Below are positions 1 through 64,000 of a DNA stretch of 64,000 nucleotides, piece by piece. Numbering within the stretch: position 1 is the stretch's first letter; each line of letters starts with the position of its first letter. The notes beneath the pieces were generated by a model. The model searched no databases and had not been told where the DNA came from. It saw nothing but the letters and a program-made list of their open reading frames with translations. The DNA lies in NCBI GenBank assembly GCA_024672275.1, contig GCA_024672275.1_4536.1. One strand, 5' to 3'. The position numbers and the translations under genes were made by a program. Source of the stretch: a phage.

Positions 1-59
1 TTAACAACGTGTATACCATCTAGAGTTACACGGAATACCATTTGAATAACGTCTTTCAT
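1..59 (-). CDS. hypothetical protein, 5' end only (gene runs off the window start)
   Basis: ATG at 59..57 with AAGGAGG about 6 nt upstream; frame open to position 1; start overlaps stop of upstream gene (ATGA). Confidence 0.3.
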   Translation of the reverse strand, partial: MKDVIQMVFRVTLDGIHVV

Positions 60-172
60 TTCTTACCTCCTTTGTTGTCAAAATAACTTACCAGAATATC
101 GTGAACCACACACATGGCAAAAATCAGAACAATTGTTGTCAGGACTGGATTCTCACTAATTAGTGCTATCAT
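56..172 (-). CDS. small hydrophobic protein (38 aa, one predicted TM helix)
   Basis: ATG 172..170 preceded by GGAGG; MIALISENPVLTTIVLIFAMCVVHDILVSYFDNKGGKK; the longer ORF-track version (to 253) would overlap the upstream gene by about 100 nt. Confidence 0.3.
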   Translation of the reverse strand: MIALISENPVLTTIVLIFAMCVVHDILVSYFDNKGGKK

Positions 173-479
173 CTTTAACCACCTCCAATTGCCTTTCGAG
201 TTTGACTTTGTTTGAGAACTGATAATGACACAACTTACATTGCATGTCAACAATCTGATCGTGATTTAACCCTACAATTTTAACTTCCTTTGCACCATGC
301 CACTCCAAATACTCAAAACCATCCAAATGATTACTCTTGTCCAACAGGAATGCTATCTGCTGCCATTCAATCTGAATGTCATTTAAATGATATGCTGCAC
401 AGAAGATATCCTCATAGTAAAAGACGATCATTGTCATTGCTTCGTCCAGCACAACTACCTCTTGTCTTGTAAATCTCAT
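156..479 (-). CDS. hypothetical protein (107 aa)
   Basis: ATG 479..477 with AGGAGG 5 nt upstream; uninterrupted ORF. Confidence 0.5.
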   Translation of the reverse strand: MRFTRQEVVVLDEAMTMIVFYYEDIFCAAYHLNDIQIEWQQIAFLLDKSNHLDGFEYLEWHGAKEVKIVGLNHDQIVDMQCKLCHYQFSNKVKLERQLEVVKDDSTN

Positions 480-732
480 TCTAGCCTCCTAAACGCGTCT
501 CTGACGCACTTTTTATATATAAGATGATAAATCACCTTACCTAGTAAGTGAACTTGCTCTACGAGCCTCTTATGAAGCTTATGTTATAGGATATACTATT
601 GCTACCTGTTTAAGCAAGGTTTTTGCACACAGAAAATAATTTTTAATAAAACTCTTGACTTTTGTGTTCGAAGTATGCTACCCTAGAAATCTATTAACGA
701 GCGCAGCGAGTTAAGGTTTTAGGTTGTTGATG

Positions 733-958
733 TAGTACTCTGTACTCAAGTACTGTACTCCGTACTAGATTAATAATTATTAAATATTAATAATTATTAA
801 ATATTAATAATAAATAATTATTAGATCTAACAAACAGGTACAGTGTATCAGAACTGGTACGTACAGATCAACTTCTATCAATTAAAAAATAAAATAATAA
901 ATTATTATAAATAATACTTGATCTATAGATCAGTATGAAGTACAGTACGTAACATCTT
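733..958. repeat. AT-rich repeat block between divergently oriented genes (GTACT iterons, tandem 17-mer, palindrome)
   Basis: five GTACT units about 733-768; attaataattattaaat x2 at 769-802 plus partial third copy; GTAC-containing units 838-955; palindrome gatctatagatc 920-931. Confidence 0.6.
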
Positions 959-978
959 AACAAGAAGGGAGGTGTGCA

Positions 979-1164
979 ATGATTAGTGAGAATCCGTGCA
1001 AATGGCATCATGTGCCTATTAAAGATTGTATGTCTTGTAATCCACGTTCTATTTATAACATTGCATCTTATGATGATGACAATGTGTTAGACGATGATGA
1101 AGGCTGGGAGGATTTAGATTGGACTGGTTATGAAACCAAAAAGGATAAAATTATTCCTAGTTGA
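979..1164 (+). CDS. hypothetical protein (61 aa, acidic C-terminus)
   Basis: ATG 979 with GGGAGG upstream; first plus-strand gene after the repeat block. Confidence 0.45.
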   Translation: MISENPCKWHHVPIKDCMSCNPRSIYNIASYDDDNVLDDDEGWEDLDWTGYETKKDKIIPS

Positions 1165-1201
1165 CTTAAGATACCCTTCGTGCTAAACTAGAAGTGAGGA
1201 G

Positions 1202-1453
1202 ATGCCGATCACTCCCCATTTGGGGTTCGAAGGATATATGCAAAATAGCTTTTATTTTAGGTGCCGTGCTTGTAATAGGCATTTGACAAACCACTCCAGA
1301 CGTGATAAAAATGGAGTCATCAAGGAATCAGACCTCTGTTCTATTTGCACAGGTTTGGCTTTTGATGATAGTCCCGAAAGGGTTTATCAGCATCAATGTA
1401 TAACAGACGTTCTCGTGTCAAACTTGGTAGAGGACGAACAACTAACAGATTAG
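1202..1453 (+). CDS. hypothetical Cys-rich protein (83 aa), possible zinc ribbon
   Basis: ATG 1202 after GTGAGGAG; CRACNRH ... CSICTG cysteine pairs. Confidence 0.4.
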   Translation: MPITPHLGFEGYMQNSFYFRCRACNRHLTNHSRRDKNGVIKESDLCSICTGLAFDDSPERVYQHQCITDVLVSNLVEDEQLTD

Positions 1454-1461
1454 GAGGAACA

Positions 1462-1710
1462 ATGTCTCTATTAGAAAAACACGTGTTTGAAGATGGTAAC
1501 GGCAATGCAGTTTTTCTTTTCCATCCAGAAAAATACACATCTGAAAACAATGGTACAACTTCTATTGTAATCACTAAAGATGTTAAAGTTATTGATTTCT
1601 TGGCTCTGATGCGAGAGATGGATCTTGAAATTAATACTTTTAACGCAGAAGCTTTGGTTGTTGCTCTTCTGGAAAAGAAAGATAGTGAAGAAGTAGCAGA
1701 ATATGCTTAA
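1462..1710 (+). CDS. hypothetical protein (82 aa)
   Basis: ATG 1462 with AGGAGG 6 nt upstream (internal Met of ORF-track 1396..1710); acidic C-terminus. Confidence 0.5.
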   Translation: MSLLEKHVFEDGNGNAVFLFHPEKYTSENNGTTSIVITKDVKVIDFLALMREMDLEINTFNAEALVVALLEKKDSEEVAEYA

Positions 1711-1717
1711 ATAACTA

Positions 1718-1747
1718 TTGACAAACGTATCCTTCATATGTTAGGAT
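1718..1747 (+). promoter_or_regulatory. sigma70-like promoter upstream of tRNA cluster
   Basis: ttgaca 1718-1723, 18-nt spacer, taggat; shares 'ctattgaca' context with other promoters in window. Confidence 0.4.
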
Positions 1748-1956
1748 ACGTTCATCAAGTGTGGTAACAGGGTCGTTGACTTTTGTTAAGAGGGGCTTGC
1801 ACTGCGGTAGTGTTAGAGACTACTTCTTCAGAGGTTAGCTACCAAAGAGGAAAAGGAATAGTCTCGGCTCAAGAACTTTTACGCTGAAAGTTGGGCTTGG
1901 TCTTAGAGAATGTAGCGGTTCTCTACAATCGTCAGCGTCTCTGTTACCACATTTAT

Positions 1957-2031
1957 GGCCCTGTAGCTCAATGGGAGAGCTGTCGGCTCATAACCGATAG
2001 GTAGCTGGATCGAAACCAGCCAGGGCCACCA
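1957..2031 (+). tRNA. tRNA-Met (anticodon CAT), elongator-type
   Basis: acceptor ggccctg/cagggcc, D-arm gctc..gagc, anticodon loop ctCATaa, T-arm gctgg/ccagc, encoded CCA. Confidence 0.75.
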
Positions 2032-2033
2032 AC

Positions 2034-2108
2034 GTCTTTATGGTGTAATGGATAGCACAGGAGTCTTCTAAACTCTTAGTCAAGGTTCGATTCCTTGTAA
2101 AGACACCA
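2034..2108 (+). tRNA. tRNA-Arg (anticodon TCT)
   Basis: acceptor gtcttta/taaagac, anticodon loop ctTCTaa, T-arm caagg-ttcgatt-ccttg, encoded CCA. Confidence 0.7.
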
Positions 2109-2304
2109 GAACATTTTAACATGAATTAGCTCAAGTGATTTGAACCCACTACTGATCATGGTGGCAGAGAATGAGGCAAGTATGTCAGACATTATAAACA
2201 AAGGCCACGGTTATATTAGAAGACATAAATGCTCGAAGAGCACCGTTCGTTGAGAACGGTGGTTGGTGGAGTCACCATTCATGGTAAAATGTTTTAAAAA
2301 ACTA

Positions 2305-2334
2305 TTGACAACTAACATTATTTTATGTTAGATT
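2305..2334 (+). promoter_or_regulatory. sigma70-like promoter
   Basis: 'actattgaca' -35 at 2305-2310, weak -10 (ttagat/tagatt) 17-18 nt downstream; immediately precedes tRNA-Ser. Confidence 0.4.
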
Positions 2335-2342
2335 ATAAGTAT

Positions 2343-2433
2343 GGAAGGGCAAATCGACGTGGCGACGAAAACGGTCTTGAAAACCGCCGAGCTTGAAAGA
2401 GCCTTGGGAGTTCGACTCTCCCTCCTTCCGCCA
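2343..2433 (+). tRNA. tRNA-Ser (anticodon TGA), type II
   Basis: acceptor ggaaggg/tccttcc, anticodon arm cggtCTTGAAAaccg as in E. coli tRNA-Ser, long variable arm, T-arm gggag-ttcgact-ctccc, CCA. Confidence 0.7.
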
Positions 2434-2437
2434 GATT

Positions 2438-2523
2438 GGTAGATTGGTGAAATGGTAGCCACGACAGTTTGCTAAACTGTAGTCGGAAACGGCGTGTAGG
2501 TTCGAGTCCTACATCTACCGCCA
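2438..2523 (+). tRNA. tRNA-Ser (anticodon GCT), type II
   Basis: acceptor ggtagat/atctacc, anticodon stem acagt/actgt with loop ttGCTaa, long variable arm, T-arm gtagg-ttcgagt-cctac, CCA. Confidence 0.75.
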
Positions 2524-2653
2524 AGTTCTTTTTAATATAGCTTACTTTAATAGAGTAAACTTTCGGCAGATGGCCCCCACCATCTTACCGATACCTCATA
2601 GTTAGTGGTGCGAACACTGGCTATTTTAAAAAGAATTTAAATATTAGTATTTA

Positions 2654-2741
2654 GGTGAGTTAATTCCGTAGGGGTAGCGGGGCAGACTGTAAATCTGTTA
2701 TCATTGCGATTCGGGTGGTTCGACTCCATCACTCACCACCA
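2654..2741 (+). tRNA. tRNA-Tyr (anticodon GTA), type II
   Basis: acceptor ggtgagt/actcacc; anticodon arm gcagaCTGTAAAtctg nearly identical to E. coli tRNA-Tyr; long variable arm; CCA. Confidence 0.8.
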
Positions 2742-2747
2742 AATTAA

Positions 2748-2833
2748 GATGAGTTGGCTGAACGGTTTAAGCGGCGGACTGTTAATCCGTGTTCGAAAGA
2801 ACGATATAGGTTCAAATCCTATACTCATCGCCA
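2748..2833 (+). tRNA. unusual tRNA: Asn anticodon arm (GTT) on a type-II scaffold with long variable-arm hairpin
   Basis: acceptor gatgagt/actcatc (7 bp), 3-bp D-stem, anticodon arm gcggaCTGTTAAtccgt (as in E. coli tRNA-Asn), 15-nt variable arm with gttc-gaaa-gaac hairpin, T-arm atagg-ttcaaat-cctat, CCA. Confidence 0.55.
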
Positions 2834-2840
2834 GAATTAT

Positions 2841-2917
2841 GGACTTGTAGAGTTAAGGTAAACCCCCAGTCGCCAAGAGGCTTCTGGAATTGCAGGTATC
2901 GAATCCTGCCGAGTCCC
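2841..2917 (+). tRNA. tRNA-like element, non-canonical (8-nt T-loop, no clean anticodon arm); possible pseudo-tRNA
   Basis: acceptor-like ggacttg/cgagtcc and T-arm gcagg-tatcgaat-cctgc, but D and anticodon arms do not fold canonically; no encoded CCA. Confidence 0.3.
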
Positions 2918-2923
2918 AGCTTT

Positions 2924-2998
2924 GCTCCTATAGTATAATGGCTATTACAACGGTTTTGTAATCCGTGGATCTCTGTTCGATTCAGAGTGGGAGCACCA
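2924..2998 (+). tRNA. tRNA-Thr (anticodon TGT)
   Basis: acceptor gctccta/tgggagc, anticodon loop ttTGTaa (stem with one U-U mismatch), T-arm ctctg-ttcgatt-cagag, CCA. Confidence 0.6.
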
Positions 2999-3271
2999 AT
3001 ACAACATTAAGGGCACTGTGATTGATCGTCGTATCCTGTGCACAAGGTCTGCTCGAAAGACAGTGTTCTTAGTATTGTGTTGATCACACAAAGAGTTACC
3101 TGAAACTTGACCGGAGTAGGGTTGGATGGGGCAAAAGAAGAAGCGGCTCTCCCATCGACAGCAACGAAGAATAATATTTGACTTTGGTTTTGTATTATTT
3201 TAAGTTAGCTTACCGAACGTAGGGCTAGTCACCCAATGGGATACTCGTCACTGTCCCACTCAATAAAACTA

Positions 3272-3301
3272 TTGACAACCAATAGTAAAATGTAGTATAG
3301 T
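3272..3301 (+). promoter_or_regulatory. sigma70-like promoter
   Basis: 'actattgaca' -35 at 3272-3277, 18-nt spacer, tatagt -10 at 3296-3301; tRNA-Gly starts 12 nt downstream. Confidence 0.55.
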
Positions 3302-3312
3302 AAAGATGTAGG

Positions 3313-3386
3313 GCGTTCTTGGTGTAGCGGTAGCATTCCGTCCTTCCAAGTCGGCGGCACGAGTTCGATCCTCGTAGAACGCTCCA
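3313..3386 (+). tRNA. tRNA-Gly (anticodon TCC)
   Basis: acceptor gcgttct/agaacgc, anticodon loop ctTCCaa, T-arm acgag-ttcgatc-ctcgt, CCA. Confidence 0.8.
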
Positions 3387-3484
3387 AATTATTTAATAAA
3401 GGGTTGCCAGAAAACTTTCTCTTTTACTCATGGTTTTCTCCTTCTCTCACACCTCTTCTGGTTGCCCTTCATTAAATGATTTAT

Positions 3485-3560
3485 TGGTTTGTAGTGTAGT
3501 CCGGTAGCACACGACACTTTGACTGTCGTAGGTTTGGTTCAAATCCAGACAGACCAGCCA
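3485..3560 (+). tRNA. tRNA-Gln (anticodon TTG)
   Basis: acceptor tggtttg/cagacca (U1-A72), D-arm gtgt/acac, anticodon stem cgaca/tgtcg with loop ctTTGac, T-arm tttgg-ttcaaat-ccaga, CCA. Confidence 0.7.
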
Positions 3561-3565
3561 TATAA

Positions 3566-3642
3566 CGGAATTTAGCTCAGTTTGGTAGAGCATACGCTTT
3601 GGGAGCGTAGGGTCGCAGGTTCGAATCCTGCAATTCCGACCA
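3566..3642 (+). tRNA. tRNA-Pro (anticodon TGG)
   Basis: acceptor cggaatt/aattccg, D-arm gctc..gagc, anticodon loop ttTGGga, T-arm gcagg-ttcgaat-cctgc, CCA; close to E. coli tRNA-Pro. Confidence 0.85.
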
Positions 3643-3648
3643 ATCAAA

Positions 3649-3722
3649 TGTTTCGTAGTTCAATGGTAGAACCCACGACTGATAATCGTGAGACACAAGT
3701 TCGATTCTTGTCGAAACAACCA
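3649..3722 (+). tRNA. tRNA-Ile (anticodon GAT)
   Basis: acceptor tgtttcg/cgaaaca, D-arm gttc/gaac, anticodon stem cacga/tcgtg with loop ctGATaa, T-arm acaag-ttcgatt-cttgt, CCA. Confidence 0.8.
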
Positions 3723-3724
3723 GT

Positions 3725-3794
3725 TTCCCGTTAGACTTACAGGATAAGAGTTCCACAACTTATTGTGATGCTGGTTCGAATCCAGCACGGGATA
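3725..3794 (+). tRNA. tRNA-like element with oversized (10-nt) anticodon-region loop; possible pseudo-tRNA or non-canonical tRNA
   Basis: canonical T-arm gctgg-ttcgaat-ccagc and cccg/cggg acceptor pairing; internal stem ataag/cttat encloses agttccacaa; no CCA. Confidence 0.3.
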
Positions 3795-3800
3795 CATAAT

Positions 3801-3879
3801 AGCGGGATAGAGGAGTCTGGTCGTCCTCGCCAGTTTCATATGCTGGAGATCATCGGTTCAAATCCGATTCCCGCCTCCA
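3801..3879 (+). tRNA. tRNA-Met (anticodon CAT), initiator-like
   Basis: anticodon loop ttCATat; T-arm atcgg-ttcaaat-ccgat as in E. coli tRNA-fMet; unpaired A1-C72; CCA encoded. Confidence 0.65.
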
Positions 3880-3994
3880 AATATCGCTTGCCAGCGGTAT
3901 CTTTGAAGACCTTGCCTGGTTCCTTCTAAGATGGAGGGGTGCGACTCCTTAACGCACAATTATAATAAAGCATTTCAAATTAACAGTATTTATT

Positions 3995-4018
3995 AGCCTC
4001 CTTATTGGAGGCTTTTTG
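3995..4018 (+). terminator. rho-independent terminator closing the tRNA cluster
   Basis: agcctcc-ttatt-ggaggct hairpin followed by TTTTT. Confidence 0.7.
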
Positions 4019-4036
4019 CTATCTATTGAATAAAAC

Positions 4037-4065
4037 TTGACTTATTATTTTTTATATGTTAAGAT
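4037..4065 (+). promoter_or_regulatory. sigma70-like promoter for the late-block operon
   Basis: ttgact 4037-4042, 17-nt AT-rich spacer, taagat; followed by AGGAGG and ATG 4087. Confidence 0.45.
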
Positions 4066-4086
4066 AAAGTTTAGGAGGATTTTATT

Positions 4087-4383
4087 ATGCCTAAACTAAA
4101 ACGTGGTCGTGGAAGACCAACAGCCGAAATGCAACAGATCTACGCAATGGATGCGGCGCAAGCAAGTGTAAAAGAATTATTTGCAGAGCATTATTTAGAA
4201 GCTATGCGATATATTGTTGAACTTGTTAATGATAAGGATGCAGCAAAACCTCTCCGCTTCCAAGCAGCTAAAGCTATTAAAGAGCAAGTAGAAGAATGGT
4301 TAGAAGAACATTATGAAGCTATGGAAGAAGAAACCCCTGCCGTGCAGAATACAGATGACGTTCCTAAAAAGATCGTAATCTAA
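4087..4383 (+). CDS. hypothetical basic/acidic helical protein (98 aa); possibly a small DNA-binding protein (terminase small subunit not excluded)
   Basis: strong RBS AGGAGG; N-terminal KLKRGRGRP basic patch; first gene upstream of spanin/terminase block. Confidence 0.5.
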   Translation: MPKLKRGRGRPTAEMQQIYAMDAAQASVKELFAEHYLEAMRYIVELVNDKDAAKPLRFQAAKAIKEQVEEWLEEHYEAMEEETPAVQNTDDVPKKIVI

Positions 4384-4395
4384 TCCCTCTCCTCT

Positions 4396-4461
4396 CTTGG
4401 GGCTTTGCCCCTCCTCCTTGTTATTTTTAACACCCCTCTCCGAAAGGTTAGGGGCTTTTTT
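4396..4461 (+). terminator. tandem terminator-like hairpins
   Basis: ggggc-tttg-cccc followed by T-rich tract, then imperfect hairpin cccctctcc-gaaa-ggttagggg followed by TTTTTTATTTTT. Confidence 0.5.
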
Positions 4462-4523
4462 ATTTTTAATGCTTGCAATTGTATATCATTTTGTGATAAG
4501 ATCAGATATGAGGAGGATAAAAT

Positions 4524-4694
4524 ATGCGCAATTTTGTAGTTAAAAATGATTTTAACCGTTCTTCTTATCATAAAGATAAAAAGAATGATTACACACGGGT
4601 TTGGAACTTGGAGGAAGAACTTTATGATGACAGAGAAGACTTGGGAAGAGATCCTAGCGGAGGCTCAACCAATGGAAGTGAAGAAGATAGTTAA
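4524..4694 (+). CDS. hypothetical small acidic protein (56 aa)
   Basis: ATG 4524 with AGGAGG 7 nt upstream; below ORF-track length cutoff; competes with overlapping ORF 4546..4761. Confidence 0.4.
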   Translation: MRNFVVKNDFNRSSYHKDKKNDYTRVWNLEEELYDDREDLGRDPSGGSTNGSEEDS

Positions 4695-4744
4695 CAACGC
4701 CCCTTCTCTTCCTAAAATAAAATTTTATGAGGAAGTAGAAGATA

Positions 4745-5137
4745 ATGAATCTAAAGACTAAAACTGTATTAAGTTTTGTTTTAATTGTTGTTCTTATTCT
4801 TGCCGGAATGTTTGCTTATAACAAGATACGTGAGTCTGGCTACAAAGATGGTGTTGCCTATCAAACGCAAGTATATCAAGCAGCCCAAGCAAAAGCAAAA
4901 CAAGATTTCGATGTTCTTCAAAAAAGAGCGGATGAAGAAAGAGCATTATTAAATACTCAAATAAACAACTTGTCTAAAAACAATGCACAATTAAAAGCAG
5001 ATTTAGAGAAGAAGAAACAAACGATCAATGAGGATACAACGAATTATGCAAAAACTAATTCTGGCAGTATGTCTTGCTTTGCCCCTAATGATGACGGGTT
5101 GTTCATCATCAACAAAAGTTTCCCCAGTTCTTATTGA
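4745..5137 (+). CDS. putative i-spanin (Rz-like inner-membrane spanin)
   Basis: N-terminal TM helix (VLSFVLIVVLILAGMFAY) followed by coiled-coil periplasmic domain; contains an overlapping lipoprotein gene in another frame. Confidence 0.55.
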   Translation: MNLKTKTVLSFVLIVVLILAGMFAYNKIRESGYKDGVAYQTQVYQAAQAKAKQDFDVLQKRADEERALLNTQINNLSKNNAQLKADLEKKKQTINEDTTNYAKTNSGSMSCFAPNDDGLFIINKSFPSSY

Positions 5138-5372
5138 TGAGTGTAAGGCTGTAGCCATAGAAAAGGTTAAAGGTCCAGATTCGGACTTGATGGATAAAGT
5201 ATCGACACCTGTGCCATACACTAAAAATCAAATTGCAAAAGGGGTTAGTAGATCTGAAGTTGTTAACAACCAAACTCAAAACAATGCTCTTTGGGAGCAA
5301 GATAGACGAAAGGTTCTAGGTTTACAAACATATATTAAAACACTGCAAGAAAAAGGTATTATTGCTGAATAA
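5046..5372 (+). CDS. putative o-spanin (Rz1-like outer-membrane lipoprotein), overlapped architecture
   Basis: MQKLILAVCLALPLMMTGC: lipoprotein signal with lipobox Cys; starts inside the i-spanin gene in a different frame and extends past it. Confidence 0.5.
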   Translation: MQKLILAVCLALPLMMTGCSSSTKVSPVLIDECKAVAIEKVKGPDSDLMDKVSTPVPYTKNQIAKGVSRSEVVNNQTQNNALWEQDRRKVLGLQTYIKTLQEKGIIAE

Positions 5373-5381
5373 GGAGGGAAT

Positions 5382-7457
5382 GTGGCAAAGAAAAAGGCAG
5401 CAGGTAGTTTAGCTGGAGTAGATATTGAAGTAAAGGCTCAACCAGGTAAACAGACTCTTGCAATGGATTTAATGCCAGAAGTTATGATTTATGGTGGTGC
5501 CGCTGGATGTGTTTCTGCTGAAACAGAATATCTTACAAAAGATGGTTGGAGACAGATTAGTGAATATTCTGGAGAGGATATTTACCAATACAATCCTAAG
5601 AATAAGCGTTTAGAATTGGTAACACCTTATTTTGTAGAATACGATTTAAATGGAGATAACCTATACAGAATAACAAATGGTGTAGGATTGTTCCAAGAAC
5701 TTAGTATGGAACACCGTTTTGTATTCTATAAGAAAAAGAAATCAAAGAAACATTTCGAGATTCTTGTAGGAGATCTTATTGCATTACAGCAAATAGGAAA
5801 ACCCCTGCAAGGTTATGTAGAAAATCCATTCGGTAAACGTGTTCCTTTTAACATACCTGGTAAAAAGAGCACTTACTTAAAAATACACGAGGTTATTTCA
5901 ACAGATGATAAGAAATATTGTTTTGAGACTCCAAGCAGCTATATTGTCTTTAGACGTGGCGATCACTGCTTCGTTACTGGGAATAGCGGCAAGTCTCGTC
6001 TGCTATTGCTGAAAGCTTTAAAATACGCCTACAAAGACCCTTTGTTTGGTGGAATACTTTTCCGTAAGAACACCACTGCTCACCGTAAACCAGGTGGTCT
6101 GTTTACAGAAGCAAAACGTTTGTATCTTCCTTTACAACCGCACGTAAAAGAAAGTACAATGGATATCATTTTTGAAGCCACTGGTGGTGGAACCCTAAAA
6201 TTTGACCATTTGGAAAATGATAACGTAACAGCAGAAACAAACCATCAGGGTACACAGTATTCAATGGTAGGTTTTGACGAGTTAACCCACTTCACACAAT
6301 ATGAAATGCTCTATCTTCTGGGACGTATGCGTTCAGAGTCAGAAACAAGTTTCATGTTGTGCACATGTAACCCTGACGCAGATAGTTGGGTTTTGAATTG
6401 GGTGTTACCTTATCTTGATGAGGGTGGTTATCCTAGAGAAGATATGTGTGGTAAACAAAAATATTTCATCATTGTTAACGATGAACCTGTTTTTGCTGAC
6501 ACACCTGAAGAACTGAAAGAAAAATATCCAGAAAACTGTTTCATGGAAAACCCTAATACAGGGGAGACAGTTGTTATTGAACCACAAACTTTCGTATTTA
6601 TTGGTGGGACAATATTTGATAACCCAGAACTCATTAGGCTTAACCCTAATTACTTAGCACAGCTTAAATCACAAACAGCTATCAAAAGAGCACAGCTTCT
6701 GGATGGTTGTTGGTTTGCACGTATTCAGAAAGAATCTTTCTTTCAACGTGAATGGTTACATAAAATATCTTATAAAGATGTTCCTAACAATCTTAAACTA
6801 ATGCGAGCATGGGATAAAGCTGTTTCAGTTCCTACAGAAACTTACCGTTATCCAGACTATACAACATCTGTCAAAATGGGTAAAGACCAAGATGGTAATA
6901 TCTACATCTTTGGCGACTATGATTATGATGCTGTGGATGAGAAAAGTAAAATTTTTGGAAGGTTTCGAAGACTACCTGGGGAAAGGGATAACCTGATTCT
7001 AAATCAATGTAAGATTGATGGACCAGAAGTTACAGTAGTGCTTCCTAAAGACCCATCTGGTGCTGGGACAATAGAATACACAGAGTCTGCAAAGAAACTT
7101 ATTCTAGAAGGTTTTGTTGTTAAACCAGATGCTATGCCAGGTAACAAGAAAAAGCTTCAGCGTTTTATGCCTTTTAGTAGTGCGTGTCAAAACGGTTTTG
7201 TTTATATTGTTGAAGATTCTTTCCCTAATGTGGAAACTTTAACCCACTTTTATAAAGAATTGGAATCTTTCAATGGTGAAAGATCTACAGCCACTATTAA
7301 AGATGACATTCCCGATGCTGCTGCCTCTTGTTTTAATACTCTGTCAAAAGAGAATACTTTCAAAGCAGTAGCTATCCCTACAACAACAAATGCTCCTACA
7401 GGATACAGTAGAATGAACAGCGGATTTCACCAACCGTATAGTGTCCGTAAAAGATAA
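5382..7457 (+). CDS. terL: terminase large subunit, interrupted by a mini-intein in the Walker A motif
   Basis: GTG start after AAGGAGGG; extein Walker A reconstitutes as GGAAG|SGKS across the intein; Walker B-like VGFDELTH; nuclease-domain acidic motifs (DPSGAG); size and position before portal. Confidence 0.85.
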   Translation: MAKKKAAGSLAGVDIEVKAQPGKQTLAMDLMPEVMIYGGAAGCVSAETEYLTKDGWRQISEYSGEDIYQYNPKNKRLELVTPYFVEYDLNGDNLYRITNGVGLFQELSMEHRFVFYKKKKSKKHFEILVGDLIALQQIGKPLQGYVENPFGKRVPFNIPGKKSTYLKIHEVISTDDKKYCFETPSSYIVFRRGDHCFVTGNSGKSRLLLLKALKYAYKDPLFGGILFRKNTTAHRKPGGLFTEAKRLYLPLQPHVKESTMDIIFEATGGGTLKFDHLENDNVTAETNHQGTQYSMVGFDELTHFTQYEMLYLLGRMRSESETSFMLCTCNPDADSWVLNWVLPYLDEGGYPREDMCGKQKYFIIVNDEPVFADTPEELKEKYPENCFMENPNTGETVVIEPQTFVFIGGTIFDNPELIRLNPNYLAQLKSQTAIKRAQLLDGCWFARIQKESFFQREWLHKISYKDVPNNLKLMRAWDKAVSVPTETYRYPDYTTSVKMGKDQDGNIYIFGDYDYDAVDEKSKIFGRFRRLPGERDNLILNQCKIDGPEVTVVLPKDPSGAGTIEYTESAKKLILEGFVVKPDAMPGNKKKLQRFMPFSSACQNGFVYIVEDSFPNVETLTHFYKELESFNGERSTATIKDDIPDAAASCFNTLSKENTFKAVAIPTTTNAPTGYSRMNSGFHQPYSVRKR
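5508..5984 (+). mobile_element. mini-intein (159 aa, Hint domain only) inserted in terminase P-loop
   Basis: begins Cys (CVSAETEYLTKDG, block A-like), TxxH-like SMEH, ends ...HCFVTGN followed by Ser(+1); excision restores GxxxxGK[ST]. Confidence 0.75.
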
Positions 7458-7460
7458 TTG

Positions 7461-7489
7461 TTGACAAAAGTCACTTTAAAGTGTATTAT
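7461..7489 (+). promoter_or_regulatory. sigma70-like promoter
   Basis: ttgaca 7461-7466, 17-nt spacer, tattat 7484-7489. Confidence 0.55.
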
Positions 7490-7558
7490 AACTAGATAGG
7501 TGAGGTTGTATATAATACAGCCTTGCCTTAACGATTTTATACCTGACTGGAGGAACAA

Positions 7559-9124
7559 GTGTCAACAGGAAAAAGAACGTACACTAAAAAGTCAGAATAC
7601 TGGGACAAAGGTGCTGCAAATAAAGCTGCTCTCTCTCCAACAAAAGAGGCAGAGAAAGAGAAAACGTTACTCCTGTCACCTGAAATAGGAACGATCGGAT
7701 TAAACTCAATCAAAGCATTTACGAATTTCATGCAACCTTATGAGACTCGTTTCCCAGAATGTATTCGCACTTTTAAAGAGATGGGTGAAGACCCTGATGT
7801 AGCTACTGCTCTTGACGCTACATATATCTTTGTAGATAGAGCATTCTTTGATTTCAAGATAAAATACAATGTAAACTCGGCAAAGTCAAGAAAAGCTGCT
7901 AAGTTTATTGATTACATGTTGCGCAATATGCAAGCCCCTCTACGTCAATATGTTAGATCACTTTTGACATATAAGCAATACGGTTTTGCATTCGCAGAGA
8001 AAGTTTATGAGTTGGATGAAGACCCTAAAAGTCCTTACTTTGGGTATTGGCGATTAACCAAACTGGCTTTTAGACCACAAGACACTCTTCACATGGCTCA
8101 ACCTTTTACATATTCGGCAGACGGACGTTCTATTCTATCTGTTAACCAGAATATCACCAATACAATGTTAGCTCCAGGCAATACAACTTTAGAAACTGGT
8201 ATTAAAGAAATTCCTTTCAGTAAAGTTTTATTTGTTGGTAGCAACATTACAGAGAACAACCCACTAGGAGTTAGTCCGCTTTTAGCTGTATATCGTAGCT
8301 GGCGTGAAAAATCTCTTATTCAGGAATTTGAGGTTATTGGGGTATCTAAAGATTTAGGCGGTATGCCAGTTCTTAAGGTTCCAAGTGACATTCTAAACAG
8401 GGCATCTTTAGATCCTGCGGGGGATGAAGCACAATCTCTTCGAGTTCTCCAAGCCAACATCGCTAACCTGCACTCTGGTGAGCAAGCCTACATGGTATTG
8501 CCTTCAGACGTTTATGAAGGCACAGTGATGCGTCAATACGATCTTGTATTCCAAGGTGTTGATGGCACGGGTAAACAGTTTGACACTCAAGCACTAATCA
8601 AACAACGCAAGCTAGATATTTATAACCGCTTTGGTGCGGGTGTGTTGATTATGGGTGATGGTGATGCAGGAAGTTTTGCGCTTTCTGACAACAAACAAAC
8701 ACTATTGTCTCATTTTATTGAGCGAGATGTAGATATTGTTGTAGAAGCTATAAACTCTCAACTGATCCCTCAAACACTACGACTAAACAATATCTTCCTT
8801 TCTGATGAAGATATGCCTAAGTTTGTCAGTGGTGAAATGGGTGATCCTGATATTGAAGTAAATGCTAAAGCTATTCAGCAGTTGGTAGCCTCTGGTGCAA
8901 TACCTTTAACCCCAGAAGTTATTAACGAGTTCCTTGAAAAAATTGGTTTTGAATATCGCATCCCTGACGATATTGTTGCCAATAAAGAGAAATTCTTTGA
9001 ATTCATGGATAACTATATGCCTGACAAAACTTCACGATCAGGAGATGGTTTAGCTACAGCGGGAACTGGAACATCTGATACTGTTTCTGCTTTAGATCCT
9101 TCAGCACAAAACCTGTCGAATTAA
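7559..9124 (+). CDS. putative portal protein
   Basis: 521 aa; GTG start with GGAGGA RBS; position immediately after terminase large subunit in a lambda-like head module. Confidence 0.55.
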   Translation: MSTGKRTYTKKSEYWDKGAANKAALSPTKEAEKEKTLLLSPEIGTIGLNSIKAFTNFMQPYETRFPECIRTFKEMGEDPDVATALDATYIFVDRAFFDFKIKYNVNSAKSRKAAKFIDYMLRNMQAPLRQYVRSLLTYKQYGFAFAEKVYELDEDPKSPYFGYWRLTKLAFRPQDTLHMAQPFTYSADGRSILSVNQNITNTMLAPGNTTLETGIKEIPFSKVLFVGSNITENNPLGVSPLLAVYRSWREKSLIQEFEVIGVSKDLGGMPVLKVPSDILNRASLDPAGDEAQSLRVLQANIANLHSGEQAYMVLPSDVYEGTVMRQYDLVFQGVDGTGKQFDTQALIKQRKLDIYNRFGAGVLIMGDGDAGSFALSDNKQTLLSHFIERDVDIVVEAINSQLIPQTLRLNNIFLSDEDMPKFVSGEMGDPDIEVNAKAIQQLVASGAIPLTPEVINEFLEKIGFEYRIPDDIVANKEKFFEFMDNYMPDKTSRSGDGLATAGTGTSDTVSALDPSAQNLSN

Positions 9125-9152
9125 AAATATTTAATATTTTTTAATTTTTCTA

Positions 9153-9181
9153 TTGACAAAACAACAAATATCCTGTAGACT
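9153..9181 (+). promoter_or_regulatory. sigma70-like promoter
   Basis: 'ctattgaca' -35 at 9153-9158, 17-nt spacer, tagact. Confidence 0.4.
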
Positions 9182-9217
9182 AAGATTTATGGGATATCTG
9201 TTTTTAAGAGGTTTCAA

Positions 9218-9697
9218 ATGGAACTCAATAAAGATACACTGTGGGAACTCTTCAAAACCTTCGCTGGTTTTAAAGAGAATTCTGAATCCCAACAAGATTC
9301 TATACCATCTCAAAAACCTGAAACTCTAGTCAAACAAAATAAATTTGATGAAGAAAAGATGCAGGTTATTGAGGTCTTGTATTGTCCACCTGAAGAAGAT
9401 GATCTCCACGGAGAGCGCATGTCTGATTTGGAAATCAGGAAGATGGTTGACAACTTCAATGAGAATATTACCAATATTAGCGGTAATCTTGGTCACATGA
9501 AGAACACCGATAAGTTTGCTCCAATTAAAGCTTGGGTAAATGAAGTCGATTGTTACATTGGTGACGAACTCGTTGTGGAAGGAACTCCCCTCGTTAAAAT
9601 CCAATTCAACGACCCTGAATTATATCAAGCTCGTAAAGACGGCGTTCTTAAAGGTTTGAGTATAGGCGCAATGGGCGTTAAAGTCAAGAAGGACTAA
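9218..9697 (+). CDS. hypothetical head-module protein (159 aa)
   Basis: ORF between portal and scaffold-like gene; no recognisable motif. Confidence 0.4.
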   Translation: MELNKDTLWELFKTFAGFKENSESQQDSIPSQKPETLVKQNKFDEEKMQVIEVLYCPPEEDDLHGERMSDLEIRKMVDNFNENITNISGNLGHMKNTDKFAPIKAWVNEVDCYIGDELVVEGTPLVKIQFNDPELYQARKDGVLKGLSIGAMGVKVKKD

Positions 9698-9699
9698 TC

Positions 9700-10815
9700 G
9701 TGGCAAATACATATTTAACTAACGTAGACTTTTCTGGAAAATCTACGGAAGAGTCACTAGGTGCTCATATTGCTTACACTTTTGATTTTCAAGGTGGAGC
9801 GGCATCTGGTTACAATACCCCCCTTTTATTTAAGTCAGACGGATCTCCAGACATAACTTTTGAAAAGTTAGAAGCTCTCACTAAAATGGGAGAAGATGTT
9901 ACAGAGTTACGTAAAAGCTATATTCAACAAGTGATGGATCGCATTTCTGAAAAAGTGCGTGAAAAATTTGAAGCTGGTTGGGATTGGGTTTACGTTATTG
10001 ATGCTGACTTCGATGCGAACGTTGCAATTTTCTGTTCAGATAACGGTATGTTCTCTGTTGGCTTTAAAGTTGACGGACTGAATGTTGAAGTTGAAGAGGT
10101 TGCTAAACCTGTTGTTCGTGTTACTGATTATCAAGTTGTTGATGGTGATGTAATGATCTCCATTGATTTCTTTGAGGACGTTTTAGACGATGCTTTGAGT
10201 AATCTCGTTAAGAGTTCCTTGAAACAAAGTCAAGTTAAAGATTATTTAGTGAAAGCTCACGCTAAAGCTAATACAAACTCTGTGGATGCAGAGGCTAACC
10301 CCGCAGGTGATAAATCTGCAAACACAACTGGAATCAATAAAGGAGAAACCCCTTTGGAAAATATCAACAAAGAAGAATTCCTGAAATCTGCTGAATTCCA
10401 AGAACTGATGAAAGCACAGATCGCTGAAGCTGTAGAAAAAGCAGCAGCAGATGCACGTGCAGCCGCAGAACTTGAAGCACAGGAAAAAATCGCTAAGGCA
10501 GAACAGGAAGCAGAAGAACTTCGTAAAGCTGAACAAGCTCGTATCGAAGAAGAATATACAACTGTTGTTAAATCCTATTCTTTCGTAGAAGAAGACAAAG
10601 TTGAAGCTCTCGTTAAATATCTGGTAGACAATAAAGATATCGCTGAAACTATCGTCAAAGCATTCGAAAAAGCACGTGCAGAAGTGGACGCAGTTAAGAA
10701 AGAATTTGGAACAGAACGTGGTGTTGACGTGATCAATACTCAACCTGTAGCTAAATCTTCTTCTGAACTGATTAGTCAGAAAGCTGCTGAACTTAAAAAA
10801 GCCCAGAAACAATAA
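9700..10815 (+). CDS. putative scaffolding protein (possibly protease-scaffold)
   Basis: 371 aa; long Ala/Glu/Lys-rich coiled-coil segment (AEAVEKAAADARAAAELEAQEKIAKAEQEAEELRKAEQARIEEE); position before decoration and capsid genes. Confidence 0.45.
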   Translation: MANTYLTNVDFSGKSTEESLGAHIAYTFDFQGGAASGYNTPLLFKSDGSPDITFEKLEALTKMGEDVTELRKSYIQQVMDRISEKVREKFEAGWDWVYVIDADFDANVAIFCSDNGMFSVGFKVDGLNVEVEEVAKPVVRVTDYQVVDGDVMISIDFFEDVLDDALSNLVKSSLKQSQVKDYLVKAHAKANTNSVDAEANPAGDKSANTTGINKGETPLENINKEEFLKSAEFQELMKAQIAEAVEKAAADARAAAELEAQEKIAKAEQEAEELRKAEQARIEEEYTTVVKSYSFVEEDKVEALVKYLVDNKDIAETIVKAFEKARAEVDAVKKEFGTERGVDVINTQPVAKSSSELISQKAAELKKAQKQ

Positions 10816-10834
10816 TCTTAGGAGATTAAATTAA

Positions 10835-11233
10835 ATGGCTAAAGGAATTACTTTATCTAACTCTCGCCAGGAATTCGGACACCTGGTTCTGGGTGGAGTG
10901 TTTAGCTCTGACCTTGGACACTGTGTACGTGAAGTTAACCTGGTTAAAACAGCAACCATGAAAATTGGTTCTATCCTGAAAGCTGACAACACTGAAGCTG
11001 CTAAAGCTGAAGCTGCCGATGCTGCTAAAGTTCTGATTTGGACTGATGCTCTGTTCGGTATTGACGATGTAGCAGTAGGTGACACTTTCACCGCAGTTGT
11101 TGGCGTACGTGATCTTACTCTGAACCGCTTTGCAGTATACTACAAAGATGGCTCCCTGGTAGATGACGCTGGCGTAGCAGCACTGGAAACACATGATCTG
11201 AAACTGACCGAAAAAGTCGTTTTCACTTCTTAA
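10835..11233 (+). CDS. putative head decoration protein (lambda gpD-like position)
   Basis: 132 aa; immediately upstream of gpE-like capsid gene; strong RBS; highly expressed-type codon usage. Confidence 0.45.
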   Translation: MAKGITLSNSRQEFGHLVLGGVFSSDLGHCVREVNLVKTATMKIGSILKADNTEAAKAEAADAAKVLIWTDALFGIDDVAVGDTFTAVVGVRDLTLNRFAVYYKDGSLVDDAGVAALETHDLKLTEKVVFTS

Positions 11234-11254
11234 TTTTAATAGGAGATTAATATA

Positions 11255-12256
11255 ATGCCAGCAGTAATTTTAGATCAGGTTGTAGATTTCAGCCCTATGA
11301 TCGAACTTCAGGATTCCCCTGATACACTGATTGCCAGCCTGAATCTGTTCAGTGTTGACTATCATTCAACTACCGCTATTGAAATCGGTAAAGAAAAAGC
11401 TGAAGATGCTCTGATCTCCGCTCGTGAGCGTGGTGGTGAGCGTAACTTCCTGAGCATGAAAAATCCAGAACTGAAAGCGTTCCGCATTCCGTTCTTCCCT
11501 CTGGATAAAAACATCAAAGCTCAAGATATTCAATCTTTCCGTAGCTTTGCAATGGCAGGAATCAATGACTCTCTGCGCACAGACGCTGAAGTTGTTAACC
11601 GCTATATGTCCCAGATTCTGCGTGACGTAGCAAAAACCAAAGAGAAAATCTTTGCAGAAGCAGTTATGGGTCGTGCCTATAACGGCGTAGGTGGTGCAGC
11701 TAACTCTGCATACAACTGGTATACCGAATGGGGTGCTACCCAGAAATCTGTTGCTGTAGACTTTGCTTCTACCACTGTTTCTCCAGCAGCCACTATCGAG
11801 AAAGAAGCTCGTGCTTACATCATCGATACTAAACAAGATGGCTCTACCGCTACTCGTATCGTAGCTCTGTGTTCTCGTGAATTTTTCGCATCTCTGGTTA
11901 ACTCTCCATTTGTTCGCCAGGCATATCAGTATTTCCAGGGAACTCCTAACCTTCTGCGTGACCGCCTTAGCGGTAACATGGATGTTCAGGTGTTCGAATG
12001 GAACGGTGTAACTTACATTGAAGATATCCACGGTAACATCCCTGCTGGTGAAGCATATGTTCTGCCTATGGGTATCGAAGGTATGTTCCAGGCGCACTAC
12101 GCTCCTGCGGATACCCCAGAACTGGCTAACACCCAGGCTCGTGAACTGTATACCTTCATGATCAGCCAGCACCGCACTATTCAGCTTCAGTCTGAATTCT
12201 CGCTGCTCGCAGTTAACACCCGTCCAGAACTGGTAGTTAAACTGACTACGGCTTAA
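11255..12256 (+). CDS. major capsid protein, lambda gpE-like
   Basis: 333 aa (lambda gpE is 341 aa); C-terminal NTQARELYTF resembles lambda gpE NTQARGLRTYG; strong RBS, biased codon usage; terminator follows. Confidence 0.75.
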   Translation: MPAVILDQVVDFSPMIELQDSPDTLIASLNLFSVDYHSTTAIEIGKEKAEDALISARERGGERNFLSMKNPELKAFRIPFFPLDKNIKAQDIQSFRSFAMAGINDSLRTDAEVVNRYMSQILRDVAKTKEKIFAEAVMGRAYNGVGGAANSAYNWYTEWGATQKSVAVDFASTTVSPAATIEKEARAYIIDTKQDGSTATRIVALCSREFFASLVNSPFVRQAYQYFQGTPNLLRDRLSGNMDVQVFEWNGVTYIEDIHGNIPAGEAYVLPMGIEGMFQAHYAPADTPELANTQARELYTFMISQHRTIQLQSEFSLLAVNTRPELVVKLTTA

Positions 12257-12277
12257 TAGAACTCTGTTAAGATTAGA

Positions 12278-12306
12278 GGCTCGTCCGTGATGGGCGAGCC
12301 TTTTCT
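12278..12306 (+). terminator. rho-independent terminator after capsid gene
   Basis: 9-bp stem ggctcgtcc/gggcgagcc, loop gtgat, followed by TTTTCT. Confidence 0.7.
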
Positions 12307-12340
12307 GTTTACAATAAGAGTTTACAACGAGGAGATTGAT

Positions 12341-12685
12341 ATGTCAAACCCAGAATTGAAACGTTACTTTAGTTATCACGAAATGATTCGTGATTTCGAA
12401 TCGCTTTCACCACTGATCGATGCTGATAAAACATTAGTATCTGCGCCACCAATGTCTTTCTATCTGAAAGATGGTCGTATTGCATTAGGTGGAAACTTCA
12501 TTCACTTCCTCACACGTTTGAGAGAAGAAACAGGTATTCTTGTGCATCCTTTTGCAAGTGAAGAACACATGGGTTACTATCTTGTAAGTTACGAAGACTA
12601 TGCACCTGTAAAAATCAAAGAAGAAGTTTTAAAAGTAGAAGCGGTAGACACTCCAGCTAAAAAACGTTCCCTTCGTAAAAAATAA
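12341..12685 (+). CDS. hypothetical head-tail connector region protein (114 aa)
   Basis: ATG 12341 with GAGGAG upstream; ORF-track start 12287 lies inside the terminator hairpin so the internal start is preferred. Confidence 0.5.
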   Translation: MSNPELKRYFSYHEMIRDFESLSPLIDADKTLVSAPPMSFYLKDGRIALGGNFIHFLTRLREETGILVHPFASEEHMGYYLVSYEDYAPVKIKEEVLKVEAVDTPAKKRSLRKK

Positions 12686-12694
12686 GGTGGGCTT

Positions 12695-13243
12695 ATGCTG
12701 AATGCGGTAGAGTTGGCACCACTGATCCGAATTCTTGTTTATAACCCTTCTCAAGAAGTATTGCCAGATGCAATGCTGATTCAGATCATCCAAACTTGGA
12801 TTGATATTATAGGGAATGAAGATAAGGATAAGTGTGCAGTATTGTGGAACAGCTTGATTTCTGTTTTAGAGTATCTATGGAACAACGATGTTCTTAACAA
12901 CAGTACTCAAACAGGAGGAGCTATGTCCCGCAGAGAAAAGATGGGTGAAGTCGAAGTTGAAGTTAAATTTAACAACGGTCAAGTAACTTATAAGTCTCCG
13001 TGGGAAGATATCTATCATAACTATTTAAACGGTCTTATGGTCATTCCTGGGTGCACGGCAGGACGAGGAGCAACCAGTAAAGTTCTTATTGGCGGTGTGG
13101 ATGCTCGTGAGATTGATCGAGTAAACAGCGATCCTAACTCTGTGAATGGTCTTGGTAATGTTGCAAGTGTTGATCGTAATACACGTAACATTAATTATTT
13201 GCGAAATTACGGACCTGTTTCTTTTTATCGTAGGGACAAATAA
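12695..13243 (+). CDS. hypothetical head completion / connector protein
   Basis: 182 aa ORF in the head-to-tail joining region. Confidence 0.45.
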   Translation: MLNAVELAPLIRILVYNPSQEVLPDAMLIQIIQTWIDIIGNEDKDKCAVLWNSLISVLEYLWNNDVLNNSTQTGGAMSRREKMGEVEVEVKFNNGQVTYKSPWEDIYHNYLNGLMVIPGCTAGRGATSKVLIGGVDAREIDRVNSDPNSVNGLGNVASVDRNTRNINYLRNYGPVSFYRRDK

Positions 13244-13731
13244 TGGAAAGTGAGATCTTACCAGGTGACGATACAGATTGGGAAACCATTATCAAAAAGA
13301 TGATGGATCTTGAACAAGTTCAAATCGAAGCTGGTTTTTTAACAAACAAAAGGCATCCTGAATCAGATCTCACTATTCCTGCAATAGCAGCTATTCAACA
13401 ATATGGTAATGAAACAAACAACATACCTGCTCGCCCTTTTATAACAGATGGTGCTGTTATCTCACAGAACAATATCGCTAAAAAGATGAAGCAGGTTTTT
13501 GCAAATTACCTAATGAACAATGTTGGGTTGGCTGTTTTTGAGCCTATAGCGAGAGCCTCTAGAGAAGGAATAGCTCAAGCGATTGCAATGCAACGTTATC
13601 GTCCTTTATCTCCTGTGACAATTAAGATACGACAAGATAAAGGCAACTATTCTAATCATATCTTAATAGATACGGCATATATGATAAATGCAATCGAAAC
13701 AAAAATCACAAAAAGCAAGTCTAAAAAATAA
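13243..13731 (+). CDS. hypothetical connector/tail completion protein
   Basis: 162 aa; start overlaps previous stop (ATGA-type coupling). Confidence 0.45.
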   Translation: MESEILPGDDTDWETIIKKMMDLEQVQIEAGFLTNKRHPESDLTIPAIAAIQQYGNETNNIPARPFITDGAVISQNNIAKKMKQVFANYLMNNVGLAVFEPIARASREGIAQAIAMQRYRPLSPVTIKIRQDKGNYSNHILIDTAYMINAIETKITKSKSKK

Positions 13732-13776
13732 CTTGCATAAACTTTGTTTTTGATGTATACTAAAAAGGAGATACAA

Positions 13777-14193
13777 GTGTTACTAGATCAATTTACTCTC
13801 CTTGATCTAACTGAATACCAAGGTCGTAGACGAGTCTACAAAGAGGCAGTTGGTTCAGTTATTGCTAACTTAGAAAGTAGTGTAGAATATGAACCATTTA
13901 CTATTGAAGCGGCAAGCTTACAACCGATATCTGGTAAAACACTGAATGCACTACCTGAAGGTTACAGATCTAAGGCTCAATATAGTTTCTGGACTAAAAC
14001 AGAAATGAAGGGGTTACAACAAGGAACAGAACAGTTATCAGATCAGATATTGATAGATGGTAAATGGTATTCTGTTTATTCCCTTAAAGATTGGACCAGA
14101 ACATCTTTCTTAGTCCATCATCACTGTGTTGCGATATTAGACGATCAAAACAACTCCTGGTCTTATGGAACAGAAGGAGGAAACTTTGGCTAA
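13777..14193 (+). CDS. hypothetical structural protein
   Basis: GTG 13777 with AAGGAG 7 nt upstream (ORF-track start 13744 has no RBS). Confidence 0.45.
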   Translation: MLLDQFTLLDLTEYQGRRRVYKEAVGSVIANLESSVEYEPFTIEAASLQPISGKTLNALPEGYRSKAQYSFWTKTEMKGLQQGTEQLSDQILIDGKWYSVYSLKDWTRTSFLVHHHCVAILDDQNNSWSYGTEGGNFG

Positions 14194-14824
14194 TATTTAC
14201 CAACAAATAGAAGCATACGAAAATGCCATCTACTTAAATATAGGTGGCTTCCTTCAAGAATTAGTGGGGTTGCCAGTCTATGTTATGGATAAGCCATTCA
14301 TTAAACCGGATACTCCTTACCTAGCACTACGTATTATCACTTCCAGCGATTCTGGAGGTTGGTCTTACCGAAGCTCTATTCAAAATGATATGTATTCCTA
14401 CGAGATGGATAATACCTACGAGATTGAACTTGTAGCCTATCGTGGAAGACCTACCACTTTGATGAGCTATGTTCTGGCTGCTCTCCGTGGTGCAGAGGAA
14501 TTAAAATACAAACATCTCTATTCTAAAGGTCTTGGTTTTTTAGGAGCCTCTAATATAGCTCAAGCCAATACGATTGTAGACGGAGATAAGACTGAATTAA
14601 GAGCGCGTATGGTTATGACGTTCAACACTCGTATGAGTATTGAAGATATTGCTACTACACCAATAGAAGCAATCAACATGCACATCCGTTCATTCAGAGA
14701 TAGTTACAATGATCCTATCCCTTTAGATTTAATTCTAAACAGGGTTTATGCAATTACTTTGGTTCCAGGCGAATACTCGTCAGTTAATCAAAATGGATCA
14801 TTATTTAACAACCCTACCGAATAA
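14165..14824 (+). CDS. hypothetical structural protein (tail completion region)
   Basis: 219 aa ORF; true start may be in-frame TTG 14186 just after AGGAGG 14175-14180. Confidence 0.45.
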   Translation: MEQKEETLANIYQQIEAYENAIYLNIGGFLQELVGLPVYVMDKPFIKPDTPYLALRIITSSDSGGWSYRSSIQNDMYSYEMDNTYEIELVAYRGRPTTLMSYVLAALRGAEELKYKHLYSKGLGFLGASNIAQANTIVDGDKTELRARMVMTFNTRMSIEDIATTPIEAINMHIRSFRDSYNDPIPLDLILNRVYAITLVPGEYSSVNQNGSLFNNPTE

Positions 14825-14858
14825 ACTCATTGGAATTAAGTTTCTAACAGGAGCATAA

Positions 14859-16232
14859 ATGGCAACTTTTCGTGAAAAGGTAGCAACCGTAACTTTACTG
14901 TATGGTGCTACATCAATTCGTGAAACCCAGTTCGATATTCCCCTGATCCTTACAGGTCAGAACGTAACTGGCGAAGCGATTCAATATTACTCTTCTTCCG
15001 ATGCACTTTTGGAAGCAGGTTATGGATTAAATGATCCAGCGTATATTATGGCAGTCAAACTGTTTAACGGTTTGTTCCCACCAGATCAAGTCATGGTTGG
15101 TAAGCGTGAAGTTACAAACTTTACTCTAACTCCAATCGTAGAAGATAGTGCAACTTACACAATTACCATCAAAAATGGTACCAAGAAAAAAGAATTTAAA
15201 TTCATTGCTGATGACACTGCAACTGCACAAGAGATTGTAGTTGGTCTGACTGAAATGATCAATGCAGATCTTGTTTATGGCCCACTGTTTACAGTAGCTA
15301 ACAACGGCGCTGCAATGACTTTCACTCCAGTAGAAGGTAAGTTTGGTTCTATTGACAGCACAGGTTTCACTCAAGAAACTGTCTATGCTAATGCTATTAC
15401 GGAAGATATCGCTGCTCTGCATGATATTGATAGTAGCTGGTTCTGGACCCTTTCAGATTCCCATGAAACAGAAGATGTTCTAGCTTTGGCTGCATGGGTA
15501 GAAGAGAATGATAAAGTTTACTTCTTCTCTAGCTCTGAACCTGGGATTAAAACGAAAGCAGAAGATAACGTTCTGGAACGACTGAATGACCTCGGTTATA
15601 ATAACACTTGCTTTGCTTTGTGGATGACCGATGCAGATTCTGTATTCCCAGAAGCAGCAGTTGTTGGTGCAATCTGTTCTCGTCAACCTGGTTTAACTAC
15701 TCTTCACGGTAAAACACTGGTAGGTGTAGAGATCGAGAAACTGGATCAGACTTCGGAAAATAATATTGTTCAACAGAACGGTAACATCTATCGTAAAGAG
15801 CATGGAACTCTGTTCTATCGTGATGGATTGATGGTTAGCGGTTTCTTTGTTGACTATGTTGTTCATGCTTTGTGGTTTAAAGCTCGCACAGAAGAATCAC
15901 TGTTTACACTGTTTAAACAACAGTCTATGCTGGGTGGTGGTGTTCGTGCTACTTCAAACGGTCTGGCTTTGATTCGACAAGCTGTTCTGGCTAACCCGAT
16001 CCAAGTAGGTATCCTCAACGGTTCCATCGCTAACGAAGTTGTTACTTCTGAAGAGACTGGTTTGCGTGTCGATCTGAAACCTATTGTTTATATTCCTTCT
16101 CGTGCTGATATGACTGATGCGCAAATCAATGCTCGTCTGGTCGATGGGATGAAGATTGAATATGTTTACGCTGGCTTCTTCCATTACGTTAAAGTTCAGG
16201 TCAACGTCCTGACTAACCGTACTGCAAACTAA
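14859..16232 (+). CDS. putative tail sheath protein
   Basis: 457 aa; followed by a 159-aa tube-sized gene, a frameshifted chaperone pair and the tape measure (myovirus order sheath-tube-chaperone-TMP). Confidence 0.55.
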   Translation: MATFREKVATVTLLYGATSIRETQFDIPLILTGQNVTGEAIQYYSSSDALLEAGYGLNDPAYIMAVKLFNGLFPPDQVMVGKREVTNFTLTPIVEDSATYTITIKNGTKKKEFKFIADDTATAQEIVVGLTEMINADLVYGPLFTVANNGAAMTFTPVEGKFGSIDSTGFTQETVYANAITEDIAALHDIDSSWFWTLSDSHETEDVLALAAWVEENDKVYFFSSSEPGIKTKAEDNVLERLNDLGYNNTCFALWMTDADSVFPEAAVVGAICSRQPGLTTLHGKTLVGVEIEKLDQTSENNIVQQNGNIYRKEHGTLFYRDGLMVSGFFVDYVVHALWFKARTEESLFTLFKQQSMLGGGVRATSNGLALIRQAVLANPIQVGILNGSIANEVVTSEETGLRVDLKPIVYIPSRADMTDAQINARLVDGMKIEYVYAGFFHYVKVQVNVLTNRTAN

Positions 16233-16235
16233 TAC

Positions 16236-16258
16236 GGCGGGGGTTAAGCCCCCGTTAT
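16236..16258 (+). terminator. terminator-like hairpin after sheath gene
   Basis: GC-rich stem cgggggttaagcccccg; weak U-tract. Confidence 0.4.
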
Positions 16259-16278
16259 CAAAATAAAGAGGATCTATA

Positions 16279-16758
16279 ATGGATAAAATGCTTACTGGCG
16301 TAATGGCCTACGACCCATCTCAAGTTATCCTTTCATTAGGTGGTTGGGAACCGTGGGGTTTTGCGGCTGATACTAAAATCGTTATTGCTAAATCTAACGA
16401 TATTATTAACCCTTATTCAGGGACTGATGGTGACGTTTCACTAGCTTTGAGTCGTAACCGTTTGGGAACACTCACAATGTCTTTGCAACGCACATCTCCA
16501 GCTAACGAAGTACTTGCAACATATGCACAAACAATGTATTCTACTCGTCAAGTAGCATTCAGCGTTTACTTGGAAGACCCACGTGGCTATTACATTAGCA
16601 CGATTGGATGGATTCAAAGTCAGCCTGAAGATACTATTGGCGAAATGATTACAGAGAACCAATGGGTTATTGGTCTTAAAGATGCAAGCCTTCTGCGTAA
16701 TGAAGTTGGTGTAGGTTTGAGCACCCTTAACTCAATCTCTGCTCTGACAATTCAATAA
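16279..16758 (+). CDS. putative tail tube protein
   Basis: 159 aa; strong RBS; directly downstream of sheath, upstream of chaperone/TMP; terminator follows. Confidence 0.5.
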   Translation: MDKMLTGVMAYDPSQVILSLGGWEPWGFAADTKIVIAKSNDIINPYSGTDGDVSLALSRNRLGTLTMSLQRTSPANEVLATYAQTMYSTRQVAFSVYLEDPRGYYISTIGWIQSQPEDTIGEMITENQWVIGLKDASLLRNEVGVGLSTLNSISALTIQ

Positions 16759-16763
16759 TAAAT

Positions 16764-16786
16764 AAAGGGCAGAAATGCCCTTTTTA
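16764..16786 (+). terminator. rho-independent terminator after tube gene
   Basis: aaagggc-agaaat-gcccttt hairpin plus TTTTT. Confidence 0.65.
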
Positions 16787-16803
16787 TCATTAGAGAGGAA
16801 AAT

Positions 16804-17286
16804 ATGTCACAAGAACAAGATAACACAATTCAAAAATATGCTCGACCAGAAGAAGTAGTTGAGATTCCGTTAGATGGAAACAGATCTGTTACTTTCCGTA
16901 TTATGAAGTGGAGTCCATCTAAAGTGTTTGACAGGATTCCAGAATTGGGTAGTGTTCTGGTTGTTCCTATGACTATGTACAGCACAGCAACAATGTCCGC
17001 AGACGAAGACCTTGAGTCACGTATTGCTATGGCACTGATCCAACTTTTTGCAGGTTTGGAAGAAAAGAATTTAACTGTCTTTTTGCGTAAAATTTTAGAT
17101 GAGGTTTATACTCAAGACGGTTATAACGTTGCAGAAAATTTTGACGAATTATTTATGGCTCACCCAGAACTAGTGTTAGATCTTACTGCTAAAGTTCTGG
17201 AGGTAAACTACGGCCCTTTTTTCAAACGAGGTTTCGGAAAACTGTTCACACAGCTTCAGGCGATGACGAGTTTAGCAGCAAATTAA
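16804..17286 (+). CDS. tail assembly chaperone (G-like)
   Basis: 160 aa acidic protein directly upstream of tape measure; contains slippery heptamer near 3' end. Confidence 0.6.
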   Translation: MSQEQDNTIQKYARPEEVVEIPLDGNRSVTFRIMKWSPSKVFDRIPELGSVLVVPMTMYSTATMSADEDLESRIAMALIQLFAGLEEKNLTVFLRKILDEVYTQDGYNVAENFDELFMAHPELVLDLTAKVLEVNYGPFFKRGFGKLFTQLQAMTSLAAN

Positions 17287-17552
17287 CACCTGCGATTGAA
17301 CATGCTATCGACACAGCAACGAAAACCCTTACTTTGAAGTGGTATGAGGTTATTCTTTGCAAAGTCGTTAAAGATACCTCGGAAACACTGAAAACATTGG
17401 ATAACTACGGTGTAGATTATCTTTTAAAACTATATGAGTATTTAACATACGAAGAGTATGTTGAAGCCATGTATGTTAAAGACACTTCAATAAAGAGAAA
17501 ACATCAAAACCAGACAAATAAAATGTCAGATTTGTTTAAGAAACTTGTTTAA
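16804..17552 (+). CDS. tail assembly chaperone, -1 frameshift fusion product (G-T-like)
   Basis: slippery T_TTT_TTC at 17217-17223; the -1 frame is open from 17193 to the stop at 17550-17552 and matches ORF 17334..17552. Confidence 0.55.
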
Positions 17553-17572
17553 TCCAACACGAGGAACATACT

Positions 17573-19561
17573 TTGTTAGAAATTAACGCCTCCAAAATTA
17601 GTAACGTGGTTACGTTTAAGGTGGACAAGAACAGTCTCAAGGAAGCAAAAGATGCCGTGTTGAGTGTTCAGAAGTTTGCAAATAAAATGCAACCCACTAT
17701 GAACATGACCAAGTTTAGACAACAAATGAAAGAGATTGAGCGTGAACTTAAGAAAGCTCAAACTCAAAGTCAAAAACCTATGCGAGCACCTACTCCCGCT
17801 GGAGCGGGTGCTCCTGTAGGTGGATCTGGCAGACCAAGAACTCCTAAAACCCCGCAAGGAAGAGAAGAAGAAAAAGCTCGTAAAGCGGCTGAACGCGAAG
17901 CTAAAGCAGCAGCACGTAGGGAAGACTTAGGTAATCTTCGTTTGCAAAACTTTAACTACCGAGCAAAAGCATTTAGTAAAGCCAGTCCTGGCGCTATGCA
18001 AGAAGCTAGAGACGTTATGGGTAAAGCTGTAGAGCAATACAAAAAGGGTGAAATAACTCTTCAACGTATGAACCAAGCTCTTGCTCACCAGTTAGATGCC
18101 TTACGCAGATCTCATCGTGAAAAGAATGCTGAAATAGAAGACGAGGTTCGCGGTCGTCGCCGTATTCGTAGAGAGCTAGAAGCAGAAGCTAAAATGCGTA
18201 TACGTATGCGAAACCGTGAACTTAGAGATATAGAACGCAACCGTAAGCGTGAATTAGCTCAACAAAAACGTGATCGTGATCGTCGATATGGACAATTAAA
18301 AGAAGGTGCAGCAGGTCTTAATCCACGTATGATTGCATCCTCTTTGATAGGTGCTGGGCTGTTTGCAGGTGGTTCTGTAGTTGGTAACACTTTGATGAAT
18401 ACTAACGAAAGAATTAAAATGGTTAGTCGCGGTGCTGAAAACGTCCAAACAAATGCTAACTCTATTTTAACAATGACAGCATGGGGTGAACAAAACGGTG
18501 TAGACTCGGCAAATATTATTAAAGCAATAGATAACATTAAAGACGTTCGTGAACGTCTAGGTAATACCATGATGAACACCAAATGGAACGCAAAAGAAGG
18601 GAAATGGAAAGGTGGTGATAACGGTATTACTGATATTATGAATGCTTTTGGTTGGAACCCCGATCAAATAAAACACTTGCAAAATGACCCGTTAGCTTTT
18701 ATCCAAGCCACTGTTAATGAAGGCGAACGTCGAGGCATGAACTCTGCTCAAATCGGGCGACTTCTTGAAAACCTTGGGGATGACCTTATGCACTACCAAC
18801 GCATGTTTAGTAAAAATGGCGAAGGTTACAATGAAACATTGAAAATGCTTCAAAGAACAGGTGCAACATTAACTCAAGAACAAATAGATGCTTCTAAAGA
18901 GTTTACTCGTTTTGCTGCAACAGTTCAGCTTGTAGGTCAAGGTATGCAGAACCACTTCTTAGAGGGTTTTGTGAAAGCGTTACCTAAAGATGATTCTTGG
19001 TTGGATAACGTTAAAGTGCTAGATCAGTTTGCCAAAGATTTAGGTGAAGAACTCGGTAAGACAACAGTTCAATTAGGAGGTTTTGCTAAAGAATTGGGAG
19101 ATGGTTTCGGATCTTTTACCAATTGGCTTAAAGAAACATTCCCAGATACATTCGGAGACAACACAGATCCTAATAAATCTATGGCACAAAAAGCATACGA
19201 GGCAACGCAAAGTGGAGACAGCAATCCTGTAGCAGATTGGTTGTATAATTTAACAGGTATTGATACACAAGATATTGGTCGTATGTGGAGAGGAGAACAA
19301 ACAAGGACACGTGCTTTTGGATTTGGTAATCCTCTTGAAGATTTACGTGAATCAGCCTATACACCTAACGTAAGTTTGGCTCGTAATCAACCTGTTGTTG
19401 AGAATACGGTAGCAATACCAAGTGATCTTATCAAAGTTACGATCAGTCCTTCTTCCGAGTTTGGAAATATTCTTGATGCAAGAATTCAAAATAGCGGAAA
19501 TAGCATTTTCCAACGTTTATCTCTTTCAACTCTAAGTGGACAATCTAACACTGGTGGTTAA
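17573..19561 (+). CDS. tail tape measure protein
   Basis: 662 aa, helix/coiled-coil rich with Arg/Glu/Lys-rich segment; follows frameshifted chaperone pair; TTG start. Confidence 0.65.
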   Translation: MLEINASKISNVVTFKVDKNSLKEAKDAVLSVQKFANKMQPTMNMTKFRQQMKEIERELKKAQTQSQKPMRAPTPAGAGAPVGGSGRPRTPKTPQGREEEKARKAAEREAKAAARREDLGNLRLQNFNYRAKAFSKASPGAMQEARDVMGKAVEQYKKGEITLQRMNQALAHQLDALRRSHREKNAEIEDEVRGRRRIRRELEAEAKMRIRMRNRELRDIERNRKRELAQQKRDRDRRYGQLKEGAAGLNPRMIASSLIGAGLFAGGSVVGNTLMNTNERIKMVSRGAENVQTNANSILTMTAWGEQNGVDSANIIKAIDNIKDVRERLGNTMMNTKWNAKEGKWKGGDNGITDIMNAFGWNPDQIKHLQNDPLAFIQATVNEGERRGMNSAQIGRLLENLGDDLMHYQRMFSKNGEGYNETLKMLQRTGATLTQEQIDASKEFTRFAATVQLVGQGMQNHFLEGFVKALPKDDSWLDNVKVLDQFAKDLGEELGKTTVQLGGFAKELGDGFGSFTNWLKETFPDTFGDNTDPNKSMAQKAYEATQSGDSNPVADWLYNLTGIDTQDIGRMWRGEQTRTRAFGFGNPLEDLRESAYTPNVSLARNQPVVENTVAIPSDLIKVTISPSSEFGNILDARIQNSGNSIFQRLSLSTLSGQSNTGG

Positions 19562-19568
19562 TAAAATA

Positions 19569-19590
19569 CCTCGCTTCGGCGGGGTTTTTT
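19569..19590 (+). terminator. rho-independent terminator after tape measure gene
   Basis: cctcgc-ttcg-gcgggg hairpin (UUCG tetraloop) followed by TTTTTT. Confidence 0.75.
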
Positions 19591-19598
19591 CGTTTCCC

Positions 19599-19628
19599 TT
19601 GACACGAAGTTTCTATATGTGTTACAAT
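19599..19628 (+). promoter_or_regulatory. sigma70-like promoter for baseplate operon
   Basis: ttgaca 19599-19604, 18-nt spacer, tacaat 19623-19628. Confidence 0.6.
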
Positions 19629-19687
19629 AATCAATATGGGAAGATCTTGCGTCTTCCTTTTGGCATTATCATTACCACGAGGTTATC

Positions 19688-20395
19688 ATGGCAGCAATGA
19701 CTCCACAACAGTCGGTGAGAGCCGTCTACAAGGCAGAACAGGAAATCAACTCTACCGAGAATAAAAATACCTCGGCATCTACCGTAAAGGGTGATAATGG
19801 TTTCTGTATTTTAGCAAGTGTTTATAATAGTTCAAGCGATCAATACATTCAAAACTTTAAAGCAATTACTTTCGATTCAGTCCCTGAAATAGGTGTAACT
19901 CGTGAAGCAGATGTTACAAGTTTTCCTGTGGAATCAGGATCGGATGTAAGCGATCACGTTCAGATAAAAAATAACAGATTTAAACTTTCAGGTATAATTA
20001 CCGAAACACCAATTCGACTTATGCGAGATCAATTATACAGTGCAGGTGTAAATGGAGCGAGGATTTCTCAAGCAATAGAATATCTGGACCAAATATTTGA
20101 GTCAAGACAACCAATAGTCCTTTTGACAGAACACAGAACTTTTGAAAATGTTATTCTCAAAGGCTACTCTTATGATTATAAATCTGAATTTGCTATGCAA
20201 TTTGATTTAGAGTTTGAACAAATCCGTCTCGTCTCTAAGGCAACCACTAATGCTATTGCTGTAAAAACAGCACCAAATAAATCAACTGGTGGTGATGTGA
20301 AAGGACAAGTTCCATCTGGCGGTCCTAAAGTGGATAACCCAATTACAAGAAACACTGCTTCATCAACCGGAACACCAACTAATACGGGGAATTAA
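19688..20395 (+). CDS. hypothetical tail/baseplate protein
   Basis: 235 aa; first gene after promoter downstream of TMP. Confidence 0.45.
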   Translation: MAAMTPQQSVRAVYKAEQEINSTENKNTSASTVKGDNGFCILASVYNSSSDQYIQNFKAITFDSVPEIGVTREADVTSFPVESGSDVSDHVQIKNNRFKLSGIITETPIRLMRDQLYSAGVNGARISQAIEYLDQIFESRQPIVLLTEHRTFENVILKGYSYDYKSEFAMQFDLEFEQIRLVSKATTNAIAVKTAPNKSTGGDVKGQVPSGGPKVDNPITRNTASSTGTPTNTGN

Positions 20396-20397
20396 TA

Positions 20398-20811
20398 ATG
20401 GCAACATATTCTAAGACAACCCGATCTACAAGCAATTCTGGTTATAGTGCAGTATATTTAGAAGATCATTCAACATACTTTGCATGGTATTTGAAAACAG
20501 AGGAATATCCAGATCAAACTTATACGGTAACTTTAGATGGGGTTGATTACGACATTCGTTTAAGGTGGAACACTAGGGACGAGTCTTGGCAATGTCAAAT
20601 AGGGCTGTCTGGAGACGATCCAAGTATTACTTTTAAAGTTACAAATGGTTTAGATCTTCTTAAACCTTATAAATATCTTGAAAGTGTGCCAGATGGTCAA
20701 TTATATATAGTAGATACAGTCAAGATTAATGGTCGTCCTGGGTATACAACTACAGGTCGAGATAAACGTTTTGTATTGGTTTATATTGATAACAAACCTA
20801 ATCAGGCGTAA
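20398..20811 (+). CDS. hypothetical tail/baseplate protein
   Basis: 137 aa ORF, tightly packed. Confidence 0.45.
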   Translation: MATYSKTTRSTSNSGYSAVYLEDHSTYFAWYLKTEEYPDQTYTVTLDGVDYDIRLRWNTRDESWQCQIGLSGDDPSITFKVTNGLDLLKPYKYLESVPDGQLYIVDTVKINGRPGYTTTGRDKRFVLVYIDNKPNQA

Positions 20812-20820
20812 GGAGATAAT

Positions 20821-21831
20821 ATGGCAGAAAGAGAGTATACAAAAGCTCCTGCCCCTAATTTAAACAGGGCATACAAATTATTAATTGGTTCTGCCACAAA
20901 CACAATACAGAAGAGAACCAAGAACTCGGCATTTAAATCTACAGTAGATTTGGATACCAAGTTAGGGACAACAGAAAAATCCTCTTCTAATTTGTATTTG
21001 TTGCAAGACCATCAAATAACCTTCAGTATTAAGAAAGATAATAACAAAGATCCTAACCAAGCAGAGATTGTAGTTTATAACCTTTCAGATGATACTGTTA
21101 ACTACATAAACCGTGGTATCCGAAATAACTTGGCTGTCGCTTTAGCTGTAGGATACGAAGGTGAAGAGTTGGTTATGATCTTCAAAGGGACTATCCAGTG
21201 GGTTAGTGATACCTTTGACTCTGTAGACAGGAAAACTACTTTACACTGTTTGGATGGTGGTATTAACATTGCAGAAGCAAGAACAAGCCGCAGCTATCCA
21301 AAAGGAACTAAAATCAAACGTGTTGTGACAGATTTGGTAAAGGATTTAGGGACTACAGAAGGTAATATACATGTAGACAATGACCAAACCCTGTCTTCAG
21401 CAACAGCTATGTGTGGGAATACTTCGCATTACCTAGAACATATTTGTAAGAGTATTGATCACAATGTGTCAATACAAGACGGATCTGTTTATGTTACTCC
21501 ACGTTCCCAAATGTCTAGTGCACGTAGCGCCTACATTAGTCCTGAAACTGGTTTAATAGGAAGCCCAGAACCATTCCACAATGATATTAAACCTACTAAA
21601 AAAGTTACCAAATCCTCTAAGAAGGCAAAGAAACCTACAGATGGTGTTAAATTCAAATGCCAAATGAATGGTGCAATATTACCAGAAAAAACAATCTGGT
21701 TAAAAAGCCGAGATTATGATGGTCCATTTAAAGTAGTTTCTGTTTCTCACAACGGAGATAAAGAAGGTAAAGAGTGGGTTACTGAAGTGGAGTGTGTATC
21801 CGTGTCTGAAGTAATGACTAAGGAGAAATAA
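20821..21831 (+). CDS. putative baseplate hub-like protein
   Basis: 336 aa; position between TMP and spike-like gene. Confidence 0.35.
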   Translation: MAEREYTKAPAPNLNRAYKLLIGSATNTIQKRTKNSAFKSTVDLDTKLGTTEKSSSNLYLLQDHQITFSIKKDNNKDPNQAEIVVYNLSDDTVNYINRGIRNNLAVALAVGYEGEELVMIFKGTIQWVSDTFDSVDRKTTLHCLDGGINIAEARTSRSYPKGTKIKRVVTDLVKDLGTTEGNIHVDNDQTLSSATAMCGNTSHYLEHICKSIDHNVSIQDGSVYVTPRSQMSSARSAYISPETGLIGSPEPFHNDIKPTKKVTKSSKKAKKPTDGVKFKCQMNGAILPEKTIWLKSRDYDGPFKVVSVSHNGDKEGKEWVTEVECVSVSEVMTKEK

Positions 21832-22565
21832 TGGATGCATTGAATTTTGTCACAGCAATGCGTGGCTTAATGACAGAACAATTAGCAGAAGTCCATACAG
21901 CCTTGCCAGTCCGTGTGACTGGCGTTAATTATGGTGCTAAGACTGTCACCTTAGAATCTATTGTTAAAAACACACGATCTAGTGAAGATGAAATAGATTA
22001 TCCTACTTTTGAAGATGTTCCTTTCATGGTTAATGGTGGTGGGACAGGAAGAATCTCATTCCCTATTAAATCAGGAGATTTAGGGACCGTTATATTTTCT
22101 GAACGAGATCCTTCTAATGCACTGCAAACTAGTGGGGAAACTTCTTCATCATCCACTTTTATGCAGCCTTGTGGATTATACCCTATTTGTTTTATTCCCA
22201 AAATAGCTACAGGAACAGATTCAACAGAAGCTGTAGATTCTGAAAAGGTAGTTATTTCTAATAACAAAAACACGTACGCTTCTTTCGACCCTACAGGTAA
22301 TATTTCAATATGGAATAGTCAAGGGATGAAAATAGACATTACTACCTCCGGTATTACTATTACAGATGGCACAGGGACTTTGGATCTAAAAGGTGGTAAT
22401 TTAACTTTCAAAGGCGGCGTAGCAGATATCAATGGTCTTAAAATAGATCAGAACGGTTTGATGACAGATGGTAATGGCATCGGATTCCATACTCACACGC
22501 ACACGGTTCGTAATATTCAGAGCGGTAGCTCAAGTGCCGAGTCCTTAAAACCAACAGGAGCCTAA
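21831..22565 (+). CDS. putative central spike / tail tip protein
   Basis: 244 aa; Gly-rich repeats and C-terminal HTHTH motif reminiscent of metal-binding spike apexes; overlapping start. Confidence 0.35.
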   Translation: MDALNFVTAMRGLMTEQLAEVHTALPVRVTGVNYGAKTVTLESIVKNTRSSEDEIDYPTFEDVPFMVNGGGTGRISFPIKSGDLGTVIFSERDPSNALQTSGETSSSSTFMQPCGLYPICFIPKIATGTDSTEAVDSEKVVISNNKNTYASFDPTGNISIWNSQGMKIDITTSGITITDGTGTLDLKGGNLTFKGGVADINGLKIDQNGLMTDGNGIGFHTHTHTVRNIQSGSSSAESLKPTGA

Positions 22566-22566
22566 C

Positions 22567-23193
22567 ATGGGAATCCCTTTTGACTTAAAACTTGGACCAA
22601 ACAACGACCTCATCATGGACGATGGGGATTTGGTCCTTACCACAACCAGAACAGAAATTGCAGCACAAACTCTTGGGATAACTCTGAACACGTATCGTGG
22701 GGAGTGGTTTTTAAATACTAACTTCGGTGTTCCTTACTTACAAGAGATTATTGGTGTTGCTAGAAAGAAAGATATTGTAGACAGAATATTTTTAGCAGAG
22801 ATTGCCAAAAACGTTTACATAGATACAATAAACAGTTATAAATCTGCTTATGATATGGATCAACGTTATTACTCAATGACAGTTATGGTCACAGTTGGAG
22901 CAGATACAGTAACATCTATATTCAATACTCAACCTTCTGAAGAGTTTATTTACCCTGAAGCTGGCGAAGACAATGCAGCGATCATTTGTGAAGCTTACAG
23001 TATTGTTGAGAATTCGAATAGACTTTATCGCTTTATCAACTTTGTTGGTTTGCCACGTGATACCTACTCTACTTGGTGGAATGAATGGTCTACAGAGTCA
23101 GCAGTGGAAAGAATCATGGTTAACGAAAAAGGTGATGCATTAGCTACAAACAATGACTTCGGTATAACAGCTATGACAGGAGTAGAAGAGTAA
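22567..23193 (+). CDS. hypothetical baseplate-module protein
   Basis: 208 aa; operon context only. Confidence 0.35.
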   Translation: MGIPFDLKLGPNNDLIMDDGDLVLTTTRTEIAAQTLGITLNTYRGEWFLNTNFGVPYLQEIIGVARKKDIVDRIFLAEIAKNVYIDTINSYKSAYDMDQRYYSMTVMVTVGADTVTSIFNTQPSEEFIYPEAGEDNAAIICEAYSIVENSNRLYRFINFVGLPRDTYSTWWNEWSTESAVERIMVNEKGDALATNNDFGITAMTGVEE

Positions 23194-23666
23194 TGGCAGA
23201 TTTAACTACGATCAAAATTTCTGATCTTACACAAACAACCTCTGTGTCTGATACAGATTTCTTTGTAACAGATCAGGCTGGAATAACAAAGAAAACTTCT
23301 TTGAAAGTGCTGTTGAGTGGTGCAGGGGTAACTAGAAACCGTCTGAATGCACGGGGAACAGTAACTAGCACCTTGGCATTAGATATTAGTTCAGCAGAAT
23401 ATTTTTCTGCAACTTTATCTTCTGCAACGTGCACAATTAGTTTTACTAATATTCCAGTAGCAACAAATGCAGTTTTAAACTTTACTTTAGCTTTGCGTCA
23501 AGGAAGTGGTGCAAATAAAGTCGTATGGCCTTCTTCTGTAAAATGGAGTTTTGGTCGCCCCCCAGTTTTGAGTTATCGTCAAGGTGCAACAGACACTTTT
23601 GAGTTTATCAGTTATGATAATGGAGCAACTTGGACAGGTAGCTTAGTTTTAGCAGGAGTTATTTAA
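23193..23666 (+). CDS. hypothetical tail protein
   Basis: 157 aa; overlapping start/stop with neighbours. Confidence 0.4.
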   Translation: MADLTTIKISDLTQTTSVSDTDFFVTDQAGITKKTSLKVLLSGAGVTRNRLNARGTVTSTLALDISSAEYFSATLSSATCTISFTNIPVATNAVLNFTLALRQGSGANKVVWPSSVKWSFGRPPVLSYRQGATDTFEFISYDNGATWTGSLVLAGVI

Positions 23667-26542
23667 TGTCAAGAGTTAAGCACAATATTGACAACACGTT
23701 TCAGTTGATTGAAGGGTTGGTTCAGTTTTTGGAAAGAAATACTGGTCTTACCATAGATCCTACGGTTCAGCACTACATTATCAACCCACAAAACGTATTG
23801 GCGAACAACAGACACTTTATTAACTGGACAGCGCAGGAAGGGCAACCAAACGGTGACGCTACTACCGAAGGTCAATCTGTGCTTATCACTGGTTTTGCTT
23901 ATGCATATTTGGCTACAGGAGATAAAAAATATCTTGAATCTGCCGAGAAGTATTGGCAAGCCTATATAGATCACTTCTTCGGGGGCCAACCTATTCCTGA
24001 TCCTCCAGCTAAGTATCGTCCCAACTGGATCATCAATGGTAAAGAACCACGTTTAGCACACTACCCTCTCACAGATGATGGGTATCCTACGCACGGTGGG
24101 TTCAAAGGTAGCATGATGACTTGGATTAACGGAAGGACTGTTATTCCTAAAGGTGCGCCACATTGGGGAGAATACTTAGATAAAGCTTGGTTTGCTTTCA
24201 ATGGTAATCTTGGTTGGAACTCTGTTAACGCAACAGTGTATGCAACTAACCCAGATGGTTCAACCAACTGGAAAGAATATGGAGATCAGTGGGACGTTGA
24301 ATGGATTATAGATCGTCTAGGACGTAAAGTTGATTGGGATGGTAACATTTTATCTACAGGTCACAGGTTCGCAGAATATGGAACAGTGCAACTTAAAAAT
24401 ACTTCTGTGAACGGGGACTATAAATTCAACTACGCTACATGCAATCCTGTAGAACACGGTGGATATCTGCTTAAGCGTAATGAGATGTGGCATAACCGTC
24501 CTGTAAACGTTCCGGTAGAGTTAGGTTATCAAGACAATGCTTCCGATGCTGAAACGTGGTGGTGTGATGCAAACTACTTGATGTATCAGATCACAGGAGA
24601 GAGAAAATACTGGCTTTGCTGGCAATCTTCTTTATTGTTGTGTCAAGACTACTCAAACATCGATATGTTTGATAAATTCTTCCGTAGATCTACGACAGCA
24701 ATAATTCCTTTTACAGATGGTATCTCGTATGATTACTCATACCCATCTACAGCAATACCTAAATATTCTCGTGACGAGTTAGGATACACAGTAATTCGCC
24801 AAGATGTTGCAGCACAAACAACTCTAGAACAACAGGCAGTTTGGTTCAGAGTGGATCAGAATTCAAAACTGCGTATTGAGTTTCAAGGCGTAGATGATGC
24901 AGGGGAAGGTGTTCTTTTCCGTCCAGAGTTAGAATTAAGCAAGACTAAGAGTGAAACAGACACAGTGACATATCGTTGTGGCTTACCTCTTGGTGCAGCT
25001 AATATGACTAAGATGGATATACCTTTATCTAGTTTTATGCGCACCGAACCTCCTGGAGGTGGTGTATATATTATTGCTGAACCCAGAATTATTGTTGACT
25101 GGGGAAGCAATACTGTGATACAATATAAATATGCAACTGGTATTGCTGGGACAAATAGTGATCAGATAGTTTCTGCTAATATGGATTCAGATGGTGGTTT
25201 TACTGTTGGGTTTTGGTTAACACCAACTAAAACAGCCAATTTAAAATCTATTACATATCGTTCATACGCAGATGATTTTAACATCACTATTACGGATTCC
25301 GCAGGTTGGAGATGGTGGGCCATGTTAGAAAAAACAAATTCTGCATGGGTTACTAAAGCTTTAAGTCCTGCTGATTTCAAATTAAGCACTTGGCAACCCA
25401 ATCATAACGACACAGAGACAAAACCTTCGTCAATAAACCTGACTGCTGTTGATCAGATCAACATTGCATTGGATTCTGAACCTGCAAATGGCTTGACAGG
25501 GGCAATCGATTTTTATTGTGTTAACGATATCCCATCTTTGTATTCTTCAGCCGCTGGTGATGATTACACAATGTATTTCAGGGTTACAGTTTCATCTGAA
25601 AATCCTTATACAGCAAAACTTGGAGATTGTACAATACTGGACTATAAACTTGACAGTTTGAATTATACTCCAGGAATCATTCCATTTTCCAATATTAGTG
25701 ATCCTAACACAGCATTATATGACGGTTGGCGTGGTATTCCTTACCCAGGTTATCAATACCCATCCTTATATTGTTTTAAAGGGAGAGATATTGACTGGGT
25801 TCGTATGAACAACAGTATAGACTTTTTATATGATTCACAAATGTGGTTTTATAATAAGTTTGCCCCTGTAATGCCTGGGCCAATGGCACAAGCTTATGTT
25901 TGGGATCGTTGGGATGCTCATAAATATGGAAACAAAAATGAGTTCACAATGTATCATTGGAACGATAAAGCTTGGGATGGTTATGAAGCACGAGCATTCT
26001 TCTGTGCGTGTCATACGGTATACGAACTAAAGCGACGAGGAGCCGAAGTTCCTGAAAAACTTTTAACAGTTTGTAAAAACTGGATCAACTACCTGAAGTG
26101 GTTCCAAGATAACAACGAAGGAAGAACACCAACAATATTTTATCCCAACGGAGAAGTGGCTGCGCCTGTAGATGACTTTACAAGTCACATGTCTGCGCTC
26201 TTTATGGCGGGATGTGCTATAATGGGGATGGCTGGATATGATTCAGAAATTCCTAACATTAAAATAGTAGCAGACCGCTGTTTTGAACTTATTCAGGAAA
26301 ACTATATTGTTCTTGGTCCTAATCACGTTATGAATGGTTGTTGGAGTGCTGCTCCTAGACCAGACAGTGATAACGGAGTCTTCTTTGGCTTCCACGCTGG
26401 AGAGTTGTTACGTGGTTTTGGGTTGTATGCTTTATACAAAAAACTTAATCCCCAAAATGCATTACCTGTTTTGGATTCGAGCAATATTCCTGCACTTACT
26501 GTTTTGACAATGGCAAACATTAGTGTGGACGTTACCGAGTAA
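23666..26542 (+). CDS. large virion-associated protein, possibly a polysaccharide-degrading enzyme
   Basis: 958 aa; Trp/Tyr-rich segments (AYAYLATGDKKYLESAEKYWQ, AQAYVWDRWDAHKYG) suggestive of an alpha/alpha-toroid glycoside hydrolase or lyase; functional call is inference. Confidence 0.35.
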   Translation: MSRVKHNIDNTFQLIEGLVQFLERNTGLTIDPTVQHYIINPQNVLANNRHFINWTAQEGQPNGDATTEGQSVLITGFAYAYLATGDKKYLESAEKYWQAYIDHFFGGQPIPDPPAKYRPNWIINGKEPRLAHYPLTDDGYPTHGGFKGSMMTWINGRTVIPKGAPHWGEYLDKAWFAFNGNLGWNSVNATVYATNPDGSTNWKEYGDQWDVEWIIDRLGRKVDWDGNILSTGHRFAEYGTVQLKNTSVNGDYKFNYATCNPVEHGGYLLKRNEMWHNRPVNVPVELGYQDNASDAETWWCDANYLMYQITGERKYWLCWQSSLLLCQDYSNIDMFDKFFRRSTTAIIPFTDGISYDYSYPSTAIPKYSRDELGYTVIRQDVAAQTTLEQQAVWFRVDQNSKLRIEFQGVDDAGEGVLFRPELELSKTKSETDTVTYRCGLPLGAANMTKMDIPLSSFMRTEPPGGGVYIIAEPRIIVDWGSNTVIQYKYATGIAGTNSDQIVSANMDSDGGFTVGFWLTPTKTANLKSITYRSYADDFNITITDSAGWRWWAMLEKTNSAWVTKALSPADFKLSTWQPNHNDTETKPSSINLTAVDQINIALDSEPANGLTGAIDFYCVNDIPSLYSSAAGDDYTMYFRVTVSSENPYTAKLGDCTILDYKLDSLNYTPGIIPFSNISDPNTALYDGWRGIPYPGYQYPSLYCFKGRDIDWVRMNNSIDFLYDSQMWFYNKFAPVMPGPMAQAYVWDRWDAHKYGNKNEFTMYHWNDKAWDGYEARAFFCACHTVYELKRRGAEVPEKLLTVCKNWINYLKWFQDNNEGRTPTIFYPNGEVAAPVDDFTSHMSALFMAGCAIMGMAGYDSEIPNIKIVADRCFELIQENYIVLGPNHVMNGCWSAAPRPDSDNGVFFGFHAGELLRGFGLYALYKKLNPQNALPVLDSSNIPALTVLTMANISVDVTE

Positions 26543-26550
26543 GGGGTAAA

Positions 26551-28704
26551 ATGAAACAAGCTATATTTACTGTCACGCGAGACAAGAGAGTAAATGCGAG
26601 TTCATTTAACTACACGACTGTTGACGGAACAGCAGTCGCTGGTAGAGATTATATTGCAAAATCGGGAACACTTGTGTTCCCTGATGATGCTGATTCTGCT
26701 ACTATTGTGGTTGAAGTATTTGAACGACCAAAGAACTCAATAGATCTTAACTTCTCCCTCCAAGTTTCAGGGATTAGTCAAAATAACATGATGGTTGAAA
26801 CAACCATCAATTGTATTATAACTACTATCCAAGAAAATACTACTCCAATAACTTGGACTACAAAAGACGTTAAAATGTTCTCTCCTATGTATTGGACAAT
26901 AGATTCTCAAGCAACGGAAAGTTGTTCTATTGTATCTCATGGAGACTCTTTTACTGCAAGATTTGTAAACAGAACAACAGCAGGTTTGGCAGGGGTTATC
27001 TGGAGCACAGTTGACAAATATGACCATAAAGGTGTTGGGTATTTGCCTCACACAGATTTAAGTTCAGAGAAACTTTGGTTTAAAATGGAAATTAGTCAAA
27101 ACATGCCAGGTTTTAAAGAAGAACCTTTGGTGCCGACTTTGACTGTAACTCTCCTGGATAAAAGTGTTCATTATGTCAGTTTAGGATTCTACGCTTCAGA
27201 TATTTCAGAAGATGGTAAAACAGCCACAATAAAGTTAGATTTTAGTAATATCTTTTCTGGCCCTAATAATGATATTCCTTTGGATATGAGTGCTGTAGAT
27301 AATATTTTCTTCTCTTTGATTACAGCAAGGTATGAAAAAATAGAAGAGGTTGTACCTATTGACAGTCAAGAGGCTTGGTTTACTTTCACTCTTCTTGAAC
27401 CTACTTCTGGTTACAGTATGATGAAAGTCAGCAACCTTGTCCAGCCTGAACATGATATTCGCATGTGCACATCTTATGATGATATGTATAACCTGACTCC
27501 AGAGAGAGTTATTTATAATACATATGCACTAGGTTATCGTGGAATGATTAACCATTACAACGGAATGTCTCACTATTATGAGTTCTCATGGAACGGAACA
27601 TCTTGGGCTTTAAATAGATCTGTTTTCCTGAATCCGGCTACAGAAGCTTGGCTTAACAGTTTCCATTCTATAGCTAATGAAAATGGCTACACAATAATGA
27701 ACTCTTTGAGTTTTGAGTTGATGAGCACAGTTTGTCCTGTTGAATGGGTCCAGCATGATTGGAACGATGCTCTTGCAGCAACAGGGTATAAGCCTCCTAG
27801 TTACGTGTTGTCTCCAACTATTGACGAAGGCATGGAATATTTGCAAAATGTTATTAACAAAATAGCATCTATTTCTCAAGCTAATAACATTCCAGTCGTC
27901 ATTCAAATTGGTGAACCTTGGTGGTGGTATAATACAGCAAGTAAAATGCCTTGCATATACGATTACACTACCAAACTGGCATTCAACACAGAAACTGGCT
28001 TATTTGCACAAGATGCAGGAACAATAGATAATTATAAAACAGGAACGCCGTTTGACGAATACTATGCATTTTTGTCTCGTAAACTGGGGTTAAGAGTTAC
28101 AAAGTTTGCAACAGACACCAGAGCAACTTATCCTGGAGCTAAAGTAACATTGCTTCCGTTCTTACCGTCAATTATTGGCAACGGTTTGATGGAGAAAGTT
28201 AACTTTCCGTCTGATTACTACATTCCTGAAGCTTTTGATTTTTACTGTTCAGAGTGTTATGACTGGCTTCTGGAAGGTAAGATGATGAAAGCATTTGATG
28301 CAATTACCATACCACATGAAAAATTAGGTTTTGAATATTCTGATATTCACTATCTTTCAGGTTTTGTTCCAGATGCTACTCTTGCGCCTTTGTATGGCTT
28401 CGATCCTGAATCAAACTACCGCACGTATCTTTGGAAAATGATTATAGGTAATATAGTGTTGAACGCCAACAAGTTTAACGGACTTACACAATATATATGG
28501 GCCTATCCTCAAATAATGCACGATTCCATTACGGTAGTTAACTCTCAATCCCAAGTTTTCTATATGGGTAATGTGCCTTTGAATTGCTATTTGCAAGATA
28601 TCACTCTTAAACAAGCAAATGTTGAGATTGCTACCATAAGTGGAATTACATTAGCTACTAAATCTGGAGAAGATTTAGTAACAACACAAAAATTTTATAT
28701 ATAG
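26551..28704 (+). CDS. structural protein with N-terminal Calx-beta-like domain
   Basis: 717 aa; N-terminus TTVDGTAVAGRDYIAKSGTLVFPDDADSATIVVEV fits the Calx-beta motif. Confidence 0.4.
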   Translation: MKQAIFTVTRDKRVNASSFNYTTVDGTAVAGRDYIAKSGTLVFPDDADSATIVVEVFERPKNSIDLNFSLQVSGISQNNMMVETTINCIITTIQENTTPITWTTKDVKMFSPMYWTIDSQATESCSIVSHGDSFTARFVNRTTAGLAGVIWSTVDKYDHKGVGYLPHTDLSSEKLWFKMEISQNMPGFKEEPLVPTLTVTLLDKSVHYVSLGFYASDISEDGKTATIKLDFSNIFSGPNNDIPLDMSAVDNIFFSLITARYEKIEEVVPIDSQEAWFTFTLLEPTSGYSMMKVSNLVQPEHDIRMCTSYDDMYNLTPERVIYNTYALGYRGMINHYNGMSHYYEFSWNGTSWALNRSVFLNPATEAWLNSFHSIANENGYTIMNSLSFELMSTVCPVEWVQHDWNDALAATGYKPPSYVLSPTIDEGMEYLQNVINKIASISQANNIPVVIQIGEPWWWYNTASKMPCIYDYTTKLAFNTETGLFAQDAGTIDNYKTGTPFDEYYAFLSRKLGLRVTKFATDTRATYPGAKVTLLPFLPSIIGNGLMEKVNFPSDYYIPEAFDFYCSECYDWLLEGKMMKAFDAITIPHEKLGFEYSDIHYLSGFVPDATLAPLYGFDPESNYRTYLWKMIIGNIVLNANKFNGLTQYIWAYPQIMHDSITVVNSQSQVFYMGNVPLNCYLQDITLKQANVEIATISGITLATKSGEDLVTTQKFYI

Positions 28705-28712
28705 GAGTAAAA

Positions 28713-30017
28713 ATGTCAACTACAATTACTAATTTACCAGAAACATCAAAAGTTAATGGTTCTGATTACCTGGTTTTAGACCAATCTGATAAGACTGTTA
28801 AAAGCACAGTTTCCAACTTTCTTACTGACACTGGGGTGGTTTTAGCCACCCAGTTGAAAGATACAGATGGAGCAGATTTAATACAATCCTCAAATGGTAA
28901 TACTGTTCAGGAAGAGTTGAATAACAATCTTCTTAATAATCGTGAACAGTGGCGTCGTAGTCTTGCTGAGGCAGGGTTAACCCTTGTCAACGGTAGCTTT
29001 GAAGAAGGGGCTACAGTAAACAATAAGACGGATGCTGTTTGGCATATTGCTGGTGGGCAGTGCTATACGTGGGATGGTGCTTTCCCTAAAGCTGTTCCCT
29101 CTGACTCAACCACTACATCAACCGGTGGTGTTGGAACAGGTGCATGGGTTAGTGTTGGTGATGCATCTTTGCGTACTGATTTATCTTCATCTGATGGTGC
29201 TGGGCTTATTGGTGTTAGCTCTGGAGGGACAGTACAAGGCTCCCTCTCCGACATTAAGAACTTAATTAAGCACGCGCAGCCGCTTTCTGACAGACGCATC
29301 GTAGCTATTGCTCACCGTGGATATTCAGAGACGTATTTAGAGCAAACACTGATGGCTTACAGTCAATGTAATGCTGATGTATTAGAAGTCGATATGCAAA
29401 CTACATCAGATGGGTATGCTGTGTGCTTCCATGACAATGACTTGTCCCCTGCTACCGTAGGAGGTTCTGGGGCGGTAAAAGATAACACATACTCCACCGT
29501 TTCCGCATTACGTTTTACAAGAGCCGTCGGTACAAGATACGCAGACATGGCGGGCATACCGACATTGGGGTCAGTCTGCCGGATTGCTATGCGACGCGGT
29601 AAAATGCTTCACGCAGAAATAAAAGGCTACAGAACGTTAGAAGATTGCGCTCTTTACTCGAGCATAGTCAACCAATACGGCTTGAGTCCATACACCACAT
29701 TTTCATGCTTCGACTTCGCTCCGTTGGCATACACCCACAACATAAATCCGCGTATTACCTACGCACTAGAGTTAAACTCTTACGATAGTAGCATGGACGC
29801 TAACATAGCAGAGCTTGCGTCCTGGGGCGGGTCTGTGTTGTCTATAAACAAAAACATATTGAGCACTATAGGCAATAAGAAGCTTCGCGAGTGGGAGGCT
29901 ATGGGGCTTACTTTGGCCGCATGGACGATATACACGGCAGAACAAATGCAGACCGTTGCCAATTACGGCATACGTCTTGTATATCTGGATAAAGATTTTT
30001 ACAACATTATAGGTTAA
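28713..30017 (+). CDS. tail fibre-like protein with C-terminal glycerophosphodiester phosphodiesterase (GDPD) domain
   Basis: 434 aa; N-terminal fibre-like region then HRGYSETYLEQT ... LEVDMQTTSDGYAVCFHDNDL (HRG / E-x-D...T-x-DG...HD GDPD signature). Confidence 0.55.
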   Translation: MSTTITNLPETSKVNGSDYLVLDQSDKTVKSTVSNFLTDTGVVLATQLKDTDGADLIQSSNGNTVQEELNNNLLNNREQWRRSLAEAGLTLVNGSFEEGATVNNKTDAVWHIAGGQCYTWDGAFPKAVPSDSTTTSTGGVGTGAWVSVGDASLRTDLSSSDGAGLIGVSSGGTVQGSLSDIKNLIKHAQPLSDRRIVAIAHRGYSETYLEQTLMAYSQCNADVLEVDMQTTSDGYAVCFHDNDLSPATVGGSGAVKDNTYSTVSALRFTRAVGTRYADMAGIPTLGSVCRIAMRRGKMLHAEIKGYRTLEDCALYSSIVNQYGLSPYTTFSCFDFAPLAYTHNINPRITYALELNSYDSSMDANIAELASWGGSVLSINKNILSTIGNKKLREWEAMGLTLAAWTIYTAEQMQTVANYGIRLVYLDKDFYNIIG

Positions 30018-30022
30018 CTGAT

Positions 30023-30790
30023 ATGAAGCAAATTATTAACTCCCGCAATTTCTCACACTGGGACTTTTTAAACACTGGTTCTGGTACAACGATGGTTGTG
30101 CCGGATGGTAGGTTACGTATGCAAAACCCTGATGACTCAAGCAGAGCAATGGTGATTCGCGATATCATGCTAATGCCTGGGGATACTGTGACCATCTATG
30201 GTATTGGAAGGACAACGTCGTTATCATCAGGCGCATTTATAATGGGGGTGGAGTACCCTGTTGGCAAACGCCTCGCTCAAGCTAACTTTATCCATAACGA
30301 AGACAGCTTACTTCTTAAATGTTCATGGAAATGTCCGGTAGACGCCGAACCGTGCACTGTTAGGCTTGCTTGCGGTCTTCCGAAATCAACAACAGCCATT
30401 GCGTATATGACAGACTTATGGATCGAGATTGACTCTGAAAACTTGAGTAGTCGACGCATCTTAATGGACGGTGTTCTTGAGATAAACGCTGGTGTGGCAT
30501 CTATATCAACGGCATATGACCGTTGTAACGTAGGATCAATTAACGCGTCCAGCGTCAACGTTGACATTAGCCCAGCCGTCTTCACCGCAGGAGACCGTAG
30601 GCCTTTGGCGTTTGTCCAGCCGATTTTTAACACTAAAGAAACGTACTCATCCGGAGTTTTAATTCCTGTCGCTGACTTCACTAAGGCTGGGGTTCTAAAC
30701 ATTAGACTTCAAAACCCAGCTACAGGGAATCTCGTAGGTGTTACTGGAGCCAGTATTTACAAAACAATAGCTTTCACTGTATATATTTGA
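30023..30790 (+). CDS. hypothetical tail-associated protein
   Basis: 255 aa ORF following the GDPD fibre gene. Confidence 0.4.
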   Translation: MKQIINSRNFSHWDFLNTGSGTTMVVPDGRLRMQNPDDSSRAMVIRDIMLMPGDTVTIYGIGRTTSLSSGAFIMGVEYPVGKRLAQANFIHNEDSLLLKCSWKCPVDAEPCTVRLACGLPKSTTAIAYMTDLWIEIDSENLSSRRILMDGVLEINAGVASISTAYDRCNVGSINASSVNVDISPAVFTAGDRRPLAFVQPIFNTKETYSSGVLIPVADFTKAGVLNIRLQNPATGNLVGVTGASIYKTIAFTVYI

Positions 30791-30802
30791 TTGCAATACA
30801 CT

Positions 30803-30822
30803 AAAACCCCGCCGAAGCTGGG
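30803..30822 (-). terminator. terminator hairpin (minus-strand orientation; may act bidirectionally)
   Basis: minus-strand cccagc-ttcg-gcgggg hairpin followed by TTTT; same gcttcggcgggg core as terminator at 19569. Confidence 0.5.
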
Positions 30823-30834
30823 TTAGTTCTATCA

Positions 30835-30864
30835 TCAGAACGGAATATCGTCGTCGAAATCCAT
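30835..30864 (-). CDS. 9-codon micro-ORF encoding MDFDDDIPF (the SSB C-terminal tip peptide); near-duplicate of the ssb 3' end
   Basis: ATG 30864..30862, stop TGA 30837..30835; AAGGAGG at 30884..30878; 30835-30872 matches 44042-44079 at 34 of 38 nt. Confidence 0.25.
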   Translation of the reverse strand: MDFDDDIPF

Positions 30865-31029
30865 CGGAGGCTCATTACCTCCTTGTGGGCTTTATTGTTT
30901 GGGTGGCAGTTGCTGTTTATCAACCAAACCAACGCTGCGGTAGGTAGGGGGTTTTTGTTGTACCCCCTAACAAATTATTAGGTAGACTGTTTTAGTCAAT
31001 TACGACTTAACTAACCTGAGAAAGTCCCT

Positions 31030-31320
31030 ATGGGAAATGAACCAGATAACGTAACTCTAGCCAGACTCGAGGAGAGACTGAGAAACATTTTCGAAAACCA
31101 AACCCGTGAATCAAGGGAAAGGGAGAAAATGGAAGAGTCTATTAAAAAACTAAGTGAGTCTATGGGCGACCTTAGTAACCGACTTAAACGGGTAGAGGAG
31201 AGCATCACTAAGTCTGAGCCTACTATTGAAGAGTTCATCACCATTAAACATAAAGTTGCTGGTGCTGGAATTTTTGGCAAGTTGGCATGGGCTGTAGCAG
31301 GTGCAAATGGGCTTCATTAA
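31030..31320 (+). CDS. hypothetical coiled-coil protein with hydrophobic C-terminus
   Basis: 96 aa; charged coiled-coil then GAGIFGKLAWAVAGANGLH. Confidence 0.35.
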   Translation: MGNEPDNVTLARLEERLRNIFENQTRESREREKMEESIKKLSESMGDLSNRLKRVEESITKSEPTIEEFITIKHKVAGAGIFGKLAWAVAGANGLH

Positions 31321-31497
31321 GGTTCACACAAGCTATGTCCTGCAAGCGCATGTCATCGCCATGTGATAAAATGATGAAAACATATCGTAGCAGGGTTAAT
31401 CTTGTCTTTAGTTACTATCGTACTAACTCAAAGTGTTGTCACTACCACTGCAAGCCCCTCCAAAGAGGGGCTTACTTAGAAAAACAAAGAGGTTGTT

Positions 31498-31806
31498 ATG
31501 AACGAAATGTTCTCCCAAGGTGGTAAAGGTTCAACCGGAATCTTAACCAATAAACAAGCAGTAGCCCGTCACTTTGGAGTTAAACAATCTGAGGTTGTTT
31601 ACTTCTCAATTGGTGTGGATTTGGGTGGGTATAAGGTTATCTATGACAAGGAGACGCAAAGGGCGTATTCCCTACCTGCTGATATTGCCCCAGGTACTAC
31701 TGCCATTAGTCTTAGTGCTGCTGTACTTGTGCATTCAGCGGGTTCTGTAGACCTTGGGGAATTAGCTATATCTTGTGATTTAAAAAGTAATGAGAACGCA
31801 CTATGA
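31498..31806 (+). CDS. hypothetical protein (102 aa)
   Basis: ATG with AGAGG RBS; coupled to downstream membrane protein. Confidence 0.45.
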   Translation: MNEMFSQGGKGSTGILTNKQAVARHFGVKQSEVVYFSIGVDLGGYKVIYDKETQRAYSLPADIAPGTTAISLSAAVLVHSAGSVDLGELAISCDLKSNENAL

Positions 31807-32045
31807 GAAAATTTTTAATAGGTATGTTCTGTACATATCCCGATAATAAAGTCAGTTCTACGAAAGTCTGGAACGCTGTAGGCATGTCGGTTATGACAGG
31901 CATGTTTATCTTTTTAGGAATAGAAAAAGAAATTCCTGAATGGATGGGTTGGGCTTTTGTTTTCATGATAACCCCTTCTCGCCTCATGAAAAATCTTATT
32001 GATTTACGTTGGGGCAGATCACAATCTACTAAAGAGGATGACTAA
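31803..32045 (+). CDS. small two-TM membrane protein, holin-like
   Basis: 80 aa; two hydrophobic helices and charged C-terminal tail (RWGRSQSTKEDD); ATGA overlap with both neighbours. Confidence 0.4.
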   Translation: MRKFLIGMFCTYPDNKVSSTKVWNAVGMSVMTGMFIFLGIEKEIPEWMGWAFVFMITPSRLMKNLIDLRWGRSQSTKEDD

Positions 32046-33532
32046 TGGACGAATATGGTTTGACAGATGCGGGATTTGTAATCCCGACTTTTGACGATGT
32101 TCTAAACAATTATATGACAGCAGTAAAAAACACATTTGGTGCAGATGCAGCCACTTCGGAAGATACTGTGATCGGACAACTGTTTAGAATAATTGCATAC
32201 ACAGATTACACATTGTGGGAAGGTATGCAAGGTGTTTATAATACTCAAACACTGGATGGTGCAGAAGGTATTTATCTTGATGAAATCTTTTCTAAACGCG
32301 GTTTCTATCGAGCAGGTGCAGCAGCAAGTACAGGTTATGCATATGTTAAGAGTAATAACAAAGCAGCTTGGACTTATGAGCTAGGCACGGATATTTACTT
32401 CAACTCTGACAGTGATATGAACTACTATGTTAGCACACCAACTATGTTGAATGCTAAGATTGCAGCTTATCAAATCACTCGTGCTAATGCAACTGCTACA
32501 GGTGTTCCAAATATTACTTTTTATGCACAAAGTGCGGTGGATGGAGGACTAAACAGTAAAACACTTGCACCTGGTTCTTCTACATTTATAACCGATCTTG
32601 AAACTTTTATCAAGGCAAACTTAACAGAGGCTGATCGTAGTCTTGTATTTTCTGATTCTGGTAACTTGTCAATTGGTTTTACTTCTTTAACCAGTGATAC
32701 TCCAGTGGGACTAGTAACTCCTATCAAATTTTATGCTAGTGTTCCAGTTGGAACAAAATGGAGTGAAATTCCGGTAGTTGCAGCAGAGAAAGGATACAAT
32801 CCGGTGGGTGTGGAGTCTATTACAGGAATATCTTCTACCTTTACAGGTTATCTTGATAGTGGTAACTTCTATTCGTTTTCTCCTGGTCGAGATGTTGAGA
32901 CAGATGCAGAATTCCGCTCTCGTTTCAATGACAACGTTGACGAAGCTAACGCAGGGACACGAGCAGCTATTGTGAAAGCTCTGCTACTTACAGATGGTGT
33001 TACTAAGGTGAAGATTTATGATAACCCTACATTACATGATCAAGAACATGCTCCAGCTATGACTTTCCAGACTATAGTTTATGGTGGCAGTGCAGAAGAA
33101 ATTGCAAATGTTATCTATAAAACCAAACCAATCAACACTTTGACACACGGAACAACTAACATAACAGTTACAACAGAAGATGGAGGACAAGAAATTATTC
33201 GCTTCTCTCCTGGTGCTTCTGCTATGTATTCTGTAAAACTTGTTTATCAAACTGTCAACGGAACAACTTTAAGTGGAACAGAAAAACAAAACATCGTAGA
33301 AGCTTTACAAAACCTGCAAGCTTACTTTGAGTTAGGTTCTTCAGTAACGAACGATCAAATCAAAGGTGTTATTTATGCAGCACTTGCTTTTGGACGCTTG
33401 ACTTCTCTTCGTGTTTATGTTAAACTTAATACTGAGGATGACAGTAAATATACAGAGAATAATATAGTTCCTGCTTATAATGTTGTCCCTTCTTTTGACC
33501 TTGATAACATTTCTTACGAGTATGGAGTGTAA
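32045..33532 (+). CDS. baseplate J-like protein
   Basis: 495 aa; N-terminus MDEYGLTDAGFVIPTFDDVLNNY typical of baseplate J family; followed by gpI-position gene and a tail fibre. Confidence 0.55.
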   Translation: MDEYGLTDAGFVIPTFDDVLNNYMTAVKNTFGADAATSEDTVIGQLFRIIAYTDYTLWEGMQGVYNTQTLDGAEGIYLDEIFSKRGFYRAGAAASTGYAYVKSNNKAAWTYELGTDIYFNSDSDMNYYVSTPTMLNAKIAAYQITRANATATGVPNITFYAQSAVDGGLNSKTLAPGSSTFITDLETFIKANLTEADRSLVFSDSGNLSIGFTSLTSDTPVGLVTPIKFYASVPVGTKWSEIPVVAAEKGYNPVGVESITGISSTFTGYLDSGNFYSFSPGRDVETDAEFRSRFNDNVDEANAGTRAAIVKALLLTDGVTKVKIYDNPTLHDQEHAPAMTFQTIVYGGSAEEIANVIYKTKPINTLTHGTTNITVTTEDGGQEIIRFSPGASAMYSVKLVYQTVNGTTLSGTEKQNIVEALQNLQAYFELGSSVTNDQIKGVIYAALAFGRLTSLRVYVKLNTEDDSKYTENNIVPAYNVVPSFDLDNISYEYGV

Positions 33533-33534
33533 AA

Positions 33535-34164
33535 ATGGCAGTGAGTGTTGACCATGTAACAACTTGGGCCAGTATCAATGAAGATGTTAAAAACCTTCTG
33601 ATTGAAGATTTTAAATCTTCTCCTAACATTGTCAAGCTCCTCTACATCGTATCCAGTGAAAAGCAAAAGATAGATCAGGCAATGATCTATCTTGCTAAAC
33701 ACCGCTTGATCTCTACAGCCACAGGCAAATACCTAGATATTCTAGGGGAAGAAATGGGGATCGAACGTAATGGCTCTGATGATGAAGAGTATAGAACAAT
33801 ATTAAAAATCAGGGCTTACCGCGTAGCCTCATCGGGGACTCGTGGTGACATAATTGATATCTTCGCCCGTTTCACAGGAACAGAGCGTGAAACGCTTAAT
33901 ACTTACGTAGGTTTGAATAAAACCTTTGATGTGTTTTTCTACAACCTGTGTCTTCAATCTGATCAAGCTTTAGAGCAGTTGCTAAGTGTTTTCCCTATTA
34001 TTAGTAGCTACCGTCTTGGAGCAAAAGCAGGATCAGCTTTTGGTTTTAGTTCTTATTATGCTACCAAACCGCCTCATGGTATTGGTGGTTTAGGTTCCCT
34101 GTACATGGAATCTACTGGGGATGAAACAGGACGCATGTGTACGCTTCTCAAGCAAATAGATTAA
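33535..34164 (+). CDS. baseplate/tail-fibre-associated protein (gpI position)
   Basis: 209 aa directly downstream of J-like gene. Confidence 0.4.
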   Translation: MAVSVDHVTTWASINEDVKNLLIEDFKSSPNIVKLLYIVSSEKQKIDQAMIYLAKHRLISTATGKYLDILGEEMGIERNGSDDEEYRTILKIRAYRVASSGTRGDIIDIFARFTGTERETLNTYVGLNKTFDVFFYNLCLQSDQALEQLLSVFPIISSYRLGAKAGSAFGFSSYYATKPPHGIGGLGSLYMESTGDETGRMCTLLKQID

Positions 34165-34173
34165 GGAGTTTAA

Positions 34174-35235
34174 ATGGCGAAGCCAATATATTATCCTGAC
34201 TGGGCTACACAAACTGTAACGCTCCCAGGAACTTTAAACACAAACAAAATTAGACCTAAAGAAACCATCCGCACAGTTGGTATGGATTATGGTCAAATCA
34301 TGACTTGCGAAGAAATGAACTGGATTCTTAATAATATCGGTTTATGGATTCGCTATTTGGTGGATGACTTTCTTCCAACTTTACCTAATACCTACTTGCC
34401 TTTAGTGGGAACTAAGATTACAATGGCAGGTGATGCTACTGGTGAGGCTACTTGGAACGGTAACAAAGAAGTTACTTTATCTATCCAAGTTCAAGATAAC
34501 AGTCATAATCACTTGTCGGCAAACATTACAGATGCTACTAGTTCAACAGTAACACCAAACGTGCTGGTAAAACGTGATGCGGGTGGTGCTATTTATGGTG
34601 GTGATGTTTATGTTAACGGTACTTCCACAACAGATCCTGCAACACTGTTCTTCAAAAACTTTGCAGGACAAACAAATGGTGAGATTTCTGCCGAATATCA
34701 AAGCGGAGGTCAGCTTTACATCTATCGCAGAAATCCTAGTACAGGTGGTGTATCGGCAGGTATTCGTTTATATGATGCGGGTTATGTTCTAATTGATAAT
34801 CCAAGATCTAACAGTGGACAAGACACTTCAAACGGAAATGCTTTAGTTCGCTTAGATTATCTGAACTCTCGTTTGACTTCCCTTCAGAACACATTGCAGA
34901 CGAATATTAACACTGTTCAAAACAACTTGAATAATGTTAACAACAACCTCTCTTCTCGTATAAACAATGTAGAAAGTAATCATCAAAGTCAGATTACAAA
35001 TAACTACAACTATGCTAACGGAACCTTTGTAAGAGATATTCGTTATACTAGCCAAGGTGTGTATTATCCACCAGGGAACGAGGTTTCTTGGACTTATATC
35101 TGTTCTTCTGGTTATGTTCTTTCTGGTATTATCGTACAGGAAACAGGACGTAGCTCTGCGGATAACATCGGTGGGGTTTACTTCAAACGCCTCCAGCGCA
35201 ACGTTAACGGAAACTGGTACGATATTGGAGGCTAA
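34174..35235 (+). CDS. tail fibre protein
   Basis: 353 aa; Asn-rich heptad-like repeats (NINTVQNNLNNVNNNLSSRINNVESNH); followed by a tail fibre assembly gene. Confidence 0.55.
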   Translation: MAKPIYYPDWATQTVTLPGTLNTNKIRPKETIRTVGMDYGQIMTCEEMNWILNNIGLWIRYLVDDFLPTLPNTYLPLVGTKITMAGDATGEATWNGNKEVTLSIQVQDNSHNHLSANITDATSSTVTPNVLVKRDAGGAIYGGDVYVNGTSTTDPATLFFKNFAGQTNGEISAEYQSGGQLYIYRRNPSTGGVSAGIRLYDAGYVLIDNPRSNSGQDTSNGNALVRLDYLNSRLTSLQNTLQTNINTVQNNLNNVNNNLSSRINNVESNHQSQITNNYNYANGTFVRDIRYTSQGVYYPPGNEVSWTYICSSGYVLSGIIVQETGRSSADNIGGVYFKRLQRNVNGNWYDIGG

Positions 35236-35781
35236 ATGATATTTACAAACTTTAAAAAATATATTCCTGAAGACCCTGAACTAAAAGAATTGGTAGAAGC
35301 AGAGAACATTCTTTTTCTTCGTTGCGACCAAGGTTACGATTGGTATGATTTACGTAGCACAGAATTCAATAACGATAAAATGAAAGTCGTTTTTGATGAT
35401 CAAAATCGTATTGTGTTTTGGAATACTGATCCTACACTACTTTGCCCTGAAGATCTTTCTATAGCACAAGTAGACTTTAATATAGATACTTTTGAGGATA
35501 TTAGGAACAAGGTTCTGGATTTAGAAACCTTAACTCTTAAGGATAAAGAGTATTCCCGTGAAGAGTTGATGACACAAGCTAGTGCAAAAATTCGCTCTTT
35601 ACAAGAAACAGCGGTAGCACTTATAACACCTTTACAGTATGCTAAAGATTTAGAAATGGCTACTGAAGACGAATTAGCTTATCTTAAAAATCTTCAAGTT
35701 TATGTAGTTAAACTAAATCGTGTTCCGCTTCAAAAAGACTATCCTTACGCTATAGATTGGCCTACATTACCGACAGAATAA
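35236..35781 (+). CDS. tail fibre assembly protein (Tfa-like chaperone)
   Basis: 181 aa; position after fibre gene; C-terminal ...DYPYAIDWPTLPTE typical of Tfa C-termini. Confidence 0.55.
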   Translation: MIFTNFKKYIPEDPELKELVEAENILFLRCDQGYDWYDLRSTEFNNDKMKVVFDDQNRIVFWNTDPTLLCPEDLSIAQVDFNIDTFEDIRNKVLDLETLTLKDKEYSREELMTQASAKIRSLQETAVALITPLQYAKDLEMATEDELAYLKNLQVYVVKLNRVPLQKDYPYAIDWPTLPTE

Positions 35782-35790
35782 GGGATCACT

Positions 35791-36126
35791 ATGGAATTTC
35801 AAGAAGCATGGGGACTTGCAAAGGATGCAATAATCCCTTTAATCGGAGTCATCTGGTTCTTTTTCAAACAAAAAATGGATAAATTCGGCTCTGATCTTGA
35901 GGAAATGGAGGAGAAAAGTCGAGAGCTAGAGAAGAAGTTGGTCTTTGTTGAATCAACTTATGCAACTAAAGCCGAACTTACCCAGATGCTAAATCAAATT
36001 AACTCTACATTAATGGCAAATAATAACACCCTTGAGCAAAAAATTGAAAAGATTATGGACCTCAAGAATGCGACTATCCAAATGATGCTAGATGACATAG
36101 TTAAACGTACACAGAATAAGGGGTAA
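35791..36126 (+). CDS. hypothetical membrane/coiled-coil protein
   Basis: 111 aa; N-terminal hydrophobic helix (IIPLIGVIWFFF) then coiled coil. Confidence 0.4.
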   Translation: MEFQEAWGLAKDAIIPLIGVIWFFFKQKMDKFGSDLEEMEEKSRELEKKLVFVESTYATKAELTQMLNQINSTLMANNNTLEQKIEKIMDLKNATIQMMLDDIVKRTQNKG

Positions 36127-36129
36127 TTA

Positions 36130-39100
36130 ATGGCAACATTCCCAACATATCCAGCAACGTCTCTCGAACAGGGCGTAGACCTGGTTATTTTCTCATCTAA
36201 CCAACTCCATGATGTTATTAATGGAAGTGCTACAGAGAGTATTGAAACAGAATCAGGGTTGATACCAACCCTGAGAAAAGCCCTTGTTGACAACTTTTTC
36301 TTTAAAAGCCCATTAGATTGGGCGCAAGGCACAAACGAAACAGTTTTTAACCAACTTCGTTATTTCCAGAATGGAGTATTGAGCGGTTATTACTATGCCC
36401 CTAACGCTACATTGGTTAACCCAATCCCTATGCAAGGGACTCCAGTAGGAGATAACAACTGGGTATTGTGGGGACTGAAGACAGAACAATTGGCAACAGA
36501 AGTCACCCCTTGGGTATATTCTGGTGCAACTGGTTATGAAACAGTAATCAGTCCTCCTTACATCTTTGATAGTGCTATTGTTACGATTAATGGTGTTATT
36601 CAGGTTCTGGGGGAAGCTTTCCGTATAGAAGATAGTAAGATCATCTTATCTGAACCTTTGGGACACGATCCTGCAACAGGACTGCCAAACAAACTTTTTG
36701 CTTATATTGGCAAAATCGTAGCTTCAGCAGATACAGATCCTAATCTAGAGAACCGTCTTGTTAGTTTAGAAACAAAAACGGAAGAACTAACAGAAAGCAT
36801 GGATAAAGTCCCTCTGCAAACTATTGCTCGTAAGTATGGTTTGTTAGATGATGAGGTGGCTTACGCAACAGCAGGTCAATCGTTAACAGGGATTAAAGCT
36901 CTGTATGATCCGGTAGCGCAGTCTTCCTACACATTACCTCCTAACATCACAGGCACTTTAACATCCTTGTCTGTTTCTGGAGTAATGACTTATTCTGGAG
37001 GATCTGTAGACCTTTCTGCACTGGCTGTTGAGCGTGGACAGTTTGTTCATTTGCCTACAAGCTTTGGTAATAATGTAACTCTGACAGCTAAAAATCAGAC
37101 GATTGGACGTGGCGCTGGTCGTTATCGTTGGGCTGGAAGTTTACCAAAAAGTATTTTGGCCTCCGATACATTGGAGACAAGCGGTGGATTAGGTCCAAAT
37201 GCATGGGTTCTGACCAATACAGAAGGACTGTTAACCCCTCGTGGTGGAACATACAACGATTTATTCGATGTTGTCTACTTGTCCGAATTTGCTAACAATA
37301 CAACTACCTATACCACACCAGAAGCAGCTTTCCAGGCGGCACTGTTAGCAGCAAAAGCTTCGAAAAGCAAGATTCTCGATGCTTACGGTTGCGATATGAC
37401 TTTCACGACAAGCTCTTTTGATATTCAAGATATCACTTTGCGTGGTGGTGTGTTCCGTGGTCAACGCGACTATCGTGTGCAGAATGCTACAGTAGAAGGC
37501 ACAACTTTCCGTAACTCTCGTGTTATGTATTGGGGTGGTGCTGTGCGCATGTTCGATTGTTTGTGGGACGGTGCTCCTCGCCCAGGTCAAGTTGGTAGCT
37601 TGGTATTCCAAGGCAACCCAATATCAGGTACTTTTGAAATTGATAACTGTACTTTTAAAAACGGGTTGTATGGCATCCTTCAACAAGGAACAGGGGAACC
37701 AGTAACACGTGGTGTCTTCCGTAACCTTACCTTCATGGACATGCAAGGTGATGCAATAGAACTGAACGTCATCAATAAACATTATGATGATGGTTGTGTG
37801 ATTGAGAATATTTACCTGTCTAATATCGATGGGACTAACGCTCCTATTCCTCTGTCCAACTGGGGTATCGGTATCGGTGTAGCTGGTAAAGGACCATATG
37901 GTTACGGAATCCCTGATGATCAATATTGCAAGAATATTACAATTCGTAACGTTTTTGCAAAACGTTGTCGTCAGATTGTCCACGTAGAAGTTGGTCGTAA
38001 TATCTCTATCGAAAACATTCATGGCGATCCAGACCAGACCGTATCTGTTGGGACAGGTTTGGCAACTGGCGCAGTTGTAATGTATGGAAGTAAAGATTTT
38101 ACGATTGACGGTGTTTACGGAGAGCCTAAAACAGACGGTAGCACACTTGCAAGTAATATCCGTATGATTTATTTGGAGTGGGGAACTAACGCAGTTCTGG
38201 ACGAAGAGGGTAATCCGGTAGTTCCGGCACAGGGTAGACCTTCAAACCCATGCTTTAACTATTCTGTTCGTAACATTCACACCAAAACTGGGCGTGTTTT
38301 TGCGGGAGTTTCCGCTGGGCCAGGTTATGAAAACAGAGTTAGCTTTGAAAATATTCGTTGCGCTGCATTGCAGTTGTTCGGTATAGCTTCTTGGCTTTCA
38401 ATGTCTAACATCACCTGTAATATCTTCGATTGTGTTGGTCAACCTGAATCTGGGCCAGGAACATTTTATGATGGATTCTTCCGTAGAGAAAAATCTGTTC
38501 TTGAAATGGTTAACGTAAACTGTTACCCAGATGGCAAGACGATGGTTACTGGTCGTCCACAGTGGAGCCGTTGCCGTTACTCGGATATTCATCGTGTCAA
38601 CTGTAATGTTGAAGCTAATATGTATACCAATATCGCAGGTGGTATTGGAGCTATTGTAGGGACAACGGGCAAAGTTTATTACTTAGAGCCTAACCCTAGT
38701 CGAAACATTGATGGAATGCATTTCCCAACAGGGAAAGAGTTTGACAAAGGTGATATGATAGTCAAGGCGGATAATACGTTCTTCCTTGTAACAACAAGTG
38801 GGGCATATATTCCAGATATCCCAGCTTTCGGTATTCGAGCTACACAGGCAGGAGATACATTCCTGACACAGAACTTGACTCCTAACGGGACAGCAACAAA
38901 TGCTTCTTGGTTGTATCATTACCCTCTGTCAGCAGGGACACGTATCCGTATTCCTGGTGCTGGTGTAGGTGGAGCAGATTTGGACACAGTTATTACTCGT
39001 GCACCTTATCAAGATAATGATACGTGGACTAACCCAGTTAAAATAGACATTGCAGATCCAATTGTAACGCCTACAAGTGCTGGAGTTAGAATTAAAACCA

Positions 39101-39183
39101 TACCTAATGATTCCAGTAATGTTTCTGTAGGTAATACTGCGGTTATTCGCCCAACGCCAGTAGTAGATGTGCCAACAACCTAA
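36130..39183 (+). CDS. tailspike protein with beta-helix-type repeats (putative depolymerase)
   Basis: 1017 aa; repeated N-x-[ST]-[IV]-x-N motifs (NCTFKNG, NITIRNVFAKRC, NISIENIHGD) typical of right-handed parallel beta-helix enzymes. Confidence 0.55.
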   Translation: MATFPTYPATSLEQGVDLVIFSSNQLHDVINGSATESIETESGLIPTLRKALVDNFFFKSPLDWAQGTNETVFNQLRYFQNGVLSGYYYAPNATLVNPIPMQGTPVGDNNWVLWGLKTEQLATEVTPWVYSGATGYETVISPPYIFDSAIVTINGVIQVLGEAFRIEDSKIILSEPLGHDPATGLPNKLFAYIGKIVASADTDPNLENRLVSLETKTEELTESMDKVPLQTIARKYGLLDDEVAYATAGQSLTGIKALYDPVAQSSYTLPPNITGTLTSLSVSGVMTYSGGSVDLSALAVERGQFVHLPTSFGNNVTLTAKNQTIGRGAGRYRWAGSLPKSILASDTLETSGGLGPNAWVLTNTEGLLTPRGGTYNDLFDVVYLSEFANNTTTYTTPEAAFQAALLAAKASKSKILDAYGCDMTFTTSSFDIQDITLRGGVFRGQRDYRVQNATVEGTTFRNSRVMYWGGAVRMFDCLWDGAPRPGQVGSLVFQGNPISGTFEIDNCTFKNGLYGILQQGTGEPVTRGVFRNLTFMDMQGDAIELNVINKHYDDGCVIENIYLSNIDGTNAPIPLSNWGIGIGVAGKGPYGYGIPDDQYCKNITIRNVFAKRCRQIVHVEVGRNISIENIHGDPDQTVSVGTGLATGAVVMYGSKDFTIDGVYGEPKTDGSTLASNIRMIYLEWGTNAVLDEEGNPVVPAQGRPSNPCFNYSVRNIHTKTGRVFAGVSAGPGYENRVSFENIRCAALQLFGIASWLSMSNITCNIFDCVGQPESGPGTFYDGFFRREKSVLEMVNVNCYPDGKTMVTGRPQWSRCRYSDIHRVNCNVEANMYTNIAGGIGAIVGTTGKVYYLEPNPSRNIDGMHFPTGKEFDKGDMIVKADNTFFLVTTSGAYIPDIPAFGIRATQAGDTFLTQNLTPNGTATNASWLYHYPLSAGTRIRIPGAGVGGADLDTVITRAPYQDNDTWTNPVKIDIADPIVTPTSAGVRIKTIPNDSSNVSVGNTAVIRPTPVVDVPTT

Positions 39184-39246
39184 TGGAATAGAGGGGGGAT
39201 TCCCCCCTCTTCTTCCAATAGAATGGTCTAATGATAGGAGAGATAA

Positions 39247-41271
39247 ATGAATTTAACAAGACCTAATAGTGCGATAGCCGATCTGGTAGAAGCTACTTAT
39301 CGAAAACGTCGCAGCTTTGAGGCAGGTTTTACATTACGTAATCCCCGTGAAGTTTTGCTGTTAGCAGCAGAAGGGAATTATTACCAATGGAAAGGAACTT
39401 TTCCTAAAGTAGTTCCAGCAAACTCTACGCCAGCCACCACAGGTGGTATTTCTTCCCTTGCATGGCAAAATGTTGGGACCGCTGATGATATAGCAATTAT
39501 CAATGCCAAGTTTACGGCAGTGCAGCAACAGATCGATGATCTGTCGGAAACAATACCTGAAGCTGGTAAATCAGCTTATCAGATCGCACTTGATAATGGT
39601 TTTGTTGGAACAGAAGCACAATGGCTTGCTTCTTTGAAAGGAGATACTGGTGCTCAACTTAATATTAAAGGATCATTAGCAAGCACTAGTGAGCTACCAT
39701 CTACAGGTAACGTTGCAGGGGACGGTTATATCGTAGGCGATGTAATCTATGCTTGGGATGGTTCTGTTTGGAAACTTATTTCTTCTCTTGGGCCAGAAGG
39801 GAAATCAGCTTATGAGGTATGGTTGGCAGATGGTAATACAGGATCTGTTTATGATTTTCTTACCTCTATAAAAGGTGATAAAGGTGATATTGGTCCTACA
39901 GGGCCACAGGGAGCACCTGGTGTTAACGCCAACGGTTTTGATTATCGTGGGGATTTGCCTTCTACAAGTAACTTACCACAACCTAACTCTGAAAACGTAA
40001 GCCAAGCTTATTCTATCAATGGTAATCTTTATGTCTCTAATGGGACAGCTTGGGTCAACATGGGTAATATTGTTGGTCCTCAAGGTCCACAAGGTGAGGC
40101 AGGTAAAGACGGTCTTGATGGAACAGATGGAGATGAAGGGAAATCTGCATATCAAAGTTGGCTGGATGCTGGTAATGAAGGGACAGAAGTAGATTTTATT
40201 GCCTCACTTAAAGGTCCAAAAGGAGACAAGGGTGATCAAGGAGAGCGAGGTCCACAAGGTGAACTAGGTCCACAAGGACCAGTGGGTGCAACAGGATCAG
40301 GCTTAGAGATTATCGGGGTTCTGAACAGTGAAGCTGAACTTCCTCCTACTGGAGAAGTAGGTGATGCATATAAAATTAATAATGATTTGTATGTTTGGAT
40401 TCAAGATGCTACGGAATGGATGAATGTTGGCAGTCTTGGAGGAACATCAATTACAGCTAAAGGTCATGTTCCGAACAGTGAAGCTCTCCCTGTTTATAAT
40501 AACTATGGTGATGCCTATTTAACTGAAGACACTAGTAATCTTTATATCTATACCTACGATCAAGACACCAATTCCGCATCTTTTGTTGACATGGGAAGTA
40601 TTAAAGGCGACAAAGGTGAAAAAGGGGATAAAGGCGATAAGGGTGATCCTGGAACAAACGGAACTAACGGTACTGATGGGACCAACGGTAAAGACGGCGC
40701 ACAGTGGTTTGTAGCAACAACTAATCCAGTCGCAGGTGATGGTGTTATCAATGATTACGCTTTCAACACTACCACTGGAGCAGTGTTTAAGAAAACAGAT
40801 TCTTCTACATGGACACTTATAGGAACTCTTCCTAGTATACCAGAAGCCCCTCAAGATGGCTTGACGTATGGTCGTTCTGATGGTAACTGGATTGAAATAT
40901 CAGGATCAGATCCTACGGAAGCTATAACACCAACTAAAGTTACAGCAGGTTTCATGGAACTTGAAACAACTACTGCCAACTCTGGAGCATCTTGGACCCC
41001 TTCTGGAACTTCCAATATGTATGTTGTTACAGTAACCGATGCTTTAACAGTTGGAGCATGGCCTGGTGTCACTGGCTCTACAAAGCCTAAAGCGTTTTCA
41101 GCAATGATTTATTTGATTCAAGATACAACGGGACACACGGTTACACTAGATGCGTCTTATGGAGCACTGAATGATACAGAAATAGCAACTACTGCTAACG
41201 CAGTAACAATTTTGCAATTAACGTATCCTGGTGTGGGTGATATCGTGGACATGGTTGTTGTAACACGATAA
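39247..41271 (+). CDS. tail fibre protein with collagen-like Gly-X-Y repeats
   Basis: 674 aa; GDKGDIGPTGPQGAPG, GPQGPQGEAGKDGLDGTDG, GPKGDKGDQGERGPQGELGPQGPVGATG, KGDKGEKGDKGDKGDPGTNGTNGTDGTNGKDG; three copies of GKSAY..WL..GN.G...DF..S[IL]KG module. Confidence 0.6.
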   Translation: MNLTRPNSAIADLVEATYRKRRSFEAGFTLRNPREVLLLAAEGNYYQWKGTFPKVVPANSTPATTGGISSLAWQNVGTADDIAIINAKFTAVQQQIDDLSETIPEAGKSAYQIALDNGFVGTEAQWLASLKGDTGAQLNIKGSLASTSELPSTGNVAGDGYIVGDVIYAWDGSVWKLISSLGPEGKSAYEVWLADGNTGSVYDFLTSIKGDKGDIGPTGPQGAPGVNANGFDYRGDLPSTSNLPQPNSENVSQAYSINGNLYVSNGTAWVNMGNIVGPQGPQGEAGKDGLDGTDGDEGKSAYQSWLDAGNEGTEVDFIASLKGPKGDKGDQGERGPQGELGPQGPVGATGSGLEIIGVLNSEAELPPTGEVGDAYKINNDLYVWIQDATEWMNVGSLGGTSITAKGHVPNSEALPVYNNYGDAYLTEDTSNLYIYTYDQDTNSASFVDMGSIKGDKGEKGDKGDKGDPGTNGTNGTDGTNGKDGAQWFVATTNPVAGDGVINDYAFNTTTGAVFKKTDSSTWTLIGTLPSIPEAPQDGLTYGRSDGNWIEISGSDPTEAITPTKVTAGFMELETTTANSGASWTPSGTSNMYVVTVTDALTVGAWPGVTGSTKPKAFSAMIYLIQDTTGHTVTLDASYGALNDTEIATTANAVTILQLTYPGVGDIVDMVVVTR

Positions 41272-41312
41272 CAGAAGCCCCGAAAGGGGCTTTCTTTTTA
41301 TGGAGGGTTTAA

Positions 41313-43985
41313 ATGTTTCCAATTCCAATATTTACTATTATGACCAGCACTGGTGTCGTTCCTCTGCCAGCGGGTATTGTTAAAAAAGTAATCACTTTAG
41401 ATTACCCAGATAATGCTGGTAATTCTAACAGCAGTTTAGCAATTTTGCTTAATGATGGTAGATTGTTTACTCAAGGCGCAAACCTCTTTGGTGAGATTGC
41501 AGATGGAACTCGTAGTGCACGATTCAATAATTTCCACTTAGCTTCTACTGTAGTAGCGGATGTGTTTACCGCAGATCGTTGTTTTGTTATTAAAACTAAT
41601 AGTGGGGGATGGCAATATTCAGGATTGACAGCAGGGTTGGTAGGATCTATAGCAGCAGGTGGTACGGATGCATGTGTAACTACTTGGACCAGCTTTCCAT
41701 CTGTAATAACAGGGACTATCTCTTTAGCCAATCTTAAAGAGGTTAAGGGAGGATATAACAACACTCTCTGGTTAATGAATAGTGGTGTTCTTTACGGATC
41801 TGGTCAAAACACAGTAGGCAGTTTAGGTGCAAGTACTACTAACGAAGTTTCTACTCCTCGTCAGATAACAAGTGCAGCAGTTGCTTTTGATGCAGGTTAC
41901 AACCAATGCTCTTATGTCAACAATGTGGGAACCTTGCGTGTTTGTGGAGCTAGTAAAGGTTTAGCAGGTAATAATAACACAACAACAGCTTTTGTCAATG
42001 CCAAGATATCCGCTACTGAAACAGTGTATGTCAAAGATTACATCAATACAGTTTCCCAGACAATAGTTGTAGGAGATACCTCCGGTGGCACGGGTACAGT
42101 AAACTACTTATATGTCAGGTCTAATACAGAAACAACCTACACTAAACTGGATACCTTTGCAGCAGGTTTCTCAACATGGAAATTTCCACCAAGCCGCCAC
42201 TCTTTTTTCGTTGGGATCAACAATTCCTTGTGGGCTATTGGTAAGAACTACACTGCAAACTTAGGTTTGGGGTATGATTCTGCGAGCGGAGATCCACTCC
42301 AAGTGGGAAAACCAGTTAAACCTGAAGGAGTGGGTTCTTGGGATATAAACAAGCTCACAAGCGTTCATACGCTGAATATGGATATTACTAACCAATTAGG
42401 TTATCAAGGAACCTTTTTCGTTTATAACGGGGATATGTATTATTCCGGTATTTGGAAAGATGGGAAAGCCTCGTATCTGTTCAACAGTGGTCTAAATTAT
42501 AATAAATTCACACCGATAGCAAGCTCTGTGATTACGGGTGATATTCTGGCAACTGGTTTAACTACAGATTCTTTAGGAATTTGTATTGTAGGTGGAACTA
42601 AACAGTTGACACATTCTGTTAGCCCAGAAGGAGGTAAACTTTTCAATATTAAATACACTTCTTCTGCCCCTGCAAACATGACAATATCATCCACTGGTTT
42701 AATGACTTTCCATGCAGAAGGTGGTTTTGATGCAGGTATGACAGCCTTAAACGCTGAAGGAACAACTTTATCAGATACCTCTGGAGGATATGCTTCAACA
42801 TTGAGTGTTTACACCCCTAGCTTATCTGCGATGGATGTAGGAACAACACAAACAATGGTAGCAGAAATAACGCCAACAGGAGCAGCAAGCTTACCTGGTA
42901 TGGTTGTTGAGTATACAACTACAGATCCTAATGTTGCTACAGTAGATCCTACAACTGGTGTAATAACTGGTGTTGGTGATGGTGGTTGTAGAATTGGTTG
43001 CACAGCTACGTATCAAGGTGTTGTTACCGCTTCTGATAGTTCTTATTTAACGGTGAACGCTGTTGCGGGAAAGGAGTTAGCTCCATCTCCGAGTAGTAGT
43101 TTAACGGTTCTAAACGGATATTTCAACCACTCGGCAGATGGGGCAATTACGTTCCCAATTTTATCGGGTACTGTCACACCAGCTAACTTTGTAGTTAAGG
43201 TGGATGACGTTGTAATACCTTCAAATAAAGTAATATTTAGAAATAAAGCTTTCTCTACAGTGGATAGTTATCCAGCAGGAGAATATAGACTGGCTATTGA
43301 ATTTGCAAGTGCTTCAGTAGTGAATAGTGTTGATGTGTCTATGGAAGCAAATCCAGATCTTTTAGAATTATGGGGCGGCAACAGAATTGGTTATTCTACA
43401 AGCCCAGCCTCACAATTCTTAAAAGGTTGTGCTAACTTAAGACGAATAACTTCTGATTGTTTTAGTAACACATCTTACACCGGAACATCTATAAGTGGTA
43501 TCTTCTCTGGCTGTACAAGTTTGACAGCTATCCCTGAAGGATTATTCAGTGATGCTTTATTTCCTTCAATGACAACAATGTCAAGCACGTTTGAAGGTTG
43601 TACATCTTTAACATCTATTCCTTCAGATTTATTTAAGAATCTATCAAAAGTTACAAGATATTCTTACACCTTTAAAGATTGCACCTCTCTTGCAGAAGTT
43701 CCAGCAGGAATGTTTGATAATATTCCAACAAAAGTGACCTCTTTAACAGCTACATTCCAAGGTTGTTTAGCACTTACAGATTTTAATAAAATCTTTAATG
43801 ACAACCCAGGGTTAACTGTTTGTGGTAAACGTGGAGCATTATCTTCTTTCTTTAGTGGATGCACAAATCTTACAGGAACAGGAACAACATTAACAAATAC
43901 ATTAGGTGGAGTAGCTAATAGTTACCTATTCAGGTATTGCACAAAACTTTCTGATTATAACAACATTCCTTCTGGTTATAAATAA
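41313..43985 (+). CDS. large tail fibre/adhesin-like protein with Ig-like (Big_2-type) domain and C-terminal BspA-type leucine-rich repeats
   Basis: 890 aa; Big_2-like segment (TMVAEITPTGAASLPGMVVEYTTTDPNVATVDPTTGVITGVGDGG); C-terminal repeats F.GCTSLT.IP..LF every 23-25 aa. Confidence 0.5.
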   Translation: MFPIPIFTIMTSTGVVPLPAGIVKKVITLDYPDNAGNSNSSLAILLNDGRLFTQGANLFGEIADGTRSARFNNFHLASTVVADVFTADRCFVIKTNSGGWQYSGLTAGLVGSIAAGGTDACVTTWTSFPSVITGTISLANLKEVKGGYNNTLWLMNSGVLYGSGQNTVGSLGASTTNEVSTPRQITSAAVAFDAGYNQCSYVNNVGTLRVCGASKGLAGNNNTTTAFVNAKISATETVYVKDYINTVSQTIVVGDTSGGTGTVNYLYVRSNTETTYTKLDTFAAGFSTWKFPPSRHSFFVGINNSLWAIGKNYTANLGLGYDSASGDPLQVGKPVKPEGVGSWDINKLTSVHTLNMDITNQLGYQGTFFVYNGDMYYSGIWKDGKASYLFNSGLNYNKFTPIASSVITGDILATGLTTDSLGICIVGGTKQLTHSVSPEGGKLFNIKYTSSAPANMTISSTGLMTFHAEGGFDAGMTALNAEGTTLSDTSGGYASTLSVYTPSLSAMDVGTTQTMVAEITPTGAASLPGMVVEYTTTDPNVATVDPTTGVITGVGDGGCRIGCTATYQGVVTASDSSYLTVNAVAGKELAPSPSSSLTVLNGYFNHSADGAITFPILSGTVTPANFVVKVDDVVIPSNKVIFRNKAFSTVDSYPAGEYRLAIEFASASVVNSVDVSMEANPDLLELWGGNRIGYSTSPASQFLKGCANLRRITSDCFSNTSYTGTSISGIFSGCTSLTAIPEGLFSDALFPSMTTMSSTFEGCTSLTSIPSDLFKNLSKVTRYSYTFKDCTSLAEVPAGMFDNIPTKVTSLTATFQGCLALTDFNKIFNDNPGLTVCGKRGALSSFFSGCTNLTGTGTTLTNTLGGVANSYLFRYCTKLSDYNNIPSGYK

Positions 43986-43986
43986 G

Positions 43987-44014
43987 AAAAGGAGCCATTC
44001 GGCTCCTTTCTTTT
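43987..44014. terminator. bidirectional terminator between convergent late (+) and replication (-) blocks
   Basis: aaaaggagcc-attc-ggctcctttt hairpin flanked by A-run upstream and T-run downstream. Confidence 0.7.
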
Positions 44015-44041
44015 ATAAAAACTCTTTATAAATCAATAAGA

Positions 44042-44929
44042 TCAGAACGGAATATCATCGTCGAAGTCCATTGGAGGTTCTTCTTGATTACTTGGAGTTG
44101 GTTCTGGTTGTGGTTCAGGCTTCTTAACTTCTTTCTTCTCTTCTTTCTTAGGTTGTTCTGCTGAACCACGAATGGCAGCAGCAACTTTATCAGACAGGGC
44201 CAGAACTTTACGAGCAGAATCAATCAGATCTTCTACAGATACAGTCTTAATGGTATGGTCTTTACAAGCATTGAGGATAGCGTGACCAACAGATGCCCCA
44301 AGATCATAATCATTAATATCAACGCCACGAGATTCAGCAATTTCCGATTTCAGTGTGACAGTTGCAGATTGAACAACCCCAGCGATATCGAAAGCATCGC
44401 CTTTAACACCATTACGAATCAGTTCCAGTGCACCATTTACTGCGTGACCAGTTTCCAGACCTACAGTATCACGTTTTTTATAGGACTGCTTAGGAGCAGC
44501 ATCGTTGGAACCTTTATTGCCAGAAGATTTGTTAGACTTCTGAACACCATCGGTAGACAATACTGTAATACGAGATTTTTTAGTATTGTAGTAAGTTTTA
44601 CCGCCTTTATTATCAACGCGATCAATATCAATACTTACTTCTACACCTTTTTCAATAGTGATCCAATTATCACCTTCTTTGACTTGCAGGTTTTCATAAC
44701 CTTCTTTCAGTTCAATATCACCAAGAGAAATCCAAACACCTTTCTCATCTGGTTTAGCACCTTTCTCTTTCAGAACAAGAGAAGCTCGGTGAGTTGAAAC
44801 AATCGTTTTTCCTTCCCAATGAAAAGTTTTAGGTTCGGCGAATTTATCCAGTTTAACGTAGTCTACGATACCAGTTGCATAAGTTACGGTTTTGCCTTTA
44901 CGATCAGTTTCAGTATTAATTACGGACAT
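44042..44929 (-). CDS. putative single-stranded DNA-binding protein with host-type SSB C-terminal tail
   Basis: 295 aa; last 11 residues PPMDFDDDIPF identical to the E. coli SSB C-terminus; Pro/Glu/Lys-rich linker before the tip. Confidence 0.55.
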   Translation of the reverse strand: MSVINTETDRKGKTVTYATGIVDYVKLDKFAEPKTFHWEGKTIVSTHRASLVLKEKGAKPDEKGVWISLGDIELKEGYENLQVKEGDNWITIEKGVEVSIDIDRVDNKGGKTYYNTKKSRITVLSTDGVQKSNKSSGNKGSNDAAPKQSYKKRDTVGLETGHAVNGALELIRNGVKGDAFDIAGVVQSATVTLKSEIAESRGVDINDYDLGASVGHAILNACKDHTIKTVSVEDLIDSARKVLALSDKVAAAIRGSAEQPKKEEKKEVKKPEPQPEPTPSNQEEPPMDFDDDIPF

Positions 44930-44945
44930 TATTATCTCCTCTACA

Positions 44946-45338
44946 TTACATTAATTTTGCACAGAAAGAGCGGAGTCTTTCCATATCATCTTGCTCTAAC
45001 AGGTATTTACCTTTACCTATTCCAACTCCAATTTCACCATTAGGAAAATGAACTATTTGCACTGGAAAACCTCCGAGTTTAATTGTGGCAGCTTTGCCTT
45101 CTTCGTCTATAACGTTTCGGATTGTATCTTGCAGTGAAATGAATTCTTTGTTTGTAATAGTGGTTTCAATTATTTCAGATGTTTCAACACGAGCAGTTAG
45201 CTTCTTGTTTCCACCTTGAATAACCAAAATTTGAAAATAAAAAGAGTTGTCAAGACCTACAACATTTTTCTCAACTAGTGTCAAACTGGTATAGTTTCCA
45301 TAAACAGTTTCAACAGCTATCTTAGAACGTTCAGTCAT
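44946..45338 (-). CDS. hypothetical protein (130 aa)
   Basis: ORF with RBS in replication block. Confidence 0.45.
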   Translation of the reverse strand: MTERSKIAVETVYGNYTSLTLVEKNVVGLDNSFYFQILVIQGGNKKLTARVETSEIIETTITNKEFISLQDTIRNVIDEEGKAATIKLGGFPVQIVHFPNGEIGVGIGKGKYLLEQDDMERLRSFCAKLM

Positions 45339-45383
45339 TGAATGCTATCCTATCATAAAATGTTTAATATTGTCAAGCTTTAA

Positions 45384-45977
45384 TTACCAAGGAATATCAT
45401 CTTCTTCCAATCTGGTATCTACTTGAGGTGGACGTGGAACCTTAACCTCTTTCACAAAACGAAGATATGGGAAACGTGTAGCAATTTTAATAACATGTTT
45501 GGCATCTTCTCTAACATCTTTGTGCAAGAAGCAGATCCCTGTTTCCAAGGTTGTTTCAAAATCTTTAGAATAATAACAGTCCTTCCCATCAAATGCAGCC
45601 TGGCAGATGGACAGATCGAACTCATTTAGAAAGGTTGTCATTACGCTTGGTTCCATAATCATAAGGTTGCAAAGCTGACCATCACGTTCAAACTCAAAAA
45701 CGTGTTTAAGACCAGTAACACCTTCATAATTGTCAGAAGCCTCTTTGTTTCCTAGTTTACGAATATTGGTTCCCATTAAAGCAGATGCAATTAATCCTTG
45801 TATTTGTTCTTCAGTCCGATGTGCAGGAAGGGATGTATAGAAATCCAGATCACGTCCAGCAATATCAAGAATACGCCAATCACGAACAGCACCGCCAGCC
45901 AAGACAGAATTAGGATCAGCGATCTTTAATACGGTAAGAATTTCTTTGGCAATATTGATTTGTTTTGATTTAGTCAT
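45384..45977 (-). CDS. hypothetical protein ending in SSB-tip-like EEDDIPW
   Basis: 197 aa; C-terminal ...DTRLEEDDIPW resembles the acidic SSB tip. Confidence 0.45.
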   Translation of the reverse strand: MTKSKQINIAKEILTVLKIADPNSVLAGGAVRDWRILDIAGRDLDFYTSLPAHRTEEQIQGLIASALMGTNIRKLGNKEASDNYEGVTGLKHVFEFERDGQLCNLMIMEPSVMTTFLNEFDLSICQAAFDGKDCYYSKDFETTLETGICFLHKDVREDAKHVIKIATRFPYLRFVKEVKVPRPPQVDTRLEEDDIPW

Positions 45978-46188
45978 TGATACGCTCCACAGTTACTTTT
46001 ACAACATCGTCCATATTAATCTCATCCCCCAAGACCTCAATAACACCTTCCTCATAAAGTCGAGCACATTCTTCCCACACTTCAGCTTCCGTCATTCCAC
46101 CTGCAATCTTATTTGCAAGACCTTTAATAACATCTTCATTTTGTTCATCAACAAGAATTGAAACATTAAAGCTCACTAATTTACGCAT
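45970..46188 (-). CDS. hypothetical small acidic protein (72 aa)
   Basis: ATG with GGAGAA RBS; overlaps upstream gene by 8 nt. Confidence 0.45.
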   Translation of the reverse strand: MRKLVSFNVSILVDEQNEDVIKGLANKIAGGMTEAEVWEECARLYEEGVIEVLGDEINMDDVVKVTVERIND

Positions 46189-46198
46189 TGTTTTCTCC

Positions 46199-46366
46199 TT
46201 ATACTTCTAAACGGAAAGTTTCTTTAGATACAAAATCGTATCCACCTTTTTCAAGCCAGTCATTGTAAACCTCATCGGCTTGAGACTCTATCATAAAATA
46301 CCGAGTGGTAATTTCGTCTCCGACAATACGCACAATTTTATAGCAAATCATGATACCATTTCCCAT
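46199..46366 (-). CDS. hypothetical small protein (55 aa)
   Basis: ATG 46366..46364 with GGAGGAAG upstream; TAATG overlap with upstream stop; below ORF-track cutoff. Confidence 0.4.
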   Translation of the reverse strand: MGNGIMICYKIVRIVGDEITTRYFMIESQADEVYNDWLEKGGYDFVSKETFRLEV

Positions 46367-46557
46367 TAATCTTCCTCCAGATCAATTTCATTATAACAAT
46401 GTATGCAGAAACCATCATTGTGCATATGTTGTTCATAAGACATATCTTTACCACAAGACCAACAACGGATATCCCCATCATCCCATTCACGTTCTTCTCC
46501 ACCTTCAAATTCATCTGGTAGATAAGGCATACCAAAACAATCTAAATCGTAACTCAT
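46366..46557 (-). CDS. small zinc-ribbon protein (63 aa)
   Basis: internal ATG 46557 with GGAGA RBS (ORF-track start 46662 would overlap polymerase); CWSCG ... CIHC cysteine pairs. Confidence 0.45.
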   Translation of the reverse strand: MSYDLDCFGMPYLPDEFEGGEEREWDDGDIRCWSCGKDMSYEQHMHNDGFCIHCYNEIDLEED

Positions 46558-46570
46558 ATCTTCTCCTATA

Positions 46571-46588
46571 AAGGGGCAGAAGCCCCTT
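46571..46588 (-). terminator. terminator-like hairpin downstream of DNA polymerase
   Basis: aaggggc-ttct-gcccctt hairpin; weak U-tract. Confidence 0.35.
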
Positions 46589-46606
46589 ATAAAACAATAC
46601 GTTAGA

Positions 46607-49600
46607 TCAGTGACAACTGGCCCAGGAATTCCCCACGTCATATCCAGCAGTAAGCTGAACATTAAGATTGTAAAATTCTCCAGCCTTAGTAACAGCTAAA
46701 GCAGCAAGTTCACCTGCCCGACTATAAGCTGTAAACCATCCACCTTTGGGAGATTCATGAATGTTAGCCCAAATTTGCCCTGTCTCTTTTTCCTTATTAT
46801 GCTTCCATTCTTCAACTTTAGCAAGGCATTCTTTATCAATTTTCTTTTGTTCTTCAGGATCGTCTACTTTCTTCCAACCTAATGATTCAGGTGAAAACCA
46901 TTTGAATTCTACGAGGTTACGAGAAACTTCAAGCTGGGCTTCATCGTGATATGCAATCATTTGTTGCACGAAGTCTTTATTCTTCCAGTCATCTTTAAAG
47001 AAGTCAACACTTAATCCTTCTTCTTCGATCATATCGTCATAAATAACCATTGCACGTTTAGCACAGATAACCCCACCGCTTTGGAACAGAGAGTTAAGAA
47101 TCGCGTGAGCAGAACGAGTAGGAACCTTACGACCGTCAATACCCAAAACATATTGTTTACCAGTCTTAACCCAGAAATCGTTTAAACGTTCTTTAAGACG
47201 CGCCAATGGGAATGCAGCTTCCCAGAAAGCATCGAACACCAATTGACCTGTAAACTTATCGCTACCAATTGTTTTAGCAACCTTGTCGGCTTGTGCACCA
47301 TAGGTAATACCATACTTAACAGATTTAGCAGGACTACGTTCAAATTTACGTCCAATAGTTTCAGTGATACGTTTTGCCATCATTGTGTGAACATCATTAG
47401 GTTTCTCTAACAACAGAGCGTTACAATATTCGTGTGGCTCCGGCTCGTACCGCCAACAGTTTCCTGTGATGGTAATGCAGTCTTTCTGACGCATGACCCA
47501 CGTACCAAGTTCTGTTTGTGGACACCAAACATCCTCTACACCCCACTCTTCAATAGTCAAACTTTGAACAGGAATGTGAGAGCGGTTAGTCAATGTTGCC
47601 ACTTTTACTTTCTGCTCTTTTGTATTGAAAGCTACAGAGATATTGCCTCCATGCACCAGGTACGAGGCAGTTAAAGCTGCTTCAAAAAGTTCACCTGGGT
47701 TCTGCGCCCAACGCCAAACAGGTTTTTGTTTATGTTCGTGCCAGTAACCATCTGCAATCAAGAAACCTTCCAAGAAAGCTACACGCTCGGCATGAGACAT
47801 ATTAACTACACGTTCTACCCACGGAACATCCCATTTACCTTGTTGAACATAAGTTAAACTATTTACCTGATCTTGTTCCATGTTAAATGGAGCATTACAA
47901 ATAATGTTATCTCCTGTGCAAAGCTCGGCAGTTGTTCTGACTTTAGGCACATAAGTATTCCCTTTACTACGGGTATTAACATACCAACGGTGATCTGCTG
48001 TTGCACGGTAAGTGTGTGATTTCCCTTTAATCTCAAACGTCTTACTATTTTTATAGAAGACCTTACCTTTTACTTTAGTCCATTCTTTCAGACCTGTTTC
48101 AGCATTGTACCCTAAAATCTCATCCCCTTCCTTCAGGTCGTGATATCCTACCCAACCTTTACGAGTCAAAGCTTGAGCATCCATCGGCACACAGTAGTGT
48201 GATTCAATTTTTGCTTCCAAAGAGTCGAAGTCGTAGCCAATCTGGAAGTATTTAGGAACCTCTACACCAAACAAGTTACGCATCTCCCATCCAAACAAAG
48301 ATGTGACACGAGGAATATTAGCTACAGATCTGTGCTTCATACGAGAAGTTGCAGCATCACATGTAGCGGCTGGGGTAGGAATACGACCATCTGCCCTTAC
48401 TGCGGCTAAGAAACCTTTATCGTATTCTTGATCTTCCTCATCTTCTTCCCAATCAGCACCACCACCTAAAATAGAGTTCCTACGATGTTTATACGTTAAG
48501 TATTCTACAATCTGCGTAGCATAAGGGAATTTCTCACCCAAAGCTTGCAGGTTAGGACAAATTTCTTTTTCCTGACCTTTGGTAAAACATGGGTTAGTCA
48601 ATACTTTAAGACCGCGACCTTTACCTTTTGCTATACGCTCTTGAATCTTCCTTTCCAAAGTTTCCGGTGTGCACTCCAGATGATCACAACGATCCTGACA
48701 AAAATTAGAAGATAGAGTTTGCTCAACGTAAGCTCTAATACCTTTCTGAAGTTCTTCCTCGCTCTTTTTAATTTTGGTGCCAGATTTAAGCGTCAAGTCT
48801 TTATCTTTATATTCAGACGGTACCCAACCTAATCCTACAAGCCAGTTTTTAATATGGGTTGTATCGTTCAATGTTGCAGGAATGTTAGGATCACATAGAG
48901 GCTCATCTGCTGCAACTGGCAGTTTCCACTCTTTCCCCAACATAACTAACCACCAATCGCCATCCCTCTCTTCCAAATGACCATCATGTTTCTTAGCAAA
49001 ATTGATCATATGGTTAGTTGGCTCTAAGTTCTTTTTAATTTGCAACTTAGGTGGAATAAAAGCCTTAAGATAACCTTTTGTTGCTGGTTTAGGTGGCAAA
49101 ATAGGCTCAACGAGTAAACGAAGACGCTCCATTTCTGCATCCAAAAAAGCAAGGTTCTCTTCTGCTTGTTTCATGTTAAAAGCAAACCCACGGTGTTCCT
49201 GGCGTGTAATAATGTCTGCTACACGTTGTTCAAGTTCAAATGGACCTTCCCATTTATCATAATCACCCCATTCTTCCATAAGGTAATTATATACGCTCGT
49301 ATTGGCTTTGTTGTCATAGATACAGTAATAAAGCATATCCGCAGCAAAAGTCTTAAATCGATCTTCTTCTGGAATCTCTTTACGGAAATCTATTTTTACA
49401 TCACCACCTGCTTTTCGAGAAAGTGCTGCCAAGCTATGTCCTGATTTGCCCTCAATCTTTCGATCTGGGTTTAACACTTTACTCAAAATCAAGGAGTCAA
49501 TAAGTTTTACCTTATTTTTGCCCCACGTATTATATTTAACACTGTAATCTAATCCATAAAACAGTTTTGTAGCCAACCAGTCGTAGTTGATACCGTTGTG

Positions 49601-49939
49601 AGCCACAGCCATTTCAACTAGATATTCAGGCTTGTCTTTAAAATAACCTTCATGATTAATAAAATCTGGGAAATCTTTTAGTTGAAAATGTGTGTAATCT
49701 TGCGCCACATACTCTTTAAGAACATATGTGTATTTACCATCTGACTCTTCGTAAGGACGCCCATCAAAGATGTATTTAGGGCCATCGTGGAAAGCTACTA
49801 TTTCTCCTGTTTCATGGTTCTCTAAGACAATACAGTGCATTTGAAATGTGTCTTTGAGACGATAAGGACTAGCTAAATAATCAATAGTGTCATTATTCAA
49901 CAATCCGTTTGCTTCAATATCCCATGTAAACTTACTCAC
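46607..49939 (-). CDS. DNA polymerase, family A with N-terminal 3'-5' exonuclease, interrupted by an intein
   Basis: 1110 aa; exo motif DIEANGL; motif A-like DFDSLEAKIESHY split from downstream extein; motif B RSPAKSVKYGITYG (compare Klenow RRSAKAINFGLIYG). Confidence 0.85.
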   Translation of the reverse strand: MSKFTWDIEANGLLNNDTIDYLASPYRLKDTFQMHCIVLENHETGEIVAFHDGPKYIFDGRPYEESDGKYTYVLKEYVAQDYTHFQLKDFPDFINHEGYFKDKPEYLVEMAVAHNGINYDWLATKLFYGLDYSVKYNTWGKNKVKLIDSLILSKVLNPDRKIEGKSGHSLAALSRKAGGDVKIDFRKEIPEEDRFKTFAADMLYYCIYDNKANTSVYNYLMEEWGDYDKWEGPFELEQRVADIITRQEHRGFAFNMKQAEENLAFLDAEMERLRLLVEPILPPKPATKGYLKAFIPPKLQIKKNLEPTNHMINFAKKHDGHLEERDGDWWLVMLGKEWKLPVAADEPLCDPNIPATLNDTTHIKNWLVGLGWVPSEYKDKDLTLKSGTKIKKSEEELQKGIRAYVEQTLSSNFCQDRCDHLECTPETLERKIQERIAKGKGRGLKVLTNPCFTKGQEKEICPNLQALGEKFPYATQIVEYLTYKHRRNSILGGGADWEEDEEDQEYDKGFLAAVRADGRIPTPAATCDAATSRMKHRSVANIPRVTSLFGWEMRNLFGVEVPKYFQIGYDFDSLEAKIESHYCVPMDAQALTRKGWVGYHDLKEGDEILGYNAETGLKEWTKVKGKVFYKNSKTFEIKGKSHTYRATADHRWYVNTRSKGNTYVPKVRTTAELCTGDNIICNAPFNMEQDQVNSLTYVQQGKWDVPWVERVVNMSHAERVAFLEGFLIADGYWHEHKQKPVWRWAQNPGELFEAALTASYLVHGGNISVAFNTKEQKVKVATLTNRSHIPVQSLTIEEWGVEDVWCPQTELGTWVMRQKDCITITGNCWRYEPEPHEYCNALLLEKPNDVHTMMAKRITETIGRKFERSPAKSVKYGITYGAQADKVAKTIGSDKFTGQLVFDAFWEAAFPLARLKERLNDFWVKTGKQYVLGIDGRKVPTRSAHAILNSLFQSGGVICAKRAMVIYDDMIEEEGLSVDFFKDDWKNKDFVQQMIAYHDEAQLEVSRNLVEFKWFSPESLGWKKVDDPEEQKKIDKECLAKVEEWKHNKEKETGQIWANIHESPKGGWFTAYSRAGELAALAVTKAGEFYNLNVQLTAGYDVGNSWASCH
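47459..48193 (-). mobile_element. intein (245 aa) with LAGLIDADG homing-endonuclease motif, inserted just after polymerase motif A
   Basis: starts Cys583 (CVPMDAQALTRKGW), TxxH block (TADH), LEGFLIADGYWHEH, ends ...DCITITGN followed by Cys(+1). Confidence 0.7.
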
Positions 49940-50733
49940 TATTCCTCCTTTCTAATGTTCTCCAGAACCCACTGAAGTTCTTTTAAACTTAAACTTCTTA
50001 CTCCCGCAGTTTTACTAGCTTCAGCTTTAAGTAACGGGTAAGCCTCAATGATACGCGTTTTAAGATCAGAAGTCAAGGCTTTTAAAAAATAGGTAGATGC
50101 TTCAGATAAAGAATCTTCTTCTGATAACACTTTACCTGCACTTGCTCCCGCTCTCCTAACGACTATATCGTAGTCTTTACTGTTACCTAATACGAATAGT
50201 CGATTCTCTCCTAAAACAACGGGAGAACGCTTCTCGTTGCGTTTAATCCATACCTGGAATACACAAGGAACATCCCAAGGTTCTCCATGAAGAATAAAAG
50301 ATCCTTTTGGACATTCTTCTTCGTAAAGAAGATGCATATGGGGATTTAGCTTGTGTGCAAAAAAGATTTTTTGAAATGTGCGAGGCAAGATAAAACAAAT
50401 ACCACCTTCGTTATCCAGCATTTCAGCACAATGGTTAAAGAATTTAATGGCAAGACTAGCATTTTTTCCAAATGGAGGATTACCGACAAAAGCAGTTACA
50501 CTACCAACAGACTCAACAGATTGAGCTAAAAAATCTGCCTCAATACAATCTTCAAACTTAGGGTCAATATCAAAAGAAGTTATGTTTTTAAAACAAGAAG
50601 AGAAAGCTCCTTCTCCCGCAGATGGTTCTACGTAGTTAGCTTCCTCTCCAAAAATTTCTTTGATCTTATCACATAAGAACCCCGCATAAGCGGGGTTAGT
50701 GTAATATTGATCAAGTGTGTTCAACTTGCTCAA
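49939..50733 (-). CDS. DNA N6-adenine methyltransferase
   Basis: 264 aa; motif I-like VEPSAGEGAF and catalytic NPPF (DPPY-class) in FVGNPPFGKN; stop overlaps polymerase start. Confidence 0.6.
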   Translation of the reverse strand: MSKLNTLDQYYTNPAYAGFLCDKIKEIFGEEANYVEPSAGEGAFSSCFKNITSFDIDPKFEDCIEADFLAQSVESVGSVTAFVGNPPFGKNASLAIKFFNHCAEMLDNEGGICFILPRTFQKIFFAHKLNPHMHLLYEEECPKGSFILHGEPWDVPCVFQVWIKRNEKRSPVVLGENRLFVLGNSKDYDIVVRRAGASAGKVLSEEDSLSEASTYFLKALTSDLKTRIIEAYPLLKAEASKTAGVRSLSLKELQWVLENIRKEE

Positions 50734-50742
50734 TAGTCCTCC

Positions 50743-51174
50743 TTAGTTGTTAGCGAACTCAATAGTGAGGTCAACTTTACCATCATCAGAAATAACCATG
50801 TTTTTAGTATTTTTAAAGATGATATCTACTTTACCTTCACTTACACGACAGAATGCAACACCATCTGCAACTTTATCGATATAATATTTGTAAGAAAGAA
50901 TACCCACTTTACTACGACCAGCACCTTTTGTGAAAGAAGGGCTTACATCGAAACGGAAACCTTTAGAAGAAACAACACGGTAAGAACGTCCAGTTGGGAT
51001 ATGTTCAATAACAGAAACATTGTTCTCAACAACTTTTACAGCAAACTCTTCAGGATGATCCTCAACAATCATATGTGGGATGGCAAATGCCAACGCTTGT
51101 TTGTGTTTAATAACACCAGCACCCAGAGCACCAGCAGCTTTAACTTTTGCATTCAGATCGATTGTCATACGCAT
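50743..51174 (-). CDS. hypothetical protein (143 aa)
   Basis: ATG 51174 with AGAGGAGAA RBS and its own promoter. Confidence 0.5.
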   Translation of the reverse strand: MRMTIDLNAKVKAAGALGAGVIKHKQALAFAIPHMIVEDHPEEFAVKVVENNVSVIEHIPTGRSYRVVSSKGFRFDVSPSFTKGAGRSKVGILSYKYYIDKVADGVAFCRVSEGKVDIIFKNTKNMVISDDGKVDLTIEFANN

Positions 51175-51207
51175 TTTTACTTCTCCTCTTGTTTGGTTGA
51201 TGAGACA

Positions 51208-51236
51208 AGTATAAGTCCCTTCCGCAAAGTTGTCAA
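51208..51236 (-). promoter_or_regulatory. sigma70-like promoter (minus strand)
   Basis: minus-strand ttgaca (51236..51231), 17-nt spacer, tatact (51213..51208). Confidence 0.6.
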
Positions 51237-51248
51237 CAGGTATTTTTA

Positions 51249-51268
51249 ATAAAAGGGCCGAAGCCCTT
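51249..51268 (-). terminator. rho-independent terminator after primase-helicase
   Basis: minus-strand aagggc-ttcg-gccctt hairpin followed by T-rich run; overlaps stop codon. Confidence 0.6.
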
Positions 51269-53045
51269 AATAGTTGCTATCCGTAGGCAAATTAGCAGGA
51301 TTGTTGAAATACTGCTCTTTGTCATGCAGAGTTGCAGTTCTAATATCATAGTAAAACTGCCCTGCTGGACCAGTTTCCGAGAACTCACGGTTTTTTAGGA
51401 TAAAGCAATGAGTCGTATTGCGTTCTACAGGGTCTTCAGCGGCTTTATCTCGTTCCAAAGCCAAGGTAATACCAGCACCTTTAGCCAAGAAACTACTACC
51501 CATTGCATCGTCCTCTGTTAAGTGTTCATTGCCACCATTAGCCGACTTCTTAACGTGTGAGATGACGATAATGGTTATAGCATACTCTTTCATGATGCGC
51601 TTCAACCATGTTGCTAACTCTTCCTGGGCTTGAACATCCATACCAGAAAGCAAATCAGAATAAGGGTCGATAACAAGAATTGTTACTCCAAAATAGATGA
51701 TCATCTCCAAAACTTTTTCTTTGATAGACTCCACATCTGCTCCACGATCATCACACACATAAAAACGTGGTGATCCATCTTCTCTTTCGTAAAAATCTAG
51801 GATTTTTTCTTTATTCTCTTCCAAGATTTGAAATTTCTCTTCCGGTGTTTTCCTGTGTAGAGGAATATGCAGGAACGAGGACAACAGGTTACGAGAATAT
51901 TTCTTATAAGTTGCTTCCAAGGACAGAATGCCTAGGGTATGTTCTGGGTGCGCAACAATAATATGTTTGGTGATCTCGTTCACCATCAAAGTTTTACCGA
52001 TACTGGTCTTTGCCAGGATGACGGTAATCTCTTCCTCTACTAAACCACCACCCAGCATGTTTGCAGCTACACGCATAAAAGGAGGCAAGGTAATCATCTT
52101 GGATTCCAAGCATTCTAATGCAGCTTCATACAAGACATTAGAAGCATAAACACCTGCTGGGGTATATAGACGAGCACTCCAAAAAGCTTTTACGAAATCT
52201 TTTGCACGACCTTCTTCCAGATACTGATTGGCATCCTTAAGATCCATCTGCATACGGTAGACTTTGTTACGAGGCAGCACCTTAACAATATTTTCAAATG
52301 CCTCATTACCTGCTTTGTCATTATCCATGCAAACAATAATCTTCTTAAATTTTTCAAAGAAAGGATATTGTGCCTGAACTTGTTTATACATACTGGTTTC
52401 ACCAGTTGTGCCACTAACTACTGCTGGAAGTTCATATTTGTTGTCCAAGTTTTCAGACAGCATTTGATAAGCTGCCAGAGCATCGTGTTCACCACCTGTA
52501 ATTACCACAGTATGAGAACGGTCTGCAAAACGAATTTGTCCAAAAAGATCTACATCTTTACCTACTTGACCAATAGGTTTACTGAAATCTTTAGGATGGA
52601 TACGACGCTTAAAACCAACCAATTCTTTACCGATGGTAGTTGGATATAAACAACTTTCTACTACCATCTGATCCCCTTCCTGACGGTATTCATAACGAAC
52701 ACCATAGAAAGATGAAACTTTTTCTTTAATGCCTCGATAACCACGTGGGTTGGTTGATGTTTCTTGAACAATTTTACGATGAATCTGTTTATTAAATTCC
52801 GAACCCACAATCTCCTCCTCTTCTTCTAAAACTTCACCATTTTCTCGTAACCATTCTACGCTAGGAATAGTGTATTCACACGCAAAGCACTTAGCACCTT
52901 TATGCTCTCCATTAGAATCTAATCCATAAACCATCAGGTTATTACGAGAGCGATCCTTGCCATTTTTCATGCAGCGCGGACAACCTGTATGCCCTTCCTT
53001 GCTAAGATCAACATCAAATCCATATTTAGTTATAATGTGCGACAC
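51267..53045 (-). CDS. bifunctional DNA primase-helicase (T7 gp4-like)
   Basis: 592 aa; N-terminal zinc-binding CPRC...CFAC, TOPRIM-like VVITGGEHDALAAY, C-terminal helicase Walker A (AKTSIGKT) and Walker B-like motif. Confidence 0.8.
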   Translation of the reverse strand: MSHIITKYGFDVDLSKEGHTGCPRCMKNGKDRSRNNLMVYGLDSNGEHKGAKCFACEYTIPSVEWLRENGEVLEEEEEIVGSEFNKQIHRKIVQETSTNPRGYRGIKEKVSSFYGVRYEYRQEGDQMVVESCLYPTTIGKELVGFKRRIHPKDFSKPIGQVGKDVDLFGQIRFADRSHTVVITGGEHDALAAYQMLSENLDNKYELPAVVSGTTGETSMYKQVQAQYPFFEKFKKIIVCMDNDKAGNEAFENIVKVLPRNKVYRMQMDLKDANQYLEEGRAKDFVKAFWSARLYTPAGVYASNVLYEAALECLESKMITLPPFMRVAANMLGGGLVEEEITVILAKTSIGKTLMVNEITKHIIVAHPEHTLGILSLEATYKKYSRNLLSSFLHIPLHRKTPEEKFQILEENKEKILDFYEREDGSPRFYVCDDRGADVESIKEKVLEMIIYFGVTILVIDPYSDLLSGMDVQAQEELATWLKRIMKEYAITIIVISHVKKSANGGNEHLTEDDAMGSSFLAKGAGITLALERDKAAEDPVERNTTHCFILKNREFSETGPAGQFYYDIRTATLHDKEQYFNNPANLPTDSNY

Positions 53046-53057
53046 TTTGTTCTCCTG

Positions 53058-53336
53058 TTAAAATGGTTCGTTAGTCTCCATCATATATTCTGCTTCTAGT
53101 TCTTCCATATGCTTTCTAAATTGGAAAGCAATTTCTGCTACAGTTACATTTAAATCTTTTTCAAAAACTTCTGTAGAGCCTTCATAAAAACGAATACCGT
53201 CAATTAAAAGCCCTCCGTGGTAATCCCAATCACTTTCACGAGAAAGCGGGTTAGGCTCTTCATAATAGTAATCCACCTCCACAACTAAGGCTTTCCCGTT
53301 ACGAGTGGTGTATTCAAAATCAAAAGTGTTAATCAT
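53058..53336 (-). CDS. hypothetical protein (92 aa)
   Basis: ORF with ATGA-type overlap to upstream gene. Confidence 0.45.
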   Translation of the reverse strand: MINTFDFEYTTRNGKALVVEVDYYYEEPNPLSRESDWDYHGGLLIDGIRFYEGSTEVFEKDLNVTVAEIAFQFRKHMEELEAEYMMETNEPF

Positions 53337-54280
53337 TATAGCTCCTCAAATAAAAGTCTACGACGCTCATTCAACACATCAATGTGATAATGAGTCCTGA
53401 CATACTTAGCTAATGCTAATCCTTTCTCCATGCAAACATCGGGAGCACTTAATAAGTATTCCGTAATATCTTTCCACTCGGAAGGTGTTTCAGCAAAGAA
53501 TAACAAATCTTTAAACTCTTGTGTATGATAATTCTCACGAGGAGAACAGATCAAAGGTAAACCCTTAGCACCTGCCTCAAGAATTTTAAGATTGCTTTTT
53601 GCATTATTAAACACGTTATCAATCAATGGCGCAAGACTGATTTGATGACCATCGTAAGATTCCATGTAGTTGGCATATGGTCTTACACCTTCATAAACAC
53701 AAGTTGGTGCTACATTTTCTCTGATTACAGACCATTCACGACTACTTAAAACTTCAGAATCCCTACGAAAACCACATATTGTAAGGTCTTTACCAAAATC
53801 GGGCAAGATAGCCAAATCTTGTTTATGTGTTTCACTTCCAGCCCAGACTAATGGAGTTTTGGAGTAGCGATCACGGGTCAACACAAATTGACCTTCATCG
53901 TAAGGAAGTCCATTAGGGATTATGTGCACATTATCATTGTATTGTGAAAGTTCAACTTGCAAAGCAGGTGTCGTAGTTGTAACAAGATCGCTGTGCTCTA
54001 AAAACCATTTTAAATGTTCACGAATACCTGATTCAAAAATACCTTCTAACATGTGTCCTTTTGGAATAACTAAAGAGTCATCCAAATCCATAACCATTTT
54101 AAAGCCTAGGTTTTTAAGGGCTAAAAAGCCCTCTTTACCTTTTGTTGGCACTCCGTTAAAAACGAAAACGTTGTATTTAGGTTGTGAAGAGAACTGCCTT
54201 GAGTAAGGCAGCACTACCCTATGGAAATCGCAGACACTATAATTGATTCCGTTACGATTGTCAAGAATTATTTGTCCCAT
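53336..54280 (-). CDS. putative glycosyltransferase, GT-B/GT1-like (paralog 1)
   Basis: 314 aa; C-terminal KILEAGAKGLPLICS resembles GT1 E-x-x-A-x-G-x-P motif; paralogous to 54288..55235. Confidence 0.5.
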   Translation of the reverse strand: MGQIILDNRNGINYSVCDFHRVVLPYSRQFSSQPKYNVFVFNGVPTKGKEGFLALKNLGFKMVMDLDDSLVIPKGHMLEGIFESGIREHLKWFLEHSDLVTTTTPALQVELSQYNDNVHIIPNGLPYDEGQFVLTRDRYSKTPLVWAGSETHKQDLAILPDFGKDLTICGFRRDSEVLSSREWSVIRENVAPTCVYEGVRPYANYMESYDGHQISLAPLIDNVFNNAKSNLKILEAGAKGLPLICSPRENYHTQEFKDLLFFAETPSEWKDITEYLLSAPDVCMEKGLALAKYVRTHYHIDVLNERRRLLFEEL

Positions 54281-54287
54281 ACTTCAC

Positions 54288-55235
54288 CTACAAACTTTCA
54301 ATAACCTGGCGTCGCAACTCATTTGCATCTGCCAGATTATAATGTGTTCGAACATGTTCAGCCAAGAACAAGCCACGATCTTCCCGATAGTTTGGATTGC
54401 GAAGAAGCTTAACAATTTCGTAATGCCATTCTGCTTTGTTCTCTGCGTAAGCAACAGCACGAGCATCTACAGGGTTAAAATAAGGTAATACCTTAGAACA
54501 AACAATCGGAATACCCTTTGCTCCAGCTTCTAGGATTTTGAGATTACTTTTACAATTATTAAAATCATTATCTACCAAAGGAGCTATAGCAATAGCATGA
54601 CTTTCGTAAACACTCATGTAATTATCTAAATCTTTTACAGCAGCTTTATATTTAGCATTTGGTAAATTTCTGCGAATCTTAATCCACTCTTGTCCCGTGA
54701 TGCTCTGCGATGCTTCATATCCCGCAATAGTAAGAAGTTCATCATCGAAAGTATTAGAGACTAGTCGTAAATCGGGTTCGTGACTAGCACCGCCAGCCCA
54801 TACAACAGGGGTACCGGATGAACGATCATTTGACAAAGTGAATTGTCCACTATCAAAAGGAAGTGCATTTCGGATCACAACAACATTCCTATTTAAGTGA
54901 CGGATCTTATATGCCAAATATTCTGTAGTCACAATAACCACATCAGCAAGCTTAACCATAGCTACAATAGCATGAGTGTTTGACTCGTATAGACTTGCTA
55001 AATAATGTTCTGGATTAAGTTGGTAGAAATCATCTAAATCTACAACAATCTTAACACCTTGACGTTTCAAAGATAAAACGTATTCTGCACCTTTAGAGTG
55101 GATACGGTTAAACACAACAACATCTTTCTTAGGTTGAAGATTATGGTTGTTAAATGGCATAACAATACGATGATAGTCACAACCGCTGTGAGGTTTTGCA
55201 TCAATTTTTAGTTTAGACCATTTTTTATTTGACAT
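54288..55235 (-). CDS. putative glycosyltransferase, GT-B/GT1-like (paralog 2)
   Basis: 315 aa; shares CDYHR, VVDLDD, PVVWAGG, SNLKILEAGAKGIPIVCS, VRTHY blocks with the adjacent paralog. Confidence 0.5.
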   Translation of the reverse strand: MSNKKWSKLKIDAKPHSGCDYHRIVMPFNNHNLQPKKDVVVFNRIHSKGAEYVLSLKRQGVKIVVDLDDFYQLNPEHYLASLYESNTHAIVAMVKLADVVIVTTEYLAYKIRHLNRNVVVIRNALPFDSGQFTLSNDRSSGTPVVWAGGASHEPDLRLVSNTFDDELLTIAGYEASQSITGQEWIKIRRNLPNAKYKAAVKDLDNYMSVYESHAIAIAPLVDNDFNNCKSNLKILEAGAKGIPIVCSKVLPYFNPVDARAVAYAENKAEWHYEIVKLLRNPNYREDRGLFLAEHVRTHYNLADANELRRQVIESL

Positions 55236-55908
55236 GTGCTAGTGCCTCCTCATAGGAAATTCGGATTTTCCCATTTTTAATATCCTCTAAAGATGCTTTA
55301 TATTCTTCCCAGTTAATCCCGATAGCAGCTTCTTTCTCTTCTTTTGTCAGATTAGCAAAAGGCATAGGATTGTTTCCAAAAACATCGTCTGGGTGGATAT
55401 AAGCCATGATACGAAGTGGACAAGGTGTTGCCTGAATACCATGATTCAAACCAGCAGCTTTCAAACGGTGTCCCCATTCGGCATCTTCAAAACCATAACC
55501 GTGAGTGTAAGGGCGGAAATAACCCATCTTCTCAACAACGGCACGAGAATACATTGCAAATTGACACATTGCAAGTTCCCAGAGAATAACTTCTCCTTTG
55601 CTTCCAACAACTTTATCTTTGAAGTACTCCGGCATACCAAAGAAATCCCATCCTCCAGAAACAGCTTGATCTACAAAGTATGTTTCCCATCCTTCCATGA
55701 CTGGGTAGCAATCGTCGTCAAAAATAAACCAATAATCATAACCTTCTTCATAAAACTGGTGTATAAGTTCATTCCTGGCATAAGCTACACCTTTACGGTC
55801 TGGATCGTTGAATACTCGAAAATCTGCACGTGGATCTGTTACAAGGTAGTCTTTAAGTGGGCGGACACCTACAGTGATAACACCCACTCCGATTTTAATA
55901 TTTTCCAT
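55225..55908 (-). CDS. putative glycosyltransferase, GT-A-like (DxD)
   Basis: 227 aa; GVAYARNELI ... DYWFIFDDDCYP pattern typical of nucleotide-sugar GT-A enzymes. Confidence 0.45.
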   Translation of the reverse strand: MENIKIGVGVITVGVRPLKDYLVTDPRADFRVFNDPDRKGVAYARNELIHQFYEEGYDYWFIFDDDCYPVMEGWETYFVDQAVSGGWDFFGMPEYFKDKVVGSKGEVILWELAMCQFAMYSRAVVEKMGYFRPYTHGYGFEDAEWGHRLKAAGLNHGIQATPCPLRIMAYIHPDDVFGNNPMPFANLTKEEKEAAIGINWEEYKASLEDIKNGKIRISYEEALAHVK

Positions 55909-55916
55909 TTTCTCTC

Positions 55917-56480
55917 CTAAATAGTTTTACTGTGATCGTGACAGTGTAATAAATGATGTATAGACCGTTGAGGATTTGTTTGACCTAATCTGTAAATGTG
56001 AAACAGATACATTCCCCGCATCAATCCTAACCTCTTTCCTTTTTCATGTAAAGTGCGAGAGAAAATTAAGTCGAATTGGATAGATTTTTCTTCAAAAGGA
56101 ATTTCATTCCACAATGATTTTCTAAAAAGCAAAAAGAAACCTGCCAAAGGTGTTCCGAAAGGAACTTCTTCAACACTCACTTTATGATATTCTCTTGCAA
56201 TCTTAGCATATTCTATATGGTTTAGAATATCTGGATCATCGTTAATTTGGTTAGAGAAAAGCTGATAACCACTGCCTAACCTGTTACAAGTTGCACCTAT
56301 TACATCAAAAGGCGGGTTTGACATAACAAGCTCTTCAAGCATAGATGGTTGATCAGGTAGGAGGAACATTGTATCGGTATCTCTTAAACACACCCAACTA
56401 TCATCTGGAAGAACGGCAATGGCTTCATTGATAGCCTTGCCGATATTTCCTGTCAGATAGGGAGTAATATAATAAATCAT
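55917..56480 (-). CDS. putative glycosyltransferase-like protein (second DxD protein)
   Basis: 187 aa; LRDTDTMF DxD-like motif after N-terminal beta-alpha start. Confidence 0.35.
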   Translation of the reverse strand: MIYYITPYLTGNIGKAINEAIAVLPDDSWVCLRDTDTMFLLPDQPSMLEELVMSNPPFDVIGATCNRLGSGYQLFSNQINDDPDILNHIEYAKIAREYHKVSVEEVPFGTPLAGFFLLFRKSLWNEIPFEEKSIQFDLIFSRTLHEKGKRLGLMRGMYLFHIYRLGQTNPQRSIHHLLHCHDHSKTI

Positions 56481-56496
56481 TCTCCCCTCCGTTATA

Positions 56497-56688
56497 TTAA
56501 CTGTCGGCTACAATCCCGCGTTTAATCATTTCCTGTTGGATTTGGATGACACGATCTCGTGCTTCCATGTATTCTTTAAAAGATTCTTGAAGATGGTCAC
56601 GAGCTACGTCTCGTAGCTTAATCAGTTTGTCGTTTGTCACTTCTTGAAGAGAGATTTCGCCAGTTTCATTGGTCCCAAGCGTTTTCAT
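56497..56688 (-). CDS. hypothetical small protein (63 aa)
   Basis: ORF with overlapping start/stop coupling. Confidence 0.4.
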   Translation of the reverse strand: MKTLGTNETGEISLQEVTNDKLIKLRDVARDHLQESFKEYMEARDRVIQIQQEMIKRGIVADS

Positions 56689-56896
56689 TTACAACCTCCT
56701 TAATAGCTACTGCACAGTTCTTACAAATACATTGACCTTTGTTCTTAGAAATTTCAATGTAAGGTTCATTTTCGTTTTCTCCGCGTCGTGAGTCGTATAT
56801 TACTGTATTGAAGCAGACAACGCAAATGTTTTTAATAACGACATATTTTTGCACTTTCTGTTTAGTGCGAAAATTGACTTCAATGACTTCTCCCAT
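56666..56896 (-). CDS. small zinc-ribbon protein (76 aa)
   Basis: ATG 56896 with GGGGAG RBS; CVVCF ... CICKNC. Confidence 0.45.
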   Translation of the reverse strand: MGEVIEVNFRTKQKVQKYVVIKNICVVCFNTVIYDSRRGENENEPYIEISKNKGQCICKNCAVAIKEVVNENAWDQ

Positions 56897-57180
56897 CAAT
56901 GAATCTCCCCTAAAATGTTGTTTTGAGACATTACTGCGGAGCATTCTACAGCATCATGAGTCCTTGCAAAACGCTCCCACAACACAGCATCTACTTTAAG
57001 AACCATACAAGGATAAATACTGTCGTTGATCATATCAATGCTATATTTATCTACATCGTTTTCATCTTCCATAAACAAAGTAGCGTATGCTTCTAAATGC
57101 TTACGGGTGTAGTATACATCCTCTTCGGTAAGACCGACAACCAGGTAACTTGCTACAACAACAGTATTATCTTCTTGCAT
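56896..57180 (-). CDS. hypothetical protein (94 aa)
   Basis: ATG 57180..57178 with GGGGAG 5 nt upstream (internal Met of ORF-track 56896..57243). Confidence 0.45.
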   Translation of the reverse strand: MQEDNTVVVASYLVVGLTEEDVYYTRKHLEAYATLFMEDENDVDKYSIDMINDSIYPCMVLKVDAVLWERFARTHDAVECSAVMSQNNILGEIH

Positions 57181-57181
57181 T

Positions 57182-57703
57182 TTAACTCCCCTTTGGTAGA
57201 TAGAAACCATGCACTTTATCTCGATAAACAAGACGCATATCACGTTCCCAGTGTGTCTTTATATTCCGTTTCTTGAAATATAGAGCACCTTTAGTAACAT
57301 CTAAAACAGACCGCAATTCAGGAAAATGTTTCTCTAGATAAAGTAAACGCTCCGCTATTGCTTTTGCTTCCTGCCACTTATCTTTCTCTGTTACGTTAAA
57401 AGTTTTCGCATATGAGAATTGTCCTTTCTGGAACAAGACTCCTCTGACTGTGTTAGGGAAGTAGGTATCATTTCTTCTGTTGATTACCACATTCCCAACG
57501 GCATTCATTCCTTTTTTACCCAGACCGCGACCTTCTGCGTAAATTGCACAAGCTAATAGAATTTTATCATTATATTGCTTTGTACATTTGTGAACTACTT
57601 TAGCGGTTTTTACGTTTGCAGCTTCGGCTTTCGCCACAACAGGTGTAAATGTAAAAGCAGTTAAGGATAGTAACGCAACTGTTACAAAGTTTTTTATCAG
57701 CAA
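57182..57703 (-). CDS. secreted cell-wall hydrolase, SleB/CwlJ-like (candidate signal-peptide endolysin)
   Basis: 173 aa; TTG start with AAGGAGG; N-terminal signal peptide (LLSLTAFTFTPVVAKA); ACAIYAEGRGLGKKGMNAVGNVVINRRN matches SleB/CwlJ core. Confidence 0.65.
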   Translation of the reverse strand: MLIKNFVTVALLSLTAFTFTPVVAKAEAANVKTAKVVHKCTKQYNDKILLACAIYAEGRGLGKKGMNAVGNVVINRRNDTYFPNTVRGVLFQKGQFSYAKTFNVTEKDKWQEAKAIAERLLYLEKHFPELRSVLDVTKGALYFKKRNIKTHWERDMRLVYRDKVHGFYLPKGS

Positions 57704-57735
57704 ATTTTGCCTCCTTTTTAAGTTAACGAATTTCT

Positions 57736-57764
57736 AGTATAACACGATAGAGGCTTTATTGCAA
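57736..57764 (-). promoter_or_regulatory. sigma70-like promoter (minus strand) for hydrolase gene
   Basis: ttgcaa (57764..57759), 17-nt spacer, tatact (57741..57736); preceded by GC hairpin 57765-57784. Confidence 0.55.
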
Positions 57765-57802
57765 GAGGGGGATTTCTCCCCCTCAAAATCATTTGTTAAT
57801 TA

Positions 57803-58405
57803 TTATGGACATTCATACCATTCTTTTTTACCACCGAAGGCCATCACCACATCACAAATATCCAGACCAGCTTTACCTACACCATATGCTTTCAGCTTCC
57901 ATTCCCCATCTTCACGAACCAAGGAAGCCACGTGGCAGATTGTGTTGCCAGCTACTTCAGGAGCCAGGAAGTCAAAATCCAGAATTTCCACATTGCGCTC
58001 GGAGTCAAAGATTTTAAGCATACCTTCAGAAGCATGACCAAAACGTTTCAGACCTGTATCATCATCAATGGTCAGAACAAAGGCAATCTCTTGTGCATCA
58101 GGAGAGATTTTAGCCAGAGTAATATCAATCTGCTCCATGCTGCCAGTTCCATCACGAACATCGTCACCAGCGAAGGTAGAACGTTCAGGATCAAACTTGT
58201 TAGCATAGCAAACCAGGTGACGTGCAGACAGCATTTCAGGATTGCCAGCGGCATTGTGACGACAAACCAGTGCACTTACATCCAGATCCAGTTTAGAATC
58301 AGATTTCCAAGAGAATTCCAGGCGCAGTTCTTTCAGAGCCGGAGCAACTTTCTTCAGGGAAATTTTTTCGCTAGAGCCTTTTTTCAGGGAAATTTTATCA
58401 GTCAT
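57803..58405 (-). CDS. TerD-family protein
   Basis: 200 aa; MTDKISLKKGSSEKISLKK, DLDVSAL, AFVLTIDDD, REDGEWKLKAYGVGKAG align block-for-block with bacterial TerD. Confidence 0.75.
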   Translation of the reverse strand: MTDKISLKKGSSEKISLKKVAPALKELRLEFSWKSDSKLDLDVSALVCRHNAAGNPEMLSARHLVCYANKFDPERSTFAGDDVRDGTGSMEQIDITLAKISPDAQEIAFVLTIDDDTGLKRFGHASEGMLKIFDSERNVEILDFDFLAPEVAGNTICHVASLVREDGEWKLKAYGVGKAGLDICDVVMAFGGKKEWYECP

Positions 58406-58420
58406 CTTTTGTCTCCTCTA

Positions 58421-58690
58421 TTATTTAAGTGTAATACCAGTTACAGTCAATTCTACTTCCAAAAGCTTAGATGTGTTTTGGATTGATACTAATTGTGCAT
58501 GATGGTTTAGTTCTACAGCAGAACAATCATTTTCCCCATCATCTACTTTTAAATAAACAATGATTTCACTAAGGTCTAAACCATTTTCGTCAAATGCATT
58601 TTCATAGACGAAAGTATCTCCTACATCCAAATCTTTAATGGTAAGGCATCGTTTATTTACTTTTTGCTCATCAATTTCGAAGTTTAACAC
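58421..58690 (-). CDS. small partner protein, paralog B of duplicated cassette
   Basis: 89 aa; LDVGDTFVYENAFDENGLD ... VELTVTGITLK; paralogous to 59712..59990. Confidence 0.5.
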   Translation of the reverse strand: MLNFEIDEQKVNKRCLTIKDLDVGDTFVYENAFDENGLDLSEIIVYLKVDDGENDCSAVELNHHAQLVSIQNTSKLLEVELTVTGITLK

Positions 58691-58919
58691 TTCTTCCTCC
58701 TAATGTTATCTCCGGTTTGTATATACGAAGAATTATAGCATTTTCATTTTCTTTGTCAACCCATTCTTCATAATCGGGCCATACATGAATCTCTACTCTA
58801 CTTACAATATCTTCCATTCGCACAGTCCCAATGAAATACTCTTTGAGACTGCGCATAATGAAAGCTTCTCTCTCGCGCCAATAATTTTCTATGACTTGAG
58901 AGGCAAGCTCGTCGATCAT
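58671..58919 (-). CDS. hypothetical protein (82 aa)
   Basis: ORF between the two cassettes. Confidence 0.4.
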   Translation of the reverse strand: MIDELASQVIENYWREREAFIMRSLKEYFIGTVRMEDIVSRVEIHVWPDYEEWVDKENENAIILRIYKPEITLGGRSVKLRN

Positions 58920-59710
58920 TTTTTAGCACCTACTTTAACAACCCACTCTCCGAACTCTTCAGATAAGAGTTTGTCATAAAGCTCTGAATCTGTCAAGTCT
59001 AAATCTTTAATGCCAATAAAACCAACATTATCATAAGCATTTGCCAGTTCTTTCAGGAAGCCGAACTTCTCATTACCAACGCCAACCATGAACCAATAAA
59101 TAGGTTTATTCTTATTCTCTTCGATAAGACGACGAACAGCACTAGGATCACCATTCTCACCATCCGTCTGGAAGAATACAACACCAGGGGTAACGTCAGC
59201 ACCTGGTTCAGATACAGCTACAACCTTTTCACGCTCTACAGATACTGTTTCAGTTTTACCAAGCAGACGATTAAAGAAGCCTTTCTTTGGAGCCTCTTCT
59301 TGTACCACTTGTTTAGTGGTAATATATTTGGTAACAGTGCCAAAATACTCATCGTAGATATCTGCCATTACAGGGGCGTAATTTGTTCCACCTCCGATAC
59401 GAACATTACGCATACATTTACCAACATAGTCATCGTAAACGTCTGCTGTTGCTGGAGTAAGCTCTTGAGAACTCGTATTGAAGGCCCACATGTCAATTTG
59501 TTCATTATCGTCGAACAGCATACCAAAAGGAAGCAGTTTACCTACAAAATCACTCACTACCCCACGAGCATATAGACCATGCATACTACCAGAAATATCT
59601 AAAGCACATGCTACACGAAGAACAATCTTACCTTCATTCAGGTTCTTATTCTTTTTCAGAGAGAAAGCAAGGTTTTCTTGACGTTTTTTCAGGCTGATTT
59701 TCTCGGACAT
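58916..59710 (-). CDS. vWA-domain protein with TerD-like N-terminal leader
   Basis: 264 aa; MIDAS-type ALDISGSM and downstream GGGTNY; N-terminus MSEKISLKKRQENLAFSLKK mirrors the TerD N-terminus. Confidence 0.6.
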   Translation of the reverse strand: MSEKISLKKRQENLAFSLKKNKNLNEGKIVLRVACALDISGSMHGLYARGVVSDFVGKLLPFGMLFDDNEQIDMWAFNTSSQELTPATADVYDDYVGKCMRNVRIGGGTNYAPVMADIYDEYFGTVTKYITTKQVVQEEAPKKGFFNRLLGKTETVSVEREKVVAVSEPGADVTPGVVFFQTDGENGDPSAVRRLIEENKNKPIYWFMVGVGNEKFGFLKELANAYDNVGFIGIKDLDLTDSELYDKLLSEEFGEWVVKVGAKK

Positions 59711-59711
59711 A

Positions 59712-59990
59712 TTATTTCTCCTTCTTAAGTGTAATGTTGGTAACTTCTAAATCTACTTCCACCATATTTGTATCTGGCGGGATGCAATGAGTATATCCTC
59801 GTTGTGCTAGTGATCCATTAATACAGATCGCACTGTTTGTGGAATTTTTAATGAACACCAAGTTACGGTAGGTATCCAACCCTGCGTCTTCATAGGCATC
59901 ATAATACATGAATGTGGCCCCTATGCCAAGATCTTCGAAAGCAATAGGTAAATCCTGACACTTTTCTTCTTGAATATTGAATCTAAACAC
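59712..59990 (-). CDS. small partner protein, paralog A of duplicated cassette
   Basis: GTG 59990..59988 with GAGGAGG upstream (ORF-track start 60056 overlaps upstream gene); LGIGATFMYYDAYEDAGLD ... VDLEVTNITLKKEK. Confidence 0.5.
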   Translation of the reverse strand: MFRFNIQEEKCQDLPIAFEDLGIGATFMYYDAYEDAGLDTYRNLVFIKNSTNSAICINGSLAQRGYTHCIPPDTNMVEVDLEVTNITLKKEK

Positions 59991-60546
59991 GCATACCTCC
60001 TCTACCAATTTTGAAGCCCAAATCGTAAGCTTCCTTAGTGATCTTTTGTAACTCACTTATAGGAAGTGTTACAAGAGGATCATCTTCTTCAATTTCCATC
60101 TTGTCATCTTCTGTTTCAATGAGAGTATTATGCACTTTGTGATAAGGGTTGTCAACACGTTTAAACTTATTCTTTTCTGTGCTGAAAAAACAATCTGGAT
60201 CTTCTTCACCATCACCCCAACCTTGGTTAGGATCTCCGTCAGATTGTTCTGTAGGGATTTCACCTGTAAAGTACTCTTCCAGCACCATAGCAATACCGTC
60301 CCTTGGATTTGAGGAATGCATTAAATCACAAACCTTACCCCAATCCATAGCCCATTCGAACCGTTCACGAACGCCATTTTCATCCTCCTTTCCAGAGAAA
60401 ACACAACCATAACTATCATAGTTGCCATACATCTCTTCAATAACAACACCGTCCTTCAAAAGAAAGAGATAACAAGGTGATCCGTCGAAAGAAGTAGAAA
60501 GGGCAGCTTTGCCCGATTCCTTACACAAAAAACTAAAACAACCCAT
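59983..60546 (-). CDS. hypothetical acidic protein (187 aa)
   Basis: ORF with RBS; Asp/Glu-rich C-terminal half. Confidence 0.45.
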   Translation of the reverse strand: MGCFSFLCKESGKAALSTSFDGSPCYLFLLKDGVVIEEMYGNYDSYGCVFSGKEDENGVRERFEWAMDWGKVCDLMHSSNPRDGIAMVLEEYFTGEIPTEQSDGDPNQGWGDGEEDPDCFFSTEKNKFKRVDNPYHKVHNTLIETEDDKMEIEEDDPLVTLPISELQKITKEAYDLGFKIGRGGMRV

Positions 60547-60944
60547 TACAAACCCTCCTTCAGATTATCAAGAGCTACAGTGGTTTCACAAAAGTCTCCA
60601 TACGTTTTATGATGTTCTAGAAAAGCTTCAGGTCCACCCCAATCATTATCTTGTGTATTCCAGCCATCAATAAAAGCATCTTCAATGATTGTGATCAGTT
60701 CCTGTCGAGTCAACGTAATGGTATCAGGTTTCTGCGTAGTTTCCACACGGAACCCTGGTTCTTCATAAAAACCTTTAGTTACAATGGACTCTAACTCTTC
60801 TGCATCACAGAGGAAGTAGCCACAAAGATAACACCAACCGTCATCATCTTTCATTACTTCATAAACTTCACCACTTGCTAACTTGATGAAAAGAGTAGGG
60901 TCTGTTACTGTAAGTTTTAAAAGAATACCTGTTGGATTATACAT
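60546..60944 (-). CDS. hypothetical protein (132 aa)
   Basis: ATG with GAGGAGGAAG RBS. Confidence 0.45.
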   Translation of the reverse strand: MYNPTGILLKLTVTDPTLFIKLASGEVYEVMKDDDGWCYLCGYFLCDAEELESIVTKGFYEEPGFRVETTQKPDTITLTRQELITIIEDAFIDGWNTQDNDWGGPEAFLEHHKTYGDFCETTVALDNLKEGL

Positions 60945-61110
60945 CTTCTTCCTCCTCTAAAATATGGAACCCGTAATTACAATAATCCTGAAAGGTTTCG
61001 TGTGCAAGATCTTCTATATCCTCTTGAGACATATCATCTTCAATTTCGATATCCACAACCTCATTGCATCCACACCAAGCAGTTTCAATATTCACTCGTA
61101 ATATTTTCAT
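60937..61110 (-). CDS. hypothetical small protein (57 aa)
   Basis: ATG 61110..61108 overlapping upstream stop; ends ILEEEEDV; below ORF-track cutoff. Confidence 0.35.
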   Translation of the reverse strand: MKILRVNIETAWCGCNEVVDIEIEDDMSQEDIEDLAHETFQDYCNYGFHILEEEEDV

Positions 61111-61307
61111 TACTCCTCCTCCTCATTGAAGTCAATATCTGCAAGGAGTTCGAATTTACGGAAGTTACGACAACCTTCATAAATATAACAATCACGACAA
61201 ACTGCTAGAACACTTGGGGGATATATGCCTCCCATCGGCGCGAATCGTTTTTCGTCATCATAACGGACACCAATGTCCTCATCAATTATATAGATACGGA
61301 TTCTCAT
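61110..61307 (-). CDS. hypothetical small Cys-containing protein (65 aa)
   Basis: ORF with start overlapping TelA-like gene stop. Confidence 0.4.
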   Translation of the reverse strand: MRIRIYIIDEDIGVRYDDEKRFAPMGGIYPPSVLAVCRDCYIYEGCRNFRKFELLADIDFNEEEE

Positions 61308-62416
61308 TTACCAAGCCCTCGTTTCACAGCAGCTACCATCCCGTCTTCCAGAGATTGAACTTCGTTAATATAATCAACACGAGCAGCACGGGCTTCCGTA
61401 TTGATGCGGTTAGTTTCTTCCAACATCTTAACCAAGTTTTCCTGATCGTGACGCAGAGTTTCAATATCCAACACTTGACGGTTAGCCAGTGCTGCTGCTT
61501 CGATCTGATTCTGTGTGGCAAGATCGCTACCCAGTTTAATTGCCAGGTTAAATTCATCAAGAACGTTATTCTGCGTCTCTGCTGCTTTCATTTGACGTAA
61601 GCTCTCGATATACATTGAGAAGTTAGCAGAGTAAGCAGGAATAACATTATTTACTATATTACGCGCAGATCGCATTAAGCTTGCAGAAACTTTTTGCATA
61701 CCTTGTACACGCGGTCCCATTTGGACACACAGTAGGCGCAATGCCTTTAAATCTGCAATACGAATCTCCAGAAGATCCAAAGTATCTCGGATCACTTGTC
61801 GCTGTTCTACTGCATCTTCTGGAAGAGCAGCCAAAGCTTGTTCTTCTTTTTCATAGGTTGCTGTTAGAAGCTGCATATCTCGGTTCAAACTTGCAGCATA
61901 TTGTCCAATAGCTTGATGTAGCTTTTCAAGATATACCAAGGAATCTTCTTCTTTGCGAATATCCATTTGAAGGTTCTTTACCAACTCTTCAATACGGTTA
62001 TTAACATTATCAAACTCCCCAAACAGGTCTTCTTTCATACCCATAACTTTTTTAATGAGTTTAGTAATACCCTTGCTTTGTTTAATAGAGTTTGGATCAA
62101 GTTGTTTTGCCTGTTTAATCAAAGCTGTGAGTCGTTCACTCATCTGATCGCCTTGATTACTACGTTGATGTTTTAACACCTCGGCATTCAAGGAACGCAA
62201 GGTTGTTCCTGCCTCTGCCCCAATCTCTTCAATCTCTTGTCGGGTCATAGAAGGCAAAACTGGAACTTCTTGCGGTGCCGCTGGTGCATAAACAGGACTG
62301 GCATCTAACACGCTTGGAGCGAATACAGATTTACTTGCATCTGTTGTTGCAGCGAATACACTCATTTCAGACTTCTTCTGACCACCAGTAGCTGCTTTTA
62401 AAAATGGACTTGTCAT
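61304..62416 (-). CDS. TelA-like (toxic anion resistance family) coiled-coil protein
   Basis: 370 aa, largely helical; size and composition fit TelA/KlaA and it sits next to TerD and vWA genes; family call is inference. Confidence 0.4.
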   Translation of the reverse strand: MTSPFLKAATGGQKKSEMSVFAATTDASKSVFAPSVLDASPVYAPAAPQEVPVLPSMTRQEIEEIGAEAGTTLRSLNAEVLKHQRSNQGDQMSERLTALIKQAKQLDPNSIKQSKGITKLIKKVMGMKEDLFGEFDNVNNRIEELVKNLQMDIRKEEDSLVYLEKLHQAIGQYAASLNRDMQLLTATYEKEEQALAALPEDAVEQRQVIRDTLDLLEIRIADLKALRLLCVQMGPRVQGMQKVSASLMRSARNIVNNVIPAYSANFSMYIESLRQMKAAETQNNVLDEFNLAIKLGSDLATQNQIEAAALANRQVLDIETLRHDQENLVKMLEETNRINTEARAARVDYINEVQSLEDGMVAAVKRGLGK

Positions 62417-63003
62417 TCTTCATTCTCCTCTTCTGCATCTCTTATATATGGTGAAACACCGTACTCTTTAGCTACTTTAACCCAATCATCCCATTTATAC
62501 AACCATAATTTTCCTTCAGTTCCTTCTTTATCTGATTTCAACCACATGTTAGGTTGCTTGCCTGGGTACATGCGATTAGGTTTACGATTATAACCTCTAA
62601 CACATCTTGTCGCAAACCTATCTACCAGAACAAGAACATATTTATATTCGTGGTTCAACGGCTCTTTGGAAGTGGCTTTAGGATTAGCCCCTAACTCTGC
62701 TGCCAGTTTTTGCCAATGAGCACCGTGTCTACTAAACTTACCCATACAACCATCAATAGCATGAGCAATTTCGTGCTTCATTGTATCCACGATCATGTCT
62801 CTTGTGGAGTTCTTATGCAAGTGCCAATTTACAACAACAATTTTATCTCGGTAGTTGCACCAACCGAAAGAGTTATTCACTTTGTTTCTAACACAAGCTT
62901 TATATCCTGCTTCATGTAACATGTTGTAGTAAACAGGAAAATCTTCTTTTATTTCCTGCATCACTTCCCACCACAAGAGTTGCAAGTCTCTCTCGGTATG
63001 CAT
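62413..63003 (-). CDS. SprT-like zinc metalloprotease domain protein
   Basis: 196 aa; HEIAHAIDG ... HGAHW matches SprT-like HExxH ... HGxxW arrangement. Confidence 0.6.
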   Translation of the reverse strand: MHTERDLQLLWWEVMQEIKEDFPVYYNMLHEAGYKACVRNKVNNSFGWCNYRDKIVVVNWHLHKNSTRDMIVDTMKHEIAHAIDGCMGKFSRHGAHWQKLAAELGANPKATSKEPLNHEYKYVLVLVDRFATRCVRGYNRKPNRMYPGKQPNMWLKSDKEGTEGKLWLYKWDDWVKVAKEYGVSPYIRDAEEENEE

Positions 63004-63006
63004 AAC

Positions 63007-63600
63007 TTACACCTTAAAAGCGAAATGCGTGGTCGTGGCTTCAAAATCAGGGCCAGATAAACTTGCACTGAAATCTGAAATATTTGTAATTAAAAAGCTT
63101 TTATGCATACCTAACACAGCCACGCTTTCAATATCTTCTACTAACATTTCAATCATGTTAGAAACATGGCTGAACGTATAGTTTTGTTTTTTGATGGTGT
63201 AGAAAGAAAGACTCCCACCTGCTGTATAAGATACCTCTTCAAAATCTTTAATCGTATATTGTGTGCCATCAGTAAAGAAAATGGTAGCTTTATTAGTAGC
63301 ACGTTTCTTGTTTTTTGGTCCTTTTTTACGTTTACTGCGAGTAGGCAAACCGTTTGGGAACACCGTAGCTACAAATTCTTCAGGGGAAACCTCCTTACCG
63401 AAATCATAACCGTAAGAAACAGCGTCTATAAACTCGTCGTCTTCATTTTTAAAATAATGAAAATAGGGCCAATTTGAGAGATTATCAAGCATCTTATGCT
63501 CATCCACAGCAGAGAACGTATCTCTCAAAGCACGTGTGATTTGTAAAGCATTAGGCAAACTTTTAACACCTGTAATGGAAGTACGAATAGAAATTGTCAT
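63007..63600 (-). CDS. hypothetical protein (197 aa)
   Basis: ORF with RBS upstream of SprT-like gene. Confidence 0.45.
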   Translation of the reverse strand: MTISIRTSITGVKSLPNALQITRALRDTFSAVDEHKMLDNLSNWPYFHYFKNEDDEFIDAVSYGYDFGKEVSPEEFVATVFPNGLPTRSKRKKGPKNKKRATNKATIFFTDGTQYTIKDFEEVSYTAGGSLSFYTIKKQNYTFSHVSNMIEMLVEDIESVAVLGMHKSFLITNISDFSASLSGPDFEATTTHFAFKV

Positions 63601-63614
63601 TGTTTTTCTCCTTA

Positions 63615-64000
63615 TTAACGTCGCTTGCTACGAGATGAACTCTTTTTACTTAAAGGGCTATTGTAAGATTTACGAGTTGTATAGCTACTATTTGTTTTAA
63701 AAGTCTGTCTCGGCTTTTCATAAGTTTTTATCTCTTGTTTAGGCTTACCATAAAAATTAGTTTTCGGTTTAGGTGTATTATAATGCTTATTAATAATCGT
63801 TCTGTTATCGTTATAATCCCCACTGCTACGATTACTACCGCCACTCATCATATGCCCTAACAACATACCTGTAGCAAACTCACCAACACCGCTACTACTA
63901 GAACCGCCACCATTGTTGATAATAGTTGTATCTCCGTCAGATCCTTGTTGAGCGTATTGTTGAGGAGGTTGTTGGTATTGTGCAGGATTTGTTTCATCCT
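63615..64000 (-). CDS. hypothetical low-complexity protein (Gln/Pro-rich N-region, Ser/Lys/Arg-rich C-terminus), possibly 5'-truncated by the window
   Basis: reading frame is open from the window end down to stop at 63615; first in-window ATG at 63866. Confidence 0.3.
   Translation of the reverse strand, partial: DETNPAQYQQPPQQYAQQGSDGDTTIINNGGGSSSSGVGEFATGMLLGHMMSGGSNRSSGDYNDNRTIINKHYNTPKPKTNFYGKPKQEIKTYEKPRQTFKTNSSYTTRKSYNSPLSKKSSSRSKRR

Follow-up and report, generated by a model that had tools for sequence, protein, structure and literature searches.

In mosaic lambdoid phages, gene remnants and boundary (linker) sequences are found at the junctions of modules, as documented in the literature of Hendrix, Juhala and Clark. 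For the receptor-binding proteins (RBPs) of Gamaleya-, Kaguna-, Kutter-, Justusliebig-, Kayfuna- and Nouzillyviruses, conserved motifs common to all of these groups were described before and after the receptor-binding domain and were proposed as recombination hotspots (PMC10408124; Virol J 2023). The downstream motif of that study comprises 20 nt, is terminator-like and is located 0-19 nt after the RBP stop codon. The element characterized here is located behind a phage tailspike gene and its partner gene and resembles a minute gene for the C-terminal tip of SSB. Very probably it is a piece of a foreign ssb gene without function, a recombination scar left by the horizontal exchange of a tailspike cassette.

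The stretch of phage DNA under study (64,000 nt from a large E. coli myovirus, in the following called the window) is 98-99% identical to Phapecoctavirus genomes, e.g., those of anhysbys and ZCKP1, over positions 1-25000. Phages of the anhysbys and ZCKP1 type are rV5/phAPEC8-type myoviruses of about 150 kb. Between 25000 and 45000 the same genus covers 85-89% of the window at 97-98% identity, and the gaps in this coverage coincide with the tailspike slot, which holds the element. The tailspike gene (28713..30017, plus strand, 434 aa) matches PHROG tail spike families and combines a Tail_spike_N anchor (PF18668, amino acids 92-150) with a GDPD (PF03009) receptor-binding/enzymatic part, GDPD being the abbreviation for glycerophosphodiester phosphodiesterase. 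It is followed on the same strand by a gene for a 255-aa protein (30023..30790, stop codon at 30788-30790), which is always paired with the GDPD tailspike. No match to the 255-aa protein was obtained in Pfam, in PHROG or, by tblastn, in the phage collection; a metagenome protein search returned homologs with 52-91% identity, encoded directly after the GDPD tailspike gene in siphoviruses and prophages. Further downstream, a G7C-like (Gamaleyavirus) segment on the plus strand (30918..31320) comprises a conserved spacer and a homolog of N4 gp63 (31030-31320, phrog_5211), the counterpart of which is annotated as similar to N4 gp63 in PhAPEC5/G7C. The region 30800-31306 shares 86% identity with phi G17 and 82% with PhAPEC5, and its homolog in the N4-like Gamaleyaviruses is located between a gp63.1-type tailspike gene and the N4 gp63 homolog. 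Essential baseplate and tail genes follow downstream on the plus strand.

The element is encoded antisense inside this long plus-strand late operon. The initial annotation had described it as a minus-strand mini-gene for the tip of the host SSB, equipped with a ribosome-binding sequence, a start codon, a stop codon and a terminator hairpin of its own. As sequence, all of these parts are present. The minus strand of 30803-30884 reads AAGGAGGTAATGAGCCTCCG-ATG GAT TTC GAC GAC GAT ATT CCG TTC TGA and then forms a hairpin; the SD-like AAGGAGG is located at 30878..30884 and the nine-codon ORF ATG-MDFDDDIPF-TGA at 30835..30864, with the ATG at 30864-30862 and the TGA at 30837-30835. NEPPMDFDDDIPF, in which the ATG of the ORF encodes an internal Met, is identical to the C-terminal 13 residues of E. 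coli SSB (sequence per PMC5872125). Upstream of this ATG the reading of an SSB tail continues in frame as KQQLPPKQ*SPQGGNEPPMDFDDDIPF*, and the complete fragment (30835..30917, minus strand) corresponds to ~27 codons from the end of a siphovirus-type ssb. It is interrupted by an in-frame TAA nonsense codon (30892..30894), nine codons upstream of the tip ATG, which cuts the remnant off from the upstream codons and which is CAA in all intact alleles. The fragment retains the acidic C-terminal tip ending in DDDIPF (MDFDDDIPF*) and lacks the OB fold of a functional SSB (PF00436), the N-terminal ~140 codons of ssb and any start codon except the internal Met; its open frame extends over nine codons, its homology to ssb over about 27.

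The presumed expression signals are of poor quality. Between AGGAGG and the ATG there is a spacing of 13 nt, and GGAGGU pairs with GCCUCC, which directly precedes the ATG, to form a 6-bp stem both in the minimum-free-energy and in the centroid fold, so that the tip ORF has no accessible ribosome-binding site at a functional spacing. In a scan limited to sigma-70-like sites, one 9/12 match (30923-30894) was found on the minus strand against 1.9 expected, and nothing above chance emerged from the promoter and terminator scan of the region. Of the terminator claimed initially, the hairpin as such stood: it is located at 30807..30822 and is a remnant of a bidirectional tailspike/ssb terminator, aligning with the perfect CCCCGC-NNNN-GCGGGG hairpin of the donors and the G7C-like phages. 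As a terminator it would be weak: the stem contains one mismatch (CCCCGC/GCTGGG), the folding energy is a modest -9 to -11 kcal/mol (z about -1), the T-tract is poor, and no call was made at this position by the terminator scan. The hairpin of PhAPEC5 is a compensatory stem variant. The Rfam scan of 30500-31300 yielded only a sub-threshold PreQ1 match (31129-31159, E=0.44), which is regarded as chance.

For a comparison with complete genes, the remnant was aligned with six intact siphoviral ssb alleles, in which it corresponds to ...PPKQQSPQGGNEPPMDFDD(D/S)IPF*. The stretch CAAGGAGG was found in six of the six, and all of them carry it in the arrangement CAAGGAGG...ATGGAC...TGA followed by the hairpin. 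AAGGAGG, in the window (C)AA-GGA-GG(T), originates from the Gln-Gly-Gly codons CAA-GGA-GGY of the SSB tail, which are present in every intact allele, and the TGA and the hairpin of the element are the ssb stop codon and the shared terminator. As SD, ATG, stop codon and hairpin all pre-exist in the 3' end of every donor-type ssb examined, the look of a mini-gene is inherited from ssb, and the notion of signals belonging to the element itself is not supported. On the DNA level the fragment and its surroundings (30782-30917) share 81-86% identity with annotated ssb 3' ends, among them those of ASO78B, DS8, ZCEC08, IME207, LPST10, seszw and Vi II-E1, and 372 phage records match the SSB-tip codons, in line with the conservation of the tip.

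Relative to the six intact alleles, four changes in 86 nt are private to the window: the nonsense change CAA>TAA at 30894, the missense change CAG>CTG (Q>L) at 30908 and two synonymous changes at 30901 and 30859, the last of which is the sole one within the nine-codon ORF. No selection signal on the ORF was obtained from these four changes, a number that provides no power for the detection of constraint. The private changes are compatible with the neutral drift of a young pseudogene fragment, and with its nonsense codon, its missense change and the mismatch in the terminator stem the fragment is decaying.

A colinear counterpart of the whole region was found in L010, a metagenomic siphovirus contig. 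In blastn, window positions 29070-30916 aligned in one piece with positions 4048-5894 of L010 (87.1% over 1849 nt), and the match crosses the tailspike, the 255-aa gene and the shared terminator before it ends 82 nt into the 3' end of ssb. In L010 and two further contigs (L014 and L015), a tailspike gene with Tail_spike_N and GDPD parts is followed by the 255-aa gene, a convergent intact SSB gene (PF00436), an AAA_24 recombinase, a DUF3799 exonuclease and a helicase; the donor-type SSB of L010 was recognized as PF00436 with E=2.4e-38. In a group of siphoviruses of ~45-48 kb, the gene for the tailspike or tail fibre converges on ssb and has a bidirectional terminator in common with it. This convergent arrangement is seen in DS8, ASO78B, ZCEC08, IME207, LPST10, seszw, Vi II-E1, Jersey-like phages and L010. 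Terminators are annotated at the site downstream of the tailspike in ASO78B and PhAPEC5. Prophages and another siphovirus type carry the same two-gene cassette followed by other genes, without ssb.

The limits of the acquired block (29070..30916, from the distal part of the tailspike gene through the 255-aa gene and the terminator to the 3' end of ssb) were determined from both sides. Homology to the Phapecoctavirus backbone stops at 29156 and resumes at 31340 for EF1-1, stops at 29173 and resumes at 31307 for ukendt, and stops at 28883 and resumes at 31181 for Ec-G1, and the homology to L010 begins at 29070. The left boundary is formed by a stretch of ~100 nt (29070..29173), a conserved motif located where the Tail_spike_N coding region ends: 29070-29183 is 71-74% identical to the otherwise unrelated spikes of ASO78B, PhAPEC5 and ZCEC08. 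At the right boundary the affinity switches at 30916/30917, with siphovirus-like DNA to the left and Gamaleyavirus-like DNA from 30918 to 31306. The element thus lies at the switch between blocks with different closest relatives, its ssb-end homology continues colinearly into the neighboring DNA of the donor, and its reading frame is truncated and disrupted. The second possibility raised by the initial annotation, a recombination scar marking a module junction, was borne out by these results, as the element forms the right end of a 1.85-kb siphovirus-colinear block and the switch to G7C-like DNA occurs at 30917. No clear divergence step was detected between the window and L010, L024 or L025, the divergence from them being patchy, and the window's own right-hand crossover is not visible.

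A census of the same position in other phages comprised 11 loci bearing the remnant and additionally L025, a close relative without it. The tip ORF is intact in four of the 11 remnants, namely in the window, in the Gamaleyaviruses PBM-3 and SP5M, and in L024, a Phapecoctavirus-type contig with the same cassette, which reads MDFDDSIPF and contains no nonsense codon. The remaining seven are degraded: phi G17 reads MGFSDDIPL*, PhAPEC5 MGPDNSIPF* and G7C MGFED*, ST4 has no ATG, and in ukendt tip and terminator are replaced right after ATGGA. A P22-like prophage in E. coli NZ_OW968111.1 carries a missense change and a 1-nt insertion (frameshift), and phiHAO78-1 reads VDFADSIPF, with a GTG start and a D>A exchange. 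The differences among the four intact tips are synonymous, a pattern which selection would also predict and which recent copying from different intact ssb alleles would explain equally well; the census gave no indication of purifying selection on the tip ORF at this position in other phages.

L025 carries the same cassette as the window (92.7% identity over 1708 nt), without the ssb remnant. Past the first hairpin its sequence continues directly with a second, similar one and then with backbone position 31307; by recombination across these two hairpins L025 has deleted the ssb remnant together with the spacer, and one hybrid hairpin was left. EF1-1 and Ec-G1 contain other cassettes and no remnant. 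When IMG/VR was scanned for the pattern of the G7C-type spacer, nothing emerged beyond G7C and PhAPEC5 themselves. In the relatives, the remnant at this position is thus decaying or not conserved (seven of 11 degraded, L025 without it), a finding which, by the terms of the initial annotation itself, speaks against a mini-gene.

The same distal flank, ...CTGGTTAG..AAATATTGA|ACAGCAATCAGG..., is clear in seven of the 11 remnants and joins ssb at ...ACAGCAATCAGG, where the distance to the ssb stop codon is about 111 nt. The window fits this shared flank given an internal deletion, the remnant of G7C is too truncated to reach the distal junction, and PBM-3 has a different distal flank. The common flank indicates one original truncation, which would later have spread among podo-, myo- and temperate phages; with the differing flank of PBM-3, such a single-origin model does not fit every remnant.

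In three different cassettes the match ends within the ssb tail: that of the window 82 nt into ssb in the comparison with L010, PBM-3 70 nt into ssb in the comparison with ZCEC08 (99.0% over 2638 nt), and PhAPEC5 71 nt into ssb in the comparison with ASO78B (73.6% over 1883 nt). Between PBM-3 and ZCEC08 there are 0 differences over a stretch of ~970 nt that reaches as far as the ssb stop codon, and six (~10%) in the ~60 nt beyond it. A recent crossover accordingly maps to the terminator/ssb tip in this pair, and from the break in identity at the ssb stop codon it follows that terminator and ssb tail served as a homology arm there. Crossovers mapping to the motif flanking the RBP were thus seen in PBM-3 versus ZCEC08 and in the two-hairpin deletion of L025; in the window itself no clean breakpoint is visible.

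The window also contains a resident gene on the minus strand (44042..44929, 295 aa, ending in PPMDFDDDIPF), which is annotated as SSB in EF1-1 and Ec-G1. The match of 30835-30872 to 44042-44079 at 34 of 38 nt, reported in the initial annotation, was reproduced; it is the sole match of at least 28/38 on both strands of the window, and 200 shuffles reached a maximum of 25/38. An origin of the fragment by duplication of, or gene conversion from, this resident gene, for which the match would speak, is nevertheless highly improbable. With the resident gene the similarity breaks off after ~40 nt, whereas that to siphoviral ssb runs over at least 82 nt and then on into 1.7 kb of flanking DNA, and this far longer extension implies that the fragment is not derived from the resident gene. 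SPQGGNEPP, KQQ.PPKQ and the terminator match siphoviral ssb, while the resident gene reads PSNQEEPP. Nor is the 34/38 match specific: the tip of the host gene, E. coli ssb1, is equally similar to the fragment (88.6-90.9% over 44 nt), so that the match reflects the general conservation of SSB-tip codons and not an internal duplication. The DDDIPF codons of the window are closer to the resident gene, DS8 and ZCEC08 than to its closest cassette relatives L010 and L024 (both encoding DDSIPF), and gene conversion over a very short tract, restricted to the DDD codons, would be conceivable; yet all tip variants, bar one private synonymous change, are found in some intact siphoviral allele. A host-derived origin was rejected as well, E. 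coli ssb1 matching only the 44 nt of the tip.

For the element to act as a gene, an antisense transcript would have to give rise, through AAGGAGG and ATG, to free MDFDDDIPF, which would compete with the SSB of host or phage for the SSB-Ct pockets on ExoI, RecQ, PriA, chi, DnaG and similar partners. Such a mini-gene is hardly credible, even though ORF, SD-like sequence and stop codon are intact in the window, the tip ORFs of PBM-3, SP5M and L024 are intact, too, and the peptide equals the SSB-Ct of E. coli, a hub motif with more than 14 partners (PMC5872125). SSB-tip-like tails also occur elsewhere in the phage family, where a nucleotidyltransferase has a conserved DDIPW end. Against this stand the inheritance of every signal from ssb, the badly spaced SD sequestered in its stem, the single 9/12 promoter-like site on the minus strand, which lies within chance (1.9 expected) and is no convincing antisense promoter, and the antisense position within the late operon. 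Moreover, the tip is degraded or missing in most copies, including the close relative L025, and the one private change in the ORF gives no statistical sign of constraint; the decoy or competitor peptide proposed initially is for these reasons not supported. A fresh and intact scar, as in the window, PBM-3, SP5M and L024, might, with very low probability, give MDFDDDIPF by low-level antisense transcription and transiently perturb the host SSB interactome. If this were true, the peptide would be a by-product of tailspike swapping, occasionally open to selection. A different reason for the persistence of the segment, rather unlikely and compatible with a scar, would be a non-coding function, in which the hairpin serves as terminator or insulator of the cassette or as a processing/stability element and the ssb codons are simply carried along with it. 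Across genera no part is conserved better than the hairpin, in which PhAPEC5 shows a compensatory stem change, the conserved downstream motif was predicted to be a terminator (PMC10408124), and terminators are annotated here in ASO78B and PhAPEC5. The hairpin of the window itself, with its stem mismatch and poor T-tract, received no terminator call, however; strong termination would be harmful here, since essential genes of baseplate and tail lie further along this strand, and L025 was left with one hybrid hairpin after the deletion of remnant and spacer.

A fragment of a foreign ssb gene, left by horizontal exchange of the tailspike cassette, is thus the explanation which we prefer with high confidence, and a working gene is very unlikely. 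The colinear arrangement, the limits of the block, the distal junction common to the remnants, their decay and the one crossover mapped in PBM-3 are directly demonstrated; the direction of transfer, the co-infection setting and an arm raising the exchange rate are parts which we infer. The donor would have been a siphovirus with one or more tailspike genes convergent on ssb and a bidirectional terminator between them. From such a donor this Phapecoctavirus would have gained a single block (29070-30916) made up of the distal GDPD tailspike, its 255-aa partner, the terminator and ~82 nt from the end of ssb, and the fragment would then have decayed in its new site. Probably tailspike swapping also makes use of the scar as a homology arm: terminator and ssb tail would form the right arm, and the final part of the Tail_spike_N coding region the left one. 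During co-infection, homologous recombination at both arms would recurrently swap receptor-binding cassettes, the partners being siphoviruses with an intact ssb beside the tailspike on the one side and podo-, myo- and temperate phages with the remnant on the other. The strong conservation of the SSB-tip codons would keep the right arm recognizable, and the weakened hairpin of the window would suit a plus-strand operon whose downstream baseplate genes need to be expressed.

As a gene candidate the element is a false alarm, real as sequence and ordinary as biology, and its recognition as such avoids the annotation of a spurious "SSB-tip peptide" gene. As a marker it points to a siphovirus-type source of the GDPD tailspike cassette of this Phapecoctavirus, and it shows that the same ssb tail of ~110 nt with one ancestral breakpoint is located behind the tailspikes of no fewer than four further lineages (N4-like podoviruses, other Phapecoctaviruses, a P22-like prophage and phiHAO78-1). 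The extreme conservation of the SSB-tip codons may make the ssb tail a reliable homology arm, and the scar could be used to trace the exchange of receptor-binding proteins or act as a natural landing pad for engineering. The novelty is modest: a documented mosaic-junction remnant, and likely the explanation of a published conserved motif, which thereby gains an origin and a larger extent.

Compared with bacterial-type SSB (PF00436), the fragment is alike in that it encodes NEPPMDFDDDIPF and is DNA-homologous to phage ssb 3' ends, and it differs by the missing OB fold, the missing start codon of its own and the in-frame nonsense codon. In sequence, its hypothetical product would equal the SSB-Ct competitor peptides used in vitro (PMC5872125); those synthetic peptides are laboratory reagents, whereas the peptide of the window is only hypothetical, and a naturally encoded free SSB-Ct peptide was not found in a literature search.

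Like the remnants of lambdoid phages, the ssb scar is a truncated piece of a neighboring gene which travels with a module, marks a junction and offers homology for later exchange. Unlike these, it spans sipho-, podo- and myoviruses as well as a temperate podovirus, and it derives from one of the most conserved bacterial coding motifs, the SSB C-terminal tip. A further correspondence is with the motifs flanking the RBPs (PMC10408124). The stretch 29070..29173 corresponds in position to motifs one/two of that study, and the downstream motif matches the window in position as well, with the stop codon at 30788-30790, an A-tract from 30803 and the hairpin from 30807, which aligns with the hairpin downstream of G7C gp63.1. 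In the published description, the downstream motif is a non-coding stretch of 20 nt, and ssb is mentioned 0 times. Here, the conserved downstream region extends over ~100-125 nt and consists of the bidirectional ssb/tailspike terminator plus the final 64-111 nt of ssb, with a distal breakpoint in common, and beyond the genera listed there it is also present in Phapecoctavirus, in a P22-like prophage and in phiHAO78-1.

Directly 3' of the Tail_spike_N+GDPD tailspike gene lies a plus-strand gene (window 30023-30790) for a protein of 255 aa, for which no matches were found in Pfam, PHROG or the phage databases. In siphoviruses, prophage-like regions and the myovirus of the window, this gene invariably occupies the same position directly behind a Tail_spike_N+GDPD tailspike gene, the prophage-like regions being those of E. 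coli, Citrobacter and Providencia. The protein probably partners with, or assists, a spike which cleaves teichoic acid or glycerophosphate.

The ssb-tail scar, a remnant of the 3' end of an ssb gene, is also present, unannotated, in E. coli NZ_OW968111.1, in a P22-like prophage with arc, ant, tailspike and intS genes, where it lies between the tailspike and integrase genes (1481404-1481624, i.e., 3955-4175 of locus L026). Its tip is frameshifted and its distal junction is shared with other remnants. The Phapecoctavirus-type contig L025 carries the same cassette and lacks both the remnant and a spacer of ~260 nt (L025 1690-1740 compared with 897-1200 of L024, another contig of this type). This loss apparently arose when two hairpins that resemble each other (AAAACCCCGC...) recombined. 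Spacers of the ukendt type contain two copies of the terminator-like motif.

A homolog of N4 gp63 (phrog_5211) is located within the Phapecoctavirus tail locus (plus strand, window 31030-31320, with 30918-31306) and shares 86% nucleotide identity with Gamaleyavirus phi G17. The gp63-like allele of Ec-G1 differs from that of the window and resembles the allele of Gamaleyavirus PBM-3 (88%). Phapecoctavirus and Gamaleyavirus therefore swap this small gene along with tailspike cassettes. Within the gp63-like coding sequence a sub-threshold match to the PreQ1 riboswitch (31129-31159, plus strand; 18.5 bits against a gathering score of 39, E=0.44) was obtained, which is regarded as chance.

A stand-alone plus-strand ORF of 102 aa (31498-31806), kept in every Phapecoctavirus compared, shows homology to the N-terminal domain of tailspikes of the G7C type. 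It aligns to positions 327-419 of phrog_7992 and shows 72.7% nucleotide identity to the 5' end of PhAPEC5_67; its product may serve as an adaptor or represent an N-terminal spike module that was split off.

The resident protein of 295 aa called SSB in relatives (44042-44929, minus strand; phrog_4477, "unknown function") gave no Pfam SSB/OB-fold match, and SSB PHROGs match it only across the last ~45 residues. It terminates in the exact enterobacterial tip PPMDFDDDIPF. Two genes away from this SSB-annotated gene, a nucleotidyltransferase-like protein of 197 aa (45384-45977, minus strand; phrog_10174) is encoded which ends in LEEDDIPW. Preceded by a variable linker, the DDIPW end is kept in all homologs down to 59% identity, with DDSFPW in one, and is missing from two distant homologs. 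DDIPW is an SSB-tip-like tail, apparently under selection, on a non-SSB enzyme, and the tail of this putative nucleotidyltransferase may dock on the binding pockets for SSB-Ct, the protein-interaction end of SSB.

Follow-up and report, generated by a model that had tools for sequence, protein, structure and literature searches.

The window (the whole stretch of DNA analysed, 64,000 nucleotides) derives from a Phapecoctavirus, i.e. a phAPEC8-like E. coli myovirus, and includes two minus-strand genes whose products end in peptides resembling the C-terminus of the host SSB (Table 1). Both ORFs are present at the positions given by an earlier sequence-only reading, and the two proteins, an SSB-like protein of 295 aa and a nucleotidyltransferase (NTase) of 197 aa, are unrelated to each other, as that reading had held. 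They belong to the replication module, where they adjoin the genes for a T7-like Pol A and a primase-helicase, and the NTase gene lies two genes upstream of the SSB-like gene, a single conserved gene intervening. The 130-aa product of this intervening gene has no match in Pfam, NCBIfam or PDB. The order NTase, 130-aa protein, SSB is common to phi92, Tr1, L005, L008 and L014. In a promoter scan, promoter-like sites did not exceed the shuffled expectation, the only notable element being a terminator hairpin after the SSB-like gene.

Table 1. Features of the locus, by position in the window.
Feature	Coordinates	Strand	Remarks
Bidirectional terminator-like hairpin	43987..44010	.	Separates the SSB-like gene from the convergent tail-protein gene
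SSB-like gene, 295 aa	44042..44929	-	OB-fold, helical domain, disordered linker, SSB tip
SSB tip EPPMDFDDDIPF, residues 284-295	44045..44080	-	Equals the last 12 residues of E. coli SSB
Four-helix domain, residues 156-253	44171..44464	-	Counterpart absent from bacterial SSB
N-terminal all-beta (OB-fold) domain, residues 1-125	44555..44929	-	
130-aa gene between the two tail-bearing genes, conserved	44946..45338	-	phrog_16560, function unknown
Gad2-related minimal nucleotidyltransferase gene, 197 aa, with SSB-tip-like tail	45384..45977	-	phrog_10174, phrog_1614 (both 'nucleotidyltransferase')
Disordered C-terminal tail, residues 177-197	45387..45449	-	Tip DDIPW at 45387..45401
Catalytic motif A, residues 27-47, AGGAVRDW...RDLDFY	45837..45899	-	Aligns to motif A of CCA-adding enzymes

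The 295-aa protein ends in ...QEEPPMDFDDDIPF, and its match to E. coli K-12 SSB spans 12 residues, one more than the 11 originally noted. Sequence searches of Pfam, NCBIfam and PDB matched this tail alone. The SSB family was not matched in a Pfam scan, the NCBIfam model PRK09010 scored 22.8 bits against a cut-off of 260 and covered residues 254-295 only, and an hhalign alignment of the SSB-like family with E. coli SSB confirmed the shared tail in that just the last 15 columns align, the bodies having no sequence similarity. The PDB matches to the tail include Dictyostelium myosin constructs that end in the same peptide. In the structural model, the N-terminus adopts the OB-fold that serves as ssDNA-binding domain in a bacterial-type SSB (with modest OB-fold scores), and pLDDT is low from about residue 254 on, consistent with a disordered linker that leaves ...DDDIPF at a free C-terminus. 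A Foldseek search of BFVD with this model returned uncharacterised phage proteins and weak SSB matches (E about 0.05). In comparison with E. coli SSB (SSB-Ct, ...MDFDDDIPF), the protein has the same last 12 residues, a free C-terminus, a disordered linker and an OB-fold, but its body is outside the bacterial SSB sequence family and contains an extra four-helix domain. Since a predicted OB-fold, a disordered linker and a host-identical tip are found together in a replication-module gene, the earlier designation as an ssDNA-binding candidate can be extended to that of a credible phage SSB, which could address the clients of the host SSB tail. It is the sole SSB candidate of this phage, and we infer that it is the ssDNA-binding protein of the phage.

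The tip itself bears signs of selection. Six of its 12 codons differ synonymously from those of K-12 ssb, and identity of all 12 residues despite these changes indicates that the peptide has been held by selection and was not recently copied. The idea that the tail came recently from the host ssb gene was therefore rejected. Of the 120 listed homologues most conserve the tip, DDDIPF-type ends persist among them down to identities of about 30%, and the terminal residue of the SSB-like tails is always Phe. Genome maintenance in bacteria has the SSB tip as its central docking peptide, and SSBs of phages and plasmids that copy this peptide are known. Because the flexible acidic tail of the 295-aa protein is a copy of this host docking peptide, host enzymes that use the SSB tip for docking could be drawn to phage ssDNA coated by the protein, and phage proteins reading the same peptide would likewise be recruited by its tails. 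A free tip, however, seems dispensable on the SSB-like proteins of many related phages, since 17 of the 120 listed relatives possess a 15-residue extension after ...IPF, carrying APIGLQYGRNFLHCF, that buries it. SSB-tip recognition uses the terminal carboxylate, and such an extension should block docking.

The second tail is found on a protein of a completely different kind. In an AF2 model of the 197-aa protein (pLDDT 87.9), a compact nucleotidyltransferase core precedes a tail in which about 20 residues are disordered. When submitted to Foldseek, this model matched class II CCA-adding, A-adding and poly(A) polymerase enzymes (best E 3.6e-5), with TM-scores of 0.50-0.56 on the query as against 0.25-0.30 on the target and with 25-30% of the targets covered, the match to class II CCA-adding enzymes being limited to their head and neck. 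Motif A of the protein, GGAVRDW...RDLDF, aligns to that of the CCA-adding enzyme 6ibp, and seven residues (A27, G28, G29, R32, W34, D43 and D45) are invariant in 42 members of the NTase family. With its invariant GG...DxD and its predicted class II NTase fold, the enzyme looks active.

What the protein shares with the class II CCA-adding, A-adding and poly(A) polymerase enzymes (PF01743) is the head-neck fold and a motif A of the form GGxVRD...DxD. Its public label, 'tRNA nucleotidyltransferase / poly(A) polymerase' ('tRNA CCA-adding enzyme'), was rejected as a statement of family membership for several reasons. Scores are below cut-off (13.9 bits versus 23 for PF01743 and 12.6 bits versus 438.8 for TIGR02692), the protein is half as long as PF01743 enzymes (about 400 aa) and is devoid of the body and tail domains that hold tRNA, and motifs B and D are not kept. 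In class II enzymes these two motifs (RRD and EDxxR, respectively) select the nucleotide. Inspection of the alignment revealed that motif B is absent, its position reading E-F-D-L-S-I-C-Q (in which F120 and C125 are conserved), and that motif D corresponds to E-D-A-K-H at residues 157-161, of which only H161 is conserved family-wide.

By profile comparison, the 197-aa protein is a distant homologue of Gad2 (Gabija anti-defence 2; PF26128), with a homologous NTase domain. The profile of the NTase family aligned by hhalign to a Gad2 profile with 95.8% probability (E 6.9e-9, 120 columns) and to a single Gad2 sequence with 74.9% probability (E 2.6e-5). Profiles were needed to see this, BLASTP of the NTase against Brevibacillus Gad2 not being significant, and Pfam matches to PF26128 were 'faint' in the close relatives P0009 and P0182 and 'weak' in P0282. 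Both proteins are phage-borne and have AGG...DxD[IV]YF and FDx[ST][IV]C motifs in common. They differ in size, characterised Gad2 proteins being about 400 aa long with a large C-terminal domain that is absent here, and in their ends, the DIPW tail being absent from the complete sequences examined among the Gad2 homologues in the supplement of the published study (214-485 aa overall, the shorter ones 214-278 aa). Gad2 has been shown by experiment to be an anti-Gabija protein and its NTase domain is predicted; as of 2026 its mechanism was not yet elucidated.

The C-terminus of the NTase was read as ...RLEEDDIPW, with a stop codon directly after DDIPW, and its last two 10-residue blocks (residues 181-197) have pLDDT values of 59 and 50. 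The tip-like tail that had been noticed from the sequence alone is real, conserved and disordered. The ending ...PW is shared by all 10 homologues at 59-98% identity (nine have DDIPW and one has DSFPW), the preceding linker varying in sequence and length, and a DIPW or DFPW end is also present in the NTases of Tr1 (36% identity), P0182, P0138 and the remote P0282. In two of these, Tr1 (KPKDIPW) and P0282 (NDIPW), a single acidic residue precedes IPW. A search of the 351 window ORFs of at least 40 aa for ends of the type [DE][DE]x0-1[ILVM]P[FWY] found only the 295-aa and 197-aa proteins, and in the close relative anhysbys (148 kb of genome) the same two proteins were the only ones among 915 ORFs. 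Such scarcity, combined with tails that are kept as the linkers before both of them diverge among homologues, puts the pattern beyond chance. A replisome-wide tail code was considered as well and rejected, such ends being absent from Pol A, the primase-helicase (which ends in ...PTDSNY), the neighbouring proteins and the rest of the related genome. The literature was searched for the DDIPW motif and for phage proteins other than SSBs that mimic the SSB tip, with no relevant result, and a conserved SSB-tip look-alike on a non-SSB enzyme was not found in the searchable literature.

Phi92 and many other members of the NTase family have no such tail, which is hence not essential to the enzyme. In a tree built from NTase core residues only, the tail-bearing lineages are found apart, beside tail-less relatives. 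The likeness of the NTase tail to E. coli SSB-Ct consists in its C-terminal position and its D-D-I-P-aromatic end, acidic residues being followed by I-P (E-E-D-D-I-P), and this resemblance suggests SSB-tip mimicry. However, the NTase is not an SSB, and the terminal Phe typical of SSB tips occurs in no tail-bearing NTase, all of which end in Trp. A residue that is always Trp in one family and always Phe in the other implies that neither tail is an exchangeable copy of the other, and their receptors may differ. Judging from the Trp end and from the single acidic residue in Tr1 and P0282, the receptor that suits the NTase tail may be of another kind than the classical SSB-tip pockets.

The reading that we tentatively favour, with a probability of roughly 0.45, is that this phage combines an SSB bearing the host docking peptide with a Gad2-lineage NTase that is targeted by an SSB-tip look-alike. 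DDIPW at the free C-terminus of the NTase would be a short linear targeting motif, which would fit into the peptide-binding pocket of one or a few SSB-tip-recognising proteins, and nucleotidyl transfer would be delivered to the bound protein or to its nucleic acid at sites of replication or repair. The sequence-only reading had proposed a tip mimic that either recruits or sequesters SSB-binding enzymes. Its first element, a tip-like tail, stands, whereas an inert, sequestering mimic sits badly with an invariant catalytic motif and a relation to Gad2, for which enzyme targeting is a better fit. The NTase is therefore most likely targeted via an SSB-tip mimic, its partner being a host or a phage protein, and is not a passive decoy. 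That the tail competes with host SSB for its clients, sequestering or blocking repair or nuclease enzymes with catalysis being irrelevant, is very unlikely in our view. A tail that is SSB-tip-like, disordered and conserved would suit such a role, and peptides of the SSB tip are known to compete in vitro for the pockets of clients. However, the catalytic motif, for which a pure decoy has no need, is invariant family-wide (including all tail-bearing members), a monomeric peptide of micromolar affinity would have to outcompete abundant tetrameric SSB, and the phage's own SSB-like protein already provides many authentic tips.

The setting of the two genes invites comparison with T7, in which gp2.5 and gp4 are likewise two replication-module proteins with acidic, aromatic-ended C-terminal tails, and in which a Pol A and a fused primase-helicase are also found. 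The second tail carrier is a helicase in T7 and a nucleotidyltransferase here, and the tails here copy the host SSB tip whereas those of T7 have a phage-specific DxDF motif. By analogy, the receptor of both tails could be a phage protein, for which the T7-like Pol A and the primase-helicase are the most plausible candidates. The NTase would then be a replisome accessory that shares or alternates at one site with the phage SSB, and the host interactome would not be the target. We regard this as rather unlikely. The acidic, Phe-terminated tails of gp4 and gp2.5 have been treated as sharing one site on the gp5 polymerase, the structure with a DTDF peptide mimicking the gp4 tail (PDB 6P7E) having been used for placing that of gp2.5. 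A family A polymerase, which the phi92 record likens to those of T7-like phages, and a gp4-like primase-helicase adjoin both genes, and a dedicated phage receptor would suit the strict split between Trp and Phe. However, such a receptor would not call for a tail that stays identical to host SSB over 12 residues while its codons diverge synonymously, and NDIPW is found on the remote NTase of P0282, the phage context of which is unrelated and in 15.6 kb of which no such SSB was found. Moreover, Mt1B1_P17 and Tr1 combine extension-masked SSB tips with intact NTase tails, which argues against a coupling of the two tails.

Competition of acidic C-terminal tails with nucleic acid is familiar from work on T7 gp2.5 and Hfq, and the NTase tail might similarly act in cis, folding back onto a basic nucleic-acid groove in an autoinhibitory manner (as in T7 gp2.5, T4 gp32 and Hfq), or IPW might serve some other purpose with its likeness to SSB being coincidental. 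Consistent with this, its terminal residue is Trp and not Phe, and several tail-less relatives end in other acidic-aromatic strings (EEFEF, EEIEF and WDEEF). Nevertheless, what is conserved is a specific D-[IF]-P-W end and not net charge (the Tr1 tail reads KPKDIPW), a Pro-aromatic C-terminus recurs in distant lineages, and the NTase gene is found, in conserved order, two genes away from that of an SSB with an authentic tip. An action in cis or an unrelated purpose is thus unlikely.

If the NTase tail does address SSB-tip pockets, targeting by an SSB-tip look-alike would mean that hub-peptide mimicry serves phages not only for recruiting host factors but also for delivering an enzymatic activity, and it would offer an experimental entry to the mechanism of the Gad2 family. 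A bolder version, which must be considered a long shot, is that the tail is a bait. It would dock the Gad2-family NTase on a host reader of the SSB tip, which could be a defence protein surveying SSB-coated phage DNA or else an enzyme of the repair or nuclease kind. The NTase would then disarm this reader by nucleotidylylating it or by capping the end of the DNA or RNA that it holds. Were this true, it would be the first mechanistic handle on the Gad2 family and would define a new, hub-peptide-mimicking class of anti-defence enzyme. Nature has supplied ready controls for all of this in the form of tails ending in Trp or Phe, NTases without a tail (as in phi92) and SSB-like tips buried by an extension.

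The extension-bearing SSB-like genes have one further peculiarity, which is that a gene for an HNH endonuclease often adjoins them. Cleavage by the HNH enzyme of the extension-less allele at the ...GATATTCCGTTCTGA junction would, if true, amount to homing into the very DNA that encodes the SSB tip.

The region is ~98% identical to Phapecoctavirus genomes (Stephanstirmvirinae; anhysbys, Mt1B1_P17 and phAPEC8-like E. coli myoviruses) and has matches in 71 database records. Both genes of interest are read from the minus strand and close the replication module, which runs in the order primase-helicase, 143-aa protein, methyltransferase-like protein, family A DNA polymerase, three small ORFs, 197-aa protein, 130-aa protein and 295-aa protein, followed by a bidirectional terminator hairpin and a convergent tail-protein gene. 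The sequence-only reading held that the 295-aa protein ends in the host SSB docking peptide (the tip) and the 197-aa protein in EEDDIPW. Both observations were borne out, since the former ends in QEEPPMDFDDDIPF, with its last 12 residues identical to those of the K-12 ssb product, and the latter in RLEEDDIPW. Yet six of the 12 tip codons differ synonymously from K-12 ssb (30 of 36 nucleotides are identical), which rules out recent copying from the host gene and indicates that the peptide is maintained by selection. A regular expression for acidic-[ILVM]-P-aromatic C-termini found no further instance among the 351 ORFs of the window or among 915 ORFs in 148 kb of the anhysbys genome. The sole other x-P-aromatic C-terminus in that genome, in a 74-aa ORF adjoining the anaerobic ribonucleotide reductase genes (...GGDELQRLPF), has no acidic residue immediately before its end and may be due to chance.

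Features in the window and in related phage loci (L-numbers; L001 is Mt1B1_P17, L006 Tr1, L009 anhysbys)
Feature	Location	Strand
Four consecutive glycosyltransferase genes	53336-56480	minus
Primase-helicase, gp4-like	51267..53045	minus
Family A DNA polymerase	46607..49939	minus
Polymerase insertion, residues 583-827	47459-48193	minus
197-aa NTase ORF	45384..45977	minus
295-aa SSB-like protein ORF	44042..44929	minus
Extension-less junction	44020-44045	
Bidirectional terminator hairpin	43987..44010	
Extension after SSB-like tip	L001:6521-6625, L006:5990-6035, L007:5925-5973, L013:4230-4278, L014:3930-3975, L015:4115-4161	
HNH endonuclease gene	L001:6114-6521, L006:6007-6501, L014:3968-4396, L015:4171-4713	
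357-aa protein, acidic end	L016:413-1486	
74-aa ORF of anhysbys (outside the window)	L009:25461-25685	minus

Sequence libraries detect just the tail of the 295-aa protein: SSB PHROGs match residues 247-295, SSB chains of the PDB match the last ~25 residues, hhalign aligns 15 columns with E. coli SSB, and NCBIfam PRK09010 reaches 22.8 bits where its cut-off demands 260. The non-SSB matches of the PDB search are accounted for by several Dictyostelium myosin-2 crystallisation constructs ending in the same peptide (...EPPMDFDDDIPF), which are irrelevant to the phage. The protein's own family, phrog_4477, is annotated as of unknown function, and some public records label the protein SSB. Its AlphaFold2 model (51 homologues, mean pLDDT 79.4) consists of an all-beta domain (residues 1-125), a disordered segment (132-149), a confident four-helix domain (156-253) and a low-confidence tail. 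We infer that it binds ssDNA as the phage SSB from this fold, from the tip carried on a linker, from its place among the replication genes and from a related genome in which no other SSB is annotated. It would be a further member of a kind already known, SSBs with a host-type tip. DDDIPF ends 61 of the 120 listed homologues, while other lineages have DSDLPF, DDSIPF, DLDVPF or DDDCPF.

The 197-aa protein is annotated in PHROGs as a nucleotidyltransferase (NTase), and Pfam PolyA_pol gives 13.9 bits, below the threshold of 23. A confident AlphaFold2 model (42 homologues, pLDDT 87.9, pTM 0.81) is folded up to about residue 176 and continues into a tail of low confidence, with pLDDT 59 and 50 for its final two blocks. 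The top Foldseek matches are class II CCA-adding enzymes, A-adding enzymes and poly(A) polymerases (best E 3.6e-5, TM-score on query 0.50-0.56, about a quarter of the targets covered). Across 42 relatives there is no variation at A27, G28, G29, R32, W34, D43 or D45. Inspection of the nucleotide-selecting motifs of CCA enzymes shows that RRD is replaced by EFD and that EDxxR is not conserved in the family. The tRNA-binding domains are missing. Membership under the label 'tRNA nucleotidyltransferase / poly(A) polymerase' was therefore rejected, the public label being a fold-level description only.

The protein is also linked to Gad2, a phage anti-Gabija protein of ~400 aa with a predicted NTase domain, the mechanism of which is still given as not elucidated in a 2026 review. 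Precomputed Pfam matches to Gad2 (PF26128) are faint for close relatives of the 197-aa protein and weak for P0282, a 305-aa homologue. Profile comparison of the NTase family with a single Gad2 sequence gave 74.9% probability (E 2.6e-5), and with a profile of seven of the eight homologues taken from the supplement of the Gad2 paper 95.8% (E 6.9e-9, 120 columns). The aligned region includes the AGG...DxD-YF and FDx[ST][IV]C motifs, the latter common to Gad2 and the 197-aa family and setting both apart from CCA enzymes. Judged from profiles and motifs, then, the 197-aa protein is a short and distant relative of the Gad2 NTase domain.

At 59-98% identity there are ten NTase homologues, all with a ...PW terminus (DDIPW in nine, DSFPW in one), and the 10-15 residues before it differ in both sequence and length. 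Further away, the NTase of Citrobacter phage Tr1 (36% identity) ends in KPKDIPW, and phi92 gp158, ending in NNEEFKI, is without the tail. The family comprises 1053 representatives (E <=0.001, 50%-identity library), and among the best 150 the tail is carried by P0007 (the cluster closest to the window protein), P0182 (PDDIPW, with a gene order matching that of the window) and P0282 (NDIPW); a word-indexed search added P0138 (NDFPW). The genomic contexts of P0282 and P0138 are unrelated to that of the window; the P0282 contig, from an unrelated phage, encodes a 357-aa protein with an acidic, Phe-terminated end (...DDSDALDDFDDF) resembling T7-style tails. In a rough neighbour-joining tree of core residues, the Phapecoctavirus NTases form one clade, and Tr1, P0182, P0138 and especially P0282 branch beside tail-less relatives. 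This scatter implies that the tail was repeatedly lost, gained or both.

Being a disordered, position-specific and conserved C-terminal peptide on a protein with an intact catalytic motif, the NTase tail has the look of a docking motif. Given its likeness to the SSB tip, its neighbourhood and the conservation of gene order, the obvious candidates for a receptor are SSB-tip pockets. We put at about 45% the reading in which the tail would dock in these pockets on host clients, thereby targeting the enzyme to them. By analogy with T7, where one site on gp5 is taken to serve the tails of both gp4 and gp2.5, one phage protein might instead read both tails, but this is rather unlikely, as the 12-residue identity to host SSB favours host clients for the SSB-like protein. 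The terminal residue is Trp in all tail-bearing NTases and Phe in all tips of the SSB-like proteins, and the constancy of the Trp argues for a tail fitted to one particular receptor. A cis-acting tail, or one of unrelated role, seems improbable, and a pure decoy in which catalysis plays no part is more improbable still, because the catalytic motif is invariant. Searches of openly accessible full texts turned up no account of a DDIPW tail, nor of a phage enzyme other than an SSB that mimics the SSB tip. The NTase tail would be a new form of a known principle, that of docking tails shared by several replication proteins and of mimicry of hub peptides.

The tip of the SSB-like protein is not always terminal. 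Of the 120 homologues listed, 17 carry ~15 residues beyond ...IPF, fitting the pattern [AS]P[ILV]GLQY..., so that the tip is internal; P0013, a representative of 110 member sequences and 99% identical to the window protein, is extended in this way. The extension APIGLQYGRNFLHCF is identical in phi92 gp156, Tr1 and Mt1B1_P17, the bodies of which are only ~60% identical to the window protein. An HNH endonuclease gene lies immediately downstream in four of the six carriers examined, while phi92 and the related locus L013 keep the extension with no HNH gene following. The window has neither extension nor HNH gene (43986-44041 examined for the latter). Compared with extended copies, its junction has a 1-nt indel directly after the Phe codon, and there is a weak similarity between the 3' flank and the beginning of the extension. 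The Mt1B1_P17 cassette matched 14 phage records, with 80% or more of the cassette covered in six, compared with the 71 records matched by the window region. Extension and HNH gene together look like a homing cassette whose insertion site is the conserved tip-coding DNA. SSB-tip recognition uses the terminal carboxylate, and carriers of the extension therefore seem able to live with a masked tip; in two of them, Mt1B1_P17 and Tr1, the tail of the NTase is retained.

Elsewhere in the module, the family A polymerase has an intein-like 245-aa insertion, which begins with Cys (CVPMD...), ends in ...ITGN followed by Cys, and gave no intein match in Pfam at E <=0.001; it is missing in Mt1B1_P17, the rest of the polymerase being identical (865/865). 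The primase-helicase ends in ...NLPTDSNY, polar-acidic with a terminal aromatic, which is not SSB-like and bears a faint likeness to the DTDF tail of T7 gp4. Its gene is adjoined by four glycosyltransferase genes, one weakly matching the beta-glucosyl-HMC alpha-glucosyltransferase family, which may link them to modification of DNA or surface sugars.

Follow-up and report, generated by a model that had tools for sequence, protein, structure and literature searches.

Polymerase gene and its insert

The window, a 64,000-nucleotide stretch of phage DNA, contains two inteins, one in a gene for a DNA polymerase and the other in the gene for the large subunit of the terminase. The host of the polymerase ORF is a Phapecoctavirus-like coliphage (a phage of E. 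coli), and the gene is 98.5% identical to Phapecoctavirus polymerase genes. The ORF matches Pfam DNA_pol_A, a 3'-5' exonuclease domain is also present, and T7 DNA polymerase is a phmmer match to it with an E value of 1e-22. The gene, the intein and the intein blocks are located as follows.

46607..49939, minus strand: precursor gene for a T7-like family A DNA polymerase (from the ORF list), 1110 aa, 865 aa post-splicing
48194..49939, minus strand: N-extein, aa 1-582, with the C-terminal end ...DFDSLEAKIESHY (motif A)
47459..48193, minus strand: intein of 245 aa, Cys1 to Asn245, residues 583-827 of the precursor (exact 735-bp indel versus ABPW7, family HMM, AF2 model and GenBank label)
48152..48193, minus strand: block A, CVPMDAQALTRKGW, with the nucleophile Cys1 (Cys1 in 127/127 family members)
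47978..48010, minus strand: block B, YRATADHRWYV, with Thr65 (B7), His68 (B10), Arg69 (B11) and Trp70 (B12)
47582..47794, minus strand: single LAGLIDADG half-domain, aa 134-204, with helix HAERVAFLEGFLIADG containing Asp148, two beta-hairpins and one helix; Gln164 is conserved
47486..47533, minus strand: block F, DVWCPQTELGTWVMRQ, with Cys224 at F4, 21 residues before Asn245 (Cys in 127/127)
47459..47479, minus strand: block G, CITITGN, with Thr243 (G5), Gly244 (G6, where His is usual) and Asn245 (G7)
47456..47458, minus strand: Cys+1 (Cys828), the first C-extein residue and second nucleophile; Cys also in the intein-less allele
46607..47458, minus strand: C-extein, aa 828-1110 plus stop, with motif B, SPAKSVKYGITYGA, inside

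The original prediction placed an intein at 47459..48193 without naming a strand, and this location is confirmed to the base. The insert is an exact in-frame 735-bp indel and has a predicted Hint fold. Translation of the plus strand over the same interval meets many stops. The characteristics ascribed to the insert can all be read directly: a length of 245 aa, a Cys start (CVPMDAQ), a TxxH block (T65-A-D-H68 in block B), LEGFLIADGYW (aa 141-151), and an ITITGN end that is followed by Cys. In the alignment with T7 DNA polymerase, 'ydfdsleakieshy' lies over 'IDASGLELRCLAHF' and 'rspaksvkygitygaq' over 'RDNAKTFIYGFLYGAG', stretches of T7 which we take to be motif A with the catalytic Asp and motif B, respectively. 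With the motifs assigned in this way, the alignment agrees with the predicted location of motif A and with motif B lying downstream, and it runs uninterrupted over the intein junction. The insertion point is 12 residues past the motif A aspartate, in the motif A helix.

Comparison with intein-free polymerases gives the same boundaries. Acinetobacter phage ABPW7, whose flanks are 96-99% identical, lacks exactly the 735 bp and reads ...GAATCACATTAC/TGTTGGCGG (...ESHY/CWRYE), where the slash marks the insertion point; the empty site in phAPEC8 or ABPW7 is TTGAATCACATTAC/TGTTGGCGGTACGAG. The insert is absent from collinear homologues and the extein is continuous over the junction. Within the phage collection the site is occupied in about 35 records and empty in 86, all of the latter with an intact ...SHY/CWRY junction, and among phages that are almost identical in other respects roughly one in three carries the intein.

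In Escherichia phage PaulScherrer (BASEL Bas60, MZ501100.1) the polymerase is interrupted at the identical position by this intein, which is annotated as such, has 245 aa and shows 97% amino-acid and 92% DNA identity. PaulScherrer belongs to the genus Justusliebigvirus whereas the window phage is Phapecoctavirus-like, and occupied and empty sites are found in both genera. In phage SD2 (PQ821640.1) the gene is labelled 'intein-containing DNA polymerase precursor', and phi92 gp159 carries the same intein unannotated. The mat_peptide in GenBank is off by one codon (V2..C+1 rather than C1..N245) because a TGT codon stands at both ends. The polymerase intein is thus real and already known, and as it is labelled in the GenBank entries for sister phages (MZ501100, PQ821640) it is ordinary as a single copy. 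Neither a biochemical nor a family-level description of it was found in the literature searched.

Mobility and the LAGLIDADG half-domain

The insert is probably a self-splicing, horizontally mobile intein that splices by the class 1 route and homes by means of a LAGLIDADG dimer. DNA identity between the window and PaulScherrer is 92.0% in the intein compared with 72.7% and 79.8% in the two exteins, and dN/dS in the intein is 0.028 overall. An intein with 92% DNA identity between two genera whose exteins are 73-80% identical, together with a dN/dS of 0.03, points to a mobile element under purifying selection. The persistence of 86 empty sites indicates that homing is not sweeping.

An AF2 model of the polymerase intein, for which the phage nieznany row was left out of the input alignment, has a pLDDT of 83.4 and a pTM of 0.81 and displays a Hint fold and a homing-endonuclease fold. 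On this model the Hint domain of the intein is predicted to be interrupted, between blocks B and F, by one LAGLIDADG half-domain. The LAGLIDADG unit has the order alpha-beta-beta-alpha-beta-beta over about 70-85 aa, its helix ends in a conserved acidic residue, and the modelled beta-hairpins are short. The earlier description of the insert as a LAGLIDADG intein holds in that a LAGLIDADG-type domain is present, but there is one motif and not the usual two. Profile matches to this domain are faint, with a LAGLIDADG_3 score of 14.6 bits against a cut-off of 22.5; 17 of 35 family members match Pfam LAGLIDADG models (LAGLIDADG_1/2/3, Hom_end) at E<=1, none convincingly, and Pfam and NCBIfam scans of the polymerase intein alone gave no match above threshold.

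To our knowledge, every LAGLIDADG enzyme of an intein whose structure has been solved contains two half-domains. PI-SceI, PI-PfuI, PI-PkoII and the TliVMA intein (366-537 aa) are monomers with two half-domains per chain, whereas the window intein has one unit, and nothing relevant on a single-motif LAGLIDADG within an intein was found in the library searched. One LAGLIDADG motif per chain leads to the prediction that the intein endonuclease is homodimeric. The homodimeric enzymes I-CreI, I-MsoI and I-CeuI differ from it in being free-standing and intron-encoded, with longer DNA-binding hairpins and pseudo-palindromic targets; such symmetry was not seen at the site of the window intein. A palindrome scan of the empty homing site reached a best score of 6/11, 9 bp from the insertion point, which is not significant symmetry given that 6/11 equals the 99th percentile of the gene background and 50 centres were tested. 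This result speaks neither for nor against a homodimeric enzyme.

If the half-domain is active, the freed intein would dimerise through its single LAGLIDADG helix to form an active site with two Asp148 residues. The empty allele would then be cut near CATTAC/TGTTGG during co-infection, and the intein would be copied in by recombinational repair.

Alternatively, the half-domain could be a decayed and inactive remnant of a two-motif enzyme, with the patchy distribution arising from homologous recombination and occasional precise loss rather than from homing. It is possible, albeit doubtful, that this is the case. The single motif would be explained, and the relative in phage nieznany (324 aa) does have two LAGLIDADG motifs, while mini versions of the same intein exist that lack exactly the LAGLIDADG module (P0006 versus P0002). 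The short hairpins, the non-palindromic target and the preponderance of empty sites also fit such a history. Against it, in the endonuclease part of the family Asp or Glu is found at the catalytic position in 123/127 members, Gly in 124/127 and an active-site-like Gln in 125/127 (D148, G149 and Q164 in the polymerase intein). These residues are kept despite divergence, as the endonuclease-region sequences are mostly <60% identical and 95 were left after a greedy 60% identity filter. Decay is likewise opposed by a dN/dS of 0.048 in the endonuclease segment, by the fact that the one-motif layout of about 245 aa is the family norm (median 250 aa, n=126), and by an intein that is far more alike between genera than the host gene.

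Splicing residues and the route of splicing

Blocks A, B, F and G and both nucleophiles are all present in the polymerase intein. Among the class 1 marks, Cys1, Thr65 (B7) and His68 (B10) each occur in 127/127 family members; at the other block B positions, Arg or Lys is found in 122/127 and Trp in 126/127. The class 3 Trp-Cys-Thr (WCT) triplet is complete as well, with W70 in 126/127 and C224 and T243 in 127/127 each. The class 3 mark of having no nucleophile at position 1 is absent, Cys1 being invariant. On the evidence of these sequences, class 1 hallmarks and the WCT triplet of class 3 occur together in the family.

The penultimate His (G6) is absent from the polymerase intein and Gly244 takes its place. 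It had been noted that both inteins of the window end in T-G-N, which is borne out by their sequences; in 149 ORF segments of >=80 aa, 'TGN[CST]' occurs at the ends of these two inteins only. Calling this end non-canonical is apt insofar as the penultimate His is missing, but the end is not peculiar to this phage, as it is found in 125/126 family members and also in the AceL NrdHF intein (PMC7891396). AceL NrdHF, DnaE and phage inteins lack the penultimate His (PMC7891396, PMC5050341, PMC4031507), its absence being common among phage inteins (PMC5050341). In the Bethlehem RDF intein the penultimate residue is Gly, and the substitution G316H leads to accumulation of the precursor (PMC5050341); splicing of the AceL intein is likewise impaired by G145H. 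AceL NrdHF-1-1 (split class 3, PDB 6ZGQ; PMC7891396) resembles the window intein in its Thr144-Gly145-Asn146 end, Cys at F4, Arg at B11 and lack of His at G6. It differs in its N-terminal Ala, its split chain, its Met at B12 and its lack of an endonuclease, whereas the window intein has Cys1 and Trp at B12, is contiguous and carries the LAGLIDADG half-domain.

Splicing of the polymerase intein may be regarded as indirectly supported, since the polymerase is essential and dN/dS is 0.03. In the proposed class 1 route, Cys1 would undergo an N-S acyl shift after translation, positioned by Thr65 and His68, and the N-extein would be handed to Cys+1. In class 1 inteins position 1 is 'spring-loaded' by Thr B7, a residue that class 3 inteins as a rule do not have (PMC6195587). 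Asn245 would cyclise without a penultimate His, Gly244 giving Arg69 (B11) the space it needs to polarise the carbonyl of the scissile bond, on the model of the AceL NrdHF intein, for which the roles of Gly at G6 and Arg at B11 are published (PMC7891396). An 865-aa polymerase reading ...ESHY-CWRY... would be released. Cys224, with Trp70 and Thr243, would most likely have the coordinating role that Asp at F4 has in ordinary inteins.

The intein might instead follow the class 3 route, or be capable of either, in which case Cys224 would attack at the N-terminal junction, a branched thioester would form at block F, and the N-extein would pass from there to Cys+1; Cys1 would then be unnecessary or have a part in regulation, such as that of a redox partner. 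In favour of this route, the complete WCT triplet is invariant in the family, and the Cys-to-Asn spacing of 21 is the same as in the Msm and Mle DnaB class 3 inteins (PMC5222942). Likeness to class 3 inteins (mycobacteriophage Bethlehem DnaB, Msm DnaB-1 and MchDnaB-1) extends to phage association in addition to the triplet and the spacing (PMC2807308, PMC5222942), and three WCT inteins with Ser1 or Cys1 had been left unresolved (PMC2807308). The route is nevertheless distinctly improbable. Cys1 and Thr B7 are each found in 127/127 diverse members, which is hard to explain if Cys1 is idle, and loss of Thr B7 is the general rule in class 3 (PMC6195587). Class 3 inteins have no N-terminal nucleophile, usually miss Thr B7 and keep His at G6, whereas the window intein has Cys1, Thr B7 and Gly at G6. 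The working definition of class 3 is the lack of an N-terminal Cys together with Cys at F4 (PMC7891396), and by that definition the presence of Cys1 means that the polymerase intein is not class 3; membership in that class was rejected on the invariant Cys1. Cys is also the second commonest F4 residue among inteins (PMC4031507), and those class 1 inteins that have Cys at F4 have been reported to be polyphyletic (PMC3196547).

There is next to no chance that the insert is never removed, whether as a native polymerase domain particular to this lineage or as an artefact of annotation or assembly: most GenBank records do give 'DNA polymerase I' to the whole ORF, but this reading is ruled out by the intein-less alleles (86 related records with the junction intact), and the straight alignment of T7 DNA polymerase over the junction, the four intein blocks with both nucleophiles and the predicted Hint fold all oppose it.

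Terminase mini-intein and the wider family

The second intein of the window lies in the terminase gene, with the following features.

5382..7457, plus strand: terminase large subunit precursor, 691 aa, with Pfam Terminase_6N from residue 202 on
5508..5984, plus strand: mini-intein of 159 aa, Cys43 to Asn201, without an endonuclease domain
5703..5720, plus strand: block B, SMEHRF
5916..5930, plus strand: block F Cys in YCFET
5970..5984, plus strand: end of the mini-intein, FVTGN
5985..5987, plus strand: Ser+1

The mini-intein starts with CVSAETEY, ends with HCFVTGN and splits the Walker A motif (GGAAG/SGKS). It is fixed throughout the subfamily, and none of the records examined annotates it. 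The intein-less TerL of Felixounavirus spans the junction in one tblastn piece, and phage 19-1-2 has a full-length relative of the mini-intein at the same site. A position in the ATPase P-loop is shared with most mycobacteriophage TerL inteins (Kelley et al. 2016, PMC5050341), which differ in their hosts and terminase type from the mini-intein (Terminase_6N, E. coli myoviruses). A single-sequence AF2 model of it was unusable (pLDDT 37).

The two inteins had been suggested to be related or similarly non-canonical. BLASTP matched block A only, at a marginal E of 0.064, so that a family profile was needed to relate them. The polymerase-intein family HMM matches the terminase insert end to end (aa 43-139 and 174-201) with 29 bits, compared with 288.9 bits for the polymerase intein and <=4 bits for every other ORF in the window. 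Both inteins start with Cys and carry a further Cys 21 positions ahead of the terminal Asn; His-Arg in block B and a Thr-Gly-Asn end are also common to the two. The suggestion therefore survives in a weak sense, the mini-intein being, as far as the profile indicates, only a distant relative of the polymerase intein. On the basis of its block F Cys and T-G-N end, the terminase insert may be placed in the same broad phage clade as an older, endonuclease-less mini-intein that would splice only.

The metagenomic family of the polymerase intein has 7283 matches at E<=1e-3 and 529 clusters at E<=1e-30. It was revealed by an exhaustive search of representatives, whereas a word-indexed homologue search gave only 9 proteins. 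The full-length matches have Cys1 in 126/126 and TGN in 125/126, with a median length of 250 aa. Cys1, T65, H68, W70, C224, T243, G244 and N245 are essentially invariant, as is Thr-x-x-His-(Arg/Lys)-Trp. The terminase intein and other family members give only sub-threshold Intein_splicing or LAGLIDADG_3 matches.

A broader reading, rather unlikely in its entirety, is that these are a very large family of compact inteins, about 245 aa long and practically undescribed, located mostly at several sites in the family A polymerases of phages and in a DUF6321-type protein. Its members would have an invariant Cys1 and Thr B7 with the full WCT triplet and a His-less T-G-N end, along with one LAGLIDADG half-domain that could cut DNA only as a homodimer. 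WCT inteins with Ser1 or Cys1 were reportedly examined by Tori and Perler in 2011. It has been argued that class 3 inteins are unlikely to derive directly from class 1 or class 2 (PMC7664689), and the broader reading, if true, would bear directly on that argument about the origin of class 3.

Standard domain models (Pfam, NCBIfam) miss the polymerase intein, and most of its approximately 35 carriers call the 1110-aa ORF 'DNA polymerase I'. Scientific interest lies in the family rather than in the single copy. Hundreds of diverse family sequences keep Cys1, Thr B7 and Trp-Cys-Thr together with the T-G-N end and the one-motif LAGLIDADG module, and they offer a natural test set for relating the block F cysteine mechanism to ordinary splicing. 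Small, efficient Cys-containing inteins are also of interest as tools for protein engineering.

The polymerase intein and its empty sites

The window belongs to a Phapecoctavirus-like E. coli myovirus whose polymerase gene is 98.5% identical to the EF1-1 and iGC_PHA_EC001 genes. Two of its genes carry inserts:

46607..49939, minus strand, DNA polymerase ORF (1110 aa)
47459..48193, minus strand, polymerase intein (exactly 245 codons, ORF residues 583-827)
5508..5984, plus strand, terminase mini-intein (residues 43-201 of the 691-aa terminase)

Translation of the polymerase insert on the plus strand gives nonsense. All of the elements in the original prediction were read in the minus-strand translation, in which the 245-aa insert starts with Cys (CVPMDAQ), contains the TxxH block (T65-A-D-H68) and LEGFLIADGYW, and ends CITITGN before Cys828 (+1). 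The proposed location in motif A was borne out by a phmmer alignment that paired the T7 DNA polymerase stretches IDASGLELRCLAHF and RDNAKTFIYGFLYGAG with ydfdsleakieshy and rspaksvkygitygaq of the window polymerase. We take these T7 stretches to be motifs A and B, respectively, which places the insert 12 residues past the motif A Asp with motif B resuming downstream.

Comparison with intein-free homologs, as had been proposed, gave a clear result. The polymerase of Acinetobacter phage ABPW7 is 99% identical in both exteins and lacks exactly the 735 bases of the intein, with a continuous junction at ...GAATCACATTAC/TGTTGGCGG (...ESHY/CWRY). Of 121 related phage records, 86 matched an 81-nt probe across this junction without interruption, and the remainder matched only half of it. 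This empty allele and the uninterrupted junctions rule out a native polymerase domain. A tblastn search with the intein found it at ≥90% identity in 35 records. Occupied and empty sites both occur in Phapecoctavirus and in Justusliebigvirus. Presence of the intein varies even within one named species, since VEcB record OZ035773.1 has it (98% identical) and MT932211.1/NC_052663.1, likewise named VEcB, has an empty site.

Mobility and constraint were assessed against phage PaulScherrer (Justusliebigvirus). DNA identity is 92.0% in the intein, 72.7% in the N-extein and 79.8% in the C-extein, which indicates that the intein moved between the genera after their divergence. Only 7 of the 59 nucleotide differences within the intein alter an amino acid. 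The dN/dS ratio, 0.028 for the intein as a whole and 0.048 for its endonuclease segment, is indicative of purifying selection on the whole intein, its endonuclease part included. On sequence grounds, the insert can be regarded as a genuine, mobile intein; the earlier observation is confirmed and its interpretation supported.

Directly downstream of the polymerase gene, window 46109..46606 matches ABPW7 at 98.8%, but this region is variable when the window is compared with loci L002:1-500, L004:4176-4800 (nieznany) and L003:4089-4720 (PaulScherrer). An HNH endonuclease gene is annotated at this position in EF1-1, other ORFs of ~190 aa lie there in nieznany and PaulScherrer, and none of the three regions has a blastn match anywhere in the window. 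The region has the look of a hot spot for insertions of the homing-endonuclease type. In outra (MN850645.1) and ESCO8 (OM386653.1) the polymerase is annotated 'putative DNA polymerase, part I', which suggests that the gene is split there by something other than the polymerase intein.

The intein family and its endonuclease domain

A word-indexed search returned nine relatives, some of them 243-245 aa inteins in a small DUF6321-type protein (junction FDVYP/SAYANGWA) and others mini versions of 142-163 aa; an 82-aa endonuclease module is the sole difference between relatives P0002 and P0006. When a profile was run exhaustively against 1.84 billion representatives, 7283 proteins passed E≤1e-3 and 529 of them passed E≤1e-30. 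Among the top 150, 126 matches were full length (median 250 aa). Cys is the first residue in all 126, TGN closes 125 of them, and position +1 is taken by Ser in 65, Thr in 31 and Cys in 30. The hosts are mostly family A polymerases (at the window's motif A site, the motif B region, a ..H/SPN.. motif and others), the DUF6321-type protein being the other frequent host. Metagenomic proteins P0014 and P0020 each have two inteins of this family ~20 residues apart (residues 288-545 and 567-809 in P0014), both ending TGN, with Ser at +1 for one and Cys for the other.

Residue conservation among 127 aligned family sequences
Cys1, block A1: 127/127
Thr65, block B7: 127/127
His68, block B10: 127/127
Arg/Lys69, block B11: 122/127
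Trp70, block B12: 126/127
Asp/Glu148, LAGLIDADG motif: 123/127
Gly149, LAGLIDADG motif: 124/127
Gln164, endonuclease domain: 125/127
Cys224, block F4: 127/127
Thr243, block G5: 127/127
Gly244, block G6: 126/127
Asn245, block G7: 127/127

An AF2 model of the intein, with eight family sequences as its input, is confident (pLDDT 83.4, pTM 0.81). A profile of the endonuclease segment from 35 diverse family members matched only LAGLIDADG enzymes in the PDB, the best being I-DmoI (E 0.0095); the family Asp aligned with the acidic residue of both I-DmoI motifs and the family Gln with the Gln of its first half-domain. Pfam LAGLIDADG_3 matches were sub-threshold throughout. The predicted LAGLIDADG-type domain is therefore present, with one motif rather than the usual two, and no description of a one-motif LAGLIDADG inside an intein was found in the literature searched.

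A 324-aa relative with two motifs (L004:2501-3472; 32% identical) sits in motif B of the same polymerase, 51 residues farther downstream, in nieznany (MN850598), ukendt, nepoznato, phiWec187 and three records labelled Campylobacter phage. It starts CVPVD.., and its junction, KYG/C...TLTGN/CTYGAQ, has Cys at +1 in place of Ile. Where the window has Cys at +1, these alleles have Thr, and their flanks are locally divergent (TWRYDNPDH versus CWRYEPEPH; 85% versus 95% DNA identity).

The T-G-N end, intein class and the terminase mini-intein

The polymerase intein has all three members of the 'WCT' triplet (Trp B12, Cys F4 and Thr G5) by which class 3 inteins are defined (PMC2807308), and its Cys224-to-Asn245 spacing of 21 is also that of two class 3 inteins, Msm and Mle DnaB (PMC5222942). 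Class 3 inteins, however, have no nucleophile at position 1 and, in general, no Thr B7 (PMC6195587, PMC7891396), whereas this family has Cys1 and Thr B7 without exception. Given these invariant residues, the intein would be filed as class 1 carrying the WCT triplet, a combination noted for 3 of 37 WCT inteins (PMC2807308). Cys is the second commonest F4 residue in inteins overall (PMC4031507), and class 1 inteins with Cys at F4 have been mentioned as polyphyletic (PMC3196547). No description of a WCT-plus-Cys1 family signature was found in the literature searched, from which the main paper about WCT inteins having Ser1 or Cys1 was absent.

The closest solved relative is AceL NrdHF, which ends Thr144-Gly145-Asn146, has no histidine at G6 or F13, employs Arg69 (B11) close to the C-scissile carbonyl and is inactivated by G145H (PMC7891396). 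Arg at B11 is common to AceL NrdHF, the polymerase intein and the terminase intein (..EHRF..). Phage class 1 inteins commonly lose the penultimate His; Gly occupies this position in the Bethlehem RDF intein, where the G316H substitution leads to precursor accumulation (PMC5050341).

The terminase insert starts CVSAETEY and ends HCFVTGN before Ser, splitting Walker A as GGAAG/SGKS; Pfam Terminase_6N resumes at residue 202, and Felixounavirus terminases align in one piece across the junction. It lacks an endonuclease, and has a block B His-Arg-Phe and Cys138 21 residues ahead of Asn159. The claim that both window inteins end T-G-N can be read directly from CITITGN and HCFVTGN. The polymerase-intein family HMM matches the terminase insert end to end (residues 43-139 and 174-201; 29 bits), every other window ORF scoring ≤4.2 bits. 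The suggestion that the two are related or similarly non-canonical thus stands in the shared Cys F4, T-G-N and HMM match, with the relationship only a distant one (pairwise BLASTP E 0.064). Relatives of the mini-intein likewise have Cys at F4 and a TGN end: a full-length, endonuclease-bearing one at the same Walker A site in phage 19-1-2 (...VVTGN/S), one at a third site in the Acinetobacter phage ME3 polymerase (...SVTGN/S) and one in Pseudomonas phage PS119XW RtcB (...ITGN/C). Both window inteins thus fall within a single broad phage clade, with Cys F4 and T-G-N as its marks, but as distant kin only.

Every relative in the two genera has the mini-intein, with identities of 79-100%, and among the Stephanstirmvirinae terminases examined it is fixed throughout. 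In nepoznato (NC_052658.1, 3553-6597) the terminase gene matched in two pieces, with an HNH endonuclease between two annotated terminase CDSs, an arrangement suggestive of a homing endonuclease, free-standing or carried by an intron, inserted in the same mini-intein-bearing gene.

Prior annotation and significance

The polymerase intein is already on record, although awareness of it is low: MZ501100.1 (phage PaulScherrer, BASEL Bas60) annotates it as an intein within an 'intein-containing DNA polymerase precursor', as does PQ821640.1. The BASEL paper identified inteins via comparative genomics and lists two for Bas60 in a table. The Bas60 mat_peptide (L003:2504-3238) is one codon off Cys1..Asn245 (L003:2501-3235) because a TGT codon at both insert ends leaves comparative alignment ambiguous by 3 nt; Cys1..Asn245 are the chemically sensible boundaries. 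None of the records inspected, the carefully curated Bas60 one among them, labels the terminase insert as an intein. Genome comparisons inside the group are blind to it, since no close relative lacks it.

The finding is thus a mobile, already annotated polymerase intein together with a fixed, unannotated terminase mini-intein, and is of modest interest. The remaining interest lies in the family-level features, which give specific and cheap experimental predictions.
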